Positions 1 through 64,000 of a stretch of DNA of 64,000 bases are shown here, one piece after another. Below the pieces are notes generated by a model, which made no database searches, was not told where the DNA came from, and was given only the letters and a program-made list of their open reading frames with translations. The stretch covers positions 1 through 64,000 of the IMG/VR virus record IMGVR_UViG_3300043464_001630, one strand, 5' to 3'. Each line of letters opens with the position of its first letter. Within the stretch, counting starts at the first letter, position 1. The translations under genes were made by a program, and so were the position numbers.

Positions 1-830
1 ATATCAATTACAAAGGAGTACCATCGAAAGCTGCTCTAAATTACAAGGATGCTTTCGATAAACACGATCATGATCGTTATCAACAATATATTTCAGATGT
101 AAAAGCAGGAAAAACTACTATTAATTCAGGAACACTATACCCTTATGATCTTGTTGAAAAATGTTTTGCCGGTGATGATTCTACTACTCTCGATGTACTA
201 TGGAATAACCTTCCTGACTACACAAATGGTGATTCTAGTAACGGGATAGCGATTGTAGATAGCTCTGGTAGTATGGCTGGTCGTCCTATGGCAGTTGCTA
301 TCTCTTTAGGAATTTATATTTCGGAACGTAATAATGGTTTGTTTAAAGATCATTTCATTACATTTTCCGAAAGACCAACACTACAAAAAGTAATTGGTAA
401 TAATATCAGAGAAAAGGTCAGTCATCTACAACGAGCTGATTGGGGGATGTCTACTGATCTTGAGGCAGTGTTTAATTTGATTTTGGATACTGCACAGGAA
501 AACAATATTCCAGCTTCCGAAATGCCTACTAAGTTGTATATTACAACAGATATGAATTTCGATGTAGCTTGTAATCCAAGTTTGACCTTATTCCAAACAA
601 TTGAAGAAAAGTATAAAGAAGCAGGATATCAACGTCCTGATATTATTTTCTGGAATGTAAATGCTAGGAACACACAAAGTCCTGTTCGTTTTGACGACAA
701 GGGTACTTGCTTGGTGTCTGGTTGTTCACCCTCTATTCTAAAATCCTTGTTGAATGGAAACATTCTAACTGCGGAACAGGTCATGTTAGATACAATTAAT
801 GTGAGCCGTTACGATTCAGTAACGATCTAA
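1..830 (+). CDS. DUF2828-family protein (TROVE/Ro60-like architecture with C-terminal vWA domain), 5'-truncated by window edge
   Basis: Frame 3 is open from base 3 (INYKGVPSKAALNYK...SGTLYPYDLV); MIDAS-like AIVDSSGSM, WGMSTDL, TDMNFD, IIFWNV, LVSGCSP typical of DUF2828. Confidence 0.8.
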   Translation, partial: INYKGVPSKAALNYKDAFDKHDHDRYQQYISDVKAGKTTINSGTLYPYDLVEKCFAGDDSTTLDVLWNNLPDYTNGDSSNGIAIVDSSGSMAGRPMAVAISLGIYISERNNGLFKDHFITFSERPTLQKVIGNNIREKVSHLQRADWGMSTDLEAVFNLILDTAQENNIPASEMPTKLYITTDMNFDVACNPSLTLFQTIEEKYKEAGYQRPDIIFWNVNARNTQSPVRFDDKGTCLVSGCSPSILKSLLNGNILTAEQVMLDTINVSRYDSVTI

Positions 831-851
831 AATTAATAGAAGATAATTCTT

Positions 852-1322
852 GTGATTTTAGATAGACACACTTCTTTTGGAGAAGTATTAGATTCAAAAA
901 AAGTTACTGTGTATCATTCATGTTCTTTCAACGGAGATTTTTTCAAAAGAATTTCTTCCCGACCAGACAAAAACATTCATGCTGGTTCGTTATTTCAAGC
1001 AGTCTGGAGAGCAGACTACAAAGTAAATGACGAAGAAGCGTATCCAGTTTCTTATATTTACGAATTGGTTCTGAAACCAGAACGTATTTATAATCAGCTA
1101 ATTCACGATTCGGGTGAAAATGTAGATCAAGCAGACGAAGATAGTTACAAAGAAAACTATGATCTATTAGTTTATCATAATACAGGAGAAGGTCACGCGA
1201 ATGAATCTAATCTATCTGTAATTATTCTAGATCATGGTATCATCAAATCTGTGAGATTGTATGCATCTATGAACGGCGAAGAGATCGGGAAGTTTATGGA
1301 GGAAAATAGTTTGACATTCTAG
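852..1322 (+). CDS. Hypothetical protein, ADP-ribosyltransferase-like fold
   Basis: VYH...IHAGS..QA...YDLLVYHNTGEG...SVIILD pattern, shared with ORF 3059. Confidence 0.4.
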   Translation: MILDRHTSFGEVLDSKKVTVYHSCSFNGDFFKRISSRPDKNIHAGSLFQAVWRADYKVNDEEAYPVSYIYELVLKPERIYNQLIHDSGENVDQADEDSYKENYDLLVYHNTGEGHANESNLSVIILDHGIIKSVRLYASMNGEEIGKFMEENSLTF

Positions 1323-1338
1323 TAAGATGTGGTAAAAT
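1311..1338 (+). promoter_or_regulatory. sigma70-type promoter upstream of the CAGCAA hairpin array
   Basis: TTGACA (1311) N16 TAAAAT with upstream TG. Confidence 0.55.
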
Positions 1339-1353
1339 TCTGTTAAATAAGTT

Positions 1354-1656
1354 TAGGTGCTTGCAGCAAATATTTTCCCCTTGTAATGGAAAAAAGGCAT
1401 CTAGTAAGTTTTAGATACACACAGCAAATATATAATATAATATGCAATTATACATCGTATCTAGTTGTTCTTTGTAATTTCCTCTAGAGGAATGACGTAG
1501 CGGATGTCACCGCAATATATATCTTATCAAGGAGACGGTAGAATTCCGTGTAATGAACTTAGTATTAGTAATCTAATGAAAGATTGAATTCGTCTTGGTA
1601 AGATAAATTTTAGATGCTTACAGCAAATTTTTATACACATGGAAAAAAAGCATCTA
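1354..1656 (+). ncRNA. Three related hairpin RNA units TAGRTRC-N3-CAGCAAA...GYATCTA (1354-1403, 1412-1463, 1611-1656)
   Basis: 7-bp closing stems with a compensatory change and a G-U wobble; invariant CAGCAAAT; variable loops. Confidence 0.65.
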
Positions 1657-1754
1657 GTGATAAAAAGTAGTTGAAATGGAGTGGAAGGTGTGGTATAGTG
1701 AGAGAGTAAGGTTGGTTGAGATCAATCTTAAAAAGTTCTTTAACAGATTTTAAC

Positions 1755-2053
1755 GGGAGAGAAGCTTAAGCAGGTTATAAGCGTCGGACTTCAGCCCACG
1801 TAAGTGGAACAGGGTCGGCTATTTAGAAATGAATAGTTAGTAAGGTGTATATCGGTGAACGGTTTAAAATCCCAACGCCGAGAGAAACCTCAGTAATGAG
1901 GGACTCGTAGAGACTACCATCACCTACCTAAAGTAGAAATACCAAGGTAAAGGCATAGTCCAGAGCACAAATTTACATAACTTATGTAAAGTGATGAAAA
2001 TCATAGTGTTAGGCATAATCCGAAGACAGTGGATTCGAATTCCACCTCTCCTA
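1755..2053 (+). tRNA. tRNA with CAU anticodon (Met or Ile2) split by a group I intron; exons 1755-1790 and 2014-2053
   Basis: Joined exons give acceptor GGGAGAG/CTCTCCT, D arm GCTT/AAGC, anticodon arm TCGGA-CT^CATAA-TCCGA, T arm GTGGA-TTCGAAT-TCCAC; no encoded CCA. Confidence 0.9.
1791..2013 (+). ncRNA. Group I self-splicing intron (223 nt) after U33
   Basis: P1 GACU/GGUC with U.G at 5' splice site; ATCGGTGAAC, GTAGAGACTA (R), GGCATAGTCC (S); terminal G. Confidence 0.9.
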
Positions 2054-2061
2054 CCTATGTT

Positions 2062-2096
2062 AAGAGCAGCTAGCTTTTTTAGTTAGCTGCTCTTTT
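2062..2096 (+). terminator. Intrinsic terminator after the tRNA
   Basis: AAGAGCAGCTAGC / GTTAGCTGCTCTT hairpin followed by T-rich run. Confidence 0.7.
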
Positions 2097-2124
2097 ATTT
2101 TGAGCTTTAAGACTAAATACTTAC

Positions 2125-2901
2125 ATGGAAACAAACCATGTAAGACCGACTAAATTGTGTACTAAATGTAATTGTAAAATTTCAGATAATAATATAAAAA
2201 AACATTTTGAAAAATGTAATGGAAAACCATCTTATGCTGTACGTAAATCCAACAGAATTCCTATAAATTCAAATTATAATAATGATTTATATAAGTCTAA
2301 ATTAGAAAATTTAAATTGGGAGGAAATACAAGCATTTTATGATGATAATCATTCATTTAGAGATGTACAAAAAAAGTACAATTTGCCAAATAATAGATTA
2401 ACTAAATATATTAAAGAAGGGTTTTTAAAAACTAGATCTTCTCACGAAACGATGAAGCTACGCGGGACTCGCCAAGTTCCGACAATGACTTCAGAAATGA
2501 GAGAAAAAATTAGTAAAGGAATGCGTAAAGCAGTATTAGAAGGCAGACAGAAAACACCAAGACCTTACGGTACATACGGAACTACAATTCATCATACTTC
2601 TTGGTTAGGTAATGACGAAGTATTACACGGTGGATGGGAACTTAAAGTAGCAAAATATATGGATGAGCATAAAATCTATTGGTGTAAATCAAAAGAACAT
2701 TTCACTTATATATTTGAAGAACGCGAACATGAATATTTTCCAGACTTCTATCTAAAAGATTATGACTTATTCATAGAAGTAAAAGGACAAGTAATGCCTA
2801 AAGATCTAGAAAAATGGAAACAATTTCCTCGAAAGCTTTTAATCATTGATCAAAAGACTATTAAACGATTGGACGAGTTTTTCTCTGATATCCAACACTA
2901 A
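2125..2901 (+). CDS. Free-standing putative homing endonuclease (Zn finger, NUMOD3-like, PD-(D/E)XK TnsA-like)
   Basis: CxxC..H..C, SEMREKISKGM, WELKVAKYMD...YFPDFYL...FIEVKG. Confidence 0.75.
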   Translation: METNHVRPTKLCTKCNCKISDNNIKKHFEKCNGKPSYAVRKSNRIPINSNYNNDLYKSKLENLNWEEIQAFYDDNHSFRDVQKKYNLPNNRLTKYIKEGFLKTRSSHETMKLRGTRQVPTMTSEMREKISKGMRKAVLEGRQKTPRPYGTYGTTIHHTSWLGNDEVLHGGWELKVAKYMDEHKIYWCKSKEHFTYIFEEREHEYFPDFYLKDYDLFIEVKGQVMPKDLEKWKQFPRKLLIIDQKTIKRLDEFFSDIQH

Positions 2902-2909
2902 ATACTCAT

Positions 2910-3050
2910 ATGAACAAATTTGATAAATTAGTAGAAAAAATACTAGAAGAACAAAAAAATACTGTTACCGAAGCCTGCTGGAAAAACTACAAACAGGTAG
3001 GCATGAAGAAAAAAGGTAAGAAGAAAGTACCGAATTGCGTACCTAAATAA
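2910..3050 (+). CDS. 46-aa basic peptide MNKFDKLVEKILEE...EACWKNYKQVGMKKKGKKKVPNCVPK (not in ORF track)
   Basis: Translated by hand; TAAATA at 2899; CW..YK..GMK.K..K.VPNCVP motif recalled from T4-like phage proteins. Confidence 0.7.
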   Translation: MNKFDKLVEKILEEQKNTVTEACWKNYKQVGMKKKGKKKVPNCVPK

Positions 3051-3058
3051 ATAATCGT

Positions 3059-3958
3059 ATGAATGATTCTTTATTAATCTGGGAAGCTTATCAAAATAGT
3101 ATATCTAATATAGTATATCACGTATCTAGAAAGAAATTTGACGACATCTATGATTGGAGTCATTTTACAAAAAACATACATGCTGCAAAAGATATTATCA
3201 ATACTGATAAATCAGAAGGAAAATATGTCGAAGGCAGCACGTATTATGTTTATAAATATAAAATGAATCCAGATTTAAAACTCATGAGAAGTGTGGATAT
3301 TCATTCCGAACATGTTCCTCAATGGGGTAATTCTGGTAGATCAAATGATTGGAGTAAACATATTCAAGGTATGTTTTATCTTCAGCAAACAGAAGATACA
3401 CAATTTAGAACCTATGTAACAAACGCAGTTTTAAATGAATTAAAAAGTAGATACGACAATAATCCAGAGAGAAAAAAATTATTTGAATTAATTTTAAATT
3501 TTCTTAACAAGAATCCTAAATATATTAAAATCCCAGAAAGCCAAGGAATGGACTCTCATAAGGCTTGGAAACCAGTCCATAATTATTTCATTAAAATTTT
3601 AGATCCAAATAAGACTAAATCCACACGAGAACTCATGAATTTATATAGTACTATGGCGACGATAATAGATTCTCTACAAATGATTCTCATTCGAAACATC
3701 AGTCAAAATGATTATGATAATGTTAAGTTGTGGAAAGTTTGGATTTTTGAATCAGACGATGATAATATTCACGGAAATTTTTTTTACGAAAACCAAATTA
3801 ATAAAAAGTCGTTTATTAATAATCTAATAACGTCATATTATGATGGCGTTGTATATAATAATGAAGTTGAAGGTGGAGGAGATTCTTATATTTTATTTCA
3901 TCCTAAGAGGGATCTACAATTAATAAGCAGAGAGATTTTACAAAATTCAGAAAATTAA
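3059..3958 (+). CDS. MND-leader protein with ART-like cargo
   Basis: MNDSLLIWEAY leader; VYH...HF...YDGVVYNNEVEGGGDSYILF. Confidence 0.55.
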   Translation: MNDSLLIWEAYQNSISNIVYHVSRKKFDDIYDWSHFTKNIHAAKDIINTDKSEGKYVEGSTYYVYKYKMNPDLKLMRSVDIHSEHVPQWGNSGRSNDWSKHIQGMFYLQQTEDTQFRTYVTNAVLNELKSRYDNNPERKKLFELILNFLNKNPKYIKIPESQGMDSHKAWKPVHNYFIKILDPNKTKSTRELMNLYSTMATIIDSLQMILIRNISQNDYDNVKLWKVWIFESDDDNIHGNFFYENQINKKSFINNLITSYYDGVVYNNEVEGGGDSYILFHPKRDLQLISREILQNSEN

Positions 3959-3959
3959 T

Positions 3960-5054
3960 ATGATAAAGAGAGATAAACAGATTATATGGGAAAGATATTT
4001 AGAGATCCTAAAAGAATCTCGTGTGGAAAGGTATTTGAATATGTATAATAAATTATTCAAAATATTTCCAGATGCAAAAGCCCCAGATAGTGTATATAAT
4101 CCAGCTAATTGCGAATTAGATTCTAGTCATTATAACCATACAAGAACTAGAAATTTAATAGAATTTAATTTTTGTTTAAAAAATGTAATAGATAAACTTA
4201 GAAGAGATGATATTATTCAGTGGTATATTAAAAAAACAATAAATGAAACAATTTGTACAATAATTGATAAAAAAATTTTTAATATTCGTTTAAAAACTAG
4301 AGCAAGTGGTTCAAATATAGAATATTTTTTAAAAACCGAACACCCAGAAATTTATGAAGAGTTCATTAAATTACGTGATCTTAAAACGAGTTTTTTTGAT
4401 ATAGAGTATTACAGTGCAATAGAAGTTGGTACGGAAACTTTATTGGAAAAATTAGAACATTATATTGCGTTAAATATACAAGACATAAACAACTTCCGAT
4501 TTGTTAATCAATCTATCGAAGATGTTTTAGAAAAATTTCAAACAATTGAACGTGAATGGCTTAAATCTATTAATAGTGTAATGGATATTACGGATGATTT
4601 AAAAAGCAAAAGAGTTAAGACACTATTAAAAATTGACGAAAACAACGAATGGCAAATAATAGATAGTTCATTTTGTACAAAAGAAGGAAAAGCAATGGGT
4701 CATTGTGGGAATAATGTAACTGGTGGAATTGATGATAAAAACACGAAGTTACTCAGTTATCGAACTATAACTCATAAAGGAGGTAAAGTTATAGCTAAAC
4801 CACATTTAACTTTTATTTATCATTTAAATGATATGTCTTTGTCTGAAAGAAAAGGAGCACAAAACGATAAACCAGTTGAGAAATATCACGAAGCTATATT
4901 AAAATTGTTAATGTTAAAAAAAGATAATGATTTCTTTATTAAGAAACTTAAAAACGAAGGATATTTGCCGCAAAATAATTTCGAAATATCTGATTTATCC
5001 GAAAATAACAGAAAGATTCTTGAACAAAATAGACCGGATTTATTCGAGGAATAA
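3960..5054 (+). CDS. Variant MND-leader protein with PcfJ-like C-terminal domain
   Basis: DKQIIWERY leader; EGKAMGHCG...PHLT...ERKGAQNDKP. Confidence 0.45.
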   Translation: MIKRDKQIIWERYLEILKESRVERYLNMYNKLFKIFPDAKAPDSVYNPANCELDSSHYNHTRTRNLIEFNFCLKNVIDKLRRDDIIQWYIKKTINETICTIIDKKIFNIRLKTRASGSNIEYFLKTEHPEIYEEFIKLRDLKTSFFDIEYYSAIEVGTETLLEKLEHYIALNIQDINNFRFVNQSIEDVLEKFQTIEREWLKSINSVMDITDDLKSKRVKTLLKIDENNEWQIIDSSFCTKEGKAMGHCGNNVTGGIDDKNTKLLSYRTITHKGGKVIAKPHLTFIYHLNDMSLSERKGAQNDKPVEKYHEAILKLLMLKKDNDFFIKKLKNEGYLPQNNFEISDLSENNRKILEQNRPDLFEE

Positions 5055-5314
5055 AAATTATAAATAAATAATCGTATGAAGCAAGAATGGCTCGAATTTT
5101 TAAAAGAACAAGATCCCGAATTATATCTACAAGCAAAGAGTTATATCGAAAAACTAGAATCCGAATTAGAAGAAAAGAAGATTATAGTTGAAAGATACCA
5201 AAATCTCATAGCATGTAACGGATTTTTTGATGAGAAATAGTTGACAAATTAGGGATATGTGGTAAATTAGTTGTGTAAGTGAAAGCTTACTTGTTCTTTG
5301 AATAGATAAAAAAA

Positions 5315-5577
5315 TCTCCTTTAGCATAGCTGGAAATGCGCCGTCCTGTTTTTTTTTATAAATGGCAGCTTATAGAAGTAATTCTATTTGAAAAATTCCG
5401 CTAAGTCGGTGAACGCTGAAACGCCAACGCCGAGCTAGCAGATCGCAAGATCGGGCAAGTGTAGAGACTTTACACGGAACATCCTTATGGGATGAAGACA
5501 AAGTCCATTCCACAGGAAATAAAACTTGTGGCTTTAAAGTAAGACGAAAAAGCAAGGTTCAAATCCTTGAGGGAGAG
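5315..5577 (+). tRNA. tRNA-Asn(GUU) split by a group I intron between positions 35 and 36; exons 5315-5349 and 5540-5577
   Basis: Acceptor TCTCCTT/AGGGAGA, discriminator G, D arm GCAT/ATGC, anticodon arm CGTC-CTGT^TAA-GACG, T arm CAAGG-TTCAAAT-CCTTG. Confidence 0.88.
5350..5539 (+). ncRNA. Group I self-splicing intron (190 nt)
   Basis: P1 CUGU/GCAG with U.G; GTCGGTGAAC...GCCGAG, GTAGAGACTT (R), GACAAAGTCC (S); terminal G at 5539. Confidence 0.88.
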
Positions 5578-5595
5578 CTTCTATTTGATTATCAA

Positions 5596-6555
5596 CTACT
5601 TACATAAATTTCTTTCTTTTAGTATTTTCTTATAAATTAATTTTAGATCCGGTACGGTATCAAAATCTATCCATAAGCATTTGTAATTATTTTTATTACA
5701 ATATTCTTCTAATGCTTTCTTTTTATGTGGTATGTGTAAATTGTATTTATGATTAGACTTTGATGTCCATTTTTGTTTAATCTCTACTATATGTGTTTGG
5801 TTATTAATATAACATATAAAATCTGGGTTGTATGTTTTATTTTTAATTCCGTCATTGTAAATTAATATATTTTTAAATCTTTCTATTGATACTGCATTTA
5901 GTTTGTCTATTAAATAGATTAATCCTGCTTTCTCTAAATTAGAATCTACTTCTATTGAAGTATTTTTATATGTAAAATGTTCTCTAGGTGTGGAGAAATT
6001 TCCATTCTTTTCTAAATATTTTTGTCTTTGTATGGAAATACTTAAAAATTTACAAGCTTCGCTACAAGTTTTTCGCTTTTTTTCTTTTGTACTATAAAAT
6101 TGTTTAGAACATACGGAACATACGTATTCTTGATTTGTATATTTTGAATATGTTTTACCTATATTGTTTATCCTTAGATGCTTAGTTGATTCGTATTTCT
6201 TTAATAAAGATTCCGAAGTTTTCTTTTTTGTTTCTTCTGTTATTATTCTGTTGGAATTATTAAATTTAGCTGAACAAGAACTAGAACAAAAGTAATTGTA
6301 AGTTTTTCCTTCTTTTAATTTCATTCTTTTATCTGCTGACTTTTCCAAAAACTTATCATATCCGATAACAATATTACATTGTTTACAGTGTTCTGGAGAT
6401 TCTAGATATTTTAATGTATTCTCTTCCTTTTGTTTTTTCCCGCGTTCTTTTATAAGAATAATATCCAAACCACTTCTTTTTACATGATGTGCTTTGTGTC
6501 CCTGTAAAGCCATTTTTTTATCAAACTCTTTATTACATATTTCGCATTTATACAT
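5596..6555 (-). CDS. Free-standing putative homing endonuclease (C2H2/Zn ribbons, NUMOD3-like, TnsA-like PD-(D/E)XK)
   Basis: YKCEIC...H...H, several CxxC, TEETKKKTSESL, DSNLE...YNPDF...IVEIKQ. Confidence 0.75.
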   Translation of the reverse strand: MYKCEICNKEFDKKMALQGHKAHHVKRSGLDIILIKERGKKQKEENTLKYLESPEHCKQCNIVIGYDKFLEKSADKRMKLKEGKTYNYFCSSSCSAKFNNSNRIITEETKKKTSESLLKKYESTKHLRINNIGKTYSKYTNQEYVCSVCSKQFYSTKEKKRKTCSEACKFLSISIQRQKYLEKNGNFSTPREHFTYKNTSIEVDSNLEKAGLIYLIDKLNAVSIERFKNILIYNDGIKNKTYNPDFICYINNQTHIVEIKQKWTSKSNHKYNLHIPHKKKALEEYCNKNNYKCLWIDFDTVPDLKLIYKKILKERNLCK

Positions 6556-6652
6556 ACATTATTATTTAGCTTCAAAACTTATTTAAAGAGCCTTTTAATT
6601 TTTCTCCTTGACTTCTTCACCACATATGATAAATTATTGTAGTTAATTAAAT

Positions 6653-6740
6653 GCATCGGTATACTGCTAAATACGCAGCTTGGACTGTAAATCCAATATC
6701 CTCTAGGATTGGTTAGGAGAGTTACCTAAACGGTGCACCA
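6653..6740 (+). tRNA. tRNA-Tyr(GUA) with atypical D and T loops
   Basis: Anticodon arm TTGGA-CTGTAAA-TCCAA, long variable arm ATCC/GGAT, T stem TTAGG/CCTAA with loop AGAGTTA, ends ACCA. Confidence 0.75.
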
Positions 6741-6781
6741 TTAACTTCTTTATATTCAACAACTTACATACATTCGCCATA

Positions 6782-6994
6782 ATGTACCCAATCCACAGAA
6801 TCGACGAAGCACATCTCTACCGTGTTTTTAAAAATAACGGAATGCGTGTATTAGATTTTCTGGTATATTTCAGTCATCCAATCGTCCGCCGAAATTTCGG
6901 TCTCGAAAATGTTGACAGAGAAGACGGTCTTATTATTTTCGAAATAAACGATCAGAAGAAGTTCTTTTTAAAGTGTATAAAGTATGGATTCTAG
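6782..6994 (+). CDS. Small protein, C-terminal KYG family
   Basis: ends EINDQKKFFLKCIKYGF. Confidence 0.6.
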   Translation: MYPIHRIDEAHLYRVFKNNGMRVLDFLVYFSHPIVRRNFGLENVDREDGLIIFEINDQKKFFLKCIKYGF

Positions 6995-7123
6995 AAACTT
7001 TCAGTAACCACAACCCCACTGGTATATAGGTCTTGTTATGATTGGAATGTAATAACATAGAAATCCTGCTGAAAACTAGCCACACATATTAATTTATGTG
7101 TGGCTTTTCTGTTAAATAATAAC

Positions 7124-8395
7124 ATGAATCGTAGAGATTTCATTTACACTGGGCTTGTAGGTGGATTAGGATTATCAATGGGTGACATCCTAAAATTACA
7201 AGCAGAATCCTCCTTGACTCCTAAAGCTCAGTCTGTTATTCATATCTTTTTACCGGGGGGTGCGGCATCACATGAAACGTTTGATCCACATCCACTTGCT
7301 CCTTCTGAGTATAGAGGCCCATTAAAAGCTATTCCTACTTCAGTAGTAGGACTACAATTCTCTGAATACTTACAGAAAACGGCAAAAATTGCAGATAAGC
7401 TCACAGTAGTACATTCCATGACACACGGAGAAGCCGCACACGAACGTGGGGTTACTTCTATGTTCACTGGCTATCGTCCATCTCCAGCATTAGAATATCC
7501 ATCATTTGGTTCTGTAATATCTAATCAATTAGGAGATAGAAATAATCTACCAGCATATGTTTGTATTCCACAGAAGATTGGTAACAATGGTAACGATCCA
7601 GCAGATAGTGGGTACTTATCGAAAGCATACGGCCCTTTTAGTTTAGGTTCTGATCCCGCCAACCTTGGATTTAAGGTTCGTGATTTAAATGTAGAAGTAG
7701 GATCAGAACGATTCGAAAGACGTAAATCTATTTTAGACACAGTAGATAGTCATTTTCGTTATTTAGAATCTAGTGATAACTTAGCAGCAATGGATACTTT
7801 CTATCAAAAGGCATTTGATTTAATATCTTCGCCAAAAGCTAAAGAAGCGTTTGCCTTGGATAAAGAACCCCAAGTGATGCGTGAAGCATACGGAATGAAC
7901 CAAGCAGGTCAGAGATTGTTAATGGCTCGTAGATTAGTAGAAGCAGGTGTAAGATTTGTTTCCGTAACTTATGGTGGATGGGATATGCATTCGGGGATTG
8001 CCAACGGAATAGGTAAACAACTACCCTCATTTGATCAGGCTTATGCAACACTCATTAATGATTTAGATCAGAGAGGAATGTTAGATTCAACACTAGTTAT
8101 GATCTCTTCTGAATTTGGTAGAACTCCGAAGATTAACAAAGATGCAGGGCGTGATCATTGGCCTAGAGTATTCTCTGTAGTGTTTGCTGGTGGTGGTTTT
8201 AAACGTGGTTATGTTTACGGTTCTTCTGATGCCACAGGAAGTGATGTAGAAAGTAATCCATTAACAGTAGAAAACCTAGCGGCTACAATGTATAATCAAT
8301 TAGGTATTGATCCAGAAACAAAACTCATGGCGGCAGGTGGAAGACCATCAGCTATTGTAAAAGATGGTACTGTAGTTAAAGATTTGTTAGTATAA
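7124..8395 (+). CDS. DUF1501 family protein (Tat-exported, alkaline phosphatase/sulfatase-like)
   Basis: MNRRDFI Tat motif; IFLPGGAASHETFDP, ARRLVEAGVRFV, GWDMH, SEFGRTP, GRDHWP; likely start ATG 7124 after TAAATA. Confidence 0.9.
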   Translation: MNRRDFIYTGLVGGLGLSMGDILKLQAESSLTPKAQSVIHIFLPGGAASHETFDPHPLAPSEYRGPLKAIPTSVVGLQFSEYLQKTAKIADKLTVVHSMTHGEAAHERGVTSMFTGYRPSPALEYPSFGSVISNQLGDRNNLPAYVCIPQKIGNNGNDPADSGYLSKAYGPFSLGSDPANLGFKVRDLNVEVGSERFERRKSILDTVDSHFRYLESSDNLAAMDTFYQKAFDLISSPKAKEAFALDKEPQVMREAYGMNQAGQRLLMARRLVEAGVRFVSVTYGGWDMHSGIANGIGKQLPSFDQAYATLINDLDQRGMLDSTLVMISSEFGRTPKINKDAGRDHWPRVFSVVFAGGGFKRGYVYGSSDATGSDVESNPLTVENLAATMYNQLGIDPETKLMAAGGRPSAIVKDGTVVKDLLV

Positions 8396-8403
8396 ATATT
8401 CTA

Positions 8404-9162
8404 ATGAATGATGATGATTTAATATTTGAAGCTTATCAAAATATATACGAAAGTGTAACTTTCAGTGTAGATGGGGGTAATCTATTTAATGTCGATAACA
8501 TTAATAATATCAATGATCTTGGTACTGCATTGCTTTATGGAGACAGAGATATAAAGGGAAGTTCTATTACTGAATTTATTAAATCCAATTTATCCGAACA
8601 AGAGTTTGAAGAATGGAAAAATAATAAAATATATGAATTTATAACAATGGATGGTTCAGAATTTGAAGCAGCAGAAGGAAATATAAATTTTTATACAGTT
8701 GGATTTCCGGAAAAAATAATACCTAAAGTTATATCTTTTATTAAGTATTTTATAGGTGAATACAACTTCAAGCTAACTTCAGAACCATATAAGGAGAGAT
8801 CAAATTTACATGAATCTGATGTTATTAGATTCCCAGTTCAAATAGTAACAAACAAGGAATCCGAAAATATACCAGAAGTAAATTTATCTAATAGAAACGC
8901 ATCTATTATTTTAATTAATATATTAAAATATCCCGAATCTGTTTTAGAAGATCATCAAATAAATTCAAGAGAATTATTAATGAAAATAGAAAACATAGAA
9001 GACAACGAAAAAAAGTTAAAATCTTATGTAGTAAAAAACGTAAATGACCGATTTACGGTTCTTGGATTAAGTGAAGAAAGAATTAAACGAATTTTATTTG
9101 ATTTAAAAAAATTAGCTCAATACGCGGTTGATAATCATTTCACTTATATAAAATTCGGTTAA
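8404..9162 (+). CDS. MND-leader hypothetical protein
   Basis: MNDDDLIFEAYQNIYE; TAAATA upstream. Confidence 0.55.
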   Translation: MNDDDLIFEAYQNIYESVTFSVDGGNLFNVDNINNINDLGTALLYGDRDIKGSSITEFIKSNLSEQEFEEWKNNKIYEFITMDGSEFEAAEGNINFYTVGFPEKIIPKVISFIKYFIGEYNFKLTSEPYKERSNLHESDVIRFPVQIVTNKESENIPEVNLSNRNASIILINILKYPESVLEDHQINSRELLMKIENIEDNEKKLKSYVVKNVNDRFTVLGLSEERIKRILFDLKKLAQYAVDNHFTYIKFG

Positions 9163-9170
9163 ATAAAATA

Positions 9171-9695
9171 ATGCTCATCGAACCAACAGAAATTCCAGAT
9201 GTTCTTCTCGTTACTCCTAAGGTCTTTAAAGACTCTCGTGGATATTTTCTAGAATCCTTTAATAATAAGCATTTACCATTTAATTTCGTACAAGATAATC
9301 AATCTTTTTCTTTAAAGAATACTATTAGAGGATTACATTATCAAGTAGTAAAACCACAAGGAAAACTAGTAAGAGTAGTTAAAGGTACTATTTTAGATGT
9401 AGCAGTAGACATTCGTAAAGATTCTCCTACATTCGGAGAATACGTAGCAGTAGAACTGTCTAGTGATAATTTTAAACAATTGTACGTTCCTGAAGGTTTT
9501 GCACACGGATTTTCTGTCTTATCAGAAGAAGCAGAAGTTCTTTACAAAACAACCGACTACTGGTACAAAGAATATGAACGTAGTATTAACTACAGTGATC
9601 CAGAATTAAACATAGATTGGAAAATTGAAGGTGTTCCTATGTTATCTGATAAAGATAGAGATGCAGTGTTATTAAAAGATGCTGAATATTTTTAA
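9171..9695 (+). CDS. rmlC: dTDP-4-dehydrorhamnose 3,5-epimerase
   Basis: DSRGYFLESF, QDNQSFS, RGLHYQ, QGKLVRV, PEGFAHGF. Confidence 0.95.
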   Translation: MLIEPTEIPDVLLVTPKVFKDSRGYFLESFNNKHLPFNFVQDNQSFSLKNTIRGLHYQVVKPQGKLVRVVKGTILDVAVDIRKDSPTFGEYVAVELSSDNFKQLYVPEGFAHGFSVLSEEAEVLYKTTDYWYKEYERSINYSDPELNIDWKIEGVPMLSDKDRDAVLLKDAEYF

Positions 9696-10003
9696 TGAAC
9701 ATTTTCTTTTATTTCTATTATTTCTTTGTTTGTTTTGGTTTAGCTTTCGTGAATGTTCATATTCAACGGGGAAACATACCTACATGGTTTACGCTGTTTG
9801 GTAGTTTACTGATGATGTGTGGTGGATATTTTATGTTGCAACTTTCTACTCTTTCCTTGACCCAGCAGTCAGTTCTGATTACGATTTCCACTTCAATCGG
9901 TTATCAGCTTGGACTAAAATACATGGGCGATCAAATTTCAAATATTCAGTGGTTTGGTATTTTTCTGTCAGTAGTTGCAGCAATCTTAGTGAATCACAAA
10001 TGA
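9695..10003 (+). CDS. Small 4-TM membrane protein (SMR/EamA-like)
   Basis: Four hydrophobic helices; GDQISNIQWFGIFL. Confidence 0.5.
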   Translation: MNIFFYFYYFFVCFGLAFVNVHIQRGNIPTWFTLFGSLLMMCGGYFMLQLSTLSLTQQSVLITISTSIGYQLGLKYMGDQISNIQWFGIFLSVVAAILVNHK

Positions 10004-10098
10004 TTAAATTTTCAAAAGAGATTATGGAATTGGCATTAACAAAAATGCCACTTAACTGTACAAAAACAATTCTCTGTTCTGCTGGAGTTGATAGTATG
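10000..10098 (+). pseudogene. tilS: 5' fragment of a tilS paralog interrupted by IS607
   Basis: MIKFSKEIMELALTKMP...CSAGVDSM matches the N-terminus of ORF 12647. Confidence 0.8.
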
Positions 10099-10173
10099 AT
10101 ATTTAAATTTAATTTTAAATAAAAAAGTGTAAAATAATCATAAAAAATTTTACAATTTAGACTAAATAATTAT

Positions 10174-10776
10174 GTGAGACAAAATTATATTAAGATTTCT
10201 AAGCTAGCTAAAGATCTAGGAGTAACTAAACAAACTCTTTGGAACTGGAAATATGCTGGTGAAGTTGATTTTGTTAAAATAGGTGGGTTAAATTGTGTAA
10301 CTAAAGAAACATACAATAATCTATTAGGAATAGAAAACAAGAAAAAAGAATCTGTTGTGATTTATTGTAGGGTTTCTTCGACGGAAAATAAATCTAATAT
10401 AGAAACACAAAAACAAAGATTGTTAAATTATTGCAATGCAAAAGGTTACAAAGTATCTGATGTGATACAAGAGTTTGGTTCTGGTATCAACGATAAGAGA
10501 CCAAAACTCGAAAAATTATTAAAACAGCAAAATTTTACAAAACTAGTAGTAGAACATAAAGATCGTCTAACAAGAGTAGGATTTAATTATATCAATACAC
10601 TGCTAAACTTCAATCATATTGAGATTGAAGTAGTTAATTCTGTTGATGATGATAGAACTGATTTAATACAAGATTTCATATCAATTATTACATCTTATTG
10701 TGCTAGAATTTACGGCAACAGAAGATCAAAAAGAAAAACTGAACAATTAATAAAGGAGCTTGAATCCAATGAGTAG
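10174..10776 (+). CDS. tnpA: IS607 serine recombinase TnpA
   Basis: N-terminal HTH (LGVTKQTLWNW), IYCRVSS, GSGINDKR, VEHKDRLTR, DLIQDFISIITSYCARIYG. Confidence 0.93.
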   Translation: MRQNYIKISKLAKDLGVTKQTLWNWKYAGEVDFVKIGGLNCVTKETYNNLLGIENKKKESVVIYCRVSSTENKSNIETQKQRLLNYCNAKGYKVSDVIQEFGSGINDKRPKLEKLLKQQNFTKLVVEHKDRLTRVGFNYINTLLNFNHIEIEVVNSVDDDRTDLIQDFISIITSYCARIYGNRRSKRKTEQLIKELESNE

Positions 10777-12355
10777 ATGCACAAAGAGTTATTCTTTCTA
10801 CTCGAAAGATCTTAACATAGGCAAATTCAATCTCTTTTTGAAGAAAGCCGAAGCAGTCAGAGATTATAAGAATGCTTTATCTGTCGAAATTTCATCTAAT
10901 CTCTTGAAGTACACTGAAGTTTCTAAGTTTGATTTCCTTAAAATGTTTGGTACGAAAACTAATTATTTGAATCCTAGCTCATTAATGAGAGGAAACGAAA
11001 TACAAAAAGCTGTAGCGGATGTGTTTGAAGCTTATCAAAATAAAATAACACAAATTAAACAAAAAATGTCTTTCTTTGTTCAAAAAGGAAAAGAGGTAGA
11101 ATTTTACAAAAGAAACACAAAAAATAATAAAAAAGGTGATGTTAGAAGTTATGAAATAAAAACTAAAAATACTCCATTGACAAAAACAATCACATTTCTA
11201 TCTCGTTATGGTTCCGAAAACACACTAGATTATGTCAATAAAAGAGCGAATCAAAATGATGACAAACAAGATTTCTATAAGACACTAAAAATACATATTC
11301 AAAAGTTTGGCTTAGAAAGATTGTCGAAACTTGCTTACAGCAAAAGAACACAAGTTCTAAATAAGTATAATTATCCAATCACATTCACCTCTCTATCTTA
11401 TCGTTCTGCTCTTCAGACGAACGATCCTTTGATTCAAAATTCCAAGAACAAAACATTTTCAAATGGAACTATTTCAATACCAAGCTTTAATGGAAAACAT
11501 ATGTTTGTTCCGACTACATTCAATGTAAAACATCATGGTCATTTGAATCAATATAAATCAAAAGAGTATATAATTTGTATCGAACAAAAGCGAAAAAGAA
11601 TCAGACTGATTACTACAAAAGAAACAGAAGAAACTATTTCTCCAGAAGGAATAAATTATTTAGGTGTTGACACCAACGTCAAACATAATCTATTTGCTAC
11701 TTCAGATGGAATGAATATTGACATGGACAGAGATTTGTTTCATGGTTATATTGCTTTTCTAAAGAAATACCAAGACAAGAAAGAACATACTTCTGGAGAA
11801 GATCAACAATTTGAACTATGGCAAGAACGTGTTCAGTGTATGCTCAAAAAGAAAGCTAGAGAGTTAGTTGATGTGGCTATAGCTTCTGGTAAGAATCATA
11901 TCATCATGGAAGATCTTGGTAACTTTGGTAAATCTTACACTAAATCAGAAGAGTTCGAAGGATTCAAATATTCTAGATTAACACGATTACTCAATCTTTC
12001 TTCTCTAAACAAAATTGTTAAAGGCATTTGTAAGAAGCTTGGTGTTAGACTAACTCTCATTCCTTCTCATTATACATCTCAGTGGTGCTTTGACTGTGGA
12101 CACATAGACAAAGCTAACAGAACCACCCAAGAAATTTTCCAATGTGTTTGTTGCAATGTAACAGCAAATTCAGACTTTCATTCTTCACGAGCCATCCTTA
12201 GGATAGGTTCTTCAGACGTTCTGAAGAGCAATATGCTCGTGATGGATAAATCATTCGATTGGATTCCTAAGAAACTCTCAAAAGGTTTCATAAGAAAACA
12301 ATTGGAAGAAATAATTCCTAAAACAACTTTTCAGTTGAATTGTCAAACTTTATAG
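10760..12355 (+). CDS. tnpB: TnpB RNA-guided RuvC nuclease (long, 531 aa)
   Basis: LGVD (RuvC-I), IMEDL (RuvC-II), YTSQWCFDCGH...CVCC Zn ribbon, NSD (RuvC-III). Confidence 0.88.
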   Translation: MNPMSRCTKSYSFYSKDLNIGKFNLFLKKAEAVRDYKNALSVEISSNLLKYTEVSKFDFLKMFGTKTNYLNPSSLMRGNEIQKAVADVFEAYQNKITQIKQKMSFFVQKGKEVEFYKRNTKNNKKGDVRSYEIKTKNTPLTKTITFLSRYGSENTLDYVNKRANQNDDKQDFYKTLKIHIQKFGLERLSKLAYSKRTQVLNKYNYPITFTSLSYRSALQTNDPLIQNSKNKTFSNGTISIPSFNGKHMFVPTTFNVKHHGHLNQYKSKEYIICIEQKRKRIRLITTKETEETISPEGINYLGVDTNVKHNLFATSDGMNIDMDRDLFHGYIAFLKKYQDKKEHTSGEDQQFELWQERVQCMLKKKARELVDVAIASGKNHIIMEDLGNFGKSYTKSEEFEGFKYSRLTRLLNLSSLNKIVKGICKKLGVRLTLIPSHYTSQWCFDCGHIDKANRTTQEIFQCVCCNVTANSDFHSSRAILRIGSSDVLKSNMLVMDKSFDWIPKKLSKGFIRKQLEEIIPKTTFQLNCQTL

Positions 12356-12376
12356 TTTTTGATAGTTTTTAGTTAT

Positions 12377-12480
12377 TATGGCACTTGGAATATTTTTCAT
12401 TTCAATCACCAACAAAGATCACAAAATGATTTGATGGAACAACGTTATCTCGAATTTGGTTATGATCACAACATATCATT
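12377..12480 (+). pseudogene. tilS: Internal fragment of the disrupted tilS paralog
   Basis: YGTWNIFHFNHQQRSQNDLMEQRYLEFGY aligns with YGSWGIMHFNHEQRQQNYLMEESYCNFGY of ORF 12647. Confidence 0.8.
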
Positions 12481-12616
12481 CTATTTCTTGACTAGTGAGT
12501 ACTACACCTAGCACATCAATATACGCTCTTCTTATAATATAAGGATCATCGGAATCAGTTACCTCTTTTAAGTTTAAAAAAAAAATAGCCAGCAAGAAAC
12601 AAATTAATTTTCTCAC
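12476..12616 (-). pseudogene. Truncated copy of the DUF1549-like gene at 21742-22323
   Basis: Hand translation MRKLICFLLAIFF...DDPYIIRRAYIDVLGVVLTSQEIE* vs MRKFICFFLACSF...DESFYIKRAYLDTIEKIPTIEEIEW; same upstream GATAAATACTTA. Confidence 0.75.
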
Positions 12617-12646
12617 ATAAGTATTTATCCAAAAAGGCTTTGCATT

Positions 12647-13357
12647 ATGATTAAATTCTCAAAAGAGATTATGGAATTGGCATTATCAATGATGCCGCGT
12701 TGTGATCTCGTTAAGGTTATGTGCTCAATGGGAATAGACAGTCTTGCTGTTTCTCATTTCTTCGAAAAGAAAATTAAAGACAAATACGGTTCTTGGGGCA
12801 TAATGCACTTCAATCATGAACAGAGACAACAAAATTATTTGATGGAAGAAAGTTATTGTAATTTTGGTTATAACTATGGTATTCCTAGATATTCTCCGGT
12901 TCGTTTAAAATCCGGAGGCTATTATGGCAGTTCTCTAGAACCAACCGAAGATAACTTCAGGGAAGCTAGACTTAATTATATTAAAAGAAGTCAGCATATT
13001 AATACAATCTTCATTACTGCTCATCATTTAGACGATGCCGCAGAAAGCTATATGCTGAATGTTTTGCGGGGTAAAGAAGGATTCTTACCCATTCCATTCA
13101 TTACAGAAGTAGGACGTAACTTAATTGTTCATCCTTTTCTTTTTACGAAGAAGAAAGATTTCAGGGAATATGCAGAAAAGAACAATCTCATGAAATATGT
13201 CGTAGAGGATGAGACTAATAAGGTAACTAAAGGAAGCAGAAGAAACTTTATTAGAAACGAGATTATGCCTCTTATTCAAAGAGAGAAGATGGGACTCGAC
13301 ACAATCGTTAAAAAGAAAATGAAAGAACGATTGATGTTGGAAATTATAAAATCTTGA
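12647..13357 (+). CDS. tilS: tRNA(Ile)-lysidine synthetase
   Basis: PP-loop SMGIDS, HFNH, TAHHLDDAAES, EDETN, RNFIRNEIMP. Confidence 0.85.
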   Translation: MIKFSKEIMELALSMMPRCDLVKVMCSMGIDSLAVSHFFEKKIKDKYGSWGIMHFNHEQRQQNYLMEESYCNFGYNYGIPRYSPVRLKSGGYYGSSLEPTEDNFREARLNYIKRSQHINTIFITAHHLDDAAESYMLNVLRGKEGFLPIPFITEVGRNLIVHPFLFTKKKDFREYAEKNNLMKYVVEDETNKVTKGSRRNFIRNEIMPLIQREKMGLDTIVKKKMKERLMLEIIKS

Positions 13358-14033
13358 TTTTATCAGGCGGAATGTTTTGGAAAGTGAACAAAGCAGTGTA
13401 ATTAGGTTTATCATCAAAATTAGGATCAATATAAAATTCCAATTCAGTAGGATCTATTTCTAAAACAACCATATCGTTTATACTATATTTTTTATCTCTT
13501 GCTATTGTTTGTTTCAGCGCATTCATGATATTAGGACTATCGGATGCCATTAAATATATTCTATTTCCATCATGCGATAAGCTAGTTTGACTAGTTTTCG
13601 GAGTTAATCCAATTCTTTTTATTTTCTCTAAATGTTTAATATGTGTAGTATGGAAGAACCTTTTGTTCTTTAGATATTTTGGTTCTACTATGAACGGAAA
13701 CTTAGGTTCGATGAATAATAATTTTTGGGAATCTTTATCATCTACATAACTTATGAAGTAGCCATACACTAATAAGTCTTTCGATATCTGCTTTCTCAAT
13801 TCATCGTTGTAATTATTTTTATTAACGTATAAAAATATTCCGCTAGTTTTTGTTTTGCCTTTATCAGATTTAATAGGATAAACTTCTAATTTACTAATTA
13901 TACTTTTATGTTTTAAATTTAACATAGTTAACACATTAGTAAATGGATACGAAGTAATCAATCCTTCTGTTAAGATTTCATTTTCTTTTTCTATTTTTTC
14001 TAGAATTCTTCCGAACAAACCGAATTCGCTCAT
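13344..14033 (-). CDS. Protein with Tpt1/ART-like C-terminal domain; likely start 14033
   Basis: FFHTT....LEKIKRIGLTPK, RIYL, NIPP; TAAATA just upstream of ATG 14033; ILTE in N-terminus. Confidence 0.5.
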   Translation of the reverse strand: MSEFGLFGRILEKIEKENEILTEGLITSYPFTNVLTMLNLKHKSIISKLEVYPIKSDKGKTKTSGIFLYVNKNNYNDELRKQISKDLLVYGYFISYVDDKDSQKLLFIEPKFPFIVEPKYLKNKRFFHTTHIKHLEKIKRIGLTPKTSQTSLSHDGNRIYLMASDSPNIMNALKQTIARDKKYSINDMVVLEIDPTELEFYIDPNFDDKPNYTALFTFQNIPPDKIKIL

Positions 14034-14269
14034 AGAGATATTTAAGAATTTTCGGATAAATAACAACATGGCTTCTGAATTCTTAAATTTAATTGAATAT
14101 GTTTTAAACGAGCACAAAGGCGACGAGGCAATGGATCAGAAGCTAAAGAAAACTTTCAAAAAGATCGTCACCAAGAAAATAGACGACGATAAGAAAGTAG
14201 AAGAATTGTTTAAAGCCGTTCAGCGGCACTTAAAAGCTAGCGGGCAACAGTAATTCACTAAATAATGTA

Positions 14270-15502
14270 ATGAATGATTGTGAATTGATCTGGGAATCTT
14301 ATTTAAATAAGATTTTATTAGAGAATGACGGAATTACTGATTTAACCTCAGATTACGTTAATAAGTTAAAGCACGATTACGAAGTTTTAATTAAAAACAT
14401 TAATAATAAATTAACTCCAGAAAACGCTTCAAAACTAAAAAATGCGTTTGATATTTCAGCAGACGATTACGACAACAAAACCACATTAATTTATAAATGG
14501 GGCGATAAAAAACGCGAAGATACTGAATATGTAAGAATTCCTATGTGGAATTTACATATAAACTTAGGAAGAATGCAGAATATTTTAGGAGAATATAGCA
14601 AAAATAAAGACGAATCAAGTTTAAAGAAATTAATTAATTTAAAAAAATCTACCACAAAAATAGCTAATGATGTATGGAATAAATTAAATCTGTTTATTTC
14701 TAATAATCCAAACATGGATTTGAAATTAAATCCAGAACAATACGTTTTAAAATTAGAAGGAATTCCTTTCACATTTATAGGTTTAACTGAAAAAAACAAA
14801 TCAAGGTTACCCAGATTAAAATATTATGTAAACAAATACATAGAAAGAGCTAAAAAAGTAGCTCCTTTAATGATAAAATATAGCTTACCAGTAGAAATTC
14901 ATATGGAATTTGATACTCATGATAGTGGTGATGCTGCTGGTCTGTACTATTTCAATAAAATAATATTAACTGCATGGGCTTCTAAAAGAGAAGACGAACG
15001 TTCATTCGTCAAAACATTAGCACATGAAATGGGTCATCATATTTATAAATCTTTATCAGAAAATAGTAGGCAATTTTGGTACGATTTCATAATCAGCGAT
15101 AAAATAGAAATAGATGTAGAAGAAATCATTAATATGATGCATGAAAATGAACTTCCTCGTCATTTCGAAAATCGAATGAAAAATGAAAATCCAATGTTAT
15201 ACATTCAAGCAGAAACTTTATTCCATACAAATAATTCAATGAATGTGTATGATTTGCAATCATTGATTGATGCATACAAAGAAAATAGAATACCGAAAAG
15301 CGTAGTCGTTCCAAACACACCAATTACTGGATATGCTGCTAAAAATTCAGAAGAAGCATTTTGCGAGGCATTAGGAATGTATGTTGCTTACGGAAATAGA
15401 GCAGTACCCGAGAAAATAAAAAACATTCTGAATGTAATCCTAGCACCAAGTGAAAAATTCCGACTTGGAGAATCCACAATTCTCCACAAAAAAGTTGACT
15501 AG
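14270..15502 (+). CDS. MND-leader zincin metallopeptidase (anthrax lethal factor/MPTase-like)
   Basis: MNDCELIWESY...ILLE; LAHEMGH and ITGYAAKNSEEAFCEA. Confidence 0.65.
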   Translation: MNDCELIWESYLNKILLENDGITDLTSDYVNKLKHDYEVLIKNINNKLTPENASKLKNAFDISADDYDNKTTLIYKWGDKKREDTEYVRIPMWNLHINLGRMQNILGEYSKNKDESSLKKLINLKKSTTKIANDVWNKLNLFISNNPNMDLKLNPEQYVLKLEGIPFTFIGLTEKNKSRLPRLKYYVNKYIERAKKVAPLMIKYSLPVEIHMEFDTHDSGDAAGLYYFNKIILTAWASKREDERSFVKTLAHEMGHHIYKSLSENSRQFWYDFIISDKIEIDVEEIINMMHENELPRHFENRMKNENPMLYIQAETLFHTNNSMNVYDLQSLIDAYKENRIPKSVVVPNTPITGYAAKNSEEAFCEALGMYVAYGNRAVPEKIKNILNVILAPSEKFRLGESTILHKKVD

Positions 15503-15528
15503 TCTTAATTTCTGAGTAGAGTACCCAC

Positions 15529-16404
15529 ATGTTTAAGAACCGTTTGGGTGTTTGTTGTATTACTCTTGGAGAAAAGTCTAACTTCAAGACACTTCAGTTG
15601 AATCGCACAAAAGACTTGTCTAATAAACAAGACAAGATCTTTGATGTTTATCGGCATAATCTAGCTGAACTTTGTAAAGTTCTAAAGTATCTGACTAGTA
15701 AGAATATTCGTCACTATCGAATTTCTTCTAACATGTTTCCTTTGTCTGATCATCCAGACTTCGAACAGTATTGGAATCTGTTCTGTTCTAAAGAAGTGTT
15801 TTGGGTGTATGCCAAAAAAGTAGTCAAAGAATACCTAGACAACGGCGGACGACTGTCTACTCATCCTGATCAGTTCTGTATCATTTCTTCGTTTCGTCAT
15901 GATGTGAATATTAACGGTGTTCGTAATCTAGAGTATCATGCCAAGATGTTTGATATGCTTGGTATTCCCCAGTCACACTTCTGTCCTATTAACATTCATG
16001 TTAGTAATGGCAACAATCCAGAAATCGCCATCGAACAAACGAATCATAATCTGACCAGACTGTCGGACAGTGTCATGAAACGTTTGGTGTTCGAGACAGA
16101 AGACAAGTCATTCTGGAAGTATCAGAATCTCCATAAGCACTTTCCAAACATTCCTATCACACTTGATTATCATCATCGTTTGATTAATAACGATGGAGAA
16201 TCTGAAGAAACTGCACACGAAGTTTGTGCGAGTACATGGAAAGATGTAGTTCCTTTGTTTCATCATAGTGAAGGCAAGGAACATCGTTTGGATCGTGCTC
16301 ATTCTGATTATATCAATAATCTACCACAATGTGCGGTTGGTGTAGATATCGAGATCGAAGCAAAGCAAAAAGATCTTGCAGTTCTTAAACTGATGTTTTC
16401 GTGA
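15529..16404 (+). CDS. uvsE: UV damage endonuclease
   Basis: YRISSNMFP, STHPDQF, LVFETED, LDYHH, HHSEG, HSDY, EAKQKD. Confidence 0.92.
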   Translation: MFKNRLGVCCITLGEKSNFKTLQLNRTKDLSNKQDKIFDVYRHNLAELCKVLKYLTSKNIRHYRISSNMFPLSDHPDFEQYWNLFCSKEVFWVYAKKVVKEYLDNGGRLSTHPDQFCIISSFRHDVNINGVRNLEYHAKMFDMLGIPQSHFCPINIHVSNGNNPEIAIEQTNHNLTRLSDSVMKRLVFETEDKSFWKYQNLHKHFPNIPITLDYHHRLINNDGESEETAHEVCASTWKDVVPLFHHSEGKEHRLDRAHSDYINNLPQCAVGVDIEIEAKQKDLAVLKLMFS

Positions 16405-16579
16405 AAAATAAATAATTCCATGAAATTAAAAATAATTAGGTGGTTTTGTTTATTTCTTATTGATATCTGCCCGTTTCTTAGAGAAAAGGACTTTTAGTGC
16501 TGCATAAAAAATGCGGATTACTAGCCATAAAATTGATTCATAAATATAAAGTGCCTGTCTGGAACCAAATTGATTTTAA

Positions 16580-17054
16580 ATGAATGAAACAGAATTCGAA
16601 CTTCCTTATGACATAGCTGCAAAGTGGATAAATTTTGGAGTAACAGAAATAATTTTTAGATTCGATTTAAAACCACCAAAAGGATATCCGAATTATCCTT
16701 ATTATTGCTTCGTTAAGAAAAATAACAATCGATACTTTAGAAAACATTTGGGATTCTCTTTTGGAAGAATAAAAGGAAATTTTAAATGTCTTAGAATTAA
16801 AATAACAGATTATAAAAAATTAATGGTTTTCCGATTGAAATATGACATCTGATAATATCAAACCGCCAACTTTACACGAATTGTCTGAGATATTTCACGA
16901 AAAAAAGTTAGGAACACCTTACGGTGATTACTATATACCAGAAAAATGGCACAATTTTTTGGAAGAATGTGGAATCATTCATGCTACTATGGAAAGAGTT
17001 AAAATAGTAGATAAACAAAAATACTTCTTAGCCAAAATCAAATACGGTTTTTAA
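16580..17054 (+). CDS. Two tandem KYG-family small proteins (16580-16852, 16842-17054)
   Basis: end KITDYKKLMVFRLKYDI and KIVDKQKYFLAKIKYGF. Confidence 0.6.
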
Positions 17055-17068
17055 ACATAAATAGTTAA

Positions 17069-17998
17069 ATGAACTATTCATTTGGTTGTGAGCCAGACAG
17101 TCACGATGAACGTGATTATCGTTTAAAGTCTGTTTTAGATCCTGTCTTTAAAGATTCTGTGGATCTAACTCACGATCCACAAACCAGATGGTGGATTGGT
17201 GAAGCGCACGATCAAGGTACATTGGGATCATGTACAGCATTTGCCACAAATGACATGGTTCGTTATGTTCGTTATAAGACGAAACTATCTAGTTGGCCTA
17301 CTTCACAGTTGTTTACTTATTATGCAACTAGAAAATTACGCGGATCAACTGAGGAAGATTCTGGAGCTACTGCCAGAGAAGCACTAAAAGCTACTGTTGA
17401 TTATGGTGTTACTAAGAACGAATTATGGCCGTATGACATAGCTAAGTTCAAAGAAGAACCACCTAAAGAAGCATGGGTTGATGCAGAAAAGCATCAGTCT
17501 CTTTCTTATTTTCGTTTAGATCAAACTGAAGATGATATAATTGGATGTTTATCCGATGGATATCCATTTATCTTTGGAATGAAGATATATCAATCTTTCT
17601 TTAATTATAAAGAATCAGCTATGTTTGATGTAGTAATGCCATTTCCAAAACCCACAAAAGAAAAGTATTATGGTGGGCATTGTATGTTAGCAGTAGGTTA
17701 CTACAAACAAAACGGAAAATACATTATTATAATCAGAAATTCTTGGGGAGTTGAGTTTTGTAGCTCTGGATATATCCATGCTCCTCTGGATTTGTTATTA
17801 GATTCTAATTTCTGTTTTGATTTGTGGACGCTTCGTACTTCAGAAGACGAAAGACCAAAACAGGAACCGATCAAGCCAACAGTCTTTGTAGAACCACCAC
17901 TACCTCCAGAACCTGTTGTTCCGTTGTGGAAAAGTAAGAACTTCTATTTCTTGCTTGGATTTGGAGTTCTTGTGCTTCTCTTTTTGTTGTTGAAGTAA
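17069..17998 (+). CDS. Papain-like C1A cysteine protease with C-terminal membrane anchor
   Basis: QGTLGSCT, GGHCM, IRNSWG; Pro-rich linker then hydrophobic C-terminus. Confidence 0.88.
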   Translation: MNYSFGCEPDSHDERDYRLKSVLDPVFKDSVDLTHDPQTRWWIGEAHDQGTLGSCTAFATNDMVRYVRYKTKLSSWPTSQLFTYYATRKLRGSTEEDSGATAREALKATVDYGVTKNELWPYDIAKFKEEPPKEAWVDAEKHQSLSYFRLDQTEDDIIGCLSDGYPFIFGMKIYQSFFNYKESAMFDVVMPFPKPTKEKYYGGHCMLAVGYYKQNGKYIIIIRNSWGVEFCSSGYIHAPLDLLLDSNFCFDLWTLRTSEDERPKQEPIKPTVFVEPPLPPEPVVPLWKSKNFYFLLGFGVLVLLFLLLK

Positions 17999-18040
17999 AA
18001 AGTTCTTGATCATCTGTTGTGTGTGTTCTAGAGTCGTAGC

Positions 18041-18815
18041 ATGGAATCCATGCACAGAAACGAAGCTGTCATTGTCGAGAAAGATGGAAGGAAGTACGCA
18101 TTTTTGCCTCTTACCATATTTAACGACATGCCGATAAAGGACAGAGACGAGAAAATTTTAGAACAATTTGGTCTCAAAGATTTGATTTGTAGTAAATCTC
18201 TGTACGAAATCGTTGACGAAAAGAAGCTAATGTTAGCTAAAATCAAATATGAAATTTAATCACGAATGGTTTAGCGAAAGAACGGAAAATTTCTGCTTTT
18301 GGTTATTCGAACTTTTTGTGAATTTTCTTATTTTCTTTATGAAGATAACTGCTAAAATAATGCTCTTCATTTTAGCATGTCAAATGATTTACGTGTTTTT
18401 TAAATGGTGATGGAACTAGAAACAATACAAATTACAGATGAAACCTTAAAAAGATTACATCGCCTTGGCGTGGTAAATTGGTTTGAACTGGGTTTACGAT
18501 TTTCTGAAAAGAATACTTGGAAAGGTGAGTTTTGGATTTTGGATGTAACGAACAAAGAGAAATACTTTTTGGCAAAAATACATTATGGATTTTAAAATCA
18601 ACAAAAGACTTAGAATAAAGATTAACGTTAATAAGTTACTCGAACTGAAAAACGAAACAAATTACGAATATCTTTATCAGTTTTTATCGGAATTTTGTAA
18701 AAATTCGGGCTTGAAAAGAACTTCCGTTCAATTCAAAAACGGCAAGCGACTTTACTATTTCCAAATCCTAGACAAGCATAAATACTTTCTAGCTAAAATT
18801 AATTATGGAATCTGA
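18041..18815 (+). CDS. Three KYG-family small proteins (18041-18259, 18404-18595, 18585-18815)
   Basis: end LMLAKIKYEI, YFLAKIHYGF, YFLAKINYGI. Confidence 0.6.
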
Positions 18816-20743
18816 TCTCGAAGAGAATTATAAAAAGAATGCTTTCATTCATGCCATCAAAACTGGAAAAGTTCCCGCTCGTTCTGGTTTAGGTTCCAGA
18901 CTTTATTTGTTGGCTGGATTCAGTCATGATCGTGTTCCCTACTGTACACTAGAAAATTGTGATTTTCCCAAAGAATATCCAGATAAGACAAATTTAACAA
19001 AACGATTAGCTTATAATAGATATGTTTATAGCATAAAAGAATCATCATTTGATGATGCCATTTCTTCGAAAGACATGCGGAACGTATTTGATAAGTATCT
19101 GAAGGATTATGAAATAATTCATCACTGGAATTATATATTTGTTTATTTCGATCCGACGAATATGCCTTCGTGGGCGGTTCTGGATAATGATTTAAAACTT
19201 AAATATCCGAATAATCATAGAGTTGACAAACGTGGATTTGTGTATTATAAATAGGCGATGTCATATAATTTATCGTCCGCCACTAACAATTCAGCAGCAT
19301 TACAAAATGCATTGAATTCAATTTCTAATATTTCTAATGCTAGTGTTGGTAATGTACCTTTCATTACAAACAACACTTCTACGAATGCATCGTATTCATT
19401 TCCATCGAGTTTATCTCCTGTATTTAAAATGGAATTTTATAAATCAGAAAATGGCGGATTCGTTTTAAATCTTATCAAACCAAATGTAGATACATACTCA
19501 GAAAAAGCTAAATTATTCACTCTAAAGGATGTGGAGAACATCGGAAGAGATATACAGAATATCCTGTTAGTGGAAATTTTAAAACAGTAATTATGCCAAA
19601 ACTTCCTGATGAAACCATTTACATGAAGGTGGATGGTAAGTTCAAAGCAGTCGGAAAAATCTATGACCGTGACACCATCGGTTATGGTAATTATTTTGTA
19701 TATAGTAACAAATACTCAAAAGGTGTAAGAAAAATATCAGCATCACCTGATCCTGACTTTATCGGTTTAGAATCTGCCATAGAAGAATCTCGTGAGAATT
19801 TAGAAAAAGAAATTATAGACATATTCAATAAAACTCGAAATTCAGGAGAATACATTTTTTATTACAAAGTCTGCGATGACATCATTCAAGCAATCCGAAA
19901 AACTTTTCTTGACAAAAAGAAAGAAATGCTTAATATTATAAACAAATGAGAAAAAGTTACATTTGCAGTTGTTGCGGTGGAAAAGATTTAAGCTTCGATG
20001 CTTCTGGAAAGTGGAACGAAGCCAAGCAAGAATTCGAGTTTGAACTGAGTTCTTTTTATTTCATAGAAGAAAATCTCACTTATTGTAATGTTTGCGATAA
20101 CTGGACAGATTTTAAAGAAACAGAAGAGGAATAATTATATGATGCATCGAATCGAATTTCATGGTTACGGCGAAGAGATTATCGTTGGATCTTGTACAGA
20201 AAAAATGTACAAGCACTTCAAAGAAAACGGAATTGACGTTACTGATCACATGTGCGGAAACATGGAAGATGAACTTCCCGAAGAAATCCACGAAGGTTTG
20301 ACAGAAGAAACGAAATACGAGAATGACGAATTTTATCATATTTCGATGCCTCATTTTAATTCGGATGTAATCATGAAGGTTTTCGATGAAAACGAAGTAG
20401 AAGTCTATTCTTCCAGCATGGAGTACAAAACGGGAGATCTCTGGAATAGTGAGTGTATCGAAGAAACTGTTTTTAGTGATTTCGATTCACCCTATATCAT
20501 GGTAGGTCGTGAGTTTTGCAAAGGTTATCAAGCAGAATATATTTTAGAATTGAAAGAAGGAAAAAAATTTGATCCATCTAAACTTACGATTCTCTTCGAA
20601 GATGTGGATGAAATGATCGAAATCATTACAGGACTGAAATATGATGATGTTGAATTAGAATGTACTGGAGAACTTTCTACTATAGGAAAATCCGCCTGTT
20701 GGTTCATTCGTGACACAGAAACAAACGAAGAAACTTATTACTG

Positions 20744-21046
20744 ATGAGTAGCAGACAAGTGATTCTAAACAAAAGTGAAGTTGTGAATTTGTTTTCTAAA
20801 CTAGAAACTGATCACAAATTCAATAACATGGACGAATATATAAATCACATGAAAAATGTTCATGGTTTGTCTCCTTATAAAAAAGATATCAGAAAATGTG
20901 TATACACTTTTTATGGATTAGGAGAAGGCGAAAACAAAATGAATCATTATTCTATCAAGAAAGAAGGTTTATTCACAGAAAGATATCGCTATTATATTGT
21001 TAATAAACAAAAATGGTTTCTCACTAAAATTAATTACGGATTATGA
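20744..21046 (+). CDS. KYG-family small protein
   Basis: ends IVNKQKWFLTKINYGL. Confidence 0.6.
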   Translation: MSSRQVILNKSEVVNLFSKLETDHKFNNMDEYINHMKNVHGLSPYKKDIRKCVYTFYGLGEGENKMNHYSIKKEGLFTERYRYYIVNKQKWFLTKINYGL

Positions 21047-21423
21047 AAAGCGAAAAGACTTCCAATCTAGATATTGATCTGAGTTCTCTAGATAAAGAAC
21101 AGTTGATAACTCTCATTCTTTATGCTCACAAGCGAGATATTACATTCAATCAAGCATTCGTAGAAATCTTGGAGAAAATAGTAGAACACAACGAAAATCA
21201 AAATGGCTAAATTTATACAACTTCCAGTTTACGAGCATCCTTACAGAAAATACTGTCCAGTAGATAAACAATTAATTAATGTCAATTATATTATAAGAGT
21301 GTATAATTCAAACAATTACGAGTATGATAGCGACACGTTTATAGAAACAACTCGTCAATTTAATGTTAACGAGCCGTTAAGAATTGCTCTGAATTATGAT
21401 GAAGTTGTGAAAATCATCAACTC

Positions 21424-21741
21424 GTGAACTTGAAAGATCCAGAAAATACCACACTATTAGTAGTAGGTTGGAATATTGACAGAATTATTTTAAATCTAAA
21501 AACATCTCCGTATCCTGCTGTTTCTTTAAGAAAAATCGGATTAAAGAGTTTAAATTTTAGAAAAAGAAAGCCAAAATTCAAATCAGACATCGCAGTTTCT
21601 TATTTAAAACAAAGAAACGAGGTATTAGATCTTCGAGTAACTACTGATAAAAACGATCCGCTTTACGAATGGTGGTACACAGTCTATGAGATAACAGACA
21701 AACCTAAATTCTTCTTAGCAAGAATTAAACTTGGTTTTTAG
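21424..21741 (+). CDS. KYG-family small protein
   Basis: ends EITDKPKFFLARIKLGF. Confidence 0.6.
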   Translation: MNLKDPENTTLLVVGWNIDRIILNLKTSPYPAVSLRKIGLKSLNFRKRKPKFKSDIAVSYLKQRNEVLDLRVTTDKNDPLYEWWYTVYEITDKPKFFLARIKLGF

Positions 21742-22323
21742 TTATTTCGTCTTCACATCTTCAAATTCCAGAATAGCATTCAACACATCTAACCATGTGT
21801 CGTTTTCGTTTTTTCTGGATTCTTTGATGATTTTGGATAATATATTGTTCTCTTCTAGATTCGTGGATCGGCACATTAACGAATTTGCCATGTAATCCAT
21901 GATTTCGGTTTCGGTTCCGCCACATTCAATAGCCATTTTAATTAAACTTAACTTGGCTATTTCTACGTTTTCTATTGTTGGTTCTTGATCCATACCTACT
22001 ACATATAGTAGATTTTTTCTAACCTGTAATTTATCCAGTAACATTTTGGGTAAATTATGATAATCCTTAGAAAGTAATAAAATTTTGGCATATTCTTTCG
22101 GAATATTCCATTTATAATCTTTATTTTGCACTAGCCAGTCTACGGCTAATTTATAACCTTCTGTGTTATATACGAGATACCATTCTATTTCTTCTATGGT
22201 TGGTATCTTTTCTATTGTGTCAAGGTAAGCTCTTTTGATGTAAAAAGACTCATCTTCGTTTGCGTTTACCTTATTTGTTACTAAGAACGAACAAGCCAGA
22301 AAGAAACAGATAAACTTTCTCAC
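21742..22323 (-). CDS. Secreted DUF1549/DUF1553-like protein
   Basis: Signal peptide; DESFYIKRAYLDTIEKIPTIEEI resembles the DUF1549 motif D..F.RR.YLD..G..PT.EE; TAAATA upstream. Confidence 0.55.
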   Translation of the reverse strand: MRKFICFFLACSFLVTNKVNANEDESFYIKRAYLDTIEKIPTIEEIEWYLVYNTEGYKLAVDWLVQNKDYKWNIPKEYAKILLLSKDYHNLPKMLLDKLQVRKNLLYVVGMDQEPTIENVEIAKLSLIKMAIECGGTETEIMDYMANSLMCRSTNLEENNILSKIIKESRKNENDTWLDVLNAILEFEDVKTK

Positions 22324-23111
22324 CTAAGTATTTATCTTAAAACGGGTTACGGAACTTAAATTCTACCTTTTATCTCTGTGAAAGAAAAAAATTTCTAAAG
22401 AAATCCGAGGGATCTACCGATTACTTCTATGTACGAGTAAACCACCGAAATCACATGAAAAAAGACATCGAAAAAGAAATGACCCGACTTGCCTTCAAAC
22501 TGGCAGAATCTATCATCACACGGAACATTATTGATCACAAAGGTCTAGTTCATAAGAATACTCCATACGTTCAAGACATTGACGAAGAAGTTCTCGCAGA
22601 AGTACCAAAAATGTGGGGTCGTGATGCCGCACTTCATGACATTGAACTTTTCAACGACATTCTCTGTAATGTTATCGAAAAGCGACTGGATTGGTATCAT
22701 GCAGAAGGATTTACAGAAGAACTAGAAGATTGTTATCGTTTCTTCTCAAACGAAGAAATCAAAGAAAAAAACGACGAACTTTACGGAGACGACAACTACA
22801 GTCAGGACTAATATGCACAAAATTCTATTAGAATCTAAAAAGTTTGATAATTATTATGCGATTTTTATTAGCCGCGAATCTAGTTCTTTTTTTGGTGATT
22901 ATCTTTCAACTAAAGAGTGGCGCACCAATTATGGAATACGCATTATTGATGCCGAGTTTCAACAAGATTTGTCGTGCATTTTGATTCCAAATAAACTGGA
23001 TTATAAACTATTCGAAGCCGATCTTTTAAATTTTAAGAGAACACATAAAAATAAAGCGGTAAAGAATTCACAGTTTTGGGGGCAGAATAATGTCGGATAC
23101 GAAAATAAGCA

Positions 23112-23360
23112 TTGGACATTTTTCATATGACAAAAGAAAACACGGTAGTTATCAGAATGGAGAATTTCGATAAGGCTTATAGGAAGTTTTTGATCAACTA
23201 CAGAATCCACCGTTCTACGAAGCAAGTAACGCCTGTAGCGTTCGAGACATACCTTGGCATAGTCCATGTAGCGGATTGGAGAAATGAGGACGTTTTTCGT
23301 GAATATAGAATCGCCAATAAAGAACGGTTCGATTACGGCAAAGTTAAATTCGGATTGTGA
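23112..23360 (+). CDS. Divergent KYG-family small protein
   Basis: ends RIANKERFDYGKVKFGL. Confidence 0.5.
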   Translation: MDIFHMTKENTVVIRMENFDKAYRKFLINYRIHRSTKQVTPVAFETYLGIVHVADWRNEDVFREYRIANKERFDYGKVKFGL

Positions 23361-23437
23361 ATAAGAAACTTATCCAATAAAATCACGAGTTTATTAAATT
23401 TGCGATTTTCTGATAAACTTTTGTTTTTAAAATTTGC

Positions 23438-23466
23438 TTGACATAGTTATTTTAATAATGTATAAT
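23438..23466 (+). promoter_or_regulatory. Perfect consensus sigma70 promoter before very AT-rich ORF 23486
   Basis: TTGACA-N17-TATAAT with TG extension. Confidence 0.8.
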
Positions 23467-23752
23467 ACATTTATTAGTAATTAAAATGTTTAATTTAACT
23501 TTATTAAAAGATATTAATCTAACAAAAGAAGGTTTAATAGTAAATTATGGTACAGTAGAACAAACTAATATTAAAGTAGATATTATTATAAGTGACAATA
23601 CATTAAAGTTATCTTATTACGATATTAATGGTATTTACAATGTAAATAAAACATCATTACATAAATACACATTTTTACGTAAATTCGGCAGTGATGAAAT
23701 TATTGGAATATTACCACTTGACAGTGATTGGTACTTATGTTGGTGACATTAT

Positions 23753-24192
23753 ATGTTTGTAAGACTTACAGAAAAAAGTTTGCTGAAAATGATCGAAGTT
23801 TATTCTAGTGATGAAGCTTTAGGAATAAAATATGATTGCGGAGTTGAACATTATGAAATAATCGACGAGAAAGTGTTCTTTTTGGCAGTGATTACTCACG
23901 AACTAGAATTCAGCGAAATTTATTACGAATCTAGAAGATGGAAACCGATTAATTCTTAAAAATGTTTATTAAGCTCACCTACAGAGGGCTTTGGGCAATG
24001 GTGAAAACGAACAGAAGTCCAGCAGCATTTGGACTGGAGTATGACAATGAAATTTTACATTACAAAGTTGTTGACGAGCCGTTGTTTTTCTTATCTGTTC
24101 TTAAACTCGATATAGAGTTCGATGTAGTAACCAAAGAATCCAGAGCAGCAGTTCAGCGAGAAATTCTCGAACAATTTTATAGACAAACCTAA
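23753..24192 (+). CDS. Two KYG-family proteins, extended subtype (23753-23959, 23962-24192)
   Basis: MF(V/I)(R/K)LT...IIDEKVFFLAVITHELEF / VVDEPLFFLSVLKLDIEF. Confidence 0.6.
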
Positions 24193-24367
24193 AAAAGGTG
24201 TGCTACATTGCTAACACCTTCGAAGTTCTCCTCTGAACACAGAGACAGAAAGAAAAAGGGAAAAAAAACTAAAGTCGGTCAGAAAAAAGCCGATTAGTAT
24301 GTACGCCAGTGAAAACTGGTAGCAGCAAAACAAAAAACAAAAACAAAGAAAACAGAAAGACAACGAT

Positions 24368-25378
24368 ATGCACGGACTAACACAACGCGAAGACGGACGG
24401 ACTGAATTTTTCAGCGCAGTCACACGCGGATATCATCAACTGGGTCAGCTCAGTGATCGTCAGTTGACAGCAGAAGAGGCGATCAAGGAATCGCTTCTAA
24501 ACTGGGAAGTCGAGCAGGTTCCGGTCTATCACCGTAATCCAGTAGACGAAGAACTCATGGAAGTTCCTGATCAGTTCCTCGTTCGTAGGACTGACAACTA
24601 CAATCCGCTGAAAGTTATGAGTGCTCGCTACACGCCGATTCAGAATCTCGAAGCATTCACATTCTTCGACGAAATTATTGGTTCTGGTCGAGCATGTTGG
24701 GACACTGCTGGTTCTTTGAAAGGTGGTCGTATTGTTTTCATGCAGGCTGAGTTGGAAGGATCATTGTTTTTGAATTCCAATCCAGATGACAAGACAGTAA
24801 AGAAGATTTTGTTCTTTACAAGTCACGATGGATCGAAAGCTTTGACAGGGCTTCTAACTCCATACCGCACAATTTGCGAAAATTCGTTTAACGCGGCTTT
24901 GCGAAATAATACAAATTGTTTCAAGATTTATCATCGCAAGAACTTCGCAGAAAAGAAGCACGAAGCATCTAAGGTTCTTGGATTTGCAAATGCGTTTTAC
25001 GATGATCTCCAACACGTTATGAATCAGTTTGCTGAAGAAGAAGTATCCAAGTCTTATGTCGAAGGATTCATAAATACTCTAGTTCCCGCTGAGTTGAATC
25101 CAGAAACTGGTCGTATTTCGACTCGTACCAGTAATCGTCGAAATGACATTGCAACCTTGTTTACTTCTGGTAAGGGTAACAACGGACGCACCAAGTGGGA
25201 TCTGTTCAATGCAGTCACTGAATATGTTGATCATCATCAAGGTGGTCGTCTCACCGAATCCCGTAAGAACCGTTCAGAGGAAGGAGTTTCCATCGAAGCA
25301 GAAGCACGTTTCGAACGAGCGATCCTTGGATCAGGTGCTCGAATGAAGCAAGAAGCAATGAACCTCTTGCTCAACTAA
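24368..25378 (+). CDS. DUF932/DUF945 phage-plasmid protein
   Basis: LNWEV, YTPIQN, TAGSLKGG, SHDGS, RTICEN, TKWDLFNAVTEYVDH. Confidence 0.85.
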   Translation: MHGLTQREDGRTEFFSAVTRGYHQLGQLSDRQLTAEEAIKESLLNWEVEQVPVYHRNPVDEELMEVPDQFLVRRTDNYNPLKVMSARYTPIQNLEAFTFFDEIIGSGRACWDTAGSLKGGRIVFMQAELEGSLFLNSNPDDKTVKKILFFTSHDGSKALTGLLTPYRTICENSFNAALRNNTNCFKIYHRKNFAEKKHEASKVLGFANAFYDDLQHVMNQFAEEEVSKSYVEGFINTLVPAELNPETGRISTRTSNRRNDIATLFTSGKGNNGRTKWDLFNAVTEYVDHHQGGRLTESRKNRSEEGVSIEAEARFERAILGSGARMKQEAMNLLLN

Positions 25379-25387
25379 AAATCCCTT

Positions 25388-25422
25388 AAAGGAGGGATTC
25401 CGTAAAAAAGAATCCCTCCTTT
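25388..25422 (+). terminator. Intrinsic terminator
   Basis: AAAGGAGGGATTC / GAATCCCTCCTTT. Confidence 0.7.
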
Positions 25423-26230
25423 ATAAACACAAAAACAAACCCAACAAACAATTAAATTAGTCTAATTATGAACGCAAACATCAATACCGAAATCCAGCAG
25501 AATCCTCAGTACAAGATTGGTTATCATACAGCAATGGACGAAGTTCGTTATATTGTAGATAATCTTATGCGTGAACAAGAAAAAACAGAACTTGGAGTTG
25601 CGATTCGAGGTGTATTGAATAAGGTTTCTATTCGTGTCAAAGCTCTTGAAGTTGAACAAGGCTAAGAATGAAAGAAAAAGAAACCGAAAAAGAACCACCG
25701 TCAAAGATGACGCTCGAACAAGCAACTGTTTATCTTAAAAAGTTGGGTGAATGGGAAAATTCTTGGAAGTTTGATAGAGATACTATTATTAAGTGGGCAG
25801 AGTTTTTGAAGAGCAAGAACGCAAAGTGACATGACTAAGTATATTTTAATTGCTAGTTTAATTGGAGTTACTGCACTTTTAGCAGTACAAGAAAAAAGTG
25901 TAGTAAAGCAGAAACCAGAATATCCAAAAGTAATTCTAAATTCGCCTGATTCTTCACAAAGAATTATGACTGAATGTCCTAGGAATCTTCCTAAGAGTTA
26001 CGAATCCGTCTTCGCGGAAGATGGACAAACTCCAGAAATGGCAAAGCATTGTCCAAAATGTAGCATCGGAGTATATTCTCTACATGAGAATGAAGAGTTC
26101 GCAAGATGCACTTGGTGCGGTGACAAGGAAAAATAAAGAGTAATTTGGTGCAAAAAAGATCGGGAGAACCTAAAAAAAGACTAATGGTTCTCCCGATTTT
26201 GCCGATATATAGGTAGGTCAAAAAACTACC

Positions 26231-26707
26231 ATGCGTACTCAAGCCGCTTCTACCGTCGCAGAGATTGTCATTCGTAAAATGGCACATGAATTGATGGGTC
26301 ATTACAATCTATCACAAACTGGTTGGGAGTTTTATTTCAACGACAACCGCTCCAGACTGGGAGTTTGTAAAGATTATAATAAATCTATCGAGTTGAGCGT
26401 TTGGCATGTTAATAACAGTCCTTTTGAATCAGTAAAAAATACTTTACTGCATGAAATAGCACATGCTATCGTTGGTTGTGGTCATCAGCACAATCATGTT
26501 TGGCGTAGAAAAGCAATAGAAATCGGTTGTGACGGTGAACGGTGCGGTACAATGAATGCTCCGTACAAATATACTGCAATCTGTTCTAACTGCGAAACCA
26601 CATATCAAACCAACAGAGCATCAAATAAAGCTTGTGGTAGGTGCTGTAAAAAGTTTAACTCAGGCAGATATTCATCTGAATACAAATTTATCTTTAACAG
26701 AAACTAA
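26231..26707 (+). CDS. SprT-like zinc metalloprotease
   Basis: LLHEIAHA...HNHVW...IGC, C-terminal CxxC pairs. Confidence 0.85.
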   Translation: MRTQAASTVAEIVIRKMAHELMGHYNLSQTGWEFYFNDNRSRLGVCKDYNKSIELSVWHVNNSPFESVKNTLLHEIAHAIVGCGHQHNHVWRRKAIEIGCDGERCGTMNAPYKYTAICSNCETTYQTNRASNKACGRCCKKFNSGRYSSEYKFIFNRN

Positions 26708-26708
26708 A

Positions 26709-27458
26709 ATGAAATTTCAACACAAACTTCTTGTCATTCCAGACATTCATACTCATTATGAAAAAGCTGAACGTATTATTCAGAAGTTTAATAAAACCCA
26801 TAAGTTTATATTTCTGGGTGATTACTTCGATCAGTTTGGCGATACACCAGAAATTAATAGCGATACAGCTCATTGGCTTAAAGTGACAATGAATAGTTAT
26901 CCTGATTGGGTATACATACTTGGGAATCATGATTTGTCTTACATGCCGCAGTTTTCCTTAATGTGCAGTGGTTTTTCTACACAAAAGAAAACGGCTATTA
27001 ATGAAGTCTTGTTAATAGAAGATTGGAATAAACTAAAATATTTTCATTTCGAAAATGATCATTGGTTTTCACATGCTGGTATTACGAAGCATTGGTTTCA
27101 ACATCCGATGCGAGAAAAGATTTCGGTTGACAACGTACAAAGAATCATCGACGATGCGGTAATTAAGTTAAAAACTGGTGATGATGATAATGCGATCTGG
27201 GCGGCATCTTCAAGGAGAGGTGGAAGTAGTCCAGTCGGATCAATCGTTTGGCATGATTGGAGCGAACTTGAACTCATTCCCGAAATGTCTCAAGTAGTAG
27301 GACATAGTCCAGTTTCAAGAATTATTACGATTTCGGACGATAACACAAAATCTTCTATCACAAATGTTGACACAAGTGCATCAAGAGTGTACATGACCGA
27401 ACTATTAGAGATTGATGAGAACGGAAAGCGCAAAAAAATCGACACAAGTTTCATTTAA
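26709..27458 (+). CDS. Calcineurin-like metallophosphoesterase
   Basis: PDIH, GDYFD, GNHD, SHAG, VGHS; start ATG 26709. Confidence 0.9.
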   Translation: MKFQHKLLVIPDIHTHYEKAERIIQKFNKTHKFIFLGDYFDQFGDTPEINSDTAHWLKVTMNSYPDWVYILGNHDLSYMPQFSLMCSGFSTQKKTAINEVLLIEDWNKLKYFHFENDHWFSHAGITKHWFQHPMREKISVDNVQRIIDDAVIKLKTGDDDNAIWAASSRRGGSSPVGSIVWHDWSELELIPEMSQVVGHSPVSRIITISDDNTKSSITNVDTSASRVYMTELLEIDENGKRKKIDTSFI

Positions 27459-28235
27459 AGCTAAAGTGCCACACAGAATCTGCCGATTACTTAGTACCAT
27501 GAATAAAACCGAATGTCTTGATCTGCTGGAAAATGTTCTGAAGAACATCGAAAACCACAATTGGGAAGCACAAGTGGAAGACAGTAGTTTTCTTTTGGAT
27601 CACGAAGATTTGAAAGGTTATCTAGCTGACTTTGATCTACCAGAAGCAAAGATGAACAAGAATGTTTGTGTCGGTCTTCCGAAAGATTGGTTGCCTAATG
27701 TTTCTATTGAGTCGGAAGATTATGCAGAAGTATTAGAAAAGTACGAAGATGTTTATCATTTCCTTCGTACAGAAGCTTCAAGAGAAGTAGAAGCTCTTAA
27801 TTATATGGATGAATGTGACGAGAAAGATATGAACAATCAATTTTTTAGTGATTGCGGTGTGTACTAAAACAAACAAATAAACAACAAAATTATTAATATT
27901 ATGACAAAATATATCATTTCCAACGATCTAGATTCACGCGAAAAGTACACGTTTACTGCCGCAACGGAATTGGATAATCCATTCGAACTCGCTCTAGAAA
28001 CACTTGGTTATCATCTGAATCACAAAACCGATGACGGTAATGTACACGAATATGTATTGATCGAAAACGAAACTCGTAAGTCTTCATATCAATTCATGGA
28101 ATATATGTACTACCGTGCTTGTTTCGAGGCACTTAGCGAATTGGGATATTCTTGTGAGAAGGAGGAAGATTACTTTGAAATCGAAAAACAAAGATTTTTG
28201 AAAGCAAGTAATATTGTTCCGTTCGAATTGTAAGA

Positions 28236-28694
28236 ATGATAACGGAAAGTTATCTCCAGTTGTGCGATGATTTATTCAAAAAATATAAGTTGCACAACTG
28301 GAGTTGCTCGATAAACCGAGAGCATAACGAATGGTCTGCTATCTGTAGACATTCATCTAAAAGAATAGAACTGTCTCATTATCTTTTTCGTTGCAGTAAC
28401 GAATACATTATTGATACAATCTTACATGAAGTTGCTCATGCTATTGCTGGATATGATGCGAAACACGGATCAACTTGGCTAAAGATAGCAAAAGAAATCG
28501 GATGCTCTGGAGAAATTCATGGATATAATATTTTTGAAAAATATCTGGCAATTTGTGGATCATGTGGCTACCATCACACACGAAACGATCTGCCGAATCA
28601 TAAACTTTCTTGCGTTTTTTGTTGCGAAAAATTCTCGAATGGTTCGTATGATTCAAAATTTAGGTTAAACTACAAAACAAACACAAACAAATAA
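28236..28694 (+). CDS. SprT-like zinc metalloprotease (paralog of 26231)
   Basis: ILHEVAHA...HGSTW...IGC, CxxC. Confidence 0.85.
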   Translation: MITESYLQLCDDLFKKYKLHNWSCSINREHNEWSAICRHSSKRIELSHYLFRCSNEYIIDTILHEVAHAIAGYDAKHGSTWLKIAKEIGCSGEIHGYNIFEKYLAICGSCGYHHTRNDLPNHKLSCVFCCEKFSNGSYDSKFRLNYKTNTNK

Positions 28695-28695
28695 A

Positions 28696-29574
28696 ATGAA
28701 CAAAACCACTAATAAACCAAATAACTTCGATAACTTCTTCCAATCATTGCCGATGGATATTTTCAATCGAAATGATAATAACAACTGGCTAATTAGCAGT
28801 ACGCCAAAGAGCAGGTTAGTGACTATTACTCCTCAATTAGGCGAAGAACTTATTAGCAGAAATATCGGAAACCGTAATCTTAGTCTTGGTGAAGTTTCCA
28901 AGCTGAGAGAAGAAATTCGTAGAGGTAATTTCGTGACAACTGGTCAAGGGCTAAGTGTAAACACGCAAGGAATTCTTGTAGATGGACAGCATCGTCTATA
29001 TGCTCTAAAGGCTGAAGGTTGGCCGAATGTAAAGATGTTTGTGATGACTGGTATTGCTGATGAAGCAAAGATGTACTTTGATCAACATCGCATCAGGCGC
29101 GAAAAAGATATCTTTGACATCGAACATCCTTCTGCAAAGGTTAAGAGTCGGTTCTTTTCTGTACTAAATTATATTATTCAGTACAATAATAAGTGGAACC
29201 GCATAGGTAGGACGAAGCTTGTCAACTCAGAAAAGAAAGAAATGATTCCAATCTACAAAAATGAGATTGACAACGTAGTAGATATTGGCTCCCCGAAGGC
29301 ATTCTTTGCTTCTCCGCATTATGCTGGCTTTGTTGTAGTTGCACACGAAACTGGTCGGTTATCAGAAGTTTGTGATTTTGTCAAACAAGTAGCAGATGGA
29401 ATCAACCTTACGGACAAGATGCCAGCGTATCACCTTCGTAACTTCGTTTCAATGCAACGCGGAGGAAGCGGTTCGAATATTCATCAAGAACGAATGATGA
29501 AATCTATCGCAGCTACAAGAGCATTTCTTGACAAGAAGGAGATGAAGCTTTTGCGAGCTTCGTACAGTATTTAA
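28696..29574 (+). CDS. ParB/Srx-like N-terminal domain protein
   Basis: NRNL...LVDGQHRLYA. Confidence 0.65.
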   Translation: MNKTTNKPNNFDNFFQSLPMDIFNRNDNNNWLISSTPKSRLVTITPQLGEELISRNIGNRNLSLGEVSKLREEIRRGNFVTTGQGLSVNTQGILVDGQHRLYALKAEGWPNVKMFVMTGIADEAKMYFDQHRIRREKDIFDIEHPSAKVKSRFFSVLNYIIQYNNKWNRIGRTKLVNSEKKEMIPIYKNEIDNVVDIGSPKAFFASPHYAGFVVVAHETGRLSEVCDFVKQVADGINLTDKMPAYHLRNFVSMQRGGSGSNIHQERMMKSIAATRAFLDKKEMKLLRASYSI

Positions 29575-29671
29575 GTCTTTGATTTGCAGTAGTTTACTAG
29601 GAGAGTGATTTTATTTTCACTCTCCTAGTATTTTTTCCTAAAGTTCTTCTAGGAACTGCCGATTAACTCTT

Positions 29672-30010
29672 ATGAGAAAATTATTGTTCTTGTTCCTTCT
29701 CTTCCCTGTGGTTTCTGAAGCTTCTTATACACAGGTCGGAATTGCTTCTTGGTACGGAAAGGAAAACACAAAATCTTCTACTGGTAAGAAGCTATCGAAA
29801 CATCTTCCAGCGGTGGCTCATAAAACCCTTCCTATGGGCTCGAAGGTGAAAATCACCTCTCACCGCACCAAGAAGAGTGTAGTGGCCGTGGTGGAGGATA
29901 GAGGCCCTTACACAAAAGGACGCATCGTTGACTTGAACATCGTAGCAGCTAAAAAGCTAGGCATCACAAAATCTGGAATTGCAAAGGTGACTCTAGAAAA
30001 AATTAACTAA
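29672..30010 (+). CDS. rlpA: RlpA-like (DPBB) lytic transglycosylase
   Basis: Signal peptide; GIASWYG, AHKTLPMG, EDRGPY..GRIVDL. Confidence 0.9.
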   Translation: MRKLLFLFLLFPVVSEASYTQVGIASWYGKENTKSSTGKKLSKHLPAVAHKTLPMGSKVKITSHRTKKSVVAVVEDRGPYTKGRIVDLNIVAAKKLGITKSGIAKVTLEKIN

Positions 30011-30337
30011 AGTTCCGCAAAAAACTGCCGATATATAGTGTAGTCGGTCGAACCACTAAAAACCTAAAATTATGAGCGAAAAATATAAAGCTTCTTACTA
30101 CCGCACCTCCCAATATTCTTCCTATGAAGAGGCAGAGAAAAATGGTGGAGTGAACTACTGGTGCGAAACTTACGGATACGCTTCCACGATGGATAGTCTC
30201 ACGAATGTCAGGAATATTCTGGATTGTTGTGATCCAGAACTGAAGAAAGAGTTTCGCTTTATCTGGAATATCGACGGAGTGAATTATCCCGAATGTTCAT
30301 TCGCAGAATCTTATGATCTTTTGGATCGAAGCTGTAA

Positions 30338-31085
30338 CTAAATTTTATTAGTTTTAGAACGAACAGAAATGGTCGGACGCTTCTTCTTTCTATTAGAAGA
30401 AGCGTTCTTCTTTGAAGCTTTTACTTTTTCTGTAAACTGTTCGTATTGCCAGAGAGATAGCCAAAAGAATGTTATCGACATTCCGCAATTTAAAATAATT
30501 TCGGTTTTCGCTGGCGTGTTTAATGTGAGTACGTTACTTACTGCGCCGCAAATTATTACGGATAAACCAAACTTAGCTAACCAAGCTTGTAATTTGTTAT
30601 TCCAAATAAGGTTATCAGGATCACCGAAAATATGAATTAATAGTCCAATGGCGGACATTGCGATTGTACAATTTGAAATTGCATTGATTAGTGTAAGTAA
30701 GTTTATTTGTAGCATAATTCAATTATTTACGTTTACGTGTTCTAGTAACTTTAGGTTTAATTAAAGTTTCATCACTTAGATGATCTGGTATTATCTTTCT
30801 ACTAAAATAATCAATACCTTTTAATCCAGCATAACCTAAAATAAATGCTATAGAATAGTGATAGTGATTTTCATCTAATTTTGTTATACTTATGATCACA
30901 GGCGTGATGTAATTAGCAGATGCCGCTCCGCCTACTAAAGATGTTACGGTTCTAGTGAGATTTAGTGCTCCGTCTTTACTGGTTAAAAGAATCGCCCCGA
31001 AAAGCCCAGAAATTAATAGACCGATATCAATTCCATATTGTTTCAAATTTAATGGCGTTTGCGGTTCCACATAACTATTTAGCAT
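30338..31085 (-). CDS. Two small multi-TM proteins (30723-31085 holin-like; 30338-30715)
   Basis: Three hydrophobic segments each with basic C-tails. Confidence 0.45.
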
Positions 31086-33728
31086 AATTTACATAAACAA
31101 AGAAACTTACGAAAAATTAATTATCATTATATGAATTCGATTGACATGGAAGAGTACAGCAAAAAACTCAGTCAAGTACAAAATGGGATTATTTCCGAGG
31201 ATACTTGGATGGAATATTGCGCGGAATTGATGAAGCAAGTTCTGGAAGATGCTAAAGATGTAATGGTTCGAATGAAAGAAAGAGGCGATTAATTTAAAAA
31301 ATTCCTAAAGTTCCTCTTCTAAACTGCCGATTATTACGCATGAAAACGATTTCATTTGAAATTCAACCAGATGGTGATGTTTACTACATCAGTTGTGAAG
31401 CAATGAAGTTCTCTTCTTACACAAATGATCCCAAAAAACTCATAAAAGAGTTGTTTGAAGAATGGTTTGATGCCGATATGGGAGAAGCATTTCTTCCAGT
31501 TTAAAAAATCCCTAAAGTTCTTACCAAAACTACCGATTACTAAATATGAGCACAACAAAAAACGAAACAATCTTGATCGAGTGGAACGAAACACTTTTCA
31601 GCGAAAATATCTTCGCATGGTTCGAGAGTGGCATGGTTCCTGTATTTTCCAACAACCTCGAAGATTTAATGCTGCCAGATGATTATGTGCTGGAGAAGCA
31701 CGAGAGCGGTTCTTATGAACTTTTTGCTCACGATTCTGATTGTGATGAGTATCTTTATGTTGGAAGGCTTTTTACTCCGAAAGGAAAACCACTTGAAGAA
31801 TAAAAAAATTTCTAAAGTTCTTCCCAGATCTGCCGATATATAGGTACAGTAGAGAATCCCAAACAGAAAGAAATAAAATGAAAACTACCAAAATTAAAGG
31901 TTATAAAGTTGAATTCACAATCACCGACGATTCTTCGAACTGCTTCATCGAAAAAGGCAACTTTTTCTCAAGCCTTGCGGTTCTCAGTGATTTTGGATAT
32001 CTCGAAAGTCGTAGTGGCTCACAACATAAGGTGAATCCAGATACTATCGAAGAAATCTACGAGTGGGCAGTCGAACAAGGTTATTAAAAAAATATGCTAA
32101 AGTTCCTTCCAGAACTGCCGATTACTATTTATGACAAAACATCAGGCTGAGTACAACCGAGCAGTAACGATGAAGCTCGACGCATGGGTGCCCGCGTGCG
32201 GCGGAACTGAAGAGATTTTTGTTGCAAGAAATAAGAGGATTCTGTATGTCTATAATCCGAAAACTAAGAAACACGCATTTCTTGATGTTGACTCCGACAT
32301 GATAATGACGGACGAAGAATATTTCGCTCTTATTGCAAAATAATTCTAAAGAAATCCTAAAATCTGCCGATTACTAGACATGACAACGAAACGTACCGCT
32401 AACATCAACGGAACTTCACTTGTAGGAACCATCGAAACTACCTACAACAAGCTTGTAGAAGTGTTTGGTGAGCCTTGTTTGAATGATCCACCTTCAGAAC
32501 ATGAAAAGGTCACCACTGAATGGGATCTCGAATTTCCTTGCGGAACGGTCGCCACAATCTATAACTGGAAGAATTATGGAATTGATCCAGAACCGTATGA
32601 AAACTACTACTGGCATGTTGGTGGATATAATTTCACTGCGTTTGCTTTGGTGAGTGACGCACTAAAAAACTAAAAAAGTTCTAAAGTTCTCCCCAGAACT
32701 GCCGATATATAAGTACGATAGTTAATAACAACCAACCGAAAACCAAAATGAACACGATCATCCTCAACGCAGAAACCGCCGCCAATACTTATCTTACCGT
32801 TATGATGGATTTAATTAACGGTGATATGAAGTACAATACGGTTCTAGATACAGCAGAATCGCTCGCAGAGCTTGGAAAGGATCTCCAAGATTTGCTCTCT
32901 ACGACTCCTAGTGTGGCTTTTAATGCCTTTCGTAACCAGTTCCGCTCTGGTTCTACTATGTGCTTTGTTTCGGAAGAAATCAGCAAGAATCTAGAAATTT
33001 GGAACGATAGAAACGAAGAGTTTCAGATTGCAATCTTCCGCAATGACGGTCAGCCTGTGGGATTGTACGGCAAGGACGTTCTCTCTTGGTAGTTTGTAAA
33101 CAAAAAAATTGTTATGCAAATTTTGATCACTGCTACACTTTTGTTCATATTTTGGTTGTTTTTCGGATCGCACCTATATATGATTGGTATTGTTACCGCT
33201 GGAGTTGTTTTGGGAAACACTATCTATCATAAATTGATTCATTAAAATGAAAGAAATTGAACCAGAAATCACTTATCTTATTGGATACATAGTTGATGAA
33301 GAATTCTATGCTTCACACGAAGCAAAAACAAAACAAGATGCAATAGAAACTCGTGATGTGCTAGAAAAGAATCGTAAAGACACAAAGCCAAAAGTTAGTG
33401 ACGAACCATACACAATTTTTGTCAAAAAAGTAACATACACTGAACTTATCTAATATGAAAATCGACTACAAAAACGGAAGAATCGTAAGCAAGCAAGTAG
33501 ATTTTGACGGAGAAACGGAAGATGGTAGGACATTCACAATCGACGCCAACTGGAATGATTGGGAGCAGTGGAGCGTGGACGGAATCTCTTGGGATGATGC
33601 AGAAGGCACAGAAGAGGAAGAAGAAGAAATTAAAGAAAAGTTCTTGTCAGAGATGAACTGACACTACACAATGATTGAACGCTACACTGAGTGGGTGTAG
33701 CGTTCTAGTTTGGTGTATCTTCTCTTTT

Positions 33729-34145
33729 ATGAAATGTGACAATCTCAAACTCATTCTGATCCGTGGAATCTCTGGATCGGGCAAAACTACATATGCCAAG
33801 AATCTACAAGCAGAATGCCCCGTCCTGTCGCATTACGAAGCTGATATGTTCTTCGAAAAGAACGGAGAATATAAGTTTGATCCGACGAAACTCAAAGATG
33901 CTCACAAGTGGTGCAAAGCTCAAACTGAGATTGACTTGATGTTTGGTAGATCGGTAATTGTTTCAAACACTTTCACCCAGAAATGGGAAATTGAGCCATA
34001 CATCGAACTAGGTAAAAAATACGGTGCTGAAGTGATTATCAAAAAAGCAACTGGAAACTACCAAAATGTTCACGGAGTTCCTCAGGAAGCACTAGAACGA
34101 ATGCTCTCACGTTGGGAAGAACTCGAAGGCGAAGAGAATATTTAG
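33729..34145 (+). CDS. AAA_33/P-loop kinase
   Basis: RGISGSGKT, EADMFF, AHKWC, VSNT, NVHGVP. Confidence 0.85.
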   Translation: MKCDNLKLILIRGISGSGKTTYAKNLQAECPVLSHYEADMFFEKNGEYKFDPTKLKDAHKWCKAQTEIDLMFGRSVIVSNTFTQKWEIEPYIELGKKYGAEVIIKKATGNYQNVHGVPQEALERMLSRWEELEGEENI

Positions 34146-34447
34146 AAAGTTCTAAAGTTCTGCTGGAATTAGCCGATATATAAGGTACACCTCAGTAACC
34201 AGAAAACATATTATGAGCGGATACTACGACGACAACTTCGGACGGTGGGAGGACATGAACGATCCAGAAATGGTAGACTTCTATCACCAAGTTCAGAAAG
34301 AATCTGAATGGAAAACTTGCAAACAGTGCGAAGAACGTGTATTCTTGCGGCGGAATTATGTCATTTGTAATTCTTGTGCCGATCAAAACGAAAGGTTCTA
34401 AATAGAATTAATTAATTATGTTTAGATGTGTTTAAATAAATATCCTC

Positions 34448-34819
34448 ATGAACGACGAACAATTGATTTGGGAGGCATATGAAAACAATAATCAGTTTTT
34501 ATATCATGCCACATACAAGCCACATTTGAAGAAGATAATGCAGTATGGCTTGGGAGGATCGCCAAAGATTAGAAAGAATTGGGAGGATTCTAAACAAGGC
34601 GTGGTGTATTTAGCTTATGATGCAAATGTAGCAGAATCTTATGCTGAAAGTTCTGATGATGTACCAGAATCCTATTTAGATAATATCATCATATTAAGAA
34701 TTGATACTTCTAAACTAGATAGAAATAATCTAAAGAGAGATCAGAATGTAATTGACGGAGAAGATACATTAGAGTATCACGGGATTATACCACCGGACGC
34801 AATAGAAAGAATTAAATAA
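34448..34819 (+). CDS. MND-leader Tpt1/ART-like protein
   Basis: MNDEQLIWEAY; LYHAT...IMQYGL, VYLA, IIPP. Confidence 0.6.
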   Translation: MNDEQLIWEAYENNNQFLYHATYKPHLKKIMQYGLGGSPKIRKNWEDSKQGVVYLAYDANVAESYAESSDDVPESYLDNIIILRIDTSKLDRNNLKRDQNVIDGEDTLEYHGIIPPDAIERIK

Positions 34820-35243
34820 TCCCGAAAGTATTAAAACTAATTATTAAGTTATGGCAAATGAAGTCGTTCTCAAACCGAATTCAAATAATGGAGTATCACA
34901 AATAAGTCAGAATATTCCAGCATCACCAGTAGCATCACCAGCACCAACAGCACCTCCTCCTGCTACGCCGCCGAATCCTCCCAAGTCCACGAAATTTCCG
35001 AATAAGATACCAAAAACGGCATGTGCTACTCCTTATCCTTCTCTTATTCGAGAATTGGTATTTACTTATTTACAGCGGGAATATTCCAGCACGGCTCAAA
35101 TGGCTAGGATCATGCATCATGCCAAGAAAAAAGGATTGATTAAAAATCCAAAAGAGTTTAGAAAATGGATGTTAAAAGAAATCTGTAAATCTATTAATGC
35201 TATTGATAAATGGATACAAATGTAGTGAATTGGCGAGAAATAT

Positions 35244-36633
35244 ATGAAATGTAAAATATCTACAAATATTGTTAGAGAAAGATTGATGCCTTGGTACAAG
35301 CAACAAGTAGATGCGTGTAATATGACATGGGAGGCACTAGAACCTCTTACTAATAAATTAGGATTGAGTTATATTAATTGTGTGATAGTGGACGGAAAAT
35401 ATAATGATGAATATTTTTTGTTTAGAATTATAGACAAAGAACTATTCTTTCTTGCGGCAATTAGCCATGGCATTGCATTCGTGGAGGCATGACAAAAAAA
35501 TTTCATGTAGATAGAAAAAGTTCTAAAGAACCCGCAGGTTTTGTCCGATTATAGTATACGCCAGTTAAAAATTGATAAAGAATTGCACAAAAAAATCAAG
35601 TGTAATCATGACAACTACAAAAACTACTTACAAAGTAAAGAACCTTGTTGATGGTTGGACTTCCCTGCCTCATACTACTCTGGAAGAAGCTCAGACTGAT
35701 CTTGTGCGTTTGCGGGATCGTGTTGGCATGATGGAATGGAAGACCAGACCACCACACAATTATGTAGTGGTGATGGAAGTTGTCACAACCAAACAAACCA
35801 TAATCGAGTAGGTCTGAGTGACAAGTGATTGAATAGATGTATAAAAACATGTTTATTAGAATTACTGATTGGGGTAATGGTTCTCATTCGCTCTTTAGTT
35901 CTCAACTTGGTTTAAGAATGATCGAGCCTATTTGTTTAGATAATGCTCATAATTATATTATAATAAATAAACCTCTATTCATGCTATCAGTGATCAAATA
36001 TGGTATAAGGTTTGATGAAGTATGAGAATATTGATTGATTCTACACATTACTATGCTAGAGCAGGATCATGTTATGGTGTACAGTACGATGATAAAACAG
36101 GCGCATTTTACCATGTTACGAATGGACCAATTTTAGAAGAAAACACTGACATTCCCAGTACACTTGGATTAAAGCATCTCGAAACAGATGCAAGGCTTAA
36201 TTATATATTTGAAGTAATTAATAAAAAGCTATTCTTTCTATCTGTGTTTAAATATGGTTTAGAGTTCGAATTAATAAATGAAGAAAGAGATGATTGTTGA
36301 TATACGAAAATGGGGTTCAGCAGAACTGCTCGATATTCCCTCATGGGAGTTTGGGCTTGTCGTCCCTAAGTTTAAAACATCAGTTTATGTATGGGAAGTA
36401 TTTGATAAAAAGTTATTCTTTTTAATGGTAATCAAATATGGTATACAATTCGAGGAAGTATGAAGATACACATAACCGATTTCGGAGATTGTCTTTTATG
36501 GATTATTGATGCGGAAGAAATTGGATTGAATTCGCCTCCATATATAGATGCAAAGTTTGAGGTAATAGATGAGAAAAAGTTCTTCCTATCAGTAATCAAA
36601 TATGGTATAAAATACGAGGAAGCATTAAATTAA
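35244..36633 (+). CDS. Cluster of KYG-family proteins: 35244-35492, 35837-36025, 36022-36300, 36278-36463, 36460-36633 (last not in ORF track)
   Basis: All end (I/V)x(D/N)xxxF(F/M)Lxx(I/F)(K/S)(Y/H)G(I/L)x(F/Y); 36460 translates MKIHITD...EVIDEKKFFLSVIKYGIKYEEALN. Confidence 0.65.
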
Positions 36634-36636
36634 AAA

Positions 36637-36766
36637 CTTCCCAGAGAGAGTGGGCGAAACTACCCTGTAATGTAGTGATTACACATTACTTGTTTACGCG
36701 AGTCCTGCTTGGGGTAGTGCTGTTGGGGCTCCTCACTAAGGAGTGAACCACTCTCTCTCTGGGAAG
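36637..36766. ncRNA. Multi-stem structured intergenic element
   Basis: 17-bp outer stem CTTCCCAGAGAGAGTGG/CCACTCTCTCTCTGGGAAG enclosing ACTACCC/GGGTAGT, GTAATGT/ACATTAC, CTCCT/AGGAG. Confidence 0.55.
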
Positions 36767-37977
36767 GTTTTAAAATTCTCTATATAAAGAGAAAAAAAAT
36801 TACACAATCAACAACAATTAAGTAATATTAAAAAATATGAGTAACAAAATATATGTAGAAATCGGTCAAGATTCCAAAGAACTATACTTGATGTATAAAA
36901 ATTTCTGCGAATCCAATCAAATTAAAATCAAGACTCAAAAACATTTCGATTCTGAAGACGAAGAAATGGAAAAGAAATTCTGCGAGAAATTTGGAAGTAC
37001 TGAAGAAGCAGACGAGAAGATGTTTGAAATGCACGGGGTGAAATATGGAACATCATATAATCATCCTCTCGATGAATATAGATGGATCACTGCATTTGAA
37101 GTAGTGAACAAGGAAGCCTTTGAAAAGACTCCTTGTTATGAATACTTGAAGAAGAAACAATATGATGGCGATGATGTCTATATTACGGAGAAAAGAGTAC
37201 AGAACAGAAAGCACTCTTTCAAACAACGAGTAGATGCTTTTTTCGGAGATGACTAAAGAATGAATAAATGCTCCATGTAAGGAGAAAAAGATGTTGACAG
37301 CACAAAGCCAGTGTCCTATCATAAACACATGAAAACAAAAAAGCGTTACGTTGATTCGGGAAGAATATTCGAATACAAATCAAAGTATATGAATGATGAT
37401 CCTAATCATATTCTGTCTGTATTCAAAAACTTCCTTGAAGAAATGAAGGAATTTAAAAAGATTAAGAACCTTGTTTATGGTATAAAGTATCAATCAAACT
37501 ATACTCGCGTATTAGAATCTGATGAGGTATACGAAAAAAGAGTAGCCGAATATAAAGAAGAATTGGCTAAAAAGCGGATTGTTCTAGAAGAACAGGCAAA
37601 AGAAATGGGCTTGAAGCTCAAGCCAGTAAAGGATGTTGTTCCTAGAAGAGAATATGTTGTGGTGCGCTATCCAGATCTGCCAAGTGATGTTCCTTTCAAG
37701 ACATTCTGCGAAAACATAATCAATCATTTAGAAAAGCACTGGGACATTGATACAGAAGAACATTATCTTACGATGAACTTCTTTATTGAATTCAACGGTC
37801 AGAGACTAGAAAATGATTATGAATTCAACAGACGGGTGTATCACGAACGACTCGAAAATACCAAGCTCAAGCGCACAGAAAAGGAAAACAAGCTCAGAGA
37901 ACTCAAATCTCTGGCAAGACAGATGGGCGTGGAATTGGTTAAGGCATAAACAAAAATGTTCGATGTAGGGAGAAAAG

Positions 37978-38250
37978 ATGAACATTGCATTGTATAAACT
38001 AGGAGATTATATGTGGTCTTCTCCTCGTCTTTCTGAAGATTTGGGAGTAATCATGGAACACATCGTACCAGAAGATACACGATCTCCTTGTTATTCTCGT
38101 GTTTGTGATAAACAAAAATTCTTTCTTGCCGTGGTAAAGTATGGAATAGTCTTTAAAGAGTTATCTGATGATGATATGGAAAGAATGAAAGCGGATTATC
38201 TACAAGAATCTGCGAGAAGGCGTAATTTCTTTTATGCTTCGTGGATATAA
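37978..38250 (+). CDS. KYG-family small protein
   Basis: RVCDKQKFFLAVVKYGIVF. Confidence 0.6.
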   Translation: MNIALYKLGDYMWSSPRLSEDLGVIMEHIVPEDTRSPCYSRVCDKQKFFLAVVKYGIVFKELSDDDMERMKADYLQESARRRNFFYASWI

Positions 38251-38290
38251 AAGCTAGATGTAGATATCGGAAGATGATTAAATAAGTATC

Positions 38291-38725
38291 ATGAATGACG
38301 AAGAACTGATATGGGAAGCTTATAAAGCACAGGAAGATATAGAACTAGGTATTGATGACCTTGTGCTTCGTAAACGTAAGCTCAGAGGAGAAGGAATCAG
38401 TTACGTCATTTACGATAAAAAACAAACACCTACGAAGATGCTAGGACATCTCAGTGGCTTTGAGGATAAGTTTGGTAAGCACGATGGAATGTTCCATCTA
38501 TACAAGACTGAACTGACCGAAGCGACTCGTAATGATCCACAGTACCAGAACCGTGGAATATACAGAATTGCTGTACAAAAGGTAGCTAACCTTTATCCGA
38601 ATGGATTATATGTGAGTCAATTCGAAGCATCGCCACAATTAAGGAATTCATTAAAACGAATGAGTACATATGAGTTCTTAAATGATGATCGTTATATAGA
38701 TGTGTTACATATCAAGCCAGAATAA
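38291..38725 (+). CDS. MND-leader GNAT-like protein
   Basis: MNDEELIWEAY; PQYQNRGIY motif A-like. Confidence 0.5.
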   Translation: MNDEELIWEAYKAQEDIELGIDDLVLRKRKLRGEGISYVIYDKKQTPTKMLGHLSGFEDKFGKHDGMFHLYKTELTEATRNDPQYQNRGIYRIAVQKVANLYPNGLYVSQFEASPQLRNSLKRMSTYEFLNDDRYIDVLHIKPE

Positions 38726-38734
38726 ATAATCGTT

Positions 38735-39301
38735 ATGAACGACGAAGAATTGATATGGGATAATTATTACAAATCTATTTTAACCGAGGGATTTGATAGC
38801 GATAACATAAAAGTTTTGGATAGATTTTTAAGAACTTATTATTCCGAAAGCCGCGTTGTTCTCACAGGAGAAGAAGAAATAATAAATTTTAATATAAAAC
38901 AAGTCGAAAGACATCCAAACTTTAATCCAAAGCCACAAGGATTATGGTACAGCAAAGGAAACGAATGGGCTGATTTTCTAAAATACGATCCAGCTAATTG
39001 GGCAGACACATATAACAATGTATTTCTTTTAGATATTGATCTCAAGAAGATACTAAAAATAGATTCTTATGAAAAGCTTCTTTCGTTTAGCAGGAAGTAT
39101 TCAGACGGCAAGGAATATGTCGATTGGGAAGCAGTTGAGAATTTAGGATATCATGGAGTAGAAATTATACCGTACCAAGGAGAAGCCAGACATAACATAC
39201 CTTGGTATTACAGATGGGATGTTGCTTCTGGTTGCATATGGAATACCGATTGTATTTTAAAATCTACGAAGGTTTATCCAAGAACAAAGAACAAAAGGTA
39301 A
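38735..39301 (+). CDS. MND-leader hypothetical protein (possible ART-like)
   Basis: MNDEELIWDNYYKSILTE; KPQGLWYS...GYHGVEI...WDVASGCIWN. Confidence 0.5.
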   Translation: MNDEELIWDNYYKSILTEGFDSDNIKVLDRFLRTYYSESRVVLTGEEEIINFNIKQVERHPNFNPKPQGLWYSKGNEWADFLKYDPANWADTYNNVFLLDIDLKKILKIDSYEKLLSFSRKYSDGKEYVDWEAVENLGYHGVEIIPYQGEARHNIPWYYRWDVASGCIWNTDCILKSTKVYPRTKNKR

Positions 39302-39509
39302 TTGATATATAATAGAGGATCTACTATTATACTTAAATACGATTAATAACTACTAATAGACAATCCTCTATTAATAAACTAGCTACAATAAGTCTGATTC
39401 TTGTATAATCACTCTTAATAAATACAGAAAACCGCTCCACTTTTAGACAAAAAGTCCGGACTAGAGACAACGGATTGTCTAGTATCGTGATAAGTATTAA
39501 ATAGTAATC

Positions 39510-39971
39510 ATGAATGACGAAGAATTGATTTGGGAGGCATACAATAATATTGGAATCCATATTAAGGACAAGGTTAAGGGTAAGGTGTATGACTTCACTG
39601 GAAAGATTCTCAGGGGGGAGAAGACCATAGAAACTCGTCCAGCCCCAACCCTGAGTCCGTATATCGGTCAACGAGTGGGAATCATCAGCACTGGCACCAG
39701 CAAGGGCACACCCGCGAAATCTTACCTTGTGGGGTCTGCGATCATTGGCGAACCAATAGTCTACCACAACGAGGAAGAGTTCGACAGGGACTACGACAAG
39801 CACCTAGTGGGCAAGGATGATAAAGATTTCTATATTAAGACAGGGAAGGTAAAGTACGGCTATCCTATGCTCGATGTCAGACGCATGGAACCCGTGGAAC
39901 TGACAGCACCTACTGACCGGAAAGCGGCAGGCTTTAGCATAATTAGAAGACGAATAGATTACGAATTGTAA
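39510..39971 (+). CDS. MND-leader ASCH/PUA domain protein
   Basis: MNDEELIWEAY; ILRGEKTIETR. Confidence 0.7.
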   Translation: MNDEELIWEAYNNIGIHIKDKVKGKVYDFTGKILRGEKTIETRPAPTLSPYIGQRVGIISTGTSKGTPAKSYLVGSAIIGEPIVYHNEEEFDRDYDKHLVGKDDKDFYIKTGKVKYGYPMLDVRRMEPVELTAPTDRKAAGFSIIRRRIDYEL

Positions 39972-40124
39972 ATCTCTAAATGATTATTAGTTTATTATGT
40001 GCTGAGTGGTCGTATCCAAATCCTAAACCTTATGTTTTAGGCATTAAATACAGAAACGATATCGAAAGAAATTATGCACCGTATGGAGAATGTTAATTGT
40101 ATAAGGCATACGGTTTAAAATGCT

Positions 40125-40319
40125 ATGAATATAGTCTTATGGAAAGCTGAATGGAAAAGCCCGCATGTTACAAGTTTGGAAATAGGAATTAGATATAATT
40201 CTGAAATTACTAAAAGATTTAAATTAAAAAATGTCTCGATTTATGAAATAATTGATGAGCAACTATTCATGTTAGCAGTCATCAAGCACAATATAGACTT
40301 TGAGAAGGTAGAGTTATAG
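40125..40319 (+). CDS. KYG-family small protein
   Basis: EIIDEQLFMLAVIKHNIDF. Confidence 0.6.
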   Translation: MNIVLWKAEWKSPHVTSLEIGIRYNSEITKRFKLKNVSIYEIIDEQLFMLAVIKHNIDFEKVEL

Positions 40320-40667
40320 ATGTAGGGAGAAAGATGTAGTAATAAAGAATACTATTAACTTTTATGTCCTAGACACATGCCTGTTATCTGTTATCTGATT
40401 AATAACAGAAGATCTAAAGAGGAATAAACTAATAGAAGATCCTCTATTACTTAAATATCTACTAATATCTACTAATAAACAATCCTCTATTAATTATTAG
40501 TATCCATCTATTGTGTTATTCCTTTAAACTAACACATAATACTAGATAATAGTATTAAAAACTACGAATAATTAGGGATAGCGCCCCACTTTGCCCCACT
40601 TTGAGACAAAAAGGCTGGACTAGAGACAACGAACTGTCTAGTATCGGCGTAAGTATTAAATAATCGT

Positions 40668-41090
40668 ATGAACGACGAGCGGTTGATATGGGAAGCCTAC
40701 AAAAGTAGAGAGGTAGAAACTATGGAATTTCCTATGTTATCTAAACCTAATGGAGTGTCGTATCGAGGCAAACCAGATTGGAAAAAATTTAAAGTAAATG
40801 GCTATTACAGGGATGGTGATGTATTAAGATACATATATTCACAACACAAAGAATTCGAAGACGACCACCGAGTAAAAAGAATTTATAAATTAATATCAAT
40901 AGATCCAAATAAATTAGAACCCAGCGAATGGGAAATAGATGATTATAAAGTAGAAGATTTGTCTAAGTCTAATGAACCATATCCTCCAATCGTAATCAAT
41001 AAAAACAAATCTATCGTAGATGGCGGACACAGATTAGAAGCAGCAAAAGTTAGAGGAGATAAAGAAATTCTAGTATTCTTACAACAATAA
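40668..41090 (+). CDS. MND-leader ParB/Srx domain protein
   Basis: MNDERLIWEAY; YPPIVI...IVDGGHRLEAA. Confidence 0.7.
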   Translation: MNDERLIWEAYKSREVETMEFPMLSKPNGVSYRGKPDWKKFKVNGYYRDGDVLRYIYSQHKEFEDDHRVKRIYKLISIDPNKLEPSEWEIDDYKVEDLSKSNEPYPPIVINKNKSIVDGGHRLEAAKVRGDKEILVFLQQ

Positions 41091-42163
41091 GAATTCGGTA
41101 GTGTATAAACTAATAGAGGATTCTTTATTATTTAAATAACAAGAAATATCTACTAATAAACTATACCTAAAATAATAGACAATCCTCTATTAGTACTAAA
41201 CAGACTAATGATATACTTATCAACTAGGCAAAATTTGCCTAGTAAGATACAAAAATAGTCGTTATTATTCATTTTTTTGTAGTAAACCAGAAAAAAATTC
41301 CTGTTTTTGTTACGAATGTTTGTATATTGTATACAATACATAACGAAATAACATCGTGAAGGTACACGGTGTTTACTCTGTTGGAGGGATAAATATCGAG
41401 TCTTTTTATTTACAAACGATAAAAACTTGTAAAAAGAATAAAAGTGTCGACACTCTATAAAGTTGAACTCGTCCAAAATTATTTTTTATCAAAAGTCAAG
41501 TAAATTTTTAAAGTCCTCCTTCTAGGCGATTTTAGGTTGTGTACAGAGAGAACAGATATTTCTTTACTATTTTACTAGAAGATCCTCTATTCCTTTGATC
41601 CCAAAAAACGACAGATCCTTATATGTCAATAAAAAAATGCTAGCTCTAGCATCAAAAAGATGTTTTACAGAGAGAACAGAAAGTCAACACAAAAATTTCC
41701 CCAATAAAAAAACTAAAGAATCCTCTACAACTCACCGATATATTCTTATGACCGAAACATTATTTGAACTTTGGGTAGAGCGGCAGATCGACAGAATCGA
41801 CCGTGAATACATGAACGACCAGTTATCAGAAGAAGAGTACACTAATAAAATGAAAGAATTGAATAAGATGGAAGAAGAGTTCATCAATAATCTCGTACTA
41901 GAAAAATGCACTCTCTAGTAACAAAAACATGTACGCTTGTTATATTCATTTGTATATTAGAACGGTTACTATAAACTCGTGAATATAATAAACTCGTGAC
42001 TCTATGAGAAAAGTTTCGTTCTCGGGCAGAAGTCTCGCTCCCCCACACAAACGCTACGCTTCCACTCCAGAGTCCAGCACCAAATAGTAGTTGACACCTT
42101 CTATCTACAGTATATTATACAGTAGTAATAAAAGATCCTCTATAACTCACAGAATTAACAAAT

Positions 42164-42430
42164 ATGAATAACCTTATTGATCCTCTCAAAATTATCAAAT
42201 CCACGAATGGCAAGTTCTTCAGTATCTCTTATACTAATAAGAAGGGAGAGACGAAAGATTACATTTGTCGTATAGGCGTAAAGAAGCACCTGCGTGGAGG
42301 CGAAAAGTACTTTGTGCCCGATAGTGTTACTGTTTATTCTGTTACTAATAGTAATAAAGGATACAAGACATTTGTAAGAGAACAAATAAACAGTATTAAA
42401 GTGGGTACTACCCTGTGGAGTGGAGTGTAA
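42164..42430 (+). CDS. Small SH3/WYL-like phage protein
   Basis: GKFFSISYTNKKGE...RIGVKKHLRGG. Confidence 0.45.
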   Translation: MNNLIDPLKIIKSTNGKFFSISYTNKKGETKDYICRIGVKKHLRGGEKYFVPDSVTVYSVTNSNKGYKTFVREQINSIKVGTTLWSGV

Positions 42431-42465
42431 AGGTAATTTGTCAGGGTCACCTCTCTTCTCTCCTT

Positions 42466-45400
42466 TGTTCCATGTGGAACATTCTCCAACGGAGAGAAGA
42501 GAGGATTCTGGGGAGAGTATAGTGGTTATGTTTAGAATGAATATGTTCTTATGCACATAATGCATAATGATTATTAGATATGCTTATAATGCATAAGAAC
42601 TATTAGATATGCACATAATACATGTGTGTTATTAGGTATGCTTAAATTGCATATTAGTTTCGCTTATCTGGGGTTTTCTCGTGGTTTAGGTCAGACCCTC
42701 CCCCCACCTCAAGGTTAATAAGAATCCTCTACTAATGGAAGGTTTATTTTCACTTTTTTTGGGTTTGTTTAGAAAAGGTCAGACCCTCCCCCCGTACCTC
42801 TAGGTTAGTATGCGATCCAGTATTTTAGCAAGAAAAAAGAAAAATAAAAATAGTGCTAAAGAAAAAAGATTTTCAGTTTTTCCTAAAGAGTTTTTTTCAA
42901 ATGCCTATTAAAAGGAGCCATGCAATTTACAAATTCCATTTGCTTAGAGTTAGCTACCCTTGCCTCTCTCAATCAGTTAGAGAAGCTCGCCGAGCGCCTG
43001 ACTGAATTGCAGCCCTTAGTTAAACAGGGACGCGGAACATGGGGGGAGAATATTGAAAAGATGTTGGCTTTTCTCTCTGACCGAAAGCCCCGCTTCTCCA
43101 TCTTTGCCAAGGGAAACGGAAAACTGCCGTTTGCTGCGTTTTCTGTGCTTCCGCTTGTTTCCTGCCCCGGTTCTGGTGCTTGTAAAAACTGGTGCTATTC
43201 TCTGAAAGCATGGCGATATCCAGCGGCTTTCTTTCGCCAGTTGCAGAACCTAATTCTTTTGATGTCCCCAGAGGGGCGGAAAACTGTCGCAGAGGCATGG
43301 AACAAGCTCCGCAAGGGGGCGCATGTTCGGTTGTACGTTGATGGGGACATTCACTCTCTTGAGATTCTAGAATATTGGCAGAACCTTTGTCGCCAGCGTT
43401 CAGATTTGCAGGTTTATGGGTATTCTAAAAGCTGGGGAATATTCTTGCGTTTCGATGGAGAATGGGCGTCGAACTATACTCTCAACCTTTCAAGCGGTTC
43501 GAAGTTTGTAAACAGCCCTAAAGTAAAAGAACAAATTTCCGCCCTTCCGATTGTGCGGGGTGAGTTTGTGGCTGTTCCCGTGGCTTCGAAGGCTCCAAAG
43601 CGCAACCTTAAAACGGGTCAGCCTCTGAACCCCGCAGCATGGCAGTCTCATAGGTTAGAGGTTCTAGCCGCTGCAAAGAAGCTAGGAATGGGTAAAGTGT
43701 TTGTTTGTCCGGGTTTGTGTGGATTCTGTGCAAACGGAAAACACGCTTGTGGCAATCGTGCATTTAACGGAATTCCGATTGTGATTGGAATCCATTAAAA
43801 TAGTTCTAAAGAATCCTCTATTCTTTGCCGATTAGTATATACCGGAAGGTTCGATCCCTTCCGGTTCACTCAGAAACCCAAAAAACAGCCATGATGCTCA
43901 AAGCCAAAAAATCGAAAAAGTCACAAAAAATTGTAATTGCATTCCCGATTGCAAACACTAATGGTCAAATGGTTTCGATTCATACAACCGTTGGAAAGTA
44001 TTCTTTTATTCTTGATTACTGGGCTGGTGATGCCGTCGAAAACGCTCTCAAGAGAATCGAGGAAGAGAATGTCACCGGAATCGGTTTTACGACAGCAAAC
44101 GGAACACCGATTCAAGTAAGGTTGCTAGATTAGCAGGTTTTAGAGAATCCCCTACTCTTTACGAAGGGCGGGGGATTCTCCGTTGTTCCACATGGAACAT
44201 TATAGGAACAGATAATAGGTTAAACCCTCCCGTCCTTCCTCTAGGTTAATAAGGATTCTCTATTACTACAACAGAAAAGAAAAAAAAGTTTCTGCTAAAG
44301 TTTTCTAGAAACCTGTTACTGATTCTTTGTTCCACATGGAACATTCCAGAATCTAGTGAGTATACAAACCCTCCCGTCACACCTATAGGTTAATAGAGAA
44401 TCCTCTATTCTTACAACCTTTTTCTTTTTTATTTTTCTGCTAAAGTCTTTCACCTTTCTTGCCTATTAGTAGTTATGCCGAAACATTCCTCTGACATTGC
44501 TTACGAGTTGACAAACCTCTTGAAGTTTGAAAGCATGAAAAGCGTTGGCGAATTTAGTGAAGCCTACGTCATCGGATACTTGAGCAGTATCTTGAAGAAT
44601 CTTGCAAAGTATCCTGAGGTTCAGCGTGAACTGGAAAAAGAAGTAGAAAGAATAAAAAAGTACTAAAGACGCTCTGCTGAAAAACCGACTACTCTGTATG
44701 ACTGTAAAACTGATCAACGCCGCAATCAAACACCTCAACCTCGAAATCATCAAAGGAAGCGGATACGTTTATTTTCTTGACTTGACTACTGGATATCAGG
44801 TGGGCGACTCTGTGCATATTGCATACCTCAATCATGTCAGCTTGGATCGGTGGATCGAAGAAGCCGAAGGTGCAAGAAAAGACGAAGAAGTAAAAAAGTT
44901 CTAAAGAATCCTCTACAAATACCGACTACTATATACCAGAAGGTCCAATCCCTTCTGGTTCACTCAGAAACCTTAGTACATTATGGAAAAACTCACCTTG
45001 GAAGAAATCACCCGCATTGCTGAAAAACTGGGAGTCAAGTTGGACGGGAATCCAACGCCAGCGCAGAAAGCCGAAATCGCAAACATACTTGTCACCCTTT
45101 TGGAAGTTGAAGCGAAACTGAAAAAGAACTAAAGTCTCTCCGAGAAAAACCGATTACTATATACCGGAAGGTTCCAGTCCTTCCGGTTCTCAACCCAAAA
45201 ACCAAACTACATTCTATGATCACCAAAAACGAAAACGGCACACTCTCAATCGGCGACATTCAAATCGTTTCTTCTTATAACAAAGAAACAAAGCAGCATA
45301 CCTTCAATCTGCTTAAAGCGGGTTGTGTTCCCGTTCAGCATATCGGGAATCACCTGACGCTCCGAAACAATATCACGAAACTGGTGGAACAAGTAGAAGC

Positions 45401-46291
45401 TACCTACGTTGAGGAAGTGGCCTCAGAAGTGGCCTCAGAATCGTTCAGCGAGACTATTCTGGACATTACAGAATTCGTTCAGATTCCAGTCGACGACAAC
45501 GCCCCCACTTCTGAGTCAGAAGATTATAACCTCTTCAAGGATTATCTAAAGAAATTCTCCGAAGCTACCGGAGAGGAACGGGAGAAATTTGCGGAGATTG
45601 CCAGTCAGATTCTCCTTGGCATGAACATTCAAGCGGTGTAAAGAATCCCCCCGCCACACTCACTAGAGACTCCCCCCTATCTAGTGAGTGTGGTATCTTT
45701 TTCACTTCTCTATTAAAAATGAATTTATAGCATATTCGTTTTTATATCATCGAGTCGTGAGTCAACCAAAAAAATCCCGCTCTCCCCTAAAAACGCTAGG
45801 CTCCTACACACAAGCGTAGGACTCCCACAAAAATAATACGGGGGCGCAAATAGTTCTAAAGAATCCTCTACAGTTGCCGATAGATATAGTGTCAGCGTAG
45901 TAAACCTTAAATTCACTTCTTATGTTCCAAGCAAACCTTGTCAAAGCTGTCTCTCACTACCCGCTCTCCAAGTTGATCCCTGATTCTATCGGAAACGAAA
46001 AAGACGAAGGTCTCTATGACTATTTTATCGACAGTCTTTCCGAAGGACGTATTGTGGGAGCAGGAGCTACTTTTATGCTTCTCGAACCCAAACTGTTCAG
46101 GAAGCACCTAATGAGTGCTCTAGAATTCGGCGAATTCAATCTCGCCGCTCTTGAGATTGAAGATATCCTAAGAACAACTGACACTCTGATTCTCCGCGAC
46201 ATTCACGTTTCATTGGCAGAGTAAAGAAGAAAGAAGTAGTCCCCTATGCTCTACGGAGTGTAGGGGATTCTCTATTGTTCCACATGGAACA
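42466..46291. repeat. Four parS-like 16-bp palindromes TGTTCCAYRTGGAACA (42466, 44184, 44328, 46276)
   Basis: Read directly; one mismatch from the parS palindrome TGTTCCACGTGGAACA. Confidence 0.7.
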
Positions 46292-46670
46292 TTCGGGAAT
46301 AGTAAGATACACTATAAGCATATCTTATATGCATTATGATGTATAAGCATAACTTCTAATAATAATATATAAGAACCTCCGCCCTCCCCCCTCCCTTTCA
46401 GTATATCACACTTGTCAAGCCCCAGTTTTGAGAGACTGGAATAGGCCAAACCCTCCCCCCGCCTCTAGGTTAATAAAGAAACAAGTGGTTTGTGAAGGTT
46501 TATTTTCACTTTTTTTCTGAGCTTTTACAATTCCAGACAGACCCTCCCTTCCGCCTCTAGGTTAGTTTGAAAATAATAGTTCTGTCAATCCCTTTTTTTG
46601 CAGAAAAAAAGAAAAGGTCATACCCTCCCGTCACGCCGATAGGTTAGTCCGCAAAACAGGGGGCAGTCAA
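42695..46670 (-). promoter_or_regulatory. Seven minus-strand units: A-tract, TTGACA-like, N17-18, TAACCT, AGAGG-like, N3-5, GGGAGGGT
   Basis: + strand ACCCTCCC...AGGTTA at 42695, 42783, 44224, 44368, 46450, 46541, 46622. Confidence 0.7.
42920..43798 (+). CDS. Gp88-like Cys-rich protein
   Basis: GNGKL, SCPGSGACKNWCY, RLYVDGDI, YGYSK, CPG.CG.C. Confidence 0.7.
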   Translation: MQFTNSICLELATLASLNQLEKLAERLTELQPLVKQGRGTWGENIEKMLAFLSDRKPRFSIFAKGNGKLPFAAFSVLPLVSCPGSGACKNWCYSLKAWRYPAAFFRQLQNLILLMSPEGRKTVAEAWNKLRKGAHVRLYVDGDIHSLEILEYWQNLCRQRSDLQVYGYSKSWGIFLRFDGEWASNYTLNLSSGSKFVNSPKVKEQISALPIVRGEFVAVPVASKAPKRNLKTGQPLNPAAWQSHRLEVLAAAKKLGMGKVFVCPGLCGFCANGKHACGNRAFNGIPIVIGIH

Positions 46671-47740
46671 ATTTATTTTCATTTATTTTTAACCTGTGTA
46701 AATCGTTGAGAATCATTAACTTACGAAGTTTTCGCGTTTAAAGGCGATTCTAGGGGGGTTTCTACCGTGTCAGCTATGATCACCCTACCGGCAATAGAAA
46801 GGGGATCAGAACGGGATTCTTGGCGATTCCAGAGTGGGTTCCTGTATTAGGTTCCGGTGAGCTTTTTCCCTACCGGCGAACCCTACCGACGAACCGTTGA
46901 AAACTTTTTTGCTAGTGTAACTTTCGGAAATATAGGGACTTATAAAATTATTTAAAAAAAGAGCTTAAGGGATTTGCCATTTCGTTCGAATACTAGGGTA
47001 GGTCAGCGAGATTCCGCTGGCTTGGCCGCGAGAGGCAAGGGAAGTCTCCGCTAGGGCTGGAACCTATGGTTACCAGAGTTGATGGTGCTCTCTGAAGAGG
47101 CTCGCAGAGGAATGTCCGATAGAATACGGGACGGTTCCGGTTGCTCAGGCTAGTACCCTGAGTGGCTACCAGCGAAGGTACACAGTATTTGTGGGGTTTG
47201 TCGCCAGCGTTTTACGGTTACCGAGATAGGGAATCCGAGAATAGAGCGTTGGCAATCAAACACTAATTAAGATTATGAAAATAACAAATGCCGTTTCCGC
47301 CGCTAATTCTAGTGATTTTGTTTATTCGGAAAATGTTAGGTACGTTTTTATCTGTAAAATGATCGAATCCCGAATCTCTTCACGACTTTTTCTGATTGAT
47401 GATTCGAAAGAACAAAAGTTACAGGATATAATTAATGGCGATTGGCGCAAAACCTTGGGATGTATTGATGAGCAGATTAAAAATCTAGAAAAAGAGCGGA
47501 TTCCTTTGGAGAAATGGCTCCGCGACAACGGAGCAAACGACGACGATTTAGACCATAGTTTGTGGTGCGACGACACAGATTGGAGAGCATGGGTAAATGA
47601 GGATTAGGTATTGTGTTCAGCCCCTTACACAATTCGGTGTAGGGGGCGCGGTTATAAGTGTTTTGCTTTCAGCCTTTTGTCAGTCCCGCTGTAGGGCACT
47701 GAGTTCACAAAGGGTTGAATAACAGTACACTAATTAAATT

Positions 47741-49273
47741 ATGACCCCATCAAAGTATCAAACCGCTGCAATCAACTGGATGACAAGCGGAAGCGGAAAC
47801 GCAGTTATTAGCGCAGTAGCAGGAAGCGGAAAGACGACTCTTTTGCTCATGATGCTGAAAGAGTTGTTCAAAGAAGGAAAGTGTCCCTCAGTGGCTTGCC
47901 TAGTGTTTGCGAAGAAAAACCAAGTGGAAATGGACTATAAGCTCAAAAGGGAAGGGATTCCCGCCGAGTCTTATACGGTTCACTCGCTTTGCCTCAGGGC
48001 ATATAGGAAGTTTGTTCCTAACTTCAAACTCGAAGGAAGGAAAGTGAGACTAATCCTCGAAGAAAACCTATCGTCTGAGGACTTTAGTCTCTATGCAACC
48101 GCTTGCGAAAAACTGGTTAAGTTCGCAAAGGACGACGGGGCCGGAATTTTTTGGCCCATTGCGGATGCTGCTCAATGGCAGCGCCTTATGGCGCATCATG
48201 ATGTCGAACTAGAGAACGATGCCACGATGGATCGGGCGATTGAGATTTGTCAGAAAACCTTAGAAGCGAACAATAAAGAGAAAATCTTTATAGATTTCTC
48301 TGATATGATTTATCTTACTCTGTTGAACGGGTACACTTTACCGAAGTTTGACTGGGTACTGGTGGACGAAGCGCAGGATTTAAGTCCCCTTAGACAAGCG
48401 GTTTGCTTTGCTTTGAAGGGAGAAAACACTCGCTTCGTTTTCCCCGGCGATAGAATCCAAGCAGTGTTTGGGTTCACTGGCGCGGATGCGGAGTCTCTGG
48501 ACAATATCAAATCCGCTTACAACGCTACAGAGCTACCGTTGTCAGTGTGTTACCGCTGTTCAAGCTCAGTGGTGAACCACGCAAAGCAATGGAATCCCGT
48601 AATTGAATCAGCACCAAACGCTGAAACGGGAAGCGTTACCGAAATGCCCTACACCGCGCTGACGGAAAAGCCTGAGTCTCTTAACCTTTCGTACAAAGAC
48701 GCGATCCTTTGCCGGACTAATGCGCCTTTGATGCGCACCGCGTTTTCTCTGATCAAAAAGGGAATCCCGTGCAGAATTGAGGGGCGGGACATCGCTCAGG
48801 GGCTCATTAACGTAATCGGAAAATGGAAAGTTAAGACACTGGACGCTCTCGAAAACCGCCTTTCCGATTACTTGGATCGCGAAACGCAAAAGGCTCAGAC
48901 TAAGGGTAATGAGGCTTTGGTAGGCGTCATAACCGATAAGGTGGATTGCATTAGGGCTTGCATGGAAAAGTGCTACCTCGAAGGCAAGACCCGCGTTGAC
49001 GACCTCAAAGCATTGATTGATAGCATGTTCTCGAACGCGGACGATAAGACAACCCGCCGCGACTTGCTCACCCTTTGCTCTGTCCACAAATCAAAGGGGC
49101 TGGAATGGGAACGAGTCTTTCTACTTGGGCGTCAAGACTTTATGCCTTCCAAGTGGGCAAAGAAAGACTGGATGAAGGTTCAGGAAACTAACCTTATCTA
49201 TGTAGCTATCACCCGCGCCAAGAGAGACTTAGTCGAAGTCACCGGAGTGTCTGAGTACCTCAAAGGCAAGTAG
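47741..49273 (+). CDS. UvrD/Rep-like superfamily 1 helicase
   Basis: AVAGSGKT, VDEAQD, GDRIQAVFGFTGA, YRC, ILCRTN, VHKSKGLEW, YVAITRAK. Confidence 0.92.
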   Translation: MTPSKYQTAAINWMTSGSGNAVISAVAGSGKTTLLLMMLKELFKEGKCPSVACLVFAKKNQVEMDYKLKREGIPAESYTVHSLCLRAYRKFVPNFKLEGRKVRLILEENLSSEDFSLYATACEKLVKFAKDDGAGIFWPIADAAQWQRLMAHHDVELENDATMDRAIEICQKTLEANNKEKIFIDFSDMIYLTLLNGYTLPKFDWVLVDEAQDLSPLRQAVCFALKGENTRFVFPGDRIQAVFGFTGADAESLDNIKSAYNATELPLSVCYRCSSSVVNHAKQWNPVIESAPNAETGSVTEMPYTALTEKPESLNLSYKDAILCRTNAPLMRTAFSLIKKGIPCRIEGRDIAQGLINVIGKWKVKTLDALENRLSDYLDRETQKAQTKGNEALVGVITDKVDCIRACMEKCYLEGKTRVDDLKALIDSMFSNADDKTTRRDLLTLCSVHKSKGLEWERVFLLGRQDFMPSKWAKKDWMKVQETNLIYVAITRAKRDLVEVTGVSEYLKGK

Positions 49274-50160
49274 CCTTCAGAGTTGCGGCTCAGGGGAGTT
49301 CAATCCTCTCCTGAGCCCTTCGCGTTTAAATGCCCTTTAAAAGGCTCCACCCCCTTCGTCAGTATCTCCACCGCCCCCCGCCCCCTATAGGCCATTAGAA
49401 ACCCCCGTAGCGTTCCGCCATTAGGGGATCATGATTGTCCCCTCAGTTCCGTTCACACAATAAACTCACGTTGGTAATAGATTCGCGTTCACATTACACA
49501 CTCAACCCACTCTAATAAACTCATGAGAGACACACACTTCCCTAACTTTGTTCACCTTATCCTTTCCAATAATCCTTCAGCCTATGCCAAGCAAGTGCTT
49601 ATTAGAGAGTCTAGTCTGTACTACAGAGACTTCTATTCCTCTTGCTACGTCCTGACTCTGGACGAAAAAGACTTCGCCATTAACAGAGCGGTGGAAAGGT
49701 TCTCTGAGTATGTAAACCTTTCGAAATCAACGCTAGACTCACTGGACGCGGTTAAGACTGCTGTCGCTCAGGTGCTTCAAGAATCTTATACTGAGTCTAT
49801 TCAAAGAACTTTCAAAGCTAAGGGGTTGGCTATGGTATAGGCGACCTCTCCTAATACGGGGCTCCCTTTTTCGGAAGGGGGTTCCCGTTTCAGGAAGCGT
49901 GCCACCTAGCGAAAAAGAAAGTTTTATTTTCTACTAAAGTTTTTGGGAGAACGGGGCTCTTCTATGCAGGTCGAGCATTTTAATTTGCGGCTTGCGTAAG
50001 TTGCATGACTGGTCGGGTGAGGGGGCATTGCCAAAATTTTTTTTGCAAATTTCTGGAAATTTTACTAAAGGCGATTTTTTAATATACAATCCTCTATTAT
50101 TTCCAGATCTTTTTTTGATATTTTAATTTTATATTTTTGTTGAGTAAAATATACGAAATT

Positions 50161-50541
50161 CTAATTTTCCATTCTACTACTCCATCCGTCTACGTCGTCG
50201 GTTAATCTTGGGATATATCCGCCTATGCTTTGTGCGAACTGTTCTCCTTCGTATGATCGTCTGGAAGAATGTTCTGGTACTGGTTGATCGTTTTGTTCTG
50301 CCCATTCTGTGGCAGTTTCCCATATATGCGTAGCTACTCCTTGTCTCCTATACGGTTCGCCTACATATAACCTTTCTACTTCTCCATCATCTTTAGACCA
50401 TTCAATAAATCCCACGGCTCCCTTCTTATTAAAGAAATCTATTCTGTTATTATATTCGGTTTCTGAATGTTTAAATCTTAACGTATCCCAGTCTAATGCT
50501 ATTTTTTTATAACTCTCCCATATCATTTGTTCGTCATTCAT
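50161..50541 (-). CDS. MND-leader GNAT acetyltransferase
   Basis: MNDEQMIWESY; LYVGEPYRRQGVAT. Confidence 0.75.
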   Translation of the reverse strand: MNDEQMIWESYKKIALDWDTLRFKHSETEYNNRIDFFNKKGAVGFIEWSKDDGEVERLYVGEPYRRQGVATHIWETATEWAEQNDQPVPEHSSRRSYEGEQFAQSIGGYIPRLTDDVDGWSSRMEN

Positions 50542-50583
50542 AATTTTATTTAACCTTTAAACTATAATAATTTTATTTAACCT

Positions 50584-51561
50584 TTAAACTATATCGTATA
50601 GTATATCACCTATGCAATTTTCTATGGCCGTGTCGATTTGATCAGCTATATATTCTTCGATGTTTATTAGATTTTTTATATTAAAATCAGCGAACCAAGA
50701 TTCCATCTTTTTAAACATCTTTTCGTCTATCATTTGGTTAAAGGTTATTTTTCCGGTTTGCATTAACTGAGCTACTAATTCTTCTTTCATGTCAGATACT
50801 ATTAATTGTTTATTTCTTGCCGAGCCGAATGTAAAAAAGTCCATGTAAAAATTTTCTGGATCTCTATAGTATTTTCCAGCATGTATGTTATTTGTTGTTA
50901 TATTTTTTAAAATTGGATAATCGTATAGGTTTATCGAAGGATCGCCATATATTGATAAGGATTCTTTAAACATGGTATGATAATCTTTGAGTACCTTTCT
51001 TATATTATTATCGATATCTACGTTTTCCCTATGTGCTAGAATAGCATGTCCGCATTTGTGTGATCGTATCCAAGAAGAAAAAGCCATAATACCCGATCTT
51101 TCTTCTTGACCAGAAGGTGTCATTATTACGGTAATTCCGTTTGGACTCGATAATCTCTTTTTTATTGATGGATCTCCTTCTACTAAATTTTGAATATCAG
51201 ATTTGTTTATGATATGTTTGATACCAGAATCGTACTTAGATTCTTTTTCTAAATTAGCATCTATCAGTCTCCATAATAAAGGAGGTTTTCCTTGGGTTTG
51301 TCTTCTGCGGTCTAAGCCTTTTGCCGTTCCGGTTTGTACCGTGGATTTCATCAGTTCTCTGGCTTTTTCGCTGCTCCATGCATTTATATCAGTTTTTCTT
51401 GATTTAGGCTCGTTAATTATTTTTCTTGAATTTTTTTGTACAGGTTTATATTCGGATTTTAATTTATCAGTTATTTCTGGATCGTCGCCCATGAATTCCA
51501 GAGTAGCGGGAACTTCAGATATTAACTTATATCTTTCCCAGATCATTTGTTCGTCATTCAT
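50584..51561 (-). CDS. MND-leader protein with HxxGH zincin-like motif
   Basis: MNDEQMIWERY..ISE; WIRSHKCGHAI...EELVAQ; TATAAATA upstream. Confidence 0.55.
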   Translation of the reverse strand: MNDEQMIWERYKLISEVPATLEFMGDDPEITDKLKSEYKPVQKNSRKIINEPKSRKTDINAWSSEKARELMKSTVQTGTAKGLDRRRQTQGKPPLLWRLIDANLEKESKYDSGIKHIINKSDIQNLVEGDPSIKKRLSSPNGITVIMTPSGQEERSGIMAFSSWIRSHKCGHAILAHRENVDIDNNIRKVLKDYHTMFKESLSIYGDPSINLYDYPILKNITTNNIHAGKYYRDPENFYMDFFTFGSARNKQLIVSDMKEELVAQLMQTGKITFNQMIDEKMFKKMESWFADFNIKNLINIEEYIADQIDTAIENCIGDILYDIV

Positions 51562-51623
51562 AGGATTATTTATATAAACAGAAAATTCTTGACGTTTCTG
51601 AAAAAAGAAATTATAATAAATCT

Positions 51624-52112
51624 GTGATTAAAATAGATATAGATAATAAAGTAATTTACGATTCTATATTAAAATCAAAAAGTATGGGAGAGTTGAAAGA
51701 TTCCATACGTAATGGAAAAGGTAACCTAATAGGATTTATAGGTGAATACTCTGTACAGTCTATATTAAAAGATTCAATAATATCCAACACATACGATTAT
51801 GATTTAATTTACAATGATAAAAAGTATGATATCAAATCAAAACAAACATCAGTAATTCCTTCTATGGATTATGAATGTAGTGTAGCTGATTATAATACGA
51901 GACAAAAATGCGATTATTATGTTTTTACTCGTGTTTTATGGAAAAAAGGAAGTATTCGCCCAGAATGTGTGTACATCATGGGATATTACGAAAAAGAAAA
52001 ATACTTCAAAGATGCAAGATTCTTGAAGAAAGGAGATATCGACGGTTCTAATGGATTTGTAGTGCGAGCCGATTGTTGGAATATGAAATATTCCGAATTA
52101 AACTCCTTTTAA
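51624..52112 (+). CDS. Putative PD-(D/E)XK nuclease-like phage protein
   Basis: GFIGE...YDYDL...YDIKSK. Confidence 0.4.
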   Translation: MIKIDIDNKVIYDSILKSKSMGELKDSIRNGKGNLIGFIGEYSVQSILKDSIISNTYDYDLIYNDKKYDIKSKQTSVIPSMDYECSVADYNTRQKCDYYVFTRVLWKKGSIRPECVYIMGYYEKEKYFKDARFLKKGDIDGSNGFVVRADCWNMKYSELNSF

Positions 52113-53275
52113 ATACCCGGAGTTGTACCGTAATACTGTGTACGGAAATAAACCACACCCCCATTAGTACCATTTGCACTAAGTTCTGATATATTTGTTA
52201 ATCCACGAAATGTCATTTCTTCTCCACTGAGCATCCCAAATCCAACACTTGGATTCATGGGATCAAAAATTTCTACGTTAGTTCTTGATCTTGCAACTAC
52301 TTCTGTGCATTCTTGAGATCCTAATACTGACGATAAATTTTGCATAGAACCATTACAAGTTAATTTAAAAGTTTTGCAAATGTTTCTATTGTAGAATGGC
52401 ATAACATTATTTATTAAATATAAAAATTTTTAATAAAACACTTTTTATTAATTTCTGTAATATTTGATAAATATGATTATATGAGTACTTCTAAACAAAG
52501 TCAAGGAAAAATTAAATATACTATGTGTTCTAATAAAACATGCTGTCCTGTGTTGTCTGAGACAGATGATAGTAATTTCACAATTACAGATGATTACAAC
52601 GGTAAAGTAATTTTAACAAAAGAAGAACTATTACTATTAAAGAACTTTCTTAAAGATAACTTAGAATAATAATTATTAAAAATGAATAAGAAAGATTTAT
52701 CAAATTTATCCAAGATTTATATTGAACAGGTAATAGAAGAAATCAATATAAATCCCGAAAGCGATTTCGGAGACAGAGAAGACGGTAAATTTGGTAGATA
52801 CAAAGGTAGACACTTTAAAAAGCCTCCGATTCCACAGTCTAGAAAAGATTACGTAGGATCTTCAGAAAGCGAAACTGATCTTTTTTCTGGCTCAGAGTAT
52901 CCAGAGATTTATGGAAACGAAGAGGAAGAAGACGAAGGAGTAGGTTTAAATACTTTATCTTCTATAGATTTAAATAAATTACAGAAAGACGAAAGAAGAG
53001 AATATATAACAAGATTAGCAATTTTGAGATCTGAAATAGATGAACTCAAAAACGAAAGCCAACAAATAGCGGCATTATCTGTTAATAGAAGTTTAATGGA
53101 TGAAATATTATTTAAATTAGTTTCTAATTTCGGAAAGGGTAATATGAGTCTAAAATACGTTGCTAATAACGGAGATCCTATTTTCTCCACAGACTCTGAG
53201 CATATTCAAGTTTCTATTCCTCTTGGTTCACGAACGAATCCAGAAGATGTGACCATTAAAAAAGTAAATATTTAA

Positions 53276-53587
53276 ATGATGGTATTTTATTGGATAAGCA
53301 GTATCGGATTTTGTTTAGTAGTTAAACACGGAAGTATATTAGAAAGTTTCCGTGAAAAGACTTCTGAGCTTTTTCCTTTTCTAAAAAAACTATACAAGTG
53401 TTGTTTATGTATGGGATTCTGGGTAGGAATGAGTATGATACCCTTTCTTTACGTTATCGAAGGATTTGGTATTGAACTCGTATGGTATCCTTTCTCCACT
53501 TCTGCTCTGTGTTGGATAGCCGATAGCGTGTTAAGTTTAATTCATTCCTTAACTATTTTAGTAGATAAGAAAATCGACGAAGAATAG
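53276..53587 (+). CDS. DUF1360-like membrane protein
   Basis: TM segments and LYKCCLCMGFWVG. Confidence 0.5.
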   Translation: MMVFYWISSIGFCLVVKHGSILESFREKTSELFPFLKKLYKCCLCMGFWVGMSMIPFLYVIEGFGIELVWYPFSTSALCWIADSVLSLIHSLTILVDKKIDEE

Positions 53588-54243
53588 AGAATTACTTTTT
53601 CTTCTTTTTCTCGACTTCTTCTGCGGAATTTGTTGACAAAAGATGATCAAGTAATTCTCCGAATTTATTTTTTGTTTCTTGATTGAACTTTCCGTTATCA
53701 ATTTCGTCTCTGAGAAACTCTATGAGTAAATTTTTCTTATCTTCGTTAGAAATTTCTTGATCTTTCGGAAACATTACTTTACTATCAAAGTTGTTGGGGC
53801 TGGTGTCGGTGGCACCTGTGGTTTTTCCGTGTCCCGGACCACTAAAAGAACCAGAAAATTGTGAAGAATTTTTAATATCTTCTACTGGGCTGTTATACTC
53901 TCTGAGTAATACTTTATCTCGATAAACATCTCCCAGATGATAGTTACTAATATTCATACGATTATTTAGCTAAATATCTCTATGAAGTTTGACGATATAG
54001 TAAAACAGATATTAGAAGATTATAATTATTCTTACAACTCTGGAAATTACCAAACAGGAACAGTACAAGCAAGTAGTAAAGAAGGTATCTTAAATACACT
54101 ACGACCATTTGATGGCTCGATGGGTGGAGCTAATCAACCAATTGGCCGTGGTATGTTTCCCCAGAAGAAAGATTACACGACCAAGAACAAGAACAAACTC
54201 AAGAAACTCGAAAGAAAACTAAAAAACAAAAATAAATAAGATT

Positions 54244-55608
54244 ATGGCTGACTGTGGAAATCATAACAACGAATACAGAACCCGTAGAGATTTCCTGAAT
54301 AATTTCGGATGGGGTATAGGAGGATTATCTTTAGCATCTATCTTGGGTGTAGATCCCGTAACTGCTGAAGCAGTTTCTCCTCTTGCCGCTAAAGCTTCAC
54401 ACTTTCCAGTTAAAGCAAAAGCAGTTATTCAACTATTTGCTTCTGGTGCTCCGTCTCATGTAGATACTTTTGATTATAAACCAGAACTTCAAAAGCGTGA
54501 TGGACAAAAAGGAGATTATGGTAATCTTCTCGCTTCTCCGTTCAACTTTCCCCAGTTTGGAAAATCTGGTTTACATATATCTGAAGTTTGGTCGAAATTA
54601 GGCCAACATGCGGATAATATGGCAATCATAAATTCCATGCAAACAGACGTTCCTGATCATGGAATTGCTGCAAAAATGTTTAATACAGGTTCTACACAAC
54701 TTCCAAAACCAAGTCTGGGTAGTTGGTTAACCTATGGTTTAGGTTCCTTGAACCAAAACATGCCAGCTTTTATATCTTTAAACGGTGCGCCAGAATGGAG
54801 ACAGTGTGCATTCTTGCCGGGGATGTTTCAAGGCTGTAATGTGCAATACAGAACTGGTATGAGAGCAGAAGAGATTCTTTCTAATATCCGAAGTGAATTC
54901 TCTTCTTTAGATCGCCAAAGACGCCAAATTGACTTTTCTAAGTTTTTGAATTATGATCACATGAGTAAGTTGCAAAAAGATACGCAACTAGAAGCCAGAA
55001 TTGAATCTTTCGAAACCGCATTTAAAATGCAAACCGAAGCAACAGATGCTTTTGATGTCTCTAAAGAACCAGAGAACATTAAAGATCTATATGGTCGTAA
55101 CGAAGAAGGTAATAAAATGATAGTGGCTCGTCGTTTGGTTGAGCGTGGAGTACGTTTTGTACAGGTTAATGTGGGTGGCTATGATCATCATAGTGATATC
55201 AAAACCGCCATGACGAATACCACAATGCGTTACGACACAGCTTTTAGTGGATTACTAACTGATCTTAAACAACGAGGGTTGTTAGATTCTACACTAGTTA
55301 TTTGGGGTGGTGAATTTGGACGTACTGTGACCGCTGGAGGAGGTGCTGGTGCTCCGGGTCGTGATCATAATGGTAAAGCATTTTCAGTATGGATGGCAGG
55401 AGGAAACATTAAAGGCGGACAGCGTTACGGAGAAACCGACGAAACCGGCGGAAGATCGGTTAAAGATATTGTACATATTCATGATTTACATGCGACGATT
55501 CTTCATTTAATGGGATTTGATCACACGAAATTAACTTACAATTACAACGGAAGAGAGTTCCGTCTCACTGATAACTTCGGAAACGTTATAAAAGAACTTA
55601 TTAGTTAA
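54244..55608 (+). CDS. DUF1501 family protein (second copy, Tat-exported)
   Basis: TRRDFL; GAPSHVDTFDYKP, ARRLVERGVRFVQ, GEFGRT, GRDHN, DLHATILHLMGFDH. Confidence 0.92.
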   Translation: MADCGNHNNEYRTRRDFLNNFGWGIGGLSLASILGVDPVTAEAVSPLAAKASHFPVKAKAVIQLFASGAPSHVDTFDYKPELQKRDGQKGDYGNLLASPFNFPQFGKSGLHISEVWSKLGQHADNMAIINSMQTDVPDHGIAAKMFNTGSTQLPKPSLGSWLTYGLGSLNQNMPAFISLNGAPEWRQCAFLPGMFQGCNVQYRTGMRAEEILSNIRSEFSSLDRQRRQIDFSKFLNYDHMSKLQKDTQLEARIESFETAFKMQTEATDAFDVSKEPENIKDLYGRNEEGNKMIVARRLVERGVRFVQVNVGGYDHHSDIKTAMTNTTMRYDTAFSGLLTDLKQRGLLDSTLVIWGGEFGRTVTAGGGAGAPGRDHNGKAFSVWMAGGNIKGGQRYGETDETGGRSVKDIVHIHDLHATILHLMGFDHTKLTYNYNGREFRLTDNFGNVIKELIS

Positions 55609-56561
55609 GAGACAGATTCTTCTTGAACAGAGAGGAAACTGTGGTAGTATAGAGAAATGTCTCATAAACTTACCTGTGTAATTACAGGAAAAACAATAAC
55701 TGTAGGAAACGAATACTACGATAAAAAAGTAGCACAGTTTGGAACAGAGGATAAGTTCAACTCTTTGTATGTTTCTCGTCAAGTAAAAAGTCTACTTAAA
55801 CGTGGTTACAAGGTTAAAGAAATTAAGGATCTCCTAAAAGTAGACAGAGAAGATCTACCCGAAATTACTGATAAAACAGTAAAAGAGATTCTTAAAATTA
55901 ATGACGACGATGGATTTAATCCCGAATATATCAGTGTAAAAAAGTCAGATCCAGAAGTAGCTGAATATATTAGAAATATACGAGAGACGTTTTTAATATA
56001 AACATGCTAAACTCTTATTATGGATTTTTCGAAATTAATTCAAAAGATGTTAAAATCTAGATCTTATAAAGATTTAATATCCTCGTCATATTTAGAAGAT
56101 GTAATTCGTTCATTGAAAGAATACAGATTAGATGTAAATTTAAAAGATCCTATAATAGATGTCGATTACGAAGATCATCATTATAATTCAGTTTCTTACG
56201 AAAAGATAGTAAACACTTTTGAATATATTAATCAAGTGAATATAAATTCACAAGATTTAAATCTGTTTAAAAAAGAAAAAGACAACATTACTTATGACGT
56301 ATACGGGAACGATTCTTTAGTAAGAATGTATGTTATCTACGATAAAAATGGAATTATAGATTACTGGGAACCTATAACGGACGATGTTCTATTTTTAGAA
56401 TATCTTAAAGATACTGATTCCTTCAGAAAGAAGTTTAAGTCCGTAATTCCTGCTTATATAAAAGATCTCTATAACTGATCAAAAACTGTAACTATTTATC
56501 TTGCGGATTCATTTAAAAGGTGCTACATTGGCAACTCATTTTTATTATAAATATATAGGCT

Positions 56562-57533
56562 ATGATATTTGACGAACAAATTTCCCGTAAACCAAACCAT
56601 TATCCTTGGACAGATAAATTTATCGAAGCCATGCATAATGGTTTCTGGACAGACAAAGAATTTAATTTCAGTTCGGATATTCAAGACTTTAAGGTCAATC
56701 TTTCTGAAAAAGAAAAGGAGATTATTATTAGAACTCTTTCTGCTATCGGTCAAATAGAGATAGCAGTAAAGACATTCTGGGCTAAATTAGGCGAGAATTT
56801 ACCCCATCCTAGCCTCTCTGATCTAGGGTATGTAATGGCTAATGTTGAAGTTATACATAATAATGCCTACGAACGATTAATTTCTGTATTAGGATTAGAG
56901 AATGTATTCGAAGAGAATCTTAAATTAAGCTGGATTGAAGGAAGAGTTAAGTATCTTCGTAAATACACTCACCGCTTCTATAAAGATAGTAAGAAACAAT
57001 ATCTATATGCATTAATTCTTTTCACTTTGTTTGTAGAAAATGTGTCTCTTTTTAGCCAATTCTATATTATTAATTGGTTTGCAAGATACAAAAATGTATT
57101 AAAAGATACCGATCAACAAGTACGTTATACTCGTAATGAAGAAAATATTCATGCTTTAGTAGGTATTAGGATCGTTAATACTATTCGTGAAGAGTATCCA
57201 GAATTGTTTGATGAAGAACTTACGGATAAAATTGTAAAAGAAGCAAAAGAAGCATTTGAATCAGAATCAGCAATTATTGATTGGATGATTAATGGCATTC
57301 AAGAAGAAGGCTTAAATGCAATTACATTGAAGGAATTTGTTAAAGATAGAATTAATAATTCTATGGAACAAATAGGATTTCCTCAAGTCTTTGTTGTAGA
57401 CAAAAATATTTTATCTGCTACTATGTGGTTTCAGGAAGAATTATTGGGCAATAATATGACTGATTTTTTCAAGTCAAAACCAACGGAATACTCTAAAAAA
57501 TCACAATCATTCGACGAAGACGATTTATTTTAA
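56562..57533 (+). CDS. nrdB: Ribonucleotide reductase class I beta subunit
   Basis: EVIHNNAY, VENVSLFSQF, NEENIH, DFF. Confidence 0.93.
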   Translation: MIFDEQISRKPNHYPWTDKFIEAMHNGFWTDKEFNFSSDIQDFKVNLSEKEKEIIIRTLSAIGQIEIAVKTFWAKLGENLPHPSLSDLGYVMANVEVIHNNAYERLISVLGLENVFEENLKLSWIEGRVKYLRKYTHRFYKDSKKQYLYALILFTLFVENVSLFSQFYIINWFARYKNVLKDTDQQVRYTRNEENIHALVGIRIVNTIREEYPELFDEELTDKIVKEAKEAFESESAIIDWMINGIQEEGLNAITLKEFVKDRINNSMEQIGFPQVFVVDKNILSATMWFQEELLGNNMTDFFKSKPTEYSKKSQSFDEDDLF

Positions 57534-57536
57534 ATT

Positions 57537-59180
57537 ATGAGCAATATATATTGGCTAAACAAAGACTCTAGAACTTTCCTAGAGAGAGGGTATCTTCTTA
57601 AAGATGAAACTCCGGAACAACGCATTTTAGATATTGCTAATGCCGCTAAACAATATTTAGGCGAAGATTATTATAATAAATTTATTGAGTATATTTCTAA
57701 AGGCTATTACTCGTTAAGTAGTCCTCTGTGGAGTAATTACGGAAGAGAAAGAGGATTGCCTATTAGTTGTTTTGGATCATATATTCCAGATACTATGGAA
57801 GGTATTCTAGAAAAAGCTGCCGAAGTTGGAATGATGACTAAAGGTGGCGGTGGAACATCTGGATATTTTGGGGATGTTCGTGGAAGAGGAACTGCTATTT
57901 CTTCTGGAGGAGTTTCTACTGGAGCGGTCCATTTCATGGAAATTTACGATACCTTAATGAAGGTAGTTTCTCAGGGAAATGTACGTCGGGGATCGTTTGC
58001 TGCGTATCTTCCAATAGATCATACTGATATCGAAGAATTCTTGAAAATTAAATCAGAAGGAAATCCAATTCAGGATATTTCTATCGGAGTGACTGTATCT
58101 GATGAGTGGATGAAATCGATGTTAGAAGGAGACAAACAGAAAAGAAAAGTATGGGGTGATGTTATCAAAAAACGCTTTGAAAGTGGATATCCATATGTGT
58201 TCTTTTCTGATAATGCAAATAATAATGCTCCTCAAGTTTATAAAGATAAAGGAATGAAAATTCTACACAGTAACTTGTGTTCTGAAATCTTTCTTCCTAA
58301 CAAACAAGACGAATCTTTTGTTTGTAATTTAGCTTCTATGAATCTCGAACAATGGGATGAATGGAAGAATACCGATGCTGTTCAAGTAATGATACATTTT
58401 CTTGATGCTGTCATGACTGAATTTATCGATAAAACCGAAAATGATAAGTACATGCAAGCTCCTAGAAACTTTGCTATTAATCATAGAGCACTAGGATTGG
58501 GTGTATTAGGATGGCATTCTCTTCTTCAAAAGAAGAATATCGCATTCGAAAGTATGAATGCCAAATTTCTAAACGTAGAAGTATGGAAATTTATCAGATC
58601 CGAATCGGATAAGGCTACATGTGATTTGGCTGAAAAATTTGGCGAAGCTCCTTTATTAAAAGGATATGGACGTAGAAATACTACAACATTAGCCGTGGCT
58701 CCTACTACTTCTAGCTCATTTATTCTAGGACAAGTATCTCCTAGTATAGAACCACTTAATAGTAATTATTATGTTCGTGATTTGGCTAAAGGCAAATTTA
58801 CATACAGAAATCCTTATTTAAAATCTTTACTTAGTAGTAAAGATATGGATACTGAAGAAGTATGGAAAAGTATATTAATTCGCGGTGGGTCGGTTCAGCA
58901 CTTAGAATTCTTATCACAAGAAGAAAAGGATGTTTATAAGACTTTTAGTGAAATTAGTCAGAAAGAAATTGTCATTCAAGCCTCACAAAGGCAGAAATAC
59001 ATCGATCAAGGACAAAGTTTAAATTTCATGATTCCGCCGACTACAAAGCCAAAAGAAGTAAACGAACTTATGATTTTTGCTTGGGAAATGGGAATTAAGA
59101 GTTTATACTACCAACGTAGCGCAAACCCAGCCCAAGAGCTTGCCCGAAGTATTCTAAATTGTACAAATTGCGAAGCCTAA
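57537..59180 (+). CDS. nrdA: Ribonucleotide reductase class I alpha subunit (no ATP cone)
   Basis: PISCF, RRGS, SNLCSEI, APTTSSS, DQGQSLN, KSLYY, C-terminal CxxC. Confidence 0.95.
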   Translation: MSNIYWLNKDSRTFLERGYLLKDETPEQRILDIANAAKQYLGEDYYNKFIEYISKGYYSLSSPLWSNYGRERGLPISCFGSYIPDTMEGILEKAAEVGMMTKGGGGTSGYFGDVRGRGTAISSGGVSTGAVHFMEIYDTLMKVVSQGNVRRGSFAAYLPIDHTDIEEFLKIKSEGNPIQDISIGVTVSDEWMKSMLEGDKQKRKVWGDVIKKRFESGYPYVFFSDNANNNAPQVYKDKGMKILHSNLCSEIFLPNKQDESFVCNLASMNLEQWDEWKNTDAVQVMIHFLDAVMTEFIDKTENDKYMQAPRNFAINHRALGLGVLGWHSLLQKKNIAFESMNAKFLNVEVWKFIRSESDKATCDLAEKFGEAPLLKGYGRRNTTTLAVAPTTSSSFILGQVSPSIEPLNSNYYVRDLAKGKFTYRNPYLKSLLSSKDMDTEEVWKSILIRGGSVQHLEFLSQEEKDVYKTFSEISQKEIVIQASQRQKYIDQGQSLNFMIPPTTKPKEVNELMIFAWEMGIKSLYYQRSANPAQELARSILNCTNCEA

Positions 59181-59637
59181 TATGATCCATACACACAAAC
59201 TAAAACGATTATCCGACGAAGAAATTGATATTCTTTTATTTTGCGTAAATGATGGGAATATCGAAACACCCAAGATAGATAGAACAAGTCTATCTTGGGT
59301 TAGGATAGAATACGCATTTCGTATGTTAAACGAGTATGCGGCGAAAGTAGAAGGAGACAAACGCAATCATTTACAACAAATTGCTGATAAAATTACAAAT
59401 CCATGAGTAATATTTGGAAAATATGGTGCAGAACCATGGGAGGAAAGATATCAGAAGACGAAACAGAAGCTGATATCGCCGCCTATATACGAACGTTTTG
59501 GTGGTTCATGCATATAATTACTTGTTTCTTTATTATTGCCGGTGTCATAAGACACTGGTAACTATAAAGTCTCTCTAGAGAAGAGTTTAGGAAACCCCTA
59601 AACTCTTTTTTTGTATCCATTTTGGATAAATAATAAT

Positions 59638-59874
59638 ATGGGAAAATACAATTTATATTTCAGAATGGGTGCGTATGTATTTGTTACTACTGTAATAACA
59701 TTCGTAACTCTACTAGATACTATAGAGGGACGTAATTTTTCCGATATATCTAACTTAGAATGGGTAAAATTATGCTTAAAATCATTATTGCCCGGCTTTG
59801 TTTCTCTGAAAGCATTCTTAGATACCACTATTAATAGCGATAAAAAATCAGAATCTGAAGTATTACAAGGATAG
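59638..59874 (+). CDS. Small 2-TM membrane protein (holin-like)
   Basis: Two hydrophobic segments; TAAATA before ATG 59638. Confidence 0.4.
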   Translation: MGKYNLYFRMGAYVFVTTVITFVTLLDTIEGRNFSDISNLEWVKLCLKSLLPGFVSLKAFLDTTINSDKKSESEVLQG

Positions 59875-59879
59875 CGGAT

Positions 59880-60443
59880 ATGAAAATAAATTTGGAATTT
59901 TTAGAATCCCATTTGGGTACTGTGTATACCATTTTAGCTATTATTGGTATATTGTATGGTTTTTATAGATTTGTCGTAAAAACATTCAAAAAAACTGATT
60001 CTTATAATTTAATCAAATTATTAAACGAAACCCCCGGAATGATACTTGAAATCAAAGAGGGACAGAAAGAAATTTACAACGAAATCAAACTTCAAGGAAA
60101 AGTAGTCAATACCATACTAGACACATTAGAATTAGCACAATTTGTTTGTGATTCGGAAGGTAAATGTATAAAAGTTAATAGCAAATGGATATCCCTCACT
60201 GGATTATCCGAAGAAGAAGCACATGGGCATAATTGGTTATTATCTGTACACATAGAAGATCGTCAAGAAGTACAGAAGAAATGGCATAATATGATTGCAT
60301 ACAATACTCCATTTGAGGAAATATTTCGTTATCATCATCGTGTTACTGGTTTAATAACAAATGTTAAGTGTACTGCTACTGATGTAACAGATGAAAATGA
60401 AAACCGAATTTTCATACTTGGACTTTCTCGTGTTTTGATCTAA
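59880..60443 (+). CDS. Membrane-anchored PAS domain protein
   Basis: N-terminal TM; CDSEGKCIKVNSKWISLTG....AHGHNWLLSVHIEDR. Confidence 0.8.
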   Translation: MKINLEFLESHLGTVYTILAIIGILYGFYRFVVKTFKKTDSYNLIKLLNETPGMILEIKEGQKEIYNEIKLQGKVVNTILDTLELAQFVCDSEGKCIKVNSKWISLTGLSEEEAHGHNWLLSVHIEDRQEVQKKWHNMIAYNTPFEEIFRYHHRVTGLITNVKCTATDVTDENENRIFILGLSRVLI

Positions 60444-60451
60444 ATAATTAC

Positions 60452-61084
60452 ATGAGAAAATACTGGGGGTCGGAGGAAAACGAGGAAGAATCTTTAAGAG
60501 AATTACCACAATCGTTACCGACTTCGGATCTATTGCTTCCTGCTGGATCTATCAAAGTATTAGATAATAGTATACAATTCTATGCAGAAATCTCTGGTTC
60601 TACTTGTAGCGAACTGAATCGTTTACTCAGAGAACTAGATACCCGAATGCAACATGCTAAGATCACTATGAACGACAGTTCTTTTGATCCAGTAATTCAT
60701 TTAAGAATGCACAGTTACGGAGGAGATGTATTGGCTGGATTAGCATCAGTAGATACAATCAGAAGCCTCAAGACAAAAGTATATACATACGTAGAGGGTG
60801 CTGCTGCAAGTGCCGCTACAATCATCAGTATTGCTGGTAAAAAGCGTCACATAGGAAAGAATAGCTTTATGCTTATTCATCAATTAAGTTCAGTCTGTGC
60901 TGGAACTTTTGAACGTTTAGAAGACGAACAAGAAAACAATCGTAGAATGATGAATACTATCAAATCTTTGTATAAAGAATACACAAAGATTCCTATGAAA
61001 GAATTAGATAATATTCTAAAGCGTGATATCTGGTTTGATGCCGCTACTTGCTTAAAGTACGGATTAGTGGATGAAGTGTTGTAA
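60452..61084 (+). CDS. ClpP-like protease
   Basis: SYGGDV, AASAAT, MLIHQ, DIWFDA...YGLVDEV. Confidence 0.85.
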   Translation: MRKYWGSEENEEESLRELPQSLPTSDLLLPAGSIKVLDNSIQFYAEISGSTCSELNRLLRELDTRMQHAKITMNDSSFDPVIHLRMHSYGGDVLAGLASVDTIRSLKTKVYTYVEGAAASAATIISIAGKKRHIGKNSFMLIHQLSSVCAGTFERLEDEQENNRRMMNTIKSLYKEYTKIPMKELDNILKRDIWFDAATCLKYGLVDEVL

Positions 61085-61123
61085 TTTTCTTTACAAATAT
61101 ATCGTAGCTGATATCATGTAAAA

Positions 61124-61948
61124 ATGATCTCAGCTAAAATCATTGCCGATTCAGTTTGTTCCGAAAGTACATCAAAGCGTATTACTTCTTTCGTATTAAC
61201 ATATCCACGATTCATTCATGCGGAACTGCTTACGCATCGAGCACTTACAAGGAATGCGGCGAGTTCCAGAGCAATCCCCGTCTCTAAATTCATTGAAGAT
61301 GTATTAACCGATCCAGCAATGCCTGTACATTGGGGAGCTAACCAAAAAGGAATGCAAGCCGATAATGAAGTAAGCGAAGAAGCCAAAACCAAAGCAATGA
61401 TGATTTGGAACTCCGCTAGAGACGCAGCAGTCGAACATGCAAAACAATTAAACGAACTTGGTTTACATAAACAAGTAGTTAATCGTATTATGGAACCGTT
61501 CTTTCATATTACTACTTTGTTAACTGCTACTGAATTCAAGAACTTCTTTAAGCTACGAGCACATAAAGCTGCTCAACCAGAAATTAGAGAATTAGCATAT
61601 AAAATGTTAGAGTTATACGAATCTAACAAACCAGTAGAGAAAGGAATTGGTGAATGGCATATTCCATTTGGAGACAAATATCTAGATGGTCTGAGTACTC
61701 GACAAAAGTTAAAGATCGCAACAGCAAGAGCAGCTAGAGTTTCTTATAAGAATTTTGATGGAGTAGTAGATTATGATAAAGATTACAGTCTACATGATGA
61801 TTTAGTAAAAGAAGGACATTGGAGTCCATTCGAACATTCTGCAATTTGTGATTTTGGTGTTCATGATAATTTTGATGGATGGCGTTCTTATAGAAATATT
61901 CTTTCTAAACAAAACTGGAGTGAAGAAGCATGGCAACAAATAAAGTAG
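61124..61948 (+). CDS. thyX: Flavin-dependent thymidylate synthase
   Basis: RFIHAELLTHR, NAASSRAIP, NFFKLR...AQPEIR, ARVSY, HWSPFEH. Confidence 0.88.
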   Translation: MISAKIIADSVCSESTSKRITSFVLTYPRFIHAELLTHRALTRNAASSRAIPVSKFIEDVLTDPAMPVHWGANQKGMQADNEVSEEAKTKAMMIWNSARDAAVEHAKQLNELGLHKQVVNRIMEPFFHITTLLTATEFKNFFKLRAHKAAQPEIRELAYKMLELYESNKPVEKGIGEWHIPFGDKYLDGLSTRQKLKIATARAARVSYKNFDGVVDYDKDYSLHDDLVKEGHWSPFEHSAICDFGVHDNFDGWRSYRNILSKQNWSEEAWQQIK

Positions 61949-62148
61949 TTCTTTCGTTCTATAAACAATACGAACCCGCAATGGTTCAAAGTTTGGGTAA
62001 TTCTTCACCTAAATTAGAATATTCATTTAATGAAGAATTAGGATTAAAAGTAATAAATGTACATGAAATGGGTCATGACGATTATTGCGAGTTCGAAATT
62101 GTTGATGAAAAGCTTTGGATGTTAGCAGTTGTTAAATATGGCTTCTAA
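61930..62148 (+). CDS. KYG-family small protein
   Basis: ends EIVDEKLWMLAVVKYGF. Confidence 0.6.
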   Translation: MATNKVVLSFYKQYEPAMVQSLGNSSPKLEYSFNEELGLKVINVHEMGHDDYCEFEIVDEKLWMLAVVKYGF

Positions 62149-63197
62149 GCCGTAGGAGTTTTGTATCCGTGCTGAATTGGGGCTGCTGTACCTATATTGC
62201 CAGAATTCAGTACGGATGCTCTAGCTCTCATTTGTTCATTACCCGTAGTGAATGAAAGTGGTATATTATTGAACGGATGTTGATGAGGAAGAACAAATAC
62301 CGAATATTCTGGATTTTTATGACTTCCTCCGTTACCAGCACTAGATGCTACGCTAGTTCCTCCGTCTGATAAAACCAAAACAGGAACCTTGTCGGGGCCT
62401 GTCCAAGGAGATTTTGGAGCACCGATACTATTATACAAATTTTTAATATAACTTACATCAGCATATGCAATAATAGCAGTTCCTCCTCCACCTTTTCCGT
62501 CTCCGTTTATTCCACTAGAAGACATTAACTGTCCAAAACTACCAATACCTCCTCCTGTGTATTGAACTTCTGCTGGACAAGTGATATGGTTTACATAAAC
62601 TTCTCCATCAATAAATGCACATCCATTGATAATTGCATTTTTAGCCACTCCTAAATTAGAATTAACTACAACCTGATTTGGAGTTTCGAGATTCATAGAA
62701 TCTGATTTCAATGATATATTATTACCAGATCTAATATTAACATTTCCTTCCGAAGCTACGTTCATTTCTTCCGAAGCAGAAATGATACTTCTTCCGCCAG
62801 AACCTAATCGCATGTTTCCAGCAGTTGCTATACTAGCACCTCCTGCTCCTACAGAAACATCATACTTATTTCCAATATTTAAAGAATAAGTTCCGCAAGG
62901 AAATTTACTATTTTCTACTTCTTCTGTATAAGGAACTGGTTCGTTTTTTACGAAAGATCCTTTTCCTTCGATATCTACAGACTTGGGTCTGAATTCTCCT
63001 TTAACATCTTTTCTAATATGAGGAAAAGTATTTGTGGCTGCACCTATGTGTTCTTGTTTATCTTTTTCGTAAGAAATTATTTGATTTCCTCCTGCCTTGA
63101 TATTGCTTTCAATTGGAATCAAATTTTCACAAACTTTTGCTAAAACTTCACCTTGATTTGATTTATCAAATTTTTGTGTATTCGTTACGTCTGGCAT
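62145..63197 (-). CDS. Putative baseplate spike/hub-associated protein
   Basis: Gly/Asn-rich beta-repeat segments, C-terminal HxH, adjacent to gp5-like gene. Confidence 0.5.
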   Translation of the reverse strand: MPDVTNTQKFDKSNQGEVLAKVCENLIPIESNIKAGGNQIISYEKDKQEHIGAATNTFPHIRKDVKGEFRPKSVDIEGKGSFVKNEPVPYTEEVENSKFPCGTYSLNIGNKYDVSVGAGGASIATAGNMRLGSGGRSIISASEEMNVASEGNVNIRSGNNISLKSDSMNLETPNQVVVNSNLGVAKNAIINGCAFIDGEVYVNHITCPAEVQYTGGGIGSFGQLMSSSGINGDGKGGGGTAIIAYADVSYIKNLYNSIGAPKSPWTGPDKVPVLVLSDGGTSVASSAGNGGSHKNPEYSVFVLPHQHPFNNIPLSFTTGNEQMRARASVLNSGNIGTAAPIQHGYKTPTA

Positions 63198-63209
63198 ATT
63201 ATTTTATAT

Positions 63210-64000
63210 TTAAGCAGGTTTTACTCCTAATTCAACATGCTGAACCTTTTTCATATATTTACTAGGATTCATACCCTTTAACAGATTTGTCCAATTTGTA
63301 GACAATGTTAATTGATTTGATGGATGAGAAAAGGTATTGTTTGCGTTTCCCTTAGATGCGCCACTCTTTGTGGGGTCTGTTATTTTTCTTTCTTTTTGTG
63401 AAAATTGTGCAGATTGAGCAAATGCAGGTGCTGCGGTTTCTACCCATTCGTCGTAGTACGTTTTGTTATCAGGATCTCCGTATGTTAAATAATGATCTCC
63501 TTCGTACCTTTCGTGATTATCTCCCATCACACGAATTGCGCGATCACCTTTTACTGTGTGGGTTTCTTGCTGATTAACAACAGAGATTTTATTTTCTACT
63601 GCAACTTCTGCGGTTACGTGATTTGAAATTTCATAAAAAGAACCGCTATAATGTGATATTTTTATTTTTTCAAAATCATCAGTTTCAATAAATTCTAATG
63701 ATCCTGCTTTTGAATTGAAAACTGTTTTTCCTGTAAAGAAAAAAGGTTCGCCATCTTGCATGTTTTCGCTTCCTGCTGGATAATGTAAGTCTGGATTACT
63801 TCCTTGTGTATTCATTACACTATTCCAATCTGACTTGTCGAATACATATCCGATATATACAGGATAATCTAAACTACCATTTTCGAAAAATACCCAAACT
63901 TGCGATCCAACACGAGGAACCGAAAACATTCCTTTTGTTGCATTGTTAATTGGTGATGGTGCTAATGTTTGATTATAAACATCACATATTCCAGTTTTAT
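63210..64000 (-). CDS. gp5/Vgr-like baseplate hub protein (OB-fold plus beta-helix), 5'-truncated
   Basis: FSVPRVGSQVWVFFENGSLDYPVYIG; HYSGSFYEI; TVKGD..VMGD repeats; frame open to window edge. Confidence 0.8.
   Translation of the reverse strand, partial: KTGICDVYNQTLAPSPINNATKGMFSVPRVGSQVWVFFENGSLDYPVYIGYVFDKSDWNSVMNTQGSNPDLHYPAGSENMQDGEPFFFTGKTVFNSKAGSLEFIETDDFEKIKISHYSGSFYEISNHVTAEVAVENKISVVNQQETHTVKGDRAIRVMGDNHERYEGDHYLTYGDPDNKTYYDEWVETAAPAFAQSAQFSQKERKITDPTKSGASKGNANNTFSHPSNQLTLSTNWTNLLKGMNPSKYMKKVQHVELGVKPA

What the first reader, a model, noticed from the sequence alone, without database searches (positions are those of the whole stretch)
42695..46670. Seven tandem antisense promoters that all begin a G-rich GGGAGGGU RNA with no gene downstream
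Seen on the minus strand: A- or T-tract, -35 (TTCCAT, TTGCTA, TTGTAG, TTGTAA, TTCACA, TTGACA, TTGACT), 17-18 variable nt, invariant TAACCT, then AGAGG-like, N3-5, GGGAGGGT. They form clusters of 2+2+3, face against all local genes and point into parS-like and AT-rich DNA; a UvrD-like helicase gene lies about 1 kb away. Known: T4 origins and ColE1 prime replication through promoter-driven R-loops, which G-rich RNA favours. Inference: a multi-copy R-loop origin/partition locus. Alternatives are RNA-polymerase sinks aiding DNA entry, or small RNAs whose GGAGG 5' end sequesters the anti-SD of host ribosomes in favour of leaderless phage mRNA.
Basis: partly seen in the sequence, partly recalled or inferred. 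Interest (0 to 1): 0.8.

Follow-up and report, generated by a model that had tools for sequence, protein, structure and literature searches.

The report
Antisense promoters aimed at parS sites
A family of freshwater jumbo phages carries, at one spot in the genome, a battery of backward-facing promoter-like elements with an invariant G-rich start that encode nothing and fire into centromere-like (parS) sites and AT-rich repeat blocks; this looks like a replication or segregation control region run by non-coding transcription, but that is not proven.

Summary
TAACCT-N9-11-GGGAGGGT occurs exactly seven times, all on the minus strand, in three intergenic gaps (0 expected). An eighth variant site adjoins cluster 3. 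The window is the first 64 kb of a 236-kb jumbo-phage contig, and the element occurs nowhere else in it. In 8 sequence sets (window plus 7 related metagenomic loci) I found 35 non-identical copies. Both blocks are invariant; the -35-like hexamer (26/35 start TTG), the 17-18-nt spacer and an 83% A+T upstream tract behave like sigma70 promoter parts. A distant relative has TTGACG-N17-TACACT-N9-GGGAGGG, which supports that reading. No ORF, Rfam family or trans target lies downstream. Each cluster fires into a chromosomal-type parS palindrome (TGTTCCAYRTGGAACA; 4 sites, 0.24 expected). Clusters 1 and 3 first cross AT-rich blocks; block 1 has ATGC-N7-GCAT palindromes 29 bp apart. Many copies sit back-to-back with sigma28-like sense promoters of leaderless genes. 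Best reading (about 0.4): a cis-acting origin/centromere-type region worked by host-polymerase transcription.

The parts
42693..42762 (-). Antisense promoter module P1: A/T tract, weak -35 TTCCAT, 17-nt spacer holding the TAGAGGATTC box, TAACCT (42717-42712), G-block 42702-42695
42781..42853 (-). Antisense promoter module P2: -35 TTGCTA, 18-nt spacer, TAACCT 42807-42802, G-block 42790-42783. Sits back-to-back with the sense promoter of the GP88-family gene.
44222..44293 (-). Antisense promoter module P3: -35 TTGTAG, 17-nt spacer with box, TAACCT 44248-44243, G-block 44231-44224. The GTTCCAYRTGGAAC core of the parS-like site starts 33 nt after the first G of the block.
44366..44438 (-). Antisense promoter module P4: -35 TTGTAA, 18-nt spacer with box, TAACCT 44392-44387, G-block 44375-44368. 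The parS-like core starts 33 nt after the first G. Sits back-to-back with the sense promoter of gene 44475.
46448..46518 (-). Antisense promoter module P5: -35 TTCACA, 18-nt spacer, TAACCT 46472-46467, G-block 46457-46450
46539..46610 (-). Antisense promoter module P6: consensus -35 TTGACA, 18-nt spacer, TAACCT 46564-46559, G-block 46548-46541
46620..46692 (-). Antisense promoter module P7: -35 TTGACT, 18-nt spacer, TAACCT 46646-46641, G-block 46629-46622
46376..46418 (-). Eighth, variant promoter-like site: TTGACA-N7-TGaTATACT (extended -10 type)-N4-GGGAGGGGGGAGGG, directly upstream of AT block 2. In relatives its hexamer drifts (TAGACT, TAAGCT, TAGAAT).
42520..42680 (.). AT-rich block 1 with four 15-bp ATGC-N7-GCAT palindromes exactly 29 bp apart (42551, 42580, 42609, 42638). 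On the minus strand it is A-rich and G-poor.
46300..46375 (.). AT-rich block 2 with two degenerate sites of the same kind 29 bp apart (46307, 46336)
42466..42481 (.). parS-like palindrome TGTTCCATGTGGAACA, enclosed in the loop of the long hairpin 42450-42504
44184..44199 (.). parS-like palindrome TGTTCCACATGGAACA downstream of P3, followed by hairpin 44142-44181
44328..44343 (.). parS-like palindrome TGTTCCACATGGAACA downstream of P4
46276..46291 (.). parS-like palindrome TGTTCCACATGGAACA downstream of P5-P8 and AT block 2, followed by hairpin 46241-46267
42884..42909 (+). Sigma28-like sense promoter (TAAAG-N15-GCCTATTA) of the GP88-family gene, divergent partner of P2
44441..44467 (+). Sigma28-like sense promoter of the leaderless gene 44475-44666, divergent partner of P4
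46693..47274 (.). Conserved non-coding stretch upstream of cluster 3 (in the minus sense), with CGGTAGGG repeats and a roughly 44-nt near-invariant run
42164..42430 (+). 88-aa gene that flanks AT block 1 in most relatives where this region was recovered; the predicted small beta-barrel resembles WYL/Sm domains
47741..49273 (+). UvrD/Rep-family SF1 helicase gene bounding the locus

Best explanation
The seven sites, plus an eighth variant, are most likely real promoters read by the host's sigma70-type RNA polymerase. Each has an A/T-rich UP-like tract, a TTGnnA -35, a 17-18-bp spacer and a fixed TAACCT -10. The inferred start is about 7 nt later, so the RNA would open with a purine-rich GGGAGGGU block. 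They encode nothing. They belong to one conserved cis-acting region of the phage replicon, between an 88-aa gene and a UvrD-like helicase gene. Each cluster transcribes, within 35-250 nt, into a chromosomal-type parS palindrome. The two multi-copy clusters first cross an AT-rich, strand-asymmetric block; block 1 holds palindromes spaced 29 bp apart. I read the locus as an origin/centromere-type maintenance region in which the act of transcription is the working part. Transcription would open or activate the AT-rich blocks, following the logic of lambda, T4, T7 and ColE1. It would also sweep, confine or be blocked by ParB on the parS sites, and put negative supercoils into the divergent sigma28-like sense promoters. 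SHOWN: the sequence architecture, its conservation and its restriction to one locus. INFERRED: promoter activity, the start site, ParB binding and any replication role. The exact invariance of TAACCT and GGGAGGGT remains unexplained.
For: - Seven exact copies against 0 expected. The only copies in the 236-kb contig lie here, and likewise in a 242-kb relative.
- There are 35 non-identical copies in 8 sequence sets, with both blocks invariant and a 9-11 nt gap.
- The spacer is 17-18 nt in 32/35 copies, the -35 starts TTG in 26/35, and the 22 nt upstream are 83% A+T.
- Distant relative L036 has TTGACG-N17-TACACT-N9-GGGAGGG at two sites.
- The eighth site's hexamer drifts as TAnnnT.
- Four parS-type 16-mers (0.24 expected) lie one per promoter run. 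Relatives have 1-4 each, two of them perfect (consensus from PMC7022226).
- Four ATGC-N7-GCAT sites lie 29 bp apart.
- The block is strand-asymmetric in 7 lineages.
- Tandem promoters occur only where an AT block follows.
- The non-coding gaps are 489, 341 and 1050 nt.
- A promoter upstream of lambda ori must transcribe past the origin, and ColE1 is primed by a host-RNAP transcript (PMC5043065).
Against: - No RNA data.
- TAACCT matches TATAAT at only 3 of 6 positions, while textbook TTGACA-N17-TATAAT sites exist elsewhere in the window.
- Total invariance of the two blocks is unlike ordinary sigma70 promoters.
- Cluster 2, and many copies in relatives, have no AT block and simply fire back through the preceding gene's terminator.
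- The blocks are C>G rather than G-skewed.
- No initiator, primase, polymerase, ParA or full ParB gene is in the window; there is only a weak 140-aa ParB-N-like hit.
- The cumulative skew shows no clear turn.
- The same parS 16-mer occurs in more than 120 other viral contigs, so it is not special in itself.
Confidence: 0.4

Rival explanations
1. Regulatory or insulator cassettes of an accessory (possibly anti-defence) gene island, with no replication or partition role. The antisense promoter is the back-to-back partner of a sigma28-like sense promoter. It makes a short cis-antisense RNA over the 3' end of the preceding gene and blocks read-through. The TAGAGGATTC box in its spacer and the palindrome near +33 serve as operators for repressors, in the manner of KorB or Aca.
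For: - In 17 of 35 copies a divergent CTTTAG lies 23-25 nt upstream of the -35, and at 38 nt in 5 more.
- The box lies in the spacer of 22/35 copies and also in the spacers of nearby sense promoters.
- Copies with the box have weaker -35s: 3.5 against 4.5 of 6.
- The palindrome sits at a fixed 31-35 nt from the G-block in single copies.
- The small genes between cassettes differ among relatives.
- L036 has an AcrF31-family gene next to the 88-aa homologue.
- The 88-aa protein resembles the WYL domains of defence regulators.
Against: - Tandem second and third copies have no sense partner.
- The AT-rich palindrome blocks lie where they can regulate no sense promoter.
- The exact invariance of the G-block is not needed for interference.
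- The Foldseek matches are not significant (E about 0.07).
Confidence: 0.25
2. The element is a promoter for a different sigma factor, phage-encoded or alternative. TAACCT(A) is the -35 element and GGGTYT or TYTGA the -10. The 9-11 nt 'gap' is simply a promoter spacer with the usual +/-1 play. Transcription then starts after the G-block, so the RNA is not G-rich.
For: - Two invariant blocks with a +/-1 flexible spacing is how sigma -35/-10 pairs behave.
- TAACCT contains the AAC typical of ECF -35 elements. GGGTAT-like and TCTGA-like -10s are known for sigmaB/F and sigmaE types (my own knowledge).
- A relative's contig encodes a 166-aa Sigma70_r2/r4 protein 7.5 kb from the 88-aa gene.
- The phage clearly uses a non-sigma70 class, sigma28-like, for sense genes.
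Against: - The conserved A/T tract and TTGnnA at 17-18 nt would have no role.
- In L036 the hexamer is TACACT with TTGACG exactly 17 nt upstream.
- The eighth site has the G-block but no TAACCT, and instead an extended -10 type hexamer 4 nt upstream.
- No sigma gene was found in the window.
Confidence: 0.12
3. The RNA itself is the product. One version is an abundant decoy whose 5' GGAGG ties up the anti-SD of host 30S subunits, to the benefit of the phage's SD-less and leaderless mRNAs. Another is a hairpin or repeat RNA that mimics a host RNA, as RNA anti-CRISPRs or pseudo-antitoxins do, to block a defence system.
For: - Only 1 of 72 genes has GGAG/GAGG upstream.
- About 10 of the 22 sense sigma28-like promoters put ATG 6-7 nt after the -10-like block.
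- UP-like tracts and tandem arrangement suggest high output.
- The window's block has 29-nt tandem repeats.
- The predicted RNAs fold better than shuffles: z -6.9, -4.3 and -3.0.
Against: - GGGAGGGU is not the best SD, and its invariant flanking G and U are unexplained by that role.
- The 5' G-run is predicted to pair internally.
- Absence of SD from phage genes more simply means the host does not need SD.
- Tandem repetition is not conserved: periods of 29, 16 or 7 nt, or none.
- The block sequence and length drift without compensatory structure.
- There is no Rfam match, and no complementary CCCUCCC target anywhere else in 64 kb.
Confidence: 0.08
4. These are not promoters at all. They are composite protein-binding DNA sites, for example for recombination, packaging or a phage-specific DNA-binding protein, that only resemble promoters.
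For: The invariance of the two blocks is greater than is usual for promoter hexamers. The locus is full of other palindromic sites.
Against: The strict single orientation, the A/T tract, the TTGnnA at 17-18 nt, the covariation of -35 quality with box presence, and the L036 variant all fit promoter grammar. No recombinase or terminase gene adjoins the locus.
Confidence: 0.05

Closest known systems
Transcription-activated or transcription-primed origins: lambda ori (PR), ColE1 RNA II (PMC5043065); T4 ori(uvsY)/ori(34) and the T7 primary origin with tandem promoters 1.1A/1.1B plus an AT-rich stretch (my own knowledge)
   Same: One or more promoters read by a known polymerase fire into an AT-rich, repeat-bearing, non-coding stretch. 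The promoters are tandem in the two clusters with AT blocks, there is no protein product, and a helicase gene lies nearby.
   Different: No replication start has been mapped. G-richness is limited to about 12 nt at the RNA 5' end and the block is C>G. There is no RNA I-type antagonist and no initiator gene alongside. The same promoter module also occurs where there is no AT block.
Chromosomal ParB-parS centromeres (TGTTNCACGTGAAACA; M. xanthus TGTTCCACGTGGAACG; PMC7022226)
   Same: Four 16-bp palindromes, each one base from the consensus, are clustered within 3.8 kb. Relatives have perfect copies. GTTCCAC is a documented ParB half-site.
   Different: No ParA or full-length ParB gene is in the window. 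Three sites lie within about 50 nt downstream of a promoter-like element and the fourth just beyond an AT-rich block fed by one, which is not a described feature of parS. In the window the central CG is CA/TG.
KorB (ParB family) operator network of plasmid RK2 (my own knowledge)
   Same: A palindromic ParB-type site is placed at fixed short distances from several promoters of one replicon, which suggests repression by a ParB-like clamp.
   Different: No KorB or KorA homologue was found. The sites lie downstream of the promoters rather than at the -35.
Promoter-early stem-loop (PeSL) cassettes of T4-type phages (my own knowledge)
   Same: Conserved promoter-plus-hairpin modules flank small, variable genes in a plastic region, so the modules could also serve recombination.
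   Different: PeSL promoters point with the genes. Here the conserved sigma70-like arm points against them, and it carries an invariant transcribed block.
Stable-RNA (rrn P1-P2) and T7 A1-type strong promoters (my own knowledge)
   Same: Tandem arrangement, A/T-rich UP-like tracts, a G/C-rich stretch after the -10 and a purine-rich initial transcribed sequence.
   Different: There is no stable RNA gene downstream, and the -10 hexamer is non-consensus and fixed.

Membership tests
sigma70-type bacterial promoter | -35 hexamer related to TTGACA placed 17+/-1 bp upstream of the -10 | tested here: met
   The spacer is 17 or 18 nt in 32/35 copies. The hexamer starts TTG in 26/35, and is TTGACA, TTGACT, TTGACC or TTCACA in the copies without the box. 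L036 has TTGACG at 17 nt.
sigma70-type bacterial promoter | -10 hexamer with A at position 2 and T at position 6, drifting around TATAAT | tested here: inconclusive
   TAACCT keeps T1, A2 and T6 but matches TATAAT at only 3 of 6 positions and never varies in 35 copies. It reads TACACT in L036. The eighth site's hexamer does drift as TAnnnT.
sigma70-type bacterial promoter | Transcript 5' end 6-8 nt after the -10 | not testable with these tools
Transcription-primed (R-loop) origin, T4/ColE1 type | Promoter followed directly by an easily unwound AT-rich element | tested here: inconclusive
   Met for clusters 1 and 3: the cluster-1-type block is 61-76% A+T across 7 lineages against 42-48% G+C for the locus, and block 2 is visibly AT-rich. 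Not met for cluster 2 or for many single copies in relatives.
Transcription-primed (R-loop) origin, T4/ColE1 type | Transcript composition that favours a persistent RNA-DNA hybrid (G-rich or purine-rich RNA over the hybrid zone) | tested here: not met
   Only the first 20 nt or so are purine-rich (mean 68%). Across the block G is 6-13%, C is about 21% and purines are 50-60%.
Transcription-primed (R-loop) origin, T4/ColE1 type | DNA synthesis starts at the site | not testable with these tools
   This needs marker-frequency or nascent-strand data.
Chromosomal-type parS centromere | 16-bp palindrome matching TGTTNCACGTGNAACA | tested here: met
   Four sites with 1 mismatch against 0.24 expected at up to 2 mismatches. 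Perfect copies occur in L014 and L030. The consensus was taken from PMC7022226.
Chromosomal-type parS centromere | Cognate ParB (HTH) and ParA encoded alongside | tested here: not met
   No ParA or full ParB family appeared in the Pfam scans of 68+20 ORFs. There is only a weak ParB-N-like 140-aa protein at 40668-41090. Use of the host's ParB is possible but untested.
Chromosomal-type parS centromere | ParB binding, spreading and stabilisation of the replicon | not testable with these tools
   This needs ChIP, EMSA or a plasmid-stability assay in the unknown host.
Type III antitoxin-like repeat RNA / RNA decoy | Near-identical tandem repeats transcribed from a promoter and closed by a terminator | tested here: not met
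   The window has 29 nt x 3.2 at 76-82% identity. Relatives show 16-nt or 7-nt degenerate repeats, or none.
Known RNA families (Rfam 15) | Match to a covariance model | tested here: not met
   No relevant hit at E<=1 in 40-50 kb. No tRNA or tmRNA.

The most novel reading that the evidence does not exclude
The short RNAs are made in bulk as Shine-Dalgarno mimics. With GGAGG in their first dozen nucleotides they would occupy the anti-SD of host 30S subunits. Translation would then shift to the phage's own messages, which carry no SD at all and are often leaderless from sigma28-like promoters. This would be a phage-encoded RNA that reprograms ribosome choice.
Probability: 0.05. Interest if true: 0.9.

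Novelty: new variant of a known kind. Interest (0 to 1): 0.6.

Why it matters
Origins and segregation sites of jumbo phages are almost unknown. If this reading is right, the locus is a compact, sequence-defined candidate in which host-polymerase promoters, host-type parS sites and AT-rich palindrome arrays are wired together, and mini-replicon, ParB ChIP and 5'-end mapping experiments can test it directly. It would also show a large phage borrowing the host's chromosomal centromere code. Whatever the function, two things ask for a new recognition partner. One is the 14 invariant bases (TAACCT and GGGAGGGT) kept across 35 copies while a neighbouring ordinary -10 hexamer drifts. The other is a phage-wide system of sigma28-like promoters driving leaderless, SD-free genes.

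Tried and rejected
- Close relatives among deposited phages and plasmids: none by megablast. Protein-level hits to the helicase, RNR and a DUF932 protein gave no host or family assignment.
- Single motif hits in other contigs (L003, L005-L013, L015-L019, L021-L028) lack the A/T tract and -35 context, and I set them aside as chance.
- Rfam and tRNA scans found nothing.
- The simple sigma70 scanner does not call these sites, because TAACCT scores 3/6.
- Structured small-RNA gene: the block drifts in length and sequence without compensatory pairs. Only the terminal hairpin covaries, and it lies at the 3' end of the sense gene.
- Trans-acting antisense RNA: no CCCTCCC target outside the elements.
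- Canonical G-quadruplex: 0/35 main copies have four G3 tracts; 33/35 have only a two-tetrad pattern.
- Repeat-RNA decoy: the repeats are not conserved.
- Leaderless micro-ORFs at the predicted starts: only P4 and P7 have GTG there, so this is not general.
- Function of the flanking GP88-family protein: unknown, with no PDB or NCBIfam help.
- Small locus proteins: no Pfam, NCBIfam or informative PHROG hits.
- Sigma factor in the window: not found.
- Literature: none of the sequence words has been described, and PF17338 is not mentioned in any paper.

Full report
OBSERVATION. The pattern TAACCT-N8-13-GGGAGGGT occurs exactly seven times in the 64-kb window. All copies are on the minus strand at the coordinates given, and none appeared in 100 dinucleotide-preserving shuffles. 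Laid in register, every copy has an A/T-rich tract, a -35-like hexamer, 17-18 variable nt and TAACCT. Then come A/T-N-N-GG, a total gap of 9-11 nt, and GGGAGGGT-Y-T. They lie in three intergenic gaps of 489, 341 and 1050 nt, between plus-strand genes that have protein homologues in relatives. No conserved minus-strand ORF follows any copy. An eighth, variant site adjoins cluster 3 at 46376-46418 (TTGACA-N7-TGaTATACT-N4-GGGAGGGGGGAGGG).

WHERE IT COMES FROM. The window equals positions 1-64000 of a 236-kb IMG/VR contig from a freshwater-lake time series. It encodes ribonucleotide reductase, ThyX, a Clp protease, an IS607-like resolvase/TnpB pair and many unknowns. No deposited phage or plasmid is close. 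The 42-50 kb stretch is 42-48% G+C against about 32% elsewhere. Collection scans found the element only at this locus in the contig, and at the syntenic locus of a 242-kb relative.

CONSERVATION. Motif scans and, independently, homologues of the flanking 88-aa protein gave seven related loci holding the element, plus two more at 71% protein identity. Together with the window they hold 35 non-identical copies. Even when mismatches were allowed in the search, TAACCT and GGGAGGGT were exact in every copy and the gap was 9-11 nt. Around them the sequence varies freely.

ARE THEY PROMOTERS? Four things fit sigma70 grammar.
- The -35-like hexamer starts TTG in 26/35 copies and sits 17 or 18 nt from TAACCT in 32/35.
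- The 22 nt upstream average 83% A+T, including in tandem copies that have no divergent partner.
- In the most distant relative that carries the element (L036), it reads TTGACG-N17-TACACT-N9-GGGAGGG at two sites. The hexamer has changed while keeping T1, A2 and T6.
- The eighth site's hexamer drifts as TATACT, TAGACT, TAAGCT and TAGAAT, mostly with an upstream TG.

Textbook TTGACA-N17-TATAAT sites exist elsewhere in the window, so the host polymerase presumably reads ordinary promoters. What does not fit is the total invariance of a hexamer that matches TATAAT at only 3 of 6 positions, and of an 8-nt block in the predicted initial transcribed region. A rival reading takes TAACCT as a -35 and GGGTYT/TYTGA as a -10 for another sigma, with the 9-11 nt as spacer play. 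A relative's contig encodes a small Sigma70_r2/r4 protein nearby, although the window does not. I put about 0.7 on sigma70-type promoters starting roughly 7 nt after TAACCT.

THE CASSETTE. Read on the plus strand, a typical gap contains these parts in order:
- the 3' end of a gene;
- a GC hairpin;
- the palindrome GTTCCAYRTGGAAC;
- the antisense element;
- an A/T tract;
- a sense promoter-like element, TAAAG-N15/16-(G/A)CCGAT(T/A);
- the next gene.

The sense element matches the sigma28/FliA consensus as I remember it. It occurs 22 times on the plus strand between 22 and 46 kb (23 hits in all, against 6.8 expected). About 10 of the 22 have ATG 6-7 nt after it, which implies leaderless mRNAs. 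A divergent CTTTAG lies 23-25 nt from the antisense -35 in 17 copies. A box, TAGAGGATTC, lies in the antisense spacer in 22/35 copies. Those copies have weaker -35s (3.5 against 4.5 of 6), and the box also occurs in the spacers of nearby sense promoters. This suggests an operator.

WHAT THEY POINT AT. With its flanks the palindrome reads TGTTCCAYRTGGAACA. The literature gives TGTTNCACGTGAAACA as the conserved chromosomal parS, GTTCCAC as a ParB half-site, and TGTTCCACGTGGAACG as the Myxococcus consensus (PMC7022226). The window has exactly four sites one base from TGTTNCACGTGNAACA, against 0.24 expected at up to two mismatches. One lies downstream of each promoter run. Relatives have 1-4 each, two of them perfect. 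In single copies the palindrome starts 31-35 nt after the G-block. Clusters 1 and 3, the only ones with promoters in tandem, first cross AT-rich blocks. Block 1 has four ATGC-N7-GCAT palindromes exactly 29 bp apart, and block 2 has two degenerate ones. Across seven lineages the block changes length and sequence but keeps such words. It is followed by a long hairpin that exists in two entirely different self-complementary versions around the invariant parS-like core. The block is strand-asymmetric in all lineages. On the transcribed sense A is 39-50%, C about 21% and G 6-13%. That speaks for a direction-specific role, but it is the opposite of the G-skew that favours long R-loops. It looks more like Rho-loading RNA.

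WHAT THE RNA IS NOT. There is no Rfam family or tRNA. No complementary CCCTCCC occurs elsewhere in 64 kb. No canonical G-quadruplex motif is present in the 35 main copies. Tandem repetition is not conserved. The predicted RNAs fold better than shuffles, but mainly through hairpins that also lie at the 3' ends of the sense genes.

CONTEXT PROTEINS. The GP88-family gene between clusters 1 and 2 and the small genes have no known function. The 88-aa protein is predicted (pLDDT 81) to be a small beta-barrel. Its best, non-significant matches are the WYL domains of BrxR, CapW and DriD, and Hfq. L036 has an AcrF31-family gene next to it. This keeps an 'accessory or anti-defence island' reading alive. 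Only a weak 140-aa ParB-N-like protein lies nearby.

MECHANISM. I commit, at about 0.4, to a cis-acting maintenance region (origin plus centromere-like sites) run by non-coding host-polymerase transcription. The tandem promoters would open or activate the AT-rich blocks. A promoter upstream of lambda ori must transcribe past the origin, and ColE1 is primed by a host-RNAP transcript (PMC5043065). T4 and T7 origins pair promoters with AT-rich elements (my own knowledge). Transcription would also meet ParB on the parS sites and supercoil the divergent sense promoters. The main rival (0.25) is a purely regulatory or insulating cassette of a variable gene island. The anti-SD sponge is not excluded: only 1 of 72 genes has an SD. 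However, GGGAGGGU is a sub-optimal SD, its invariant flanks are unexplained, and lack of SD more simply reflects the host.

NOVELTY. Promoters, parS sites and transcription-dependent origins are all known, and the parS 16-mer alone occurs in more than 120 viral contigs. New here are three things: the fixed coupling of a backward-facing promoter class with an invariant transcribed block to parS-type sites and palindrome arrays, its confinement to one locus, and its setting in a phage that otherwise runs on sigma28-like promoters and SD-free, often leaderless genes. I rate this a new variant of known kinds, with interest 0.6.

Noticed in passing
window 22396-45880, plus strand: There are 22 plus-strand matches (23 hits against 6.8 expected) to TAAAG(TTC)-N10/11-(G/A)CCGAT(T/A), a sigma28/FliA-like promoter consensus. 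About 10 have ATG 6-7 nt after it, which implies a phage-wide class of leaderless genes under a non-housekeeping sigma.
   Followed up: partly
window 43844-43866, about 44940-44962 and 45166-45188, plus strand: Three sense leaders begin with a hairpin that copies a tRNA T-arm (CCGGAAGGTTCGATCCCTTCCGG, with a TTCGATC loop). It could be a 5' stabiliser or an RNase P/tRNA-enzyme handle. The same hairpin occurs in L002 and L014.
   Followed up: no
whole window, upstream of start codons: Only 1 of 72 genes has GGAG/GAGG at -20 to -4. About 30 have a TAAATAA-like word 3-14 nt before the ATG, so translation appears to be SD-independent throughout.
   Followed up: partly
window 46693-47274: A non-coding stretch is conserved in L030 and L002 (74% column identity), with a roughly 44-nt near-invariant run, four CGGTAGGG-type repeats and GC-rich segments. 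A hairpin near 47180-47235 keeps its pairs through double changes. This is possibly a structured leader, a non-coding RNA or a DNA element. There is no Rfam hit.
   Followed up: partly
window 42000-50000: An island of 42-48% G+C lies in a genome of about 32% G+C. It covers the promoter locus and the helicase gene, and the same arrangement is seen in relatives.
   Followed up: no
window 39360, 40479, 41179, 41717, 43810, 44905, 45860, 50086 (plus strand) and 41124 (minus strand): The box A(G/C)AATCCTCTA, an imperfect palindrome TARAG-AATC-CTCTA, recurs around the locus. It lies in the spacers of sense promoters and, inverted, in the arms of the long hairpin in relatives. It is a candidate operator for a locus-specific regulator.
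   Followed up: partly
window 42164-42430: The 88-aa protein is predicted as a stand-alone WYL/Sm-like beta-barrel (TM about 0.56 to BrxR; E about 0.07). It has its own sigma70-like promoter at 42091 (TTGACA-N16-TATTAT).
   Followed up: partly
L036 1420-1560 and 1156-1305: In a distant relative two copies of the promoter-like element face each other about 50 nt apart. An AcrF31-family (anti-CRISPR) gene sits next to the 88-aa homologue.
   Followed up: no
window 10174-12355: An IS607-like pair is present: a serine resolvase N-terminal domain plus a TnpB/Cas12f-like TNB domain.
   Followed up: no
window 23438-23466 and 51589-51617 (plus strand), 52504 (minus strand): Near-perfect TTGACA/TTGACG/TTGACT-N17-TATAAT promoters occur here, in contrast to the fixed TAACCT class.
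   Followed up: no
window, ORFs not individually assigned: Two DUF1501 proteins and one DUF1552 (HXXSHH) protein are present. As I recall, these families are abundant in Planctomycetes and Verrucomicrobia, so they are a possible host hint.
   Followed up: no

What the first reader, a model, noticed from the sequence alone, without database searches (positions are those of the whole stretch)
46995..47274. Roughly 270-nt highly structured GC-rich RNA upstream of the helicase operon
Seen: no ORF of 60 aa or more; helices GGTCAGCG/CGCTGGCT, GCC/GGC, GGTTGCTCAGG/CCTGAGTGGCT and GCCAGCGTTTTA/TAGAGCGTTGGC contain many G-U pairs, indicating + strand RNA-level structure. A degenerate sigma28-like promoter lies at about 46963. 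Inference: an undescribed large ncRNA or regulatory leader.
Basis: partly seen in the sequence, partly recalled or inferred. Interest (0 to 1): 0.6.

Follow-up and report, generated by a model that had tools for sequence, protein, structure and literature searches.

The report
Phage helicase-operon structured leader RNA
The flagged stretch is a real, evolutionarily conserved folded RNA at the head of a helicase operon in an uncultured lake-water jumbo phage. It has two parts, a multi-hairpin domain and a hairpin repeated before every gene of the operon, and neither matches any described RNA family.

Summary
Confirmed. The window is the first 64 kb of a 236-kb freshwater jumbo phage.

The region has two modules:
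- **Multi-hairpin domain, about 180-200 nt (46990-47188).** It is the short form of a modular RNA of 200-420 nt found at the same position in at least 12 related phage lineages. The long form has 92 pairs, 30 of them compensatory. The short form has 62 pairs, 7 compensatory. No shuffle out of 500 reached either value.
- **Irregular hairpin "R1", about 75-95 nt (47192-47265).** It recurs at 47657-47731 before the helicase gene. I found 23 copies in 12 sources (the window and 11 related loci), confined to this operon. In 22 of them an ORF starts 15-33 nt after the main stem, across an A/T-rich linker. Pairing is 98%, with 12 of 15 pairs compensatory and conserved G-U pairs, which points to + strand RNA.

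The ORF that follows the domain is interchangeable or absent, but the RNA, R1 and the helicase stay together. Nothing matches Rfam 15, tRNA/tmRNA models or cultured phages.

The most likely role is a cis-acting structured 5' leader, with R1 as a per-gene recognition site for processing or translational control. No RNA reads exist, so transcription and mechanism are inferred.

The parts
46964..46994 (+). Promoter-like conserved blocks: CTTAAGGG (46964-46971) and TTCGAATACT (46985-46994). A transcription start would fall near 46995-47000.
   Evidence: Both blocks, at the same spacing, are conserved in L004, L005, L007 and L029. L025, L031 and L027 have TTGCAC/TTGACC, then 16-17 nt, then a -10-like block at the same place. 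The motif is not enriched in the genome. The promoter function is inferred.
46990..47188 (+). Multi-hairpin RNA domain, short form. Closing helix 46990-46994 with 47184-47188, or alternatively GGTAG 46997-47001 with CTACC 47166-47170.
   Evidence: RNAalifold on window, L029 and L025 gives 62 pairs in 8 helices, 94.6% paired, 7 compensatory pairs, 0 of 500 shuffles as high, and 30-50% paired when the partners are slid. It is 97.2% identical to L029, against 89% for the flanks and 74.5% for the helicase gene.
46996..47027 (+).
   Evidence: Kept with different sequence in L025 (TCCGAGC/GCTCGGA), L031 (TAGCAG/CTGCTA) and L010.
47028..47051 (+). P2 hairpin. Its 3' half is homologous to helix H3 of the long form.
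   Evidence: 100% paired, with one-sided changes in L025.
47057..47076 (+). P3 hairpin (CTGGAACC..GGTTACCAG).
   Evidence: An A-U pair becomes G-C in L025.
47084..47102 (+). P4 hairpin, the weakest helix.
   Evidence: 88.9% paired with one compensatory pair. The alignment is uncertain here.
47109..47138 (+). P5 hairpin (GGAATGTCCG..CGGGACGGTTCC).
   Evidence: Four compensatory pairs in L025, 100% paired. The GGGACGGTTCCGGT block is shared with the long forms L007, L010, L012, L016 and L017.
47139..47180 (+).
   Evidence: The base GGTT/GGCT, the loop and the tail are conserved in L025 and in the distant L027, while the inner stem changes with compensation.
47192..47265 (+). R1 leader hairpin, copy a. 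Basal helix 47196-47200 with 47257-47261. The apical part is CCGAGATAGGG followed by CCGAG.
   Evidence: Covariance model R1 scores 79.2 bits, E = 2e-16. Across 23 copies it is 98.2% paired, 12 of 15 pairs are compensatory, and 0 of 500 shuffles reach that. z = -3.76. The ATG lies 21 nt after the stem.
47275..47607 (+). orf110, the first gene of the operon. It occupies a variable 'cargo' position.
   Evidence: No Pfam, PHROG or Atlas assignment. L004 has a 71% identical homologue. Unrelated ORFs sit at this position in L007, L010, L012, L016 and L029, and there is no ORF here in L025 and L005.
47620..47647 (+). Conserved GC-rich hairpin between orf110 and R1 copy b.
   Evidence: Read directly from the sequence. 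The same hairpin is in L004, L010 and L016. It has no U-tract and the terminator scan did not call it.
47657..47731 (+). R1 leader hairpin, copy b, directly upstream of the helicase gene.
   Evidence: R1 model 70.1 bits, E = 4e-14. z = -5.24 on the + strand and -2.93 on the - strand. The ATG lies 21 nt after the stem.
47741..49273 (+). UvrD/PcrA-like superfamily 1 helicase, 510 aa.
   Evidence: Pfam UvrD-helicase 2e-21, UvrD_C 2e-15, AAA_19. Homologues range from 88% to 40% identity.

Best explanation
The + strand of window 46990-47265 encodes the structured 5' leader of an early operon (orf110, UvrD-like helicase, and probably orf105). The phage is an uncultured freshwater jumbo phage, and its host is probably a Bacteroidota bacterium (inference).

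**Two RNA modules**
- Module 1 is a domain of 7-8 hairpins, about 180-200 nt, closed by a long-range helix. It begins a few bases after a conserved promoter-like pair of blocks. It is the short form of a modular RNA family of 200-420 nt that holds this position in related phages.
- Module 2 (R1) is an irregular hairpin of about 75-95 nt: a basal helix, a 12-bp stem, a 3-4-bp middle helix and a 3-bp top with a conserved loop. One copy stands before each gene of the operon. Its base lies 3-22 nt from the start codon, across an A-rich linker without a Shine-Dalgarno sequence.

**Most likely mechanism (inferred, not shown)**
- Control is post-transcriptional and in cis.
- The R1 copies are recognition sites for one trans-acting factor. 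That factor could be a double-strand-specific RNase that cuts the polycistronic early mRNA between genes, as RNase III does in T7. It could instead be a translational regulator. Either way it would set the stability and translation of each gene together.
- The upstream domain would be a stable structured 5' end of that mRNA. It could serve as a protective or regulatory platform, and cleavage at the first R1 might release it.
For: **Real and on the + strand**
- No ORF in the region.
- Folding asymmetry between the strands.
- Conserved G-U pairs in R1: pair 24-101 is G-U in 17 copies and G-C in 6; pair 27-98 is U-G in 14 of 23.

**Conserved structure**
- Long form: 92 pairs in 17 helices, 30 compensatory, 94.9% paired against 35-46% when partners are slid.
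- Short form: 7 compensatory pairs.
- R1: 12 of 15 pairs compensatory across 23 copies.
- The RNA is the best-conserved segment locally: 97.2% identical to L029, against 89% for the flanks and 74.5% for the helicase gene.

**Leader position**
- In every locus the order is promoter-like blocks, RNA, R1, then optional ORFs each with its own R1, then the helicase, all on one strand.
- The scan found no terminator between the RNA and the first ORF.
- 22 of 23 R1 copies are followed by an ORF start 15-33 nt after the stem, across a linker that is 60-100% A+T.
- R1 occurs only in this operon: 2 copies in the 236-kb genome and 3 in the 242-kb relative.

**Not tied to a particular protein**
- The ORF after the RNA is unrelated between lineages or absent.

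**Translation context**
- Only 12 of 187 ORFs have a Shine-Dalgarno-like core. Initiation therefore depends on an open A-rich leader, which a stable hairpin next to it could gate or insulate (inference).
Against: - No RNA run holds the sequence, so the transcript, its ends and any processing are unobserved.
- I found no conserved alternative pairing, terminator or start-codon sequestration that would give a switching mechanism.
- The domain is plastic. L031 lacks the 3' module, the window lacks the central 230 nt, L005 keeps only P1, and L014 has R1 but no detectable domain. Whatever the domain does is dispensable or replaceable in some lineages.
- The domain's own folding z-score is only -1.73.
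- The short form rests on three distinct sequences plus the diverged L027. The structures were predicted from the same alignments on which the pairs were counted.
- The RNase III or regulator role of R1 rests on analogy and geometry alone.
Confidence: 0.5

Rival explanations
1. An independent trans-acting non-coding RNA. The domain is the functional product, for example an early host-takeover or anti-defence decoy, or a protein-sequestering RNA. It would be made from its own promoter or cut from the operon transcript at the first R1. Its position next to the helicase would be incidental.
For: - It is the most conserved segment of the neighbourhood at sequence level, not only in its pairs.
- Long single-stranded or loop motifs are invariant among the long forms.
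- The downstream ORF is interchangeable.
- The locus lies in an early region that in relatives also carries SprT-like, DUF932, ART-PolyVal and PcfJ genes. These are typical of injected or anti-defence gene sets (established knowledge, not tested here).
- The size and ornate multi-helix fold recall other phage-borne large RNAs of unknown role.
Against: - No terminator follows the domain.
- It is never found away from R1 and the helicase operon in any of the 12 lineages.
- Whole modules are lost in some lineages.
- No RNA data.
Confidence: 0.25
2. A processive antitermination leader, working like put of phage HK022 or the EAR element. The nascent RNA domain would modify RNA polymerase so that it reads through the hairpins between the genes of the operon.
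For: - It lies directly downstream of promoter-like blocks at the head of an early operon.
- A conserved GC-rich hairpin (47620-47647) and long R1 hairpins lie between the genes and could be pause or termination sites.
Against: - The hairpins between the genes have no U-tracts and were not called as terminators.
- No Rfam antiterminator family matches.
- The domain is much larger than put, and it is dispensable in L014 and L005, where the helicase still follows R1.
Confidence: 0.1
3. A ligand-sensing riboswitch, with the domain as aptamer and R1 as expression platform.
For: - 5' leader position.
- A multi-helix domain closed by a long-range helix next to a hairpin near the start codon.
Against: - There is no universally conserved core. 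Different lineages keep different modules.
- R1 also works as a stand-alone unit before genes that have no domain upstream.
- No alternative aptamer/platform pairing is conserved (inspection).
- No Rfam riboswitch matches.
- A replication helicase is not a typical riboswitch-controlled gene (established knowledge).
Confidence: 0.06
4. A single-stranded DNA or replication element. The hairpins would act at the DNA level, or as an R-loop primer RNA, at an origin beside the helicase gene.
For: - It lies next to a replication-type helicase.
- Iteron-like direct repeats and A/T-rich runs lie 300-2800 nt upstream.
- Covariation alone cannot tell RNA from same-strand ssDNA.
Against: - Cumulative GC skew shows no switch here and simply follows gene orientation.
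- R1 keeps a fixed distance to start codons, which is a translational rather than replicative geometry.
- The upstream repeats look like promoter/terminator cassettes around small ORFs and recur between other small ORFs.
Confidence: 0.04
5. In this particular phage the domain is a decaying remnant of the long form with no remaining function.
For: - It lacks about 230 nt present in the long form.
- L005 shows a further-decayed state.
- The folding z-score is modest.
Against: - The same short form is 97% identical in L029.
- It is kept with compensatory changes in L025 (helicase 61% identical) and L027 (51%).
- It is identical in four lake metagenomes from different studies.
Confidence: 0.05

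Closest known systems
RNase III processing hairpins of the phage T7 early operon (R0.3, R0.5, R1, R1.1, R1.3)
   Same: A family of similar irregular hairpins of about 60-90 nt, one between each pair of genes of a phage early polycistronic mRNA, just upstream of the next gene. R1 stacks about 20-27 bp with internal loops, which is enough duplex for RNase III (structure; T7 facts from established knowledge).
   Different: No sequence similarity. The host is probably a Bacteroidota bacterium. Cleavage is untested. R1 has a conserved apical hairpin and a CCGAG bulge that suggest a specific protein partner.
PeSL (promoter-early stem-loop) cassettes of T4-type phages
   Same: Repeated regulatory cassettes containing a stem-loop flank small, variable ORFs in a hyperplastic early region, and module boundaries coincide with them. 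Here the ORF between R1 copies differs between lineages. The window's domain is L029-like while its R1a is L007-like at 90% identity.
   Different: PeSLs are DNA-level units made of a sigma70 early promoter plus a terminator-like stem-loop. R1 shows G-U pairs and + strand asymmetry, which indicate RNA. It has no clear promoter hexamers and keeps a fixed distance to the start codon.
Large ornate phage-associated RNAs of unknown function (ROOL, GOLLD)
   Same: Phage-borne, hundreds of nucleotides, many helices with covariation, no assigned biochemical role.
   Different: No match to their Rfam models, or to any other family, even at E up to 10. This RNA is smaller, sits in a fixed 5'-leader position, shows modular domain loss, and is restricted to one clade of freshwater jumbo phages.
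Cis-acting phage leader RNAs such as HK022 put, or the translational operators of T4 genes 32 and 43
   Same: Structured RNA at the 5' end of a phage early or replication operon. T4 replication proteins repress their own mRNAs through leader structures (established knowledge).
   Different: The size and fold are unrelated. The binding partner is unknown. The same operator-like hairpin is repeated before unrelated genes.

Membership tests
Any Rfam 15 family (4227 models, including riboswitches, RNase P, 6S, tmRNA, group I/II introns, ROOL, GOLLD, HEARO, OLE, raiA, EAR) | Covariance-model score at or above the family's gathering score | tested here: not met
   No match at gathering score in the whole window or in 7 related loci. 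At E up to 10 the region and the long form in L007 gave only four weak matches, all well below gathering score and none on the RNA or R1 (rli27, snoR113 and Ysr197 in the window, CRISPR-DR17 in L007).
tRNA / tmRNA | Cloverleaf, or tRNA-like domain plus tag reading frame, found by ARAGORN | tested here: not met
   No genes found in the window, the whole genome or the related loci.
Self-splicing intron (group I or II) | Interrupts a gene, with flanking exons that join into one reading frame, and has a conserved catalytic core | tested here: not met
   There is no ORF for more than 800 nt upstream. Unrelated ORFs, or the helicase start itself, lie downstream. No intron model matches.
Riboswitch | An aptamer core conserved in all members | tested here: not met
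   The long, short and 3'-less forms keep different modules, and L005 keeps only P1.
Riboswitch | An expression platform with mutually exclusive pairing (terminator or start-site sequestration) | tested here: inconclusive
   No terminator was called. No conserved alternative pairing was seen by inspection. The base of R1 lies 3-22 nt from the AUG but does not cover it.
Riboswitch | Specific ligand binding | not testable with these tools
   Needs in-line probing, SHAPE or ITC.
T7-type RNase III processing site | An irregular duplex of about two helical turns located between genes of one mRNA | tested here: met
   R1 has 3-5 basal pairs, a 12-bp stem, a 3-4-bp middle helix and a 3-bp top. One copy precedes each gene.
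T7-type RNase III processing site | Cleavage by RNase III in vivo or in vitro | not testable with these tools
   No RNA reads are available.
PeSL cassette (T4-type phages) | Cassettes flank variable small ORFs and mark recombination boundaries | tested here: met
   ORFs between R1 copies are unrelated between lineages. Identity profiles are mosaic, with breakpoints at the junction between the domain and R1.
PeSL cassette (T4-type phages) | Contains a host sigma70-type early promoter | tested here: inconclusive
   There are no consensus hexamers within R1. A conserved T-rich TTTG block on its 5' flank has variable spacing.
   The motif is present and is better conserved in relatives. There are 7 genome matches against 5-15 in shuffles. 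L025, L031 and L027 show sigma70-like TTGCAC/TTGACC, then 16-17 nt, then an extended -10 at the same place.

The most novel reading that the evidence does not exclude
The domain is a new class of modular, phage-encoded functional RNA of 200-420 nt. It would be released from the early helicase-operon transcript by cleavage at the first R1 hairpin and would act in trans during host takeover, for example as a decoy or scaffold for a host or phage protein. R1 would define a previously unknown per-gene control system for translation or processing in hosts that do not use Shine-Dalgarno sequences.
Probability: 0.2. Interest if true: 0.8.

Novelty: new member of a known kind. Interest (0 to 1): 0.55.

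Why it matters
Jumbo phages of freshwater Bacteroidota are uncultured, and almost nothing is known about how they regulate their genes.

This locus offers two well-supported RNA elements that could be synthesised and tested directly:
- a modular multi-helix RNA with no described relatives;
- a hairpin repeated at a fixed distance before each start codon of a replication-helicase operon.

Because the phage, and probably its host, translate without Shine-Dalgarno sequences, R1 is a concrete candidate for studying how translation or mRNA processing is controlled in such systems.

The mosaic pattern, with a variable ORF between R1 copies, also suggests that the hairpins act as recombination joints that let early genes be swapped.

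The clade is narrow, with about a dozen lineages, and the function is unknown. This is a solid new RNA motif, not a demonstrated new mechanism.

Tried and rejected
**Searches that found nothing**
- blastn of the region, and of the long form, against cultured phages and plasmids: no match.
- Related loci in IMG/VR found through the helicase or orf110: only two distant, high-GC phages without the RNA.
- Exact-motif scans for the long form. IMG/VR gave only L017. The JGI metagenome contigs gave 7 chance hits. The GTDB genomes gave 5 chance hits, of which the two I read lie inside FtsH coding sequence.
- Short-form motif in IMG/VR: none.
- Paralogues of the domain elsewhere in the genome: none.

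**Ideas tested and dropped**
- Origin of replication: cumulative GC skew shows no switch.
- N4-like hairpin promoters: the largest ORF is 1742 aa, so there is no giant virion RNA polymerase, and R1 is far larger than N4 hairpins.
- Sigma28 promoter class: no enrichment.
- A second structured RNA at 46700-46900: conserved but z = +0.11.
- The GC-rich spot at genome position 79351: it is Gly/Pro-rich coding sequence, not RNA.

**Data that were not informative**
- Public runs: 16 DNA holders, mostly lake water metagenomes, and no RNA run. Contigs from four runs are identical over the RNA, so they add no variation.
- orf110: no family by Pfam, PHROGs or Atlas.
- A published catalogue of candidate structured RNAs from IMG/VR does not mention helicase- or jumbo-phage-linked motifs in its text. 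I did not check its motif files.

Full report
**Context**

The window is the first 64 kb of a 236,391-bp IMG/VR virus record that CheckV rates as complete. Genome GC is 33.7%, with a 41% island at 40-50 kb. The same DNA occurs mostly in lake-water metagenomes, from 15 studies, and no RNA run holds it. The genome has no tRNA or tmRNA genes. Only 12 of 187 ORFs have a Shine-Dalgarno-like core. Together with the low GC and the habitat, this suggests a Bacteroidota host, but that is an inference.

Around the finding lie, in order:
- a GP88-family gene (42920-43798);
- about 3 kb of small ORFs and dense repeats;
- the flagged region;
- a 110-aa ORF with no family (47275-47607);
- a UvrD/PcrA-like helicase (47741-49273).

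**Observation**

No ORF of 40 aa or more lies on either strand from 46450 to 47274. The 280 nt fold to -104.3 kcal/mol on the + strand (z = -3.26) and -77.5 on the - strand (z = -1.84).

Split into parts, the 200-nt domain has z = -1.73. The 3' hairpin has z = -3.76 on the + strand and -1.53 on the - strand. The conserved 200 nt just upstream are not structured, with z = +0.11. One sequence alone therefore gives a moderate signal, and the case rests on homologues.

**Homologues**

The helicase has a graded series of relatives from 88% to 40% identity. Their contigs are syntenic pieces of 220-255-kb phages. nhmmer and alignments find the RNA at the same position in these:

| Form | Loci | Notes |
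|---|---|---|
| Long, about 370-420 nt | L007, L012, L016, L010, L017, L004 | |
| Short, as in the window | L029 (97.2% identical), L025 (74%), L027 | L027 is diverged and was recognised by the same P6 loop and tail |
| 5' and central parts only | L031 | Lacks the 3' module |
| Remnant | L005 | Keeps only P1 |
| None detected | L014 | Has R1 only |

The window differs from the long form by two deletions that together remove about 230 nt. Against L029 the RNA is 97.2% identical, while the flanks are 89% and the helicase gene 74.5%.

**Covariation**

- Long form: the RNAalifold consensus has 92 pairs in 17 helices. 94.9% of cells are paired, against 35-46% when the 3' partners are slid. 30 pairs have compensatory changes, against 12.7 in shuffles, and 0 of 500 shuffles are as high.
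- Short form (window, L029, L025): 62 pairs in 8 helices, 94.6% paired, 7 compensatory pairs including four in P5, and 0 of 500 shuffles as high.
- P1 is also kept with different sequence in L025, L031 and L010.

Caveats: there are few sequences, the structures were derived from the same alignments, and P4 and the exact closing helix are uncertain.

**The R1 hairpin**

A covariance model built from 11 copies finds 23 copies in 12 sources, the window and 11 related loci. It finds only 2 in the whole 236-kb genome (47185-47290 and 47650-47758) and only 3 in the 242-kb relative, all inside the helicase operon.

Across the copies, 98.2% of cells are paired and 12 of 15 pairs are compensatory, with 0 of 500 shuffles as high. 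Two positions are predominantly G-U, which fits RNA on the + strand. A basal helix extends the stem. By inspection, a 3-4-bp middle helix also covaries.

In 22 of 23 copies an ORF starts 15-33 nt after the main stem, through a linker that is 60-100% A+T. The ORF between the domain and the helicase differs between lineages or is absent. The window's R1a is 90% identical to that of L007, although its domain is L029-like. The modules therefore recombine at these joints.

**Promoter**

Two conserved blocks precede the RNA: CTTAAGGG, and 14-16 nt later GCCGAATACT (TTCGAATACT in the window). They would place a transcription start at about 46995-47000. More distant loci have TTGCAC or TTGACC, then 16-17 nt, then an extended -10 at the same place. 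The sigma28-like reading is not supported by enrichment in the genome. I treat this as a promoter of unassigned class, by inference.

**What it is not**

- No Rfam 15 family matches at gathering score. At E up to 10, the stretches searched (window 46200-47500 and L007 2800-4100) gave only four weak matches outside the RNA and R1.
- No tRNA or tmRNA.
- Not an intron: there are no exons.
- No similarity in cultured phages or plasmids.
- No GC-skew sign of an origin of replication.
- No giant N4-type RNA polymerase.

**Mechanism**

Shown here: conserved + strand structure, a fixed position at the head of the operon, an R1 copy before every gene at a fixed distance from the start codon, restriction of R1 to this operon, and independence from the identity of the next ORF.

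Inferred: the region is the structured 5' leader of the early helicase operon. R1 copies would be recognition sites for one factor, either RNase III-type processing between genes as in T7, or a translational regulator. The domain would be a stable 5' platform that may be released by cleavage at R1a. I put about 0.5 on this cis model.

| Rival reading | Probability |
|---|---|
| Released trans-acting RNA | 0.25 |
| put-like antitermination | 0.1 |
| Riboswitch | 0.06 |
| Non-functional remnant | 0.05 |
| DNA-level or origin role | 0.04 |

**Novelty and verdict**

This is a genuine, undescribed structured RNA locus: a new RNA family plus a new repeated leader hairpin. It is confined to a narrow clade of uncultured freshwater jumbo phages, and its function is not yet known. 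It is a new member of the known kind "phage structured leader or non-coding RNA". Interest is 0.55. If the domain proves to be a released trans-acting RNA, or R1 a new per-gene control system for hosts without Shine-Dalgarno sequences, it would deserve about 0.8.

Noticed in passing
window 44134-46700: Dense repeat families. One is ACCCTCCC..CC[GT]CTAGGTTAAT, at 44204-44248, 44348-44392, 46440-46496, 46551-46588 and 46602-46670. Another is a hairpin followed by the palindrome TTGTTCCACATGGAACATT, at 44148-44208, 44327-44352 and 46240-46300. The same cassettes occur in L029, L005, L007 and, in both orientations, L025. They look like early promoter/terminator cassettes around small variable ORFs.
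   Followed up: partly
window 44636-45190: Three copies of a unit of about 230 nt, spaced 228-238 nt apart (repeat families D4, D5, D8). This may be a tandemly duplicated small-ORF module.
   Followed up: no
window 10760-12355: A 531-aa ORF hits PHROG transposase families 506 and 12300. It could be a TnpB/OrfB-like gene, possibly with its own guide RNA at the 3' end. It is not similar to the RNA studied here.
   Followed up: no
window 56562-59180: The ribonucleotide reductase large subunit ORF (57537-59180) matches only profile positions 206-794 of 975. A 323-aa ORF lies directly upstream. The gene may be split, or interrupted by an intein or intron.
   Followed up: no
window 47620-47647: A conserved GC-rich 11-bp hairpin with a 6-nt loop and no U-tract lies between orf110 and the second R1 copy. 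It is also present before the R1b copies in L004, L010 and L016.
   Followed up: partly
window 46700-46900: A non-coding stretch that is 73-78% identical to L007 and L004 and contains invariant blocks, but has no excess folding energy (z = +0.11). It is probably a DNA-level regulatory sequence. About 340 nt of it are absent from L029.
   Followed up: partly
whole genome G000 (window = 1-64000): The 236-kb phage has no tRNA or tmRNA genes. Only 6% of its ORFs have a Shine-Dalgarno-like core. The 40-50-kb segment is a GC island (41% against 33.7%).
   Followed up: partly
L027 4640-4895 (helicase 51% identical): A GC-rich structured region (z = -2.49) sits upstream of R1 and the helicase. It shares the P6 loop CUAGUAC and the tail GGCUACCAGCG with the window's RNA, but nhmmer missed it. 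The family is therefore wider than sequence searches show.
   Followed up: partly
L014 7843-7942: A weak R1-like hit (E = 2e-4) lies downstream of the helicase operon with no ORF start behind it. It could be a degenerate copy or a chance match.
   Followed up: no
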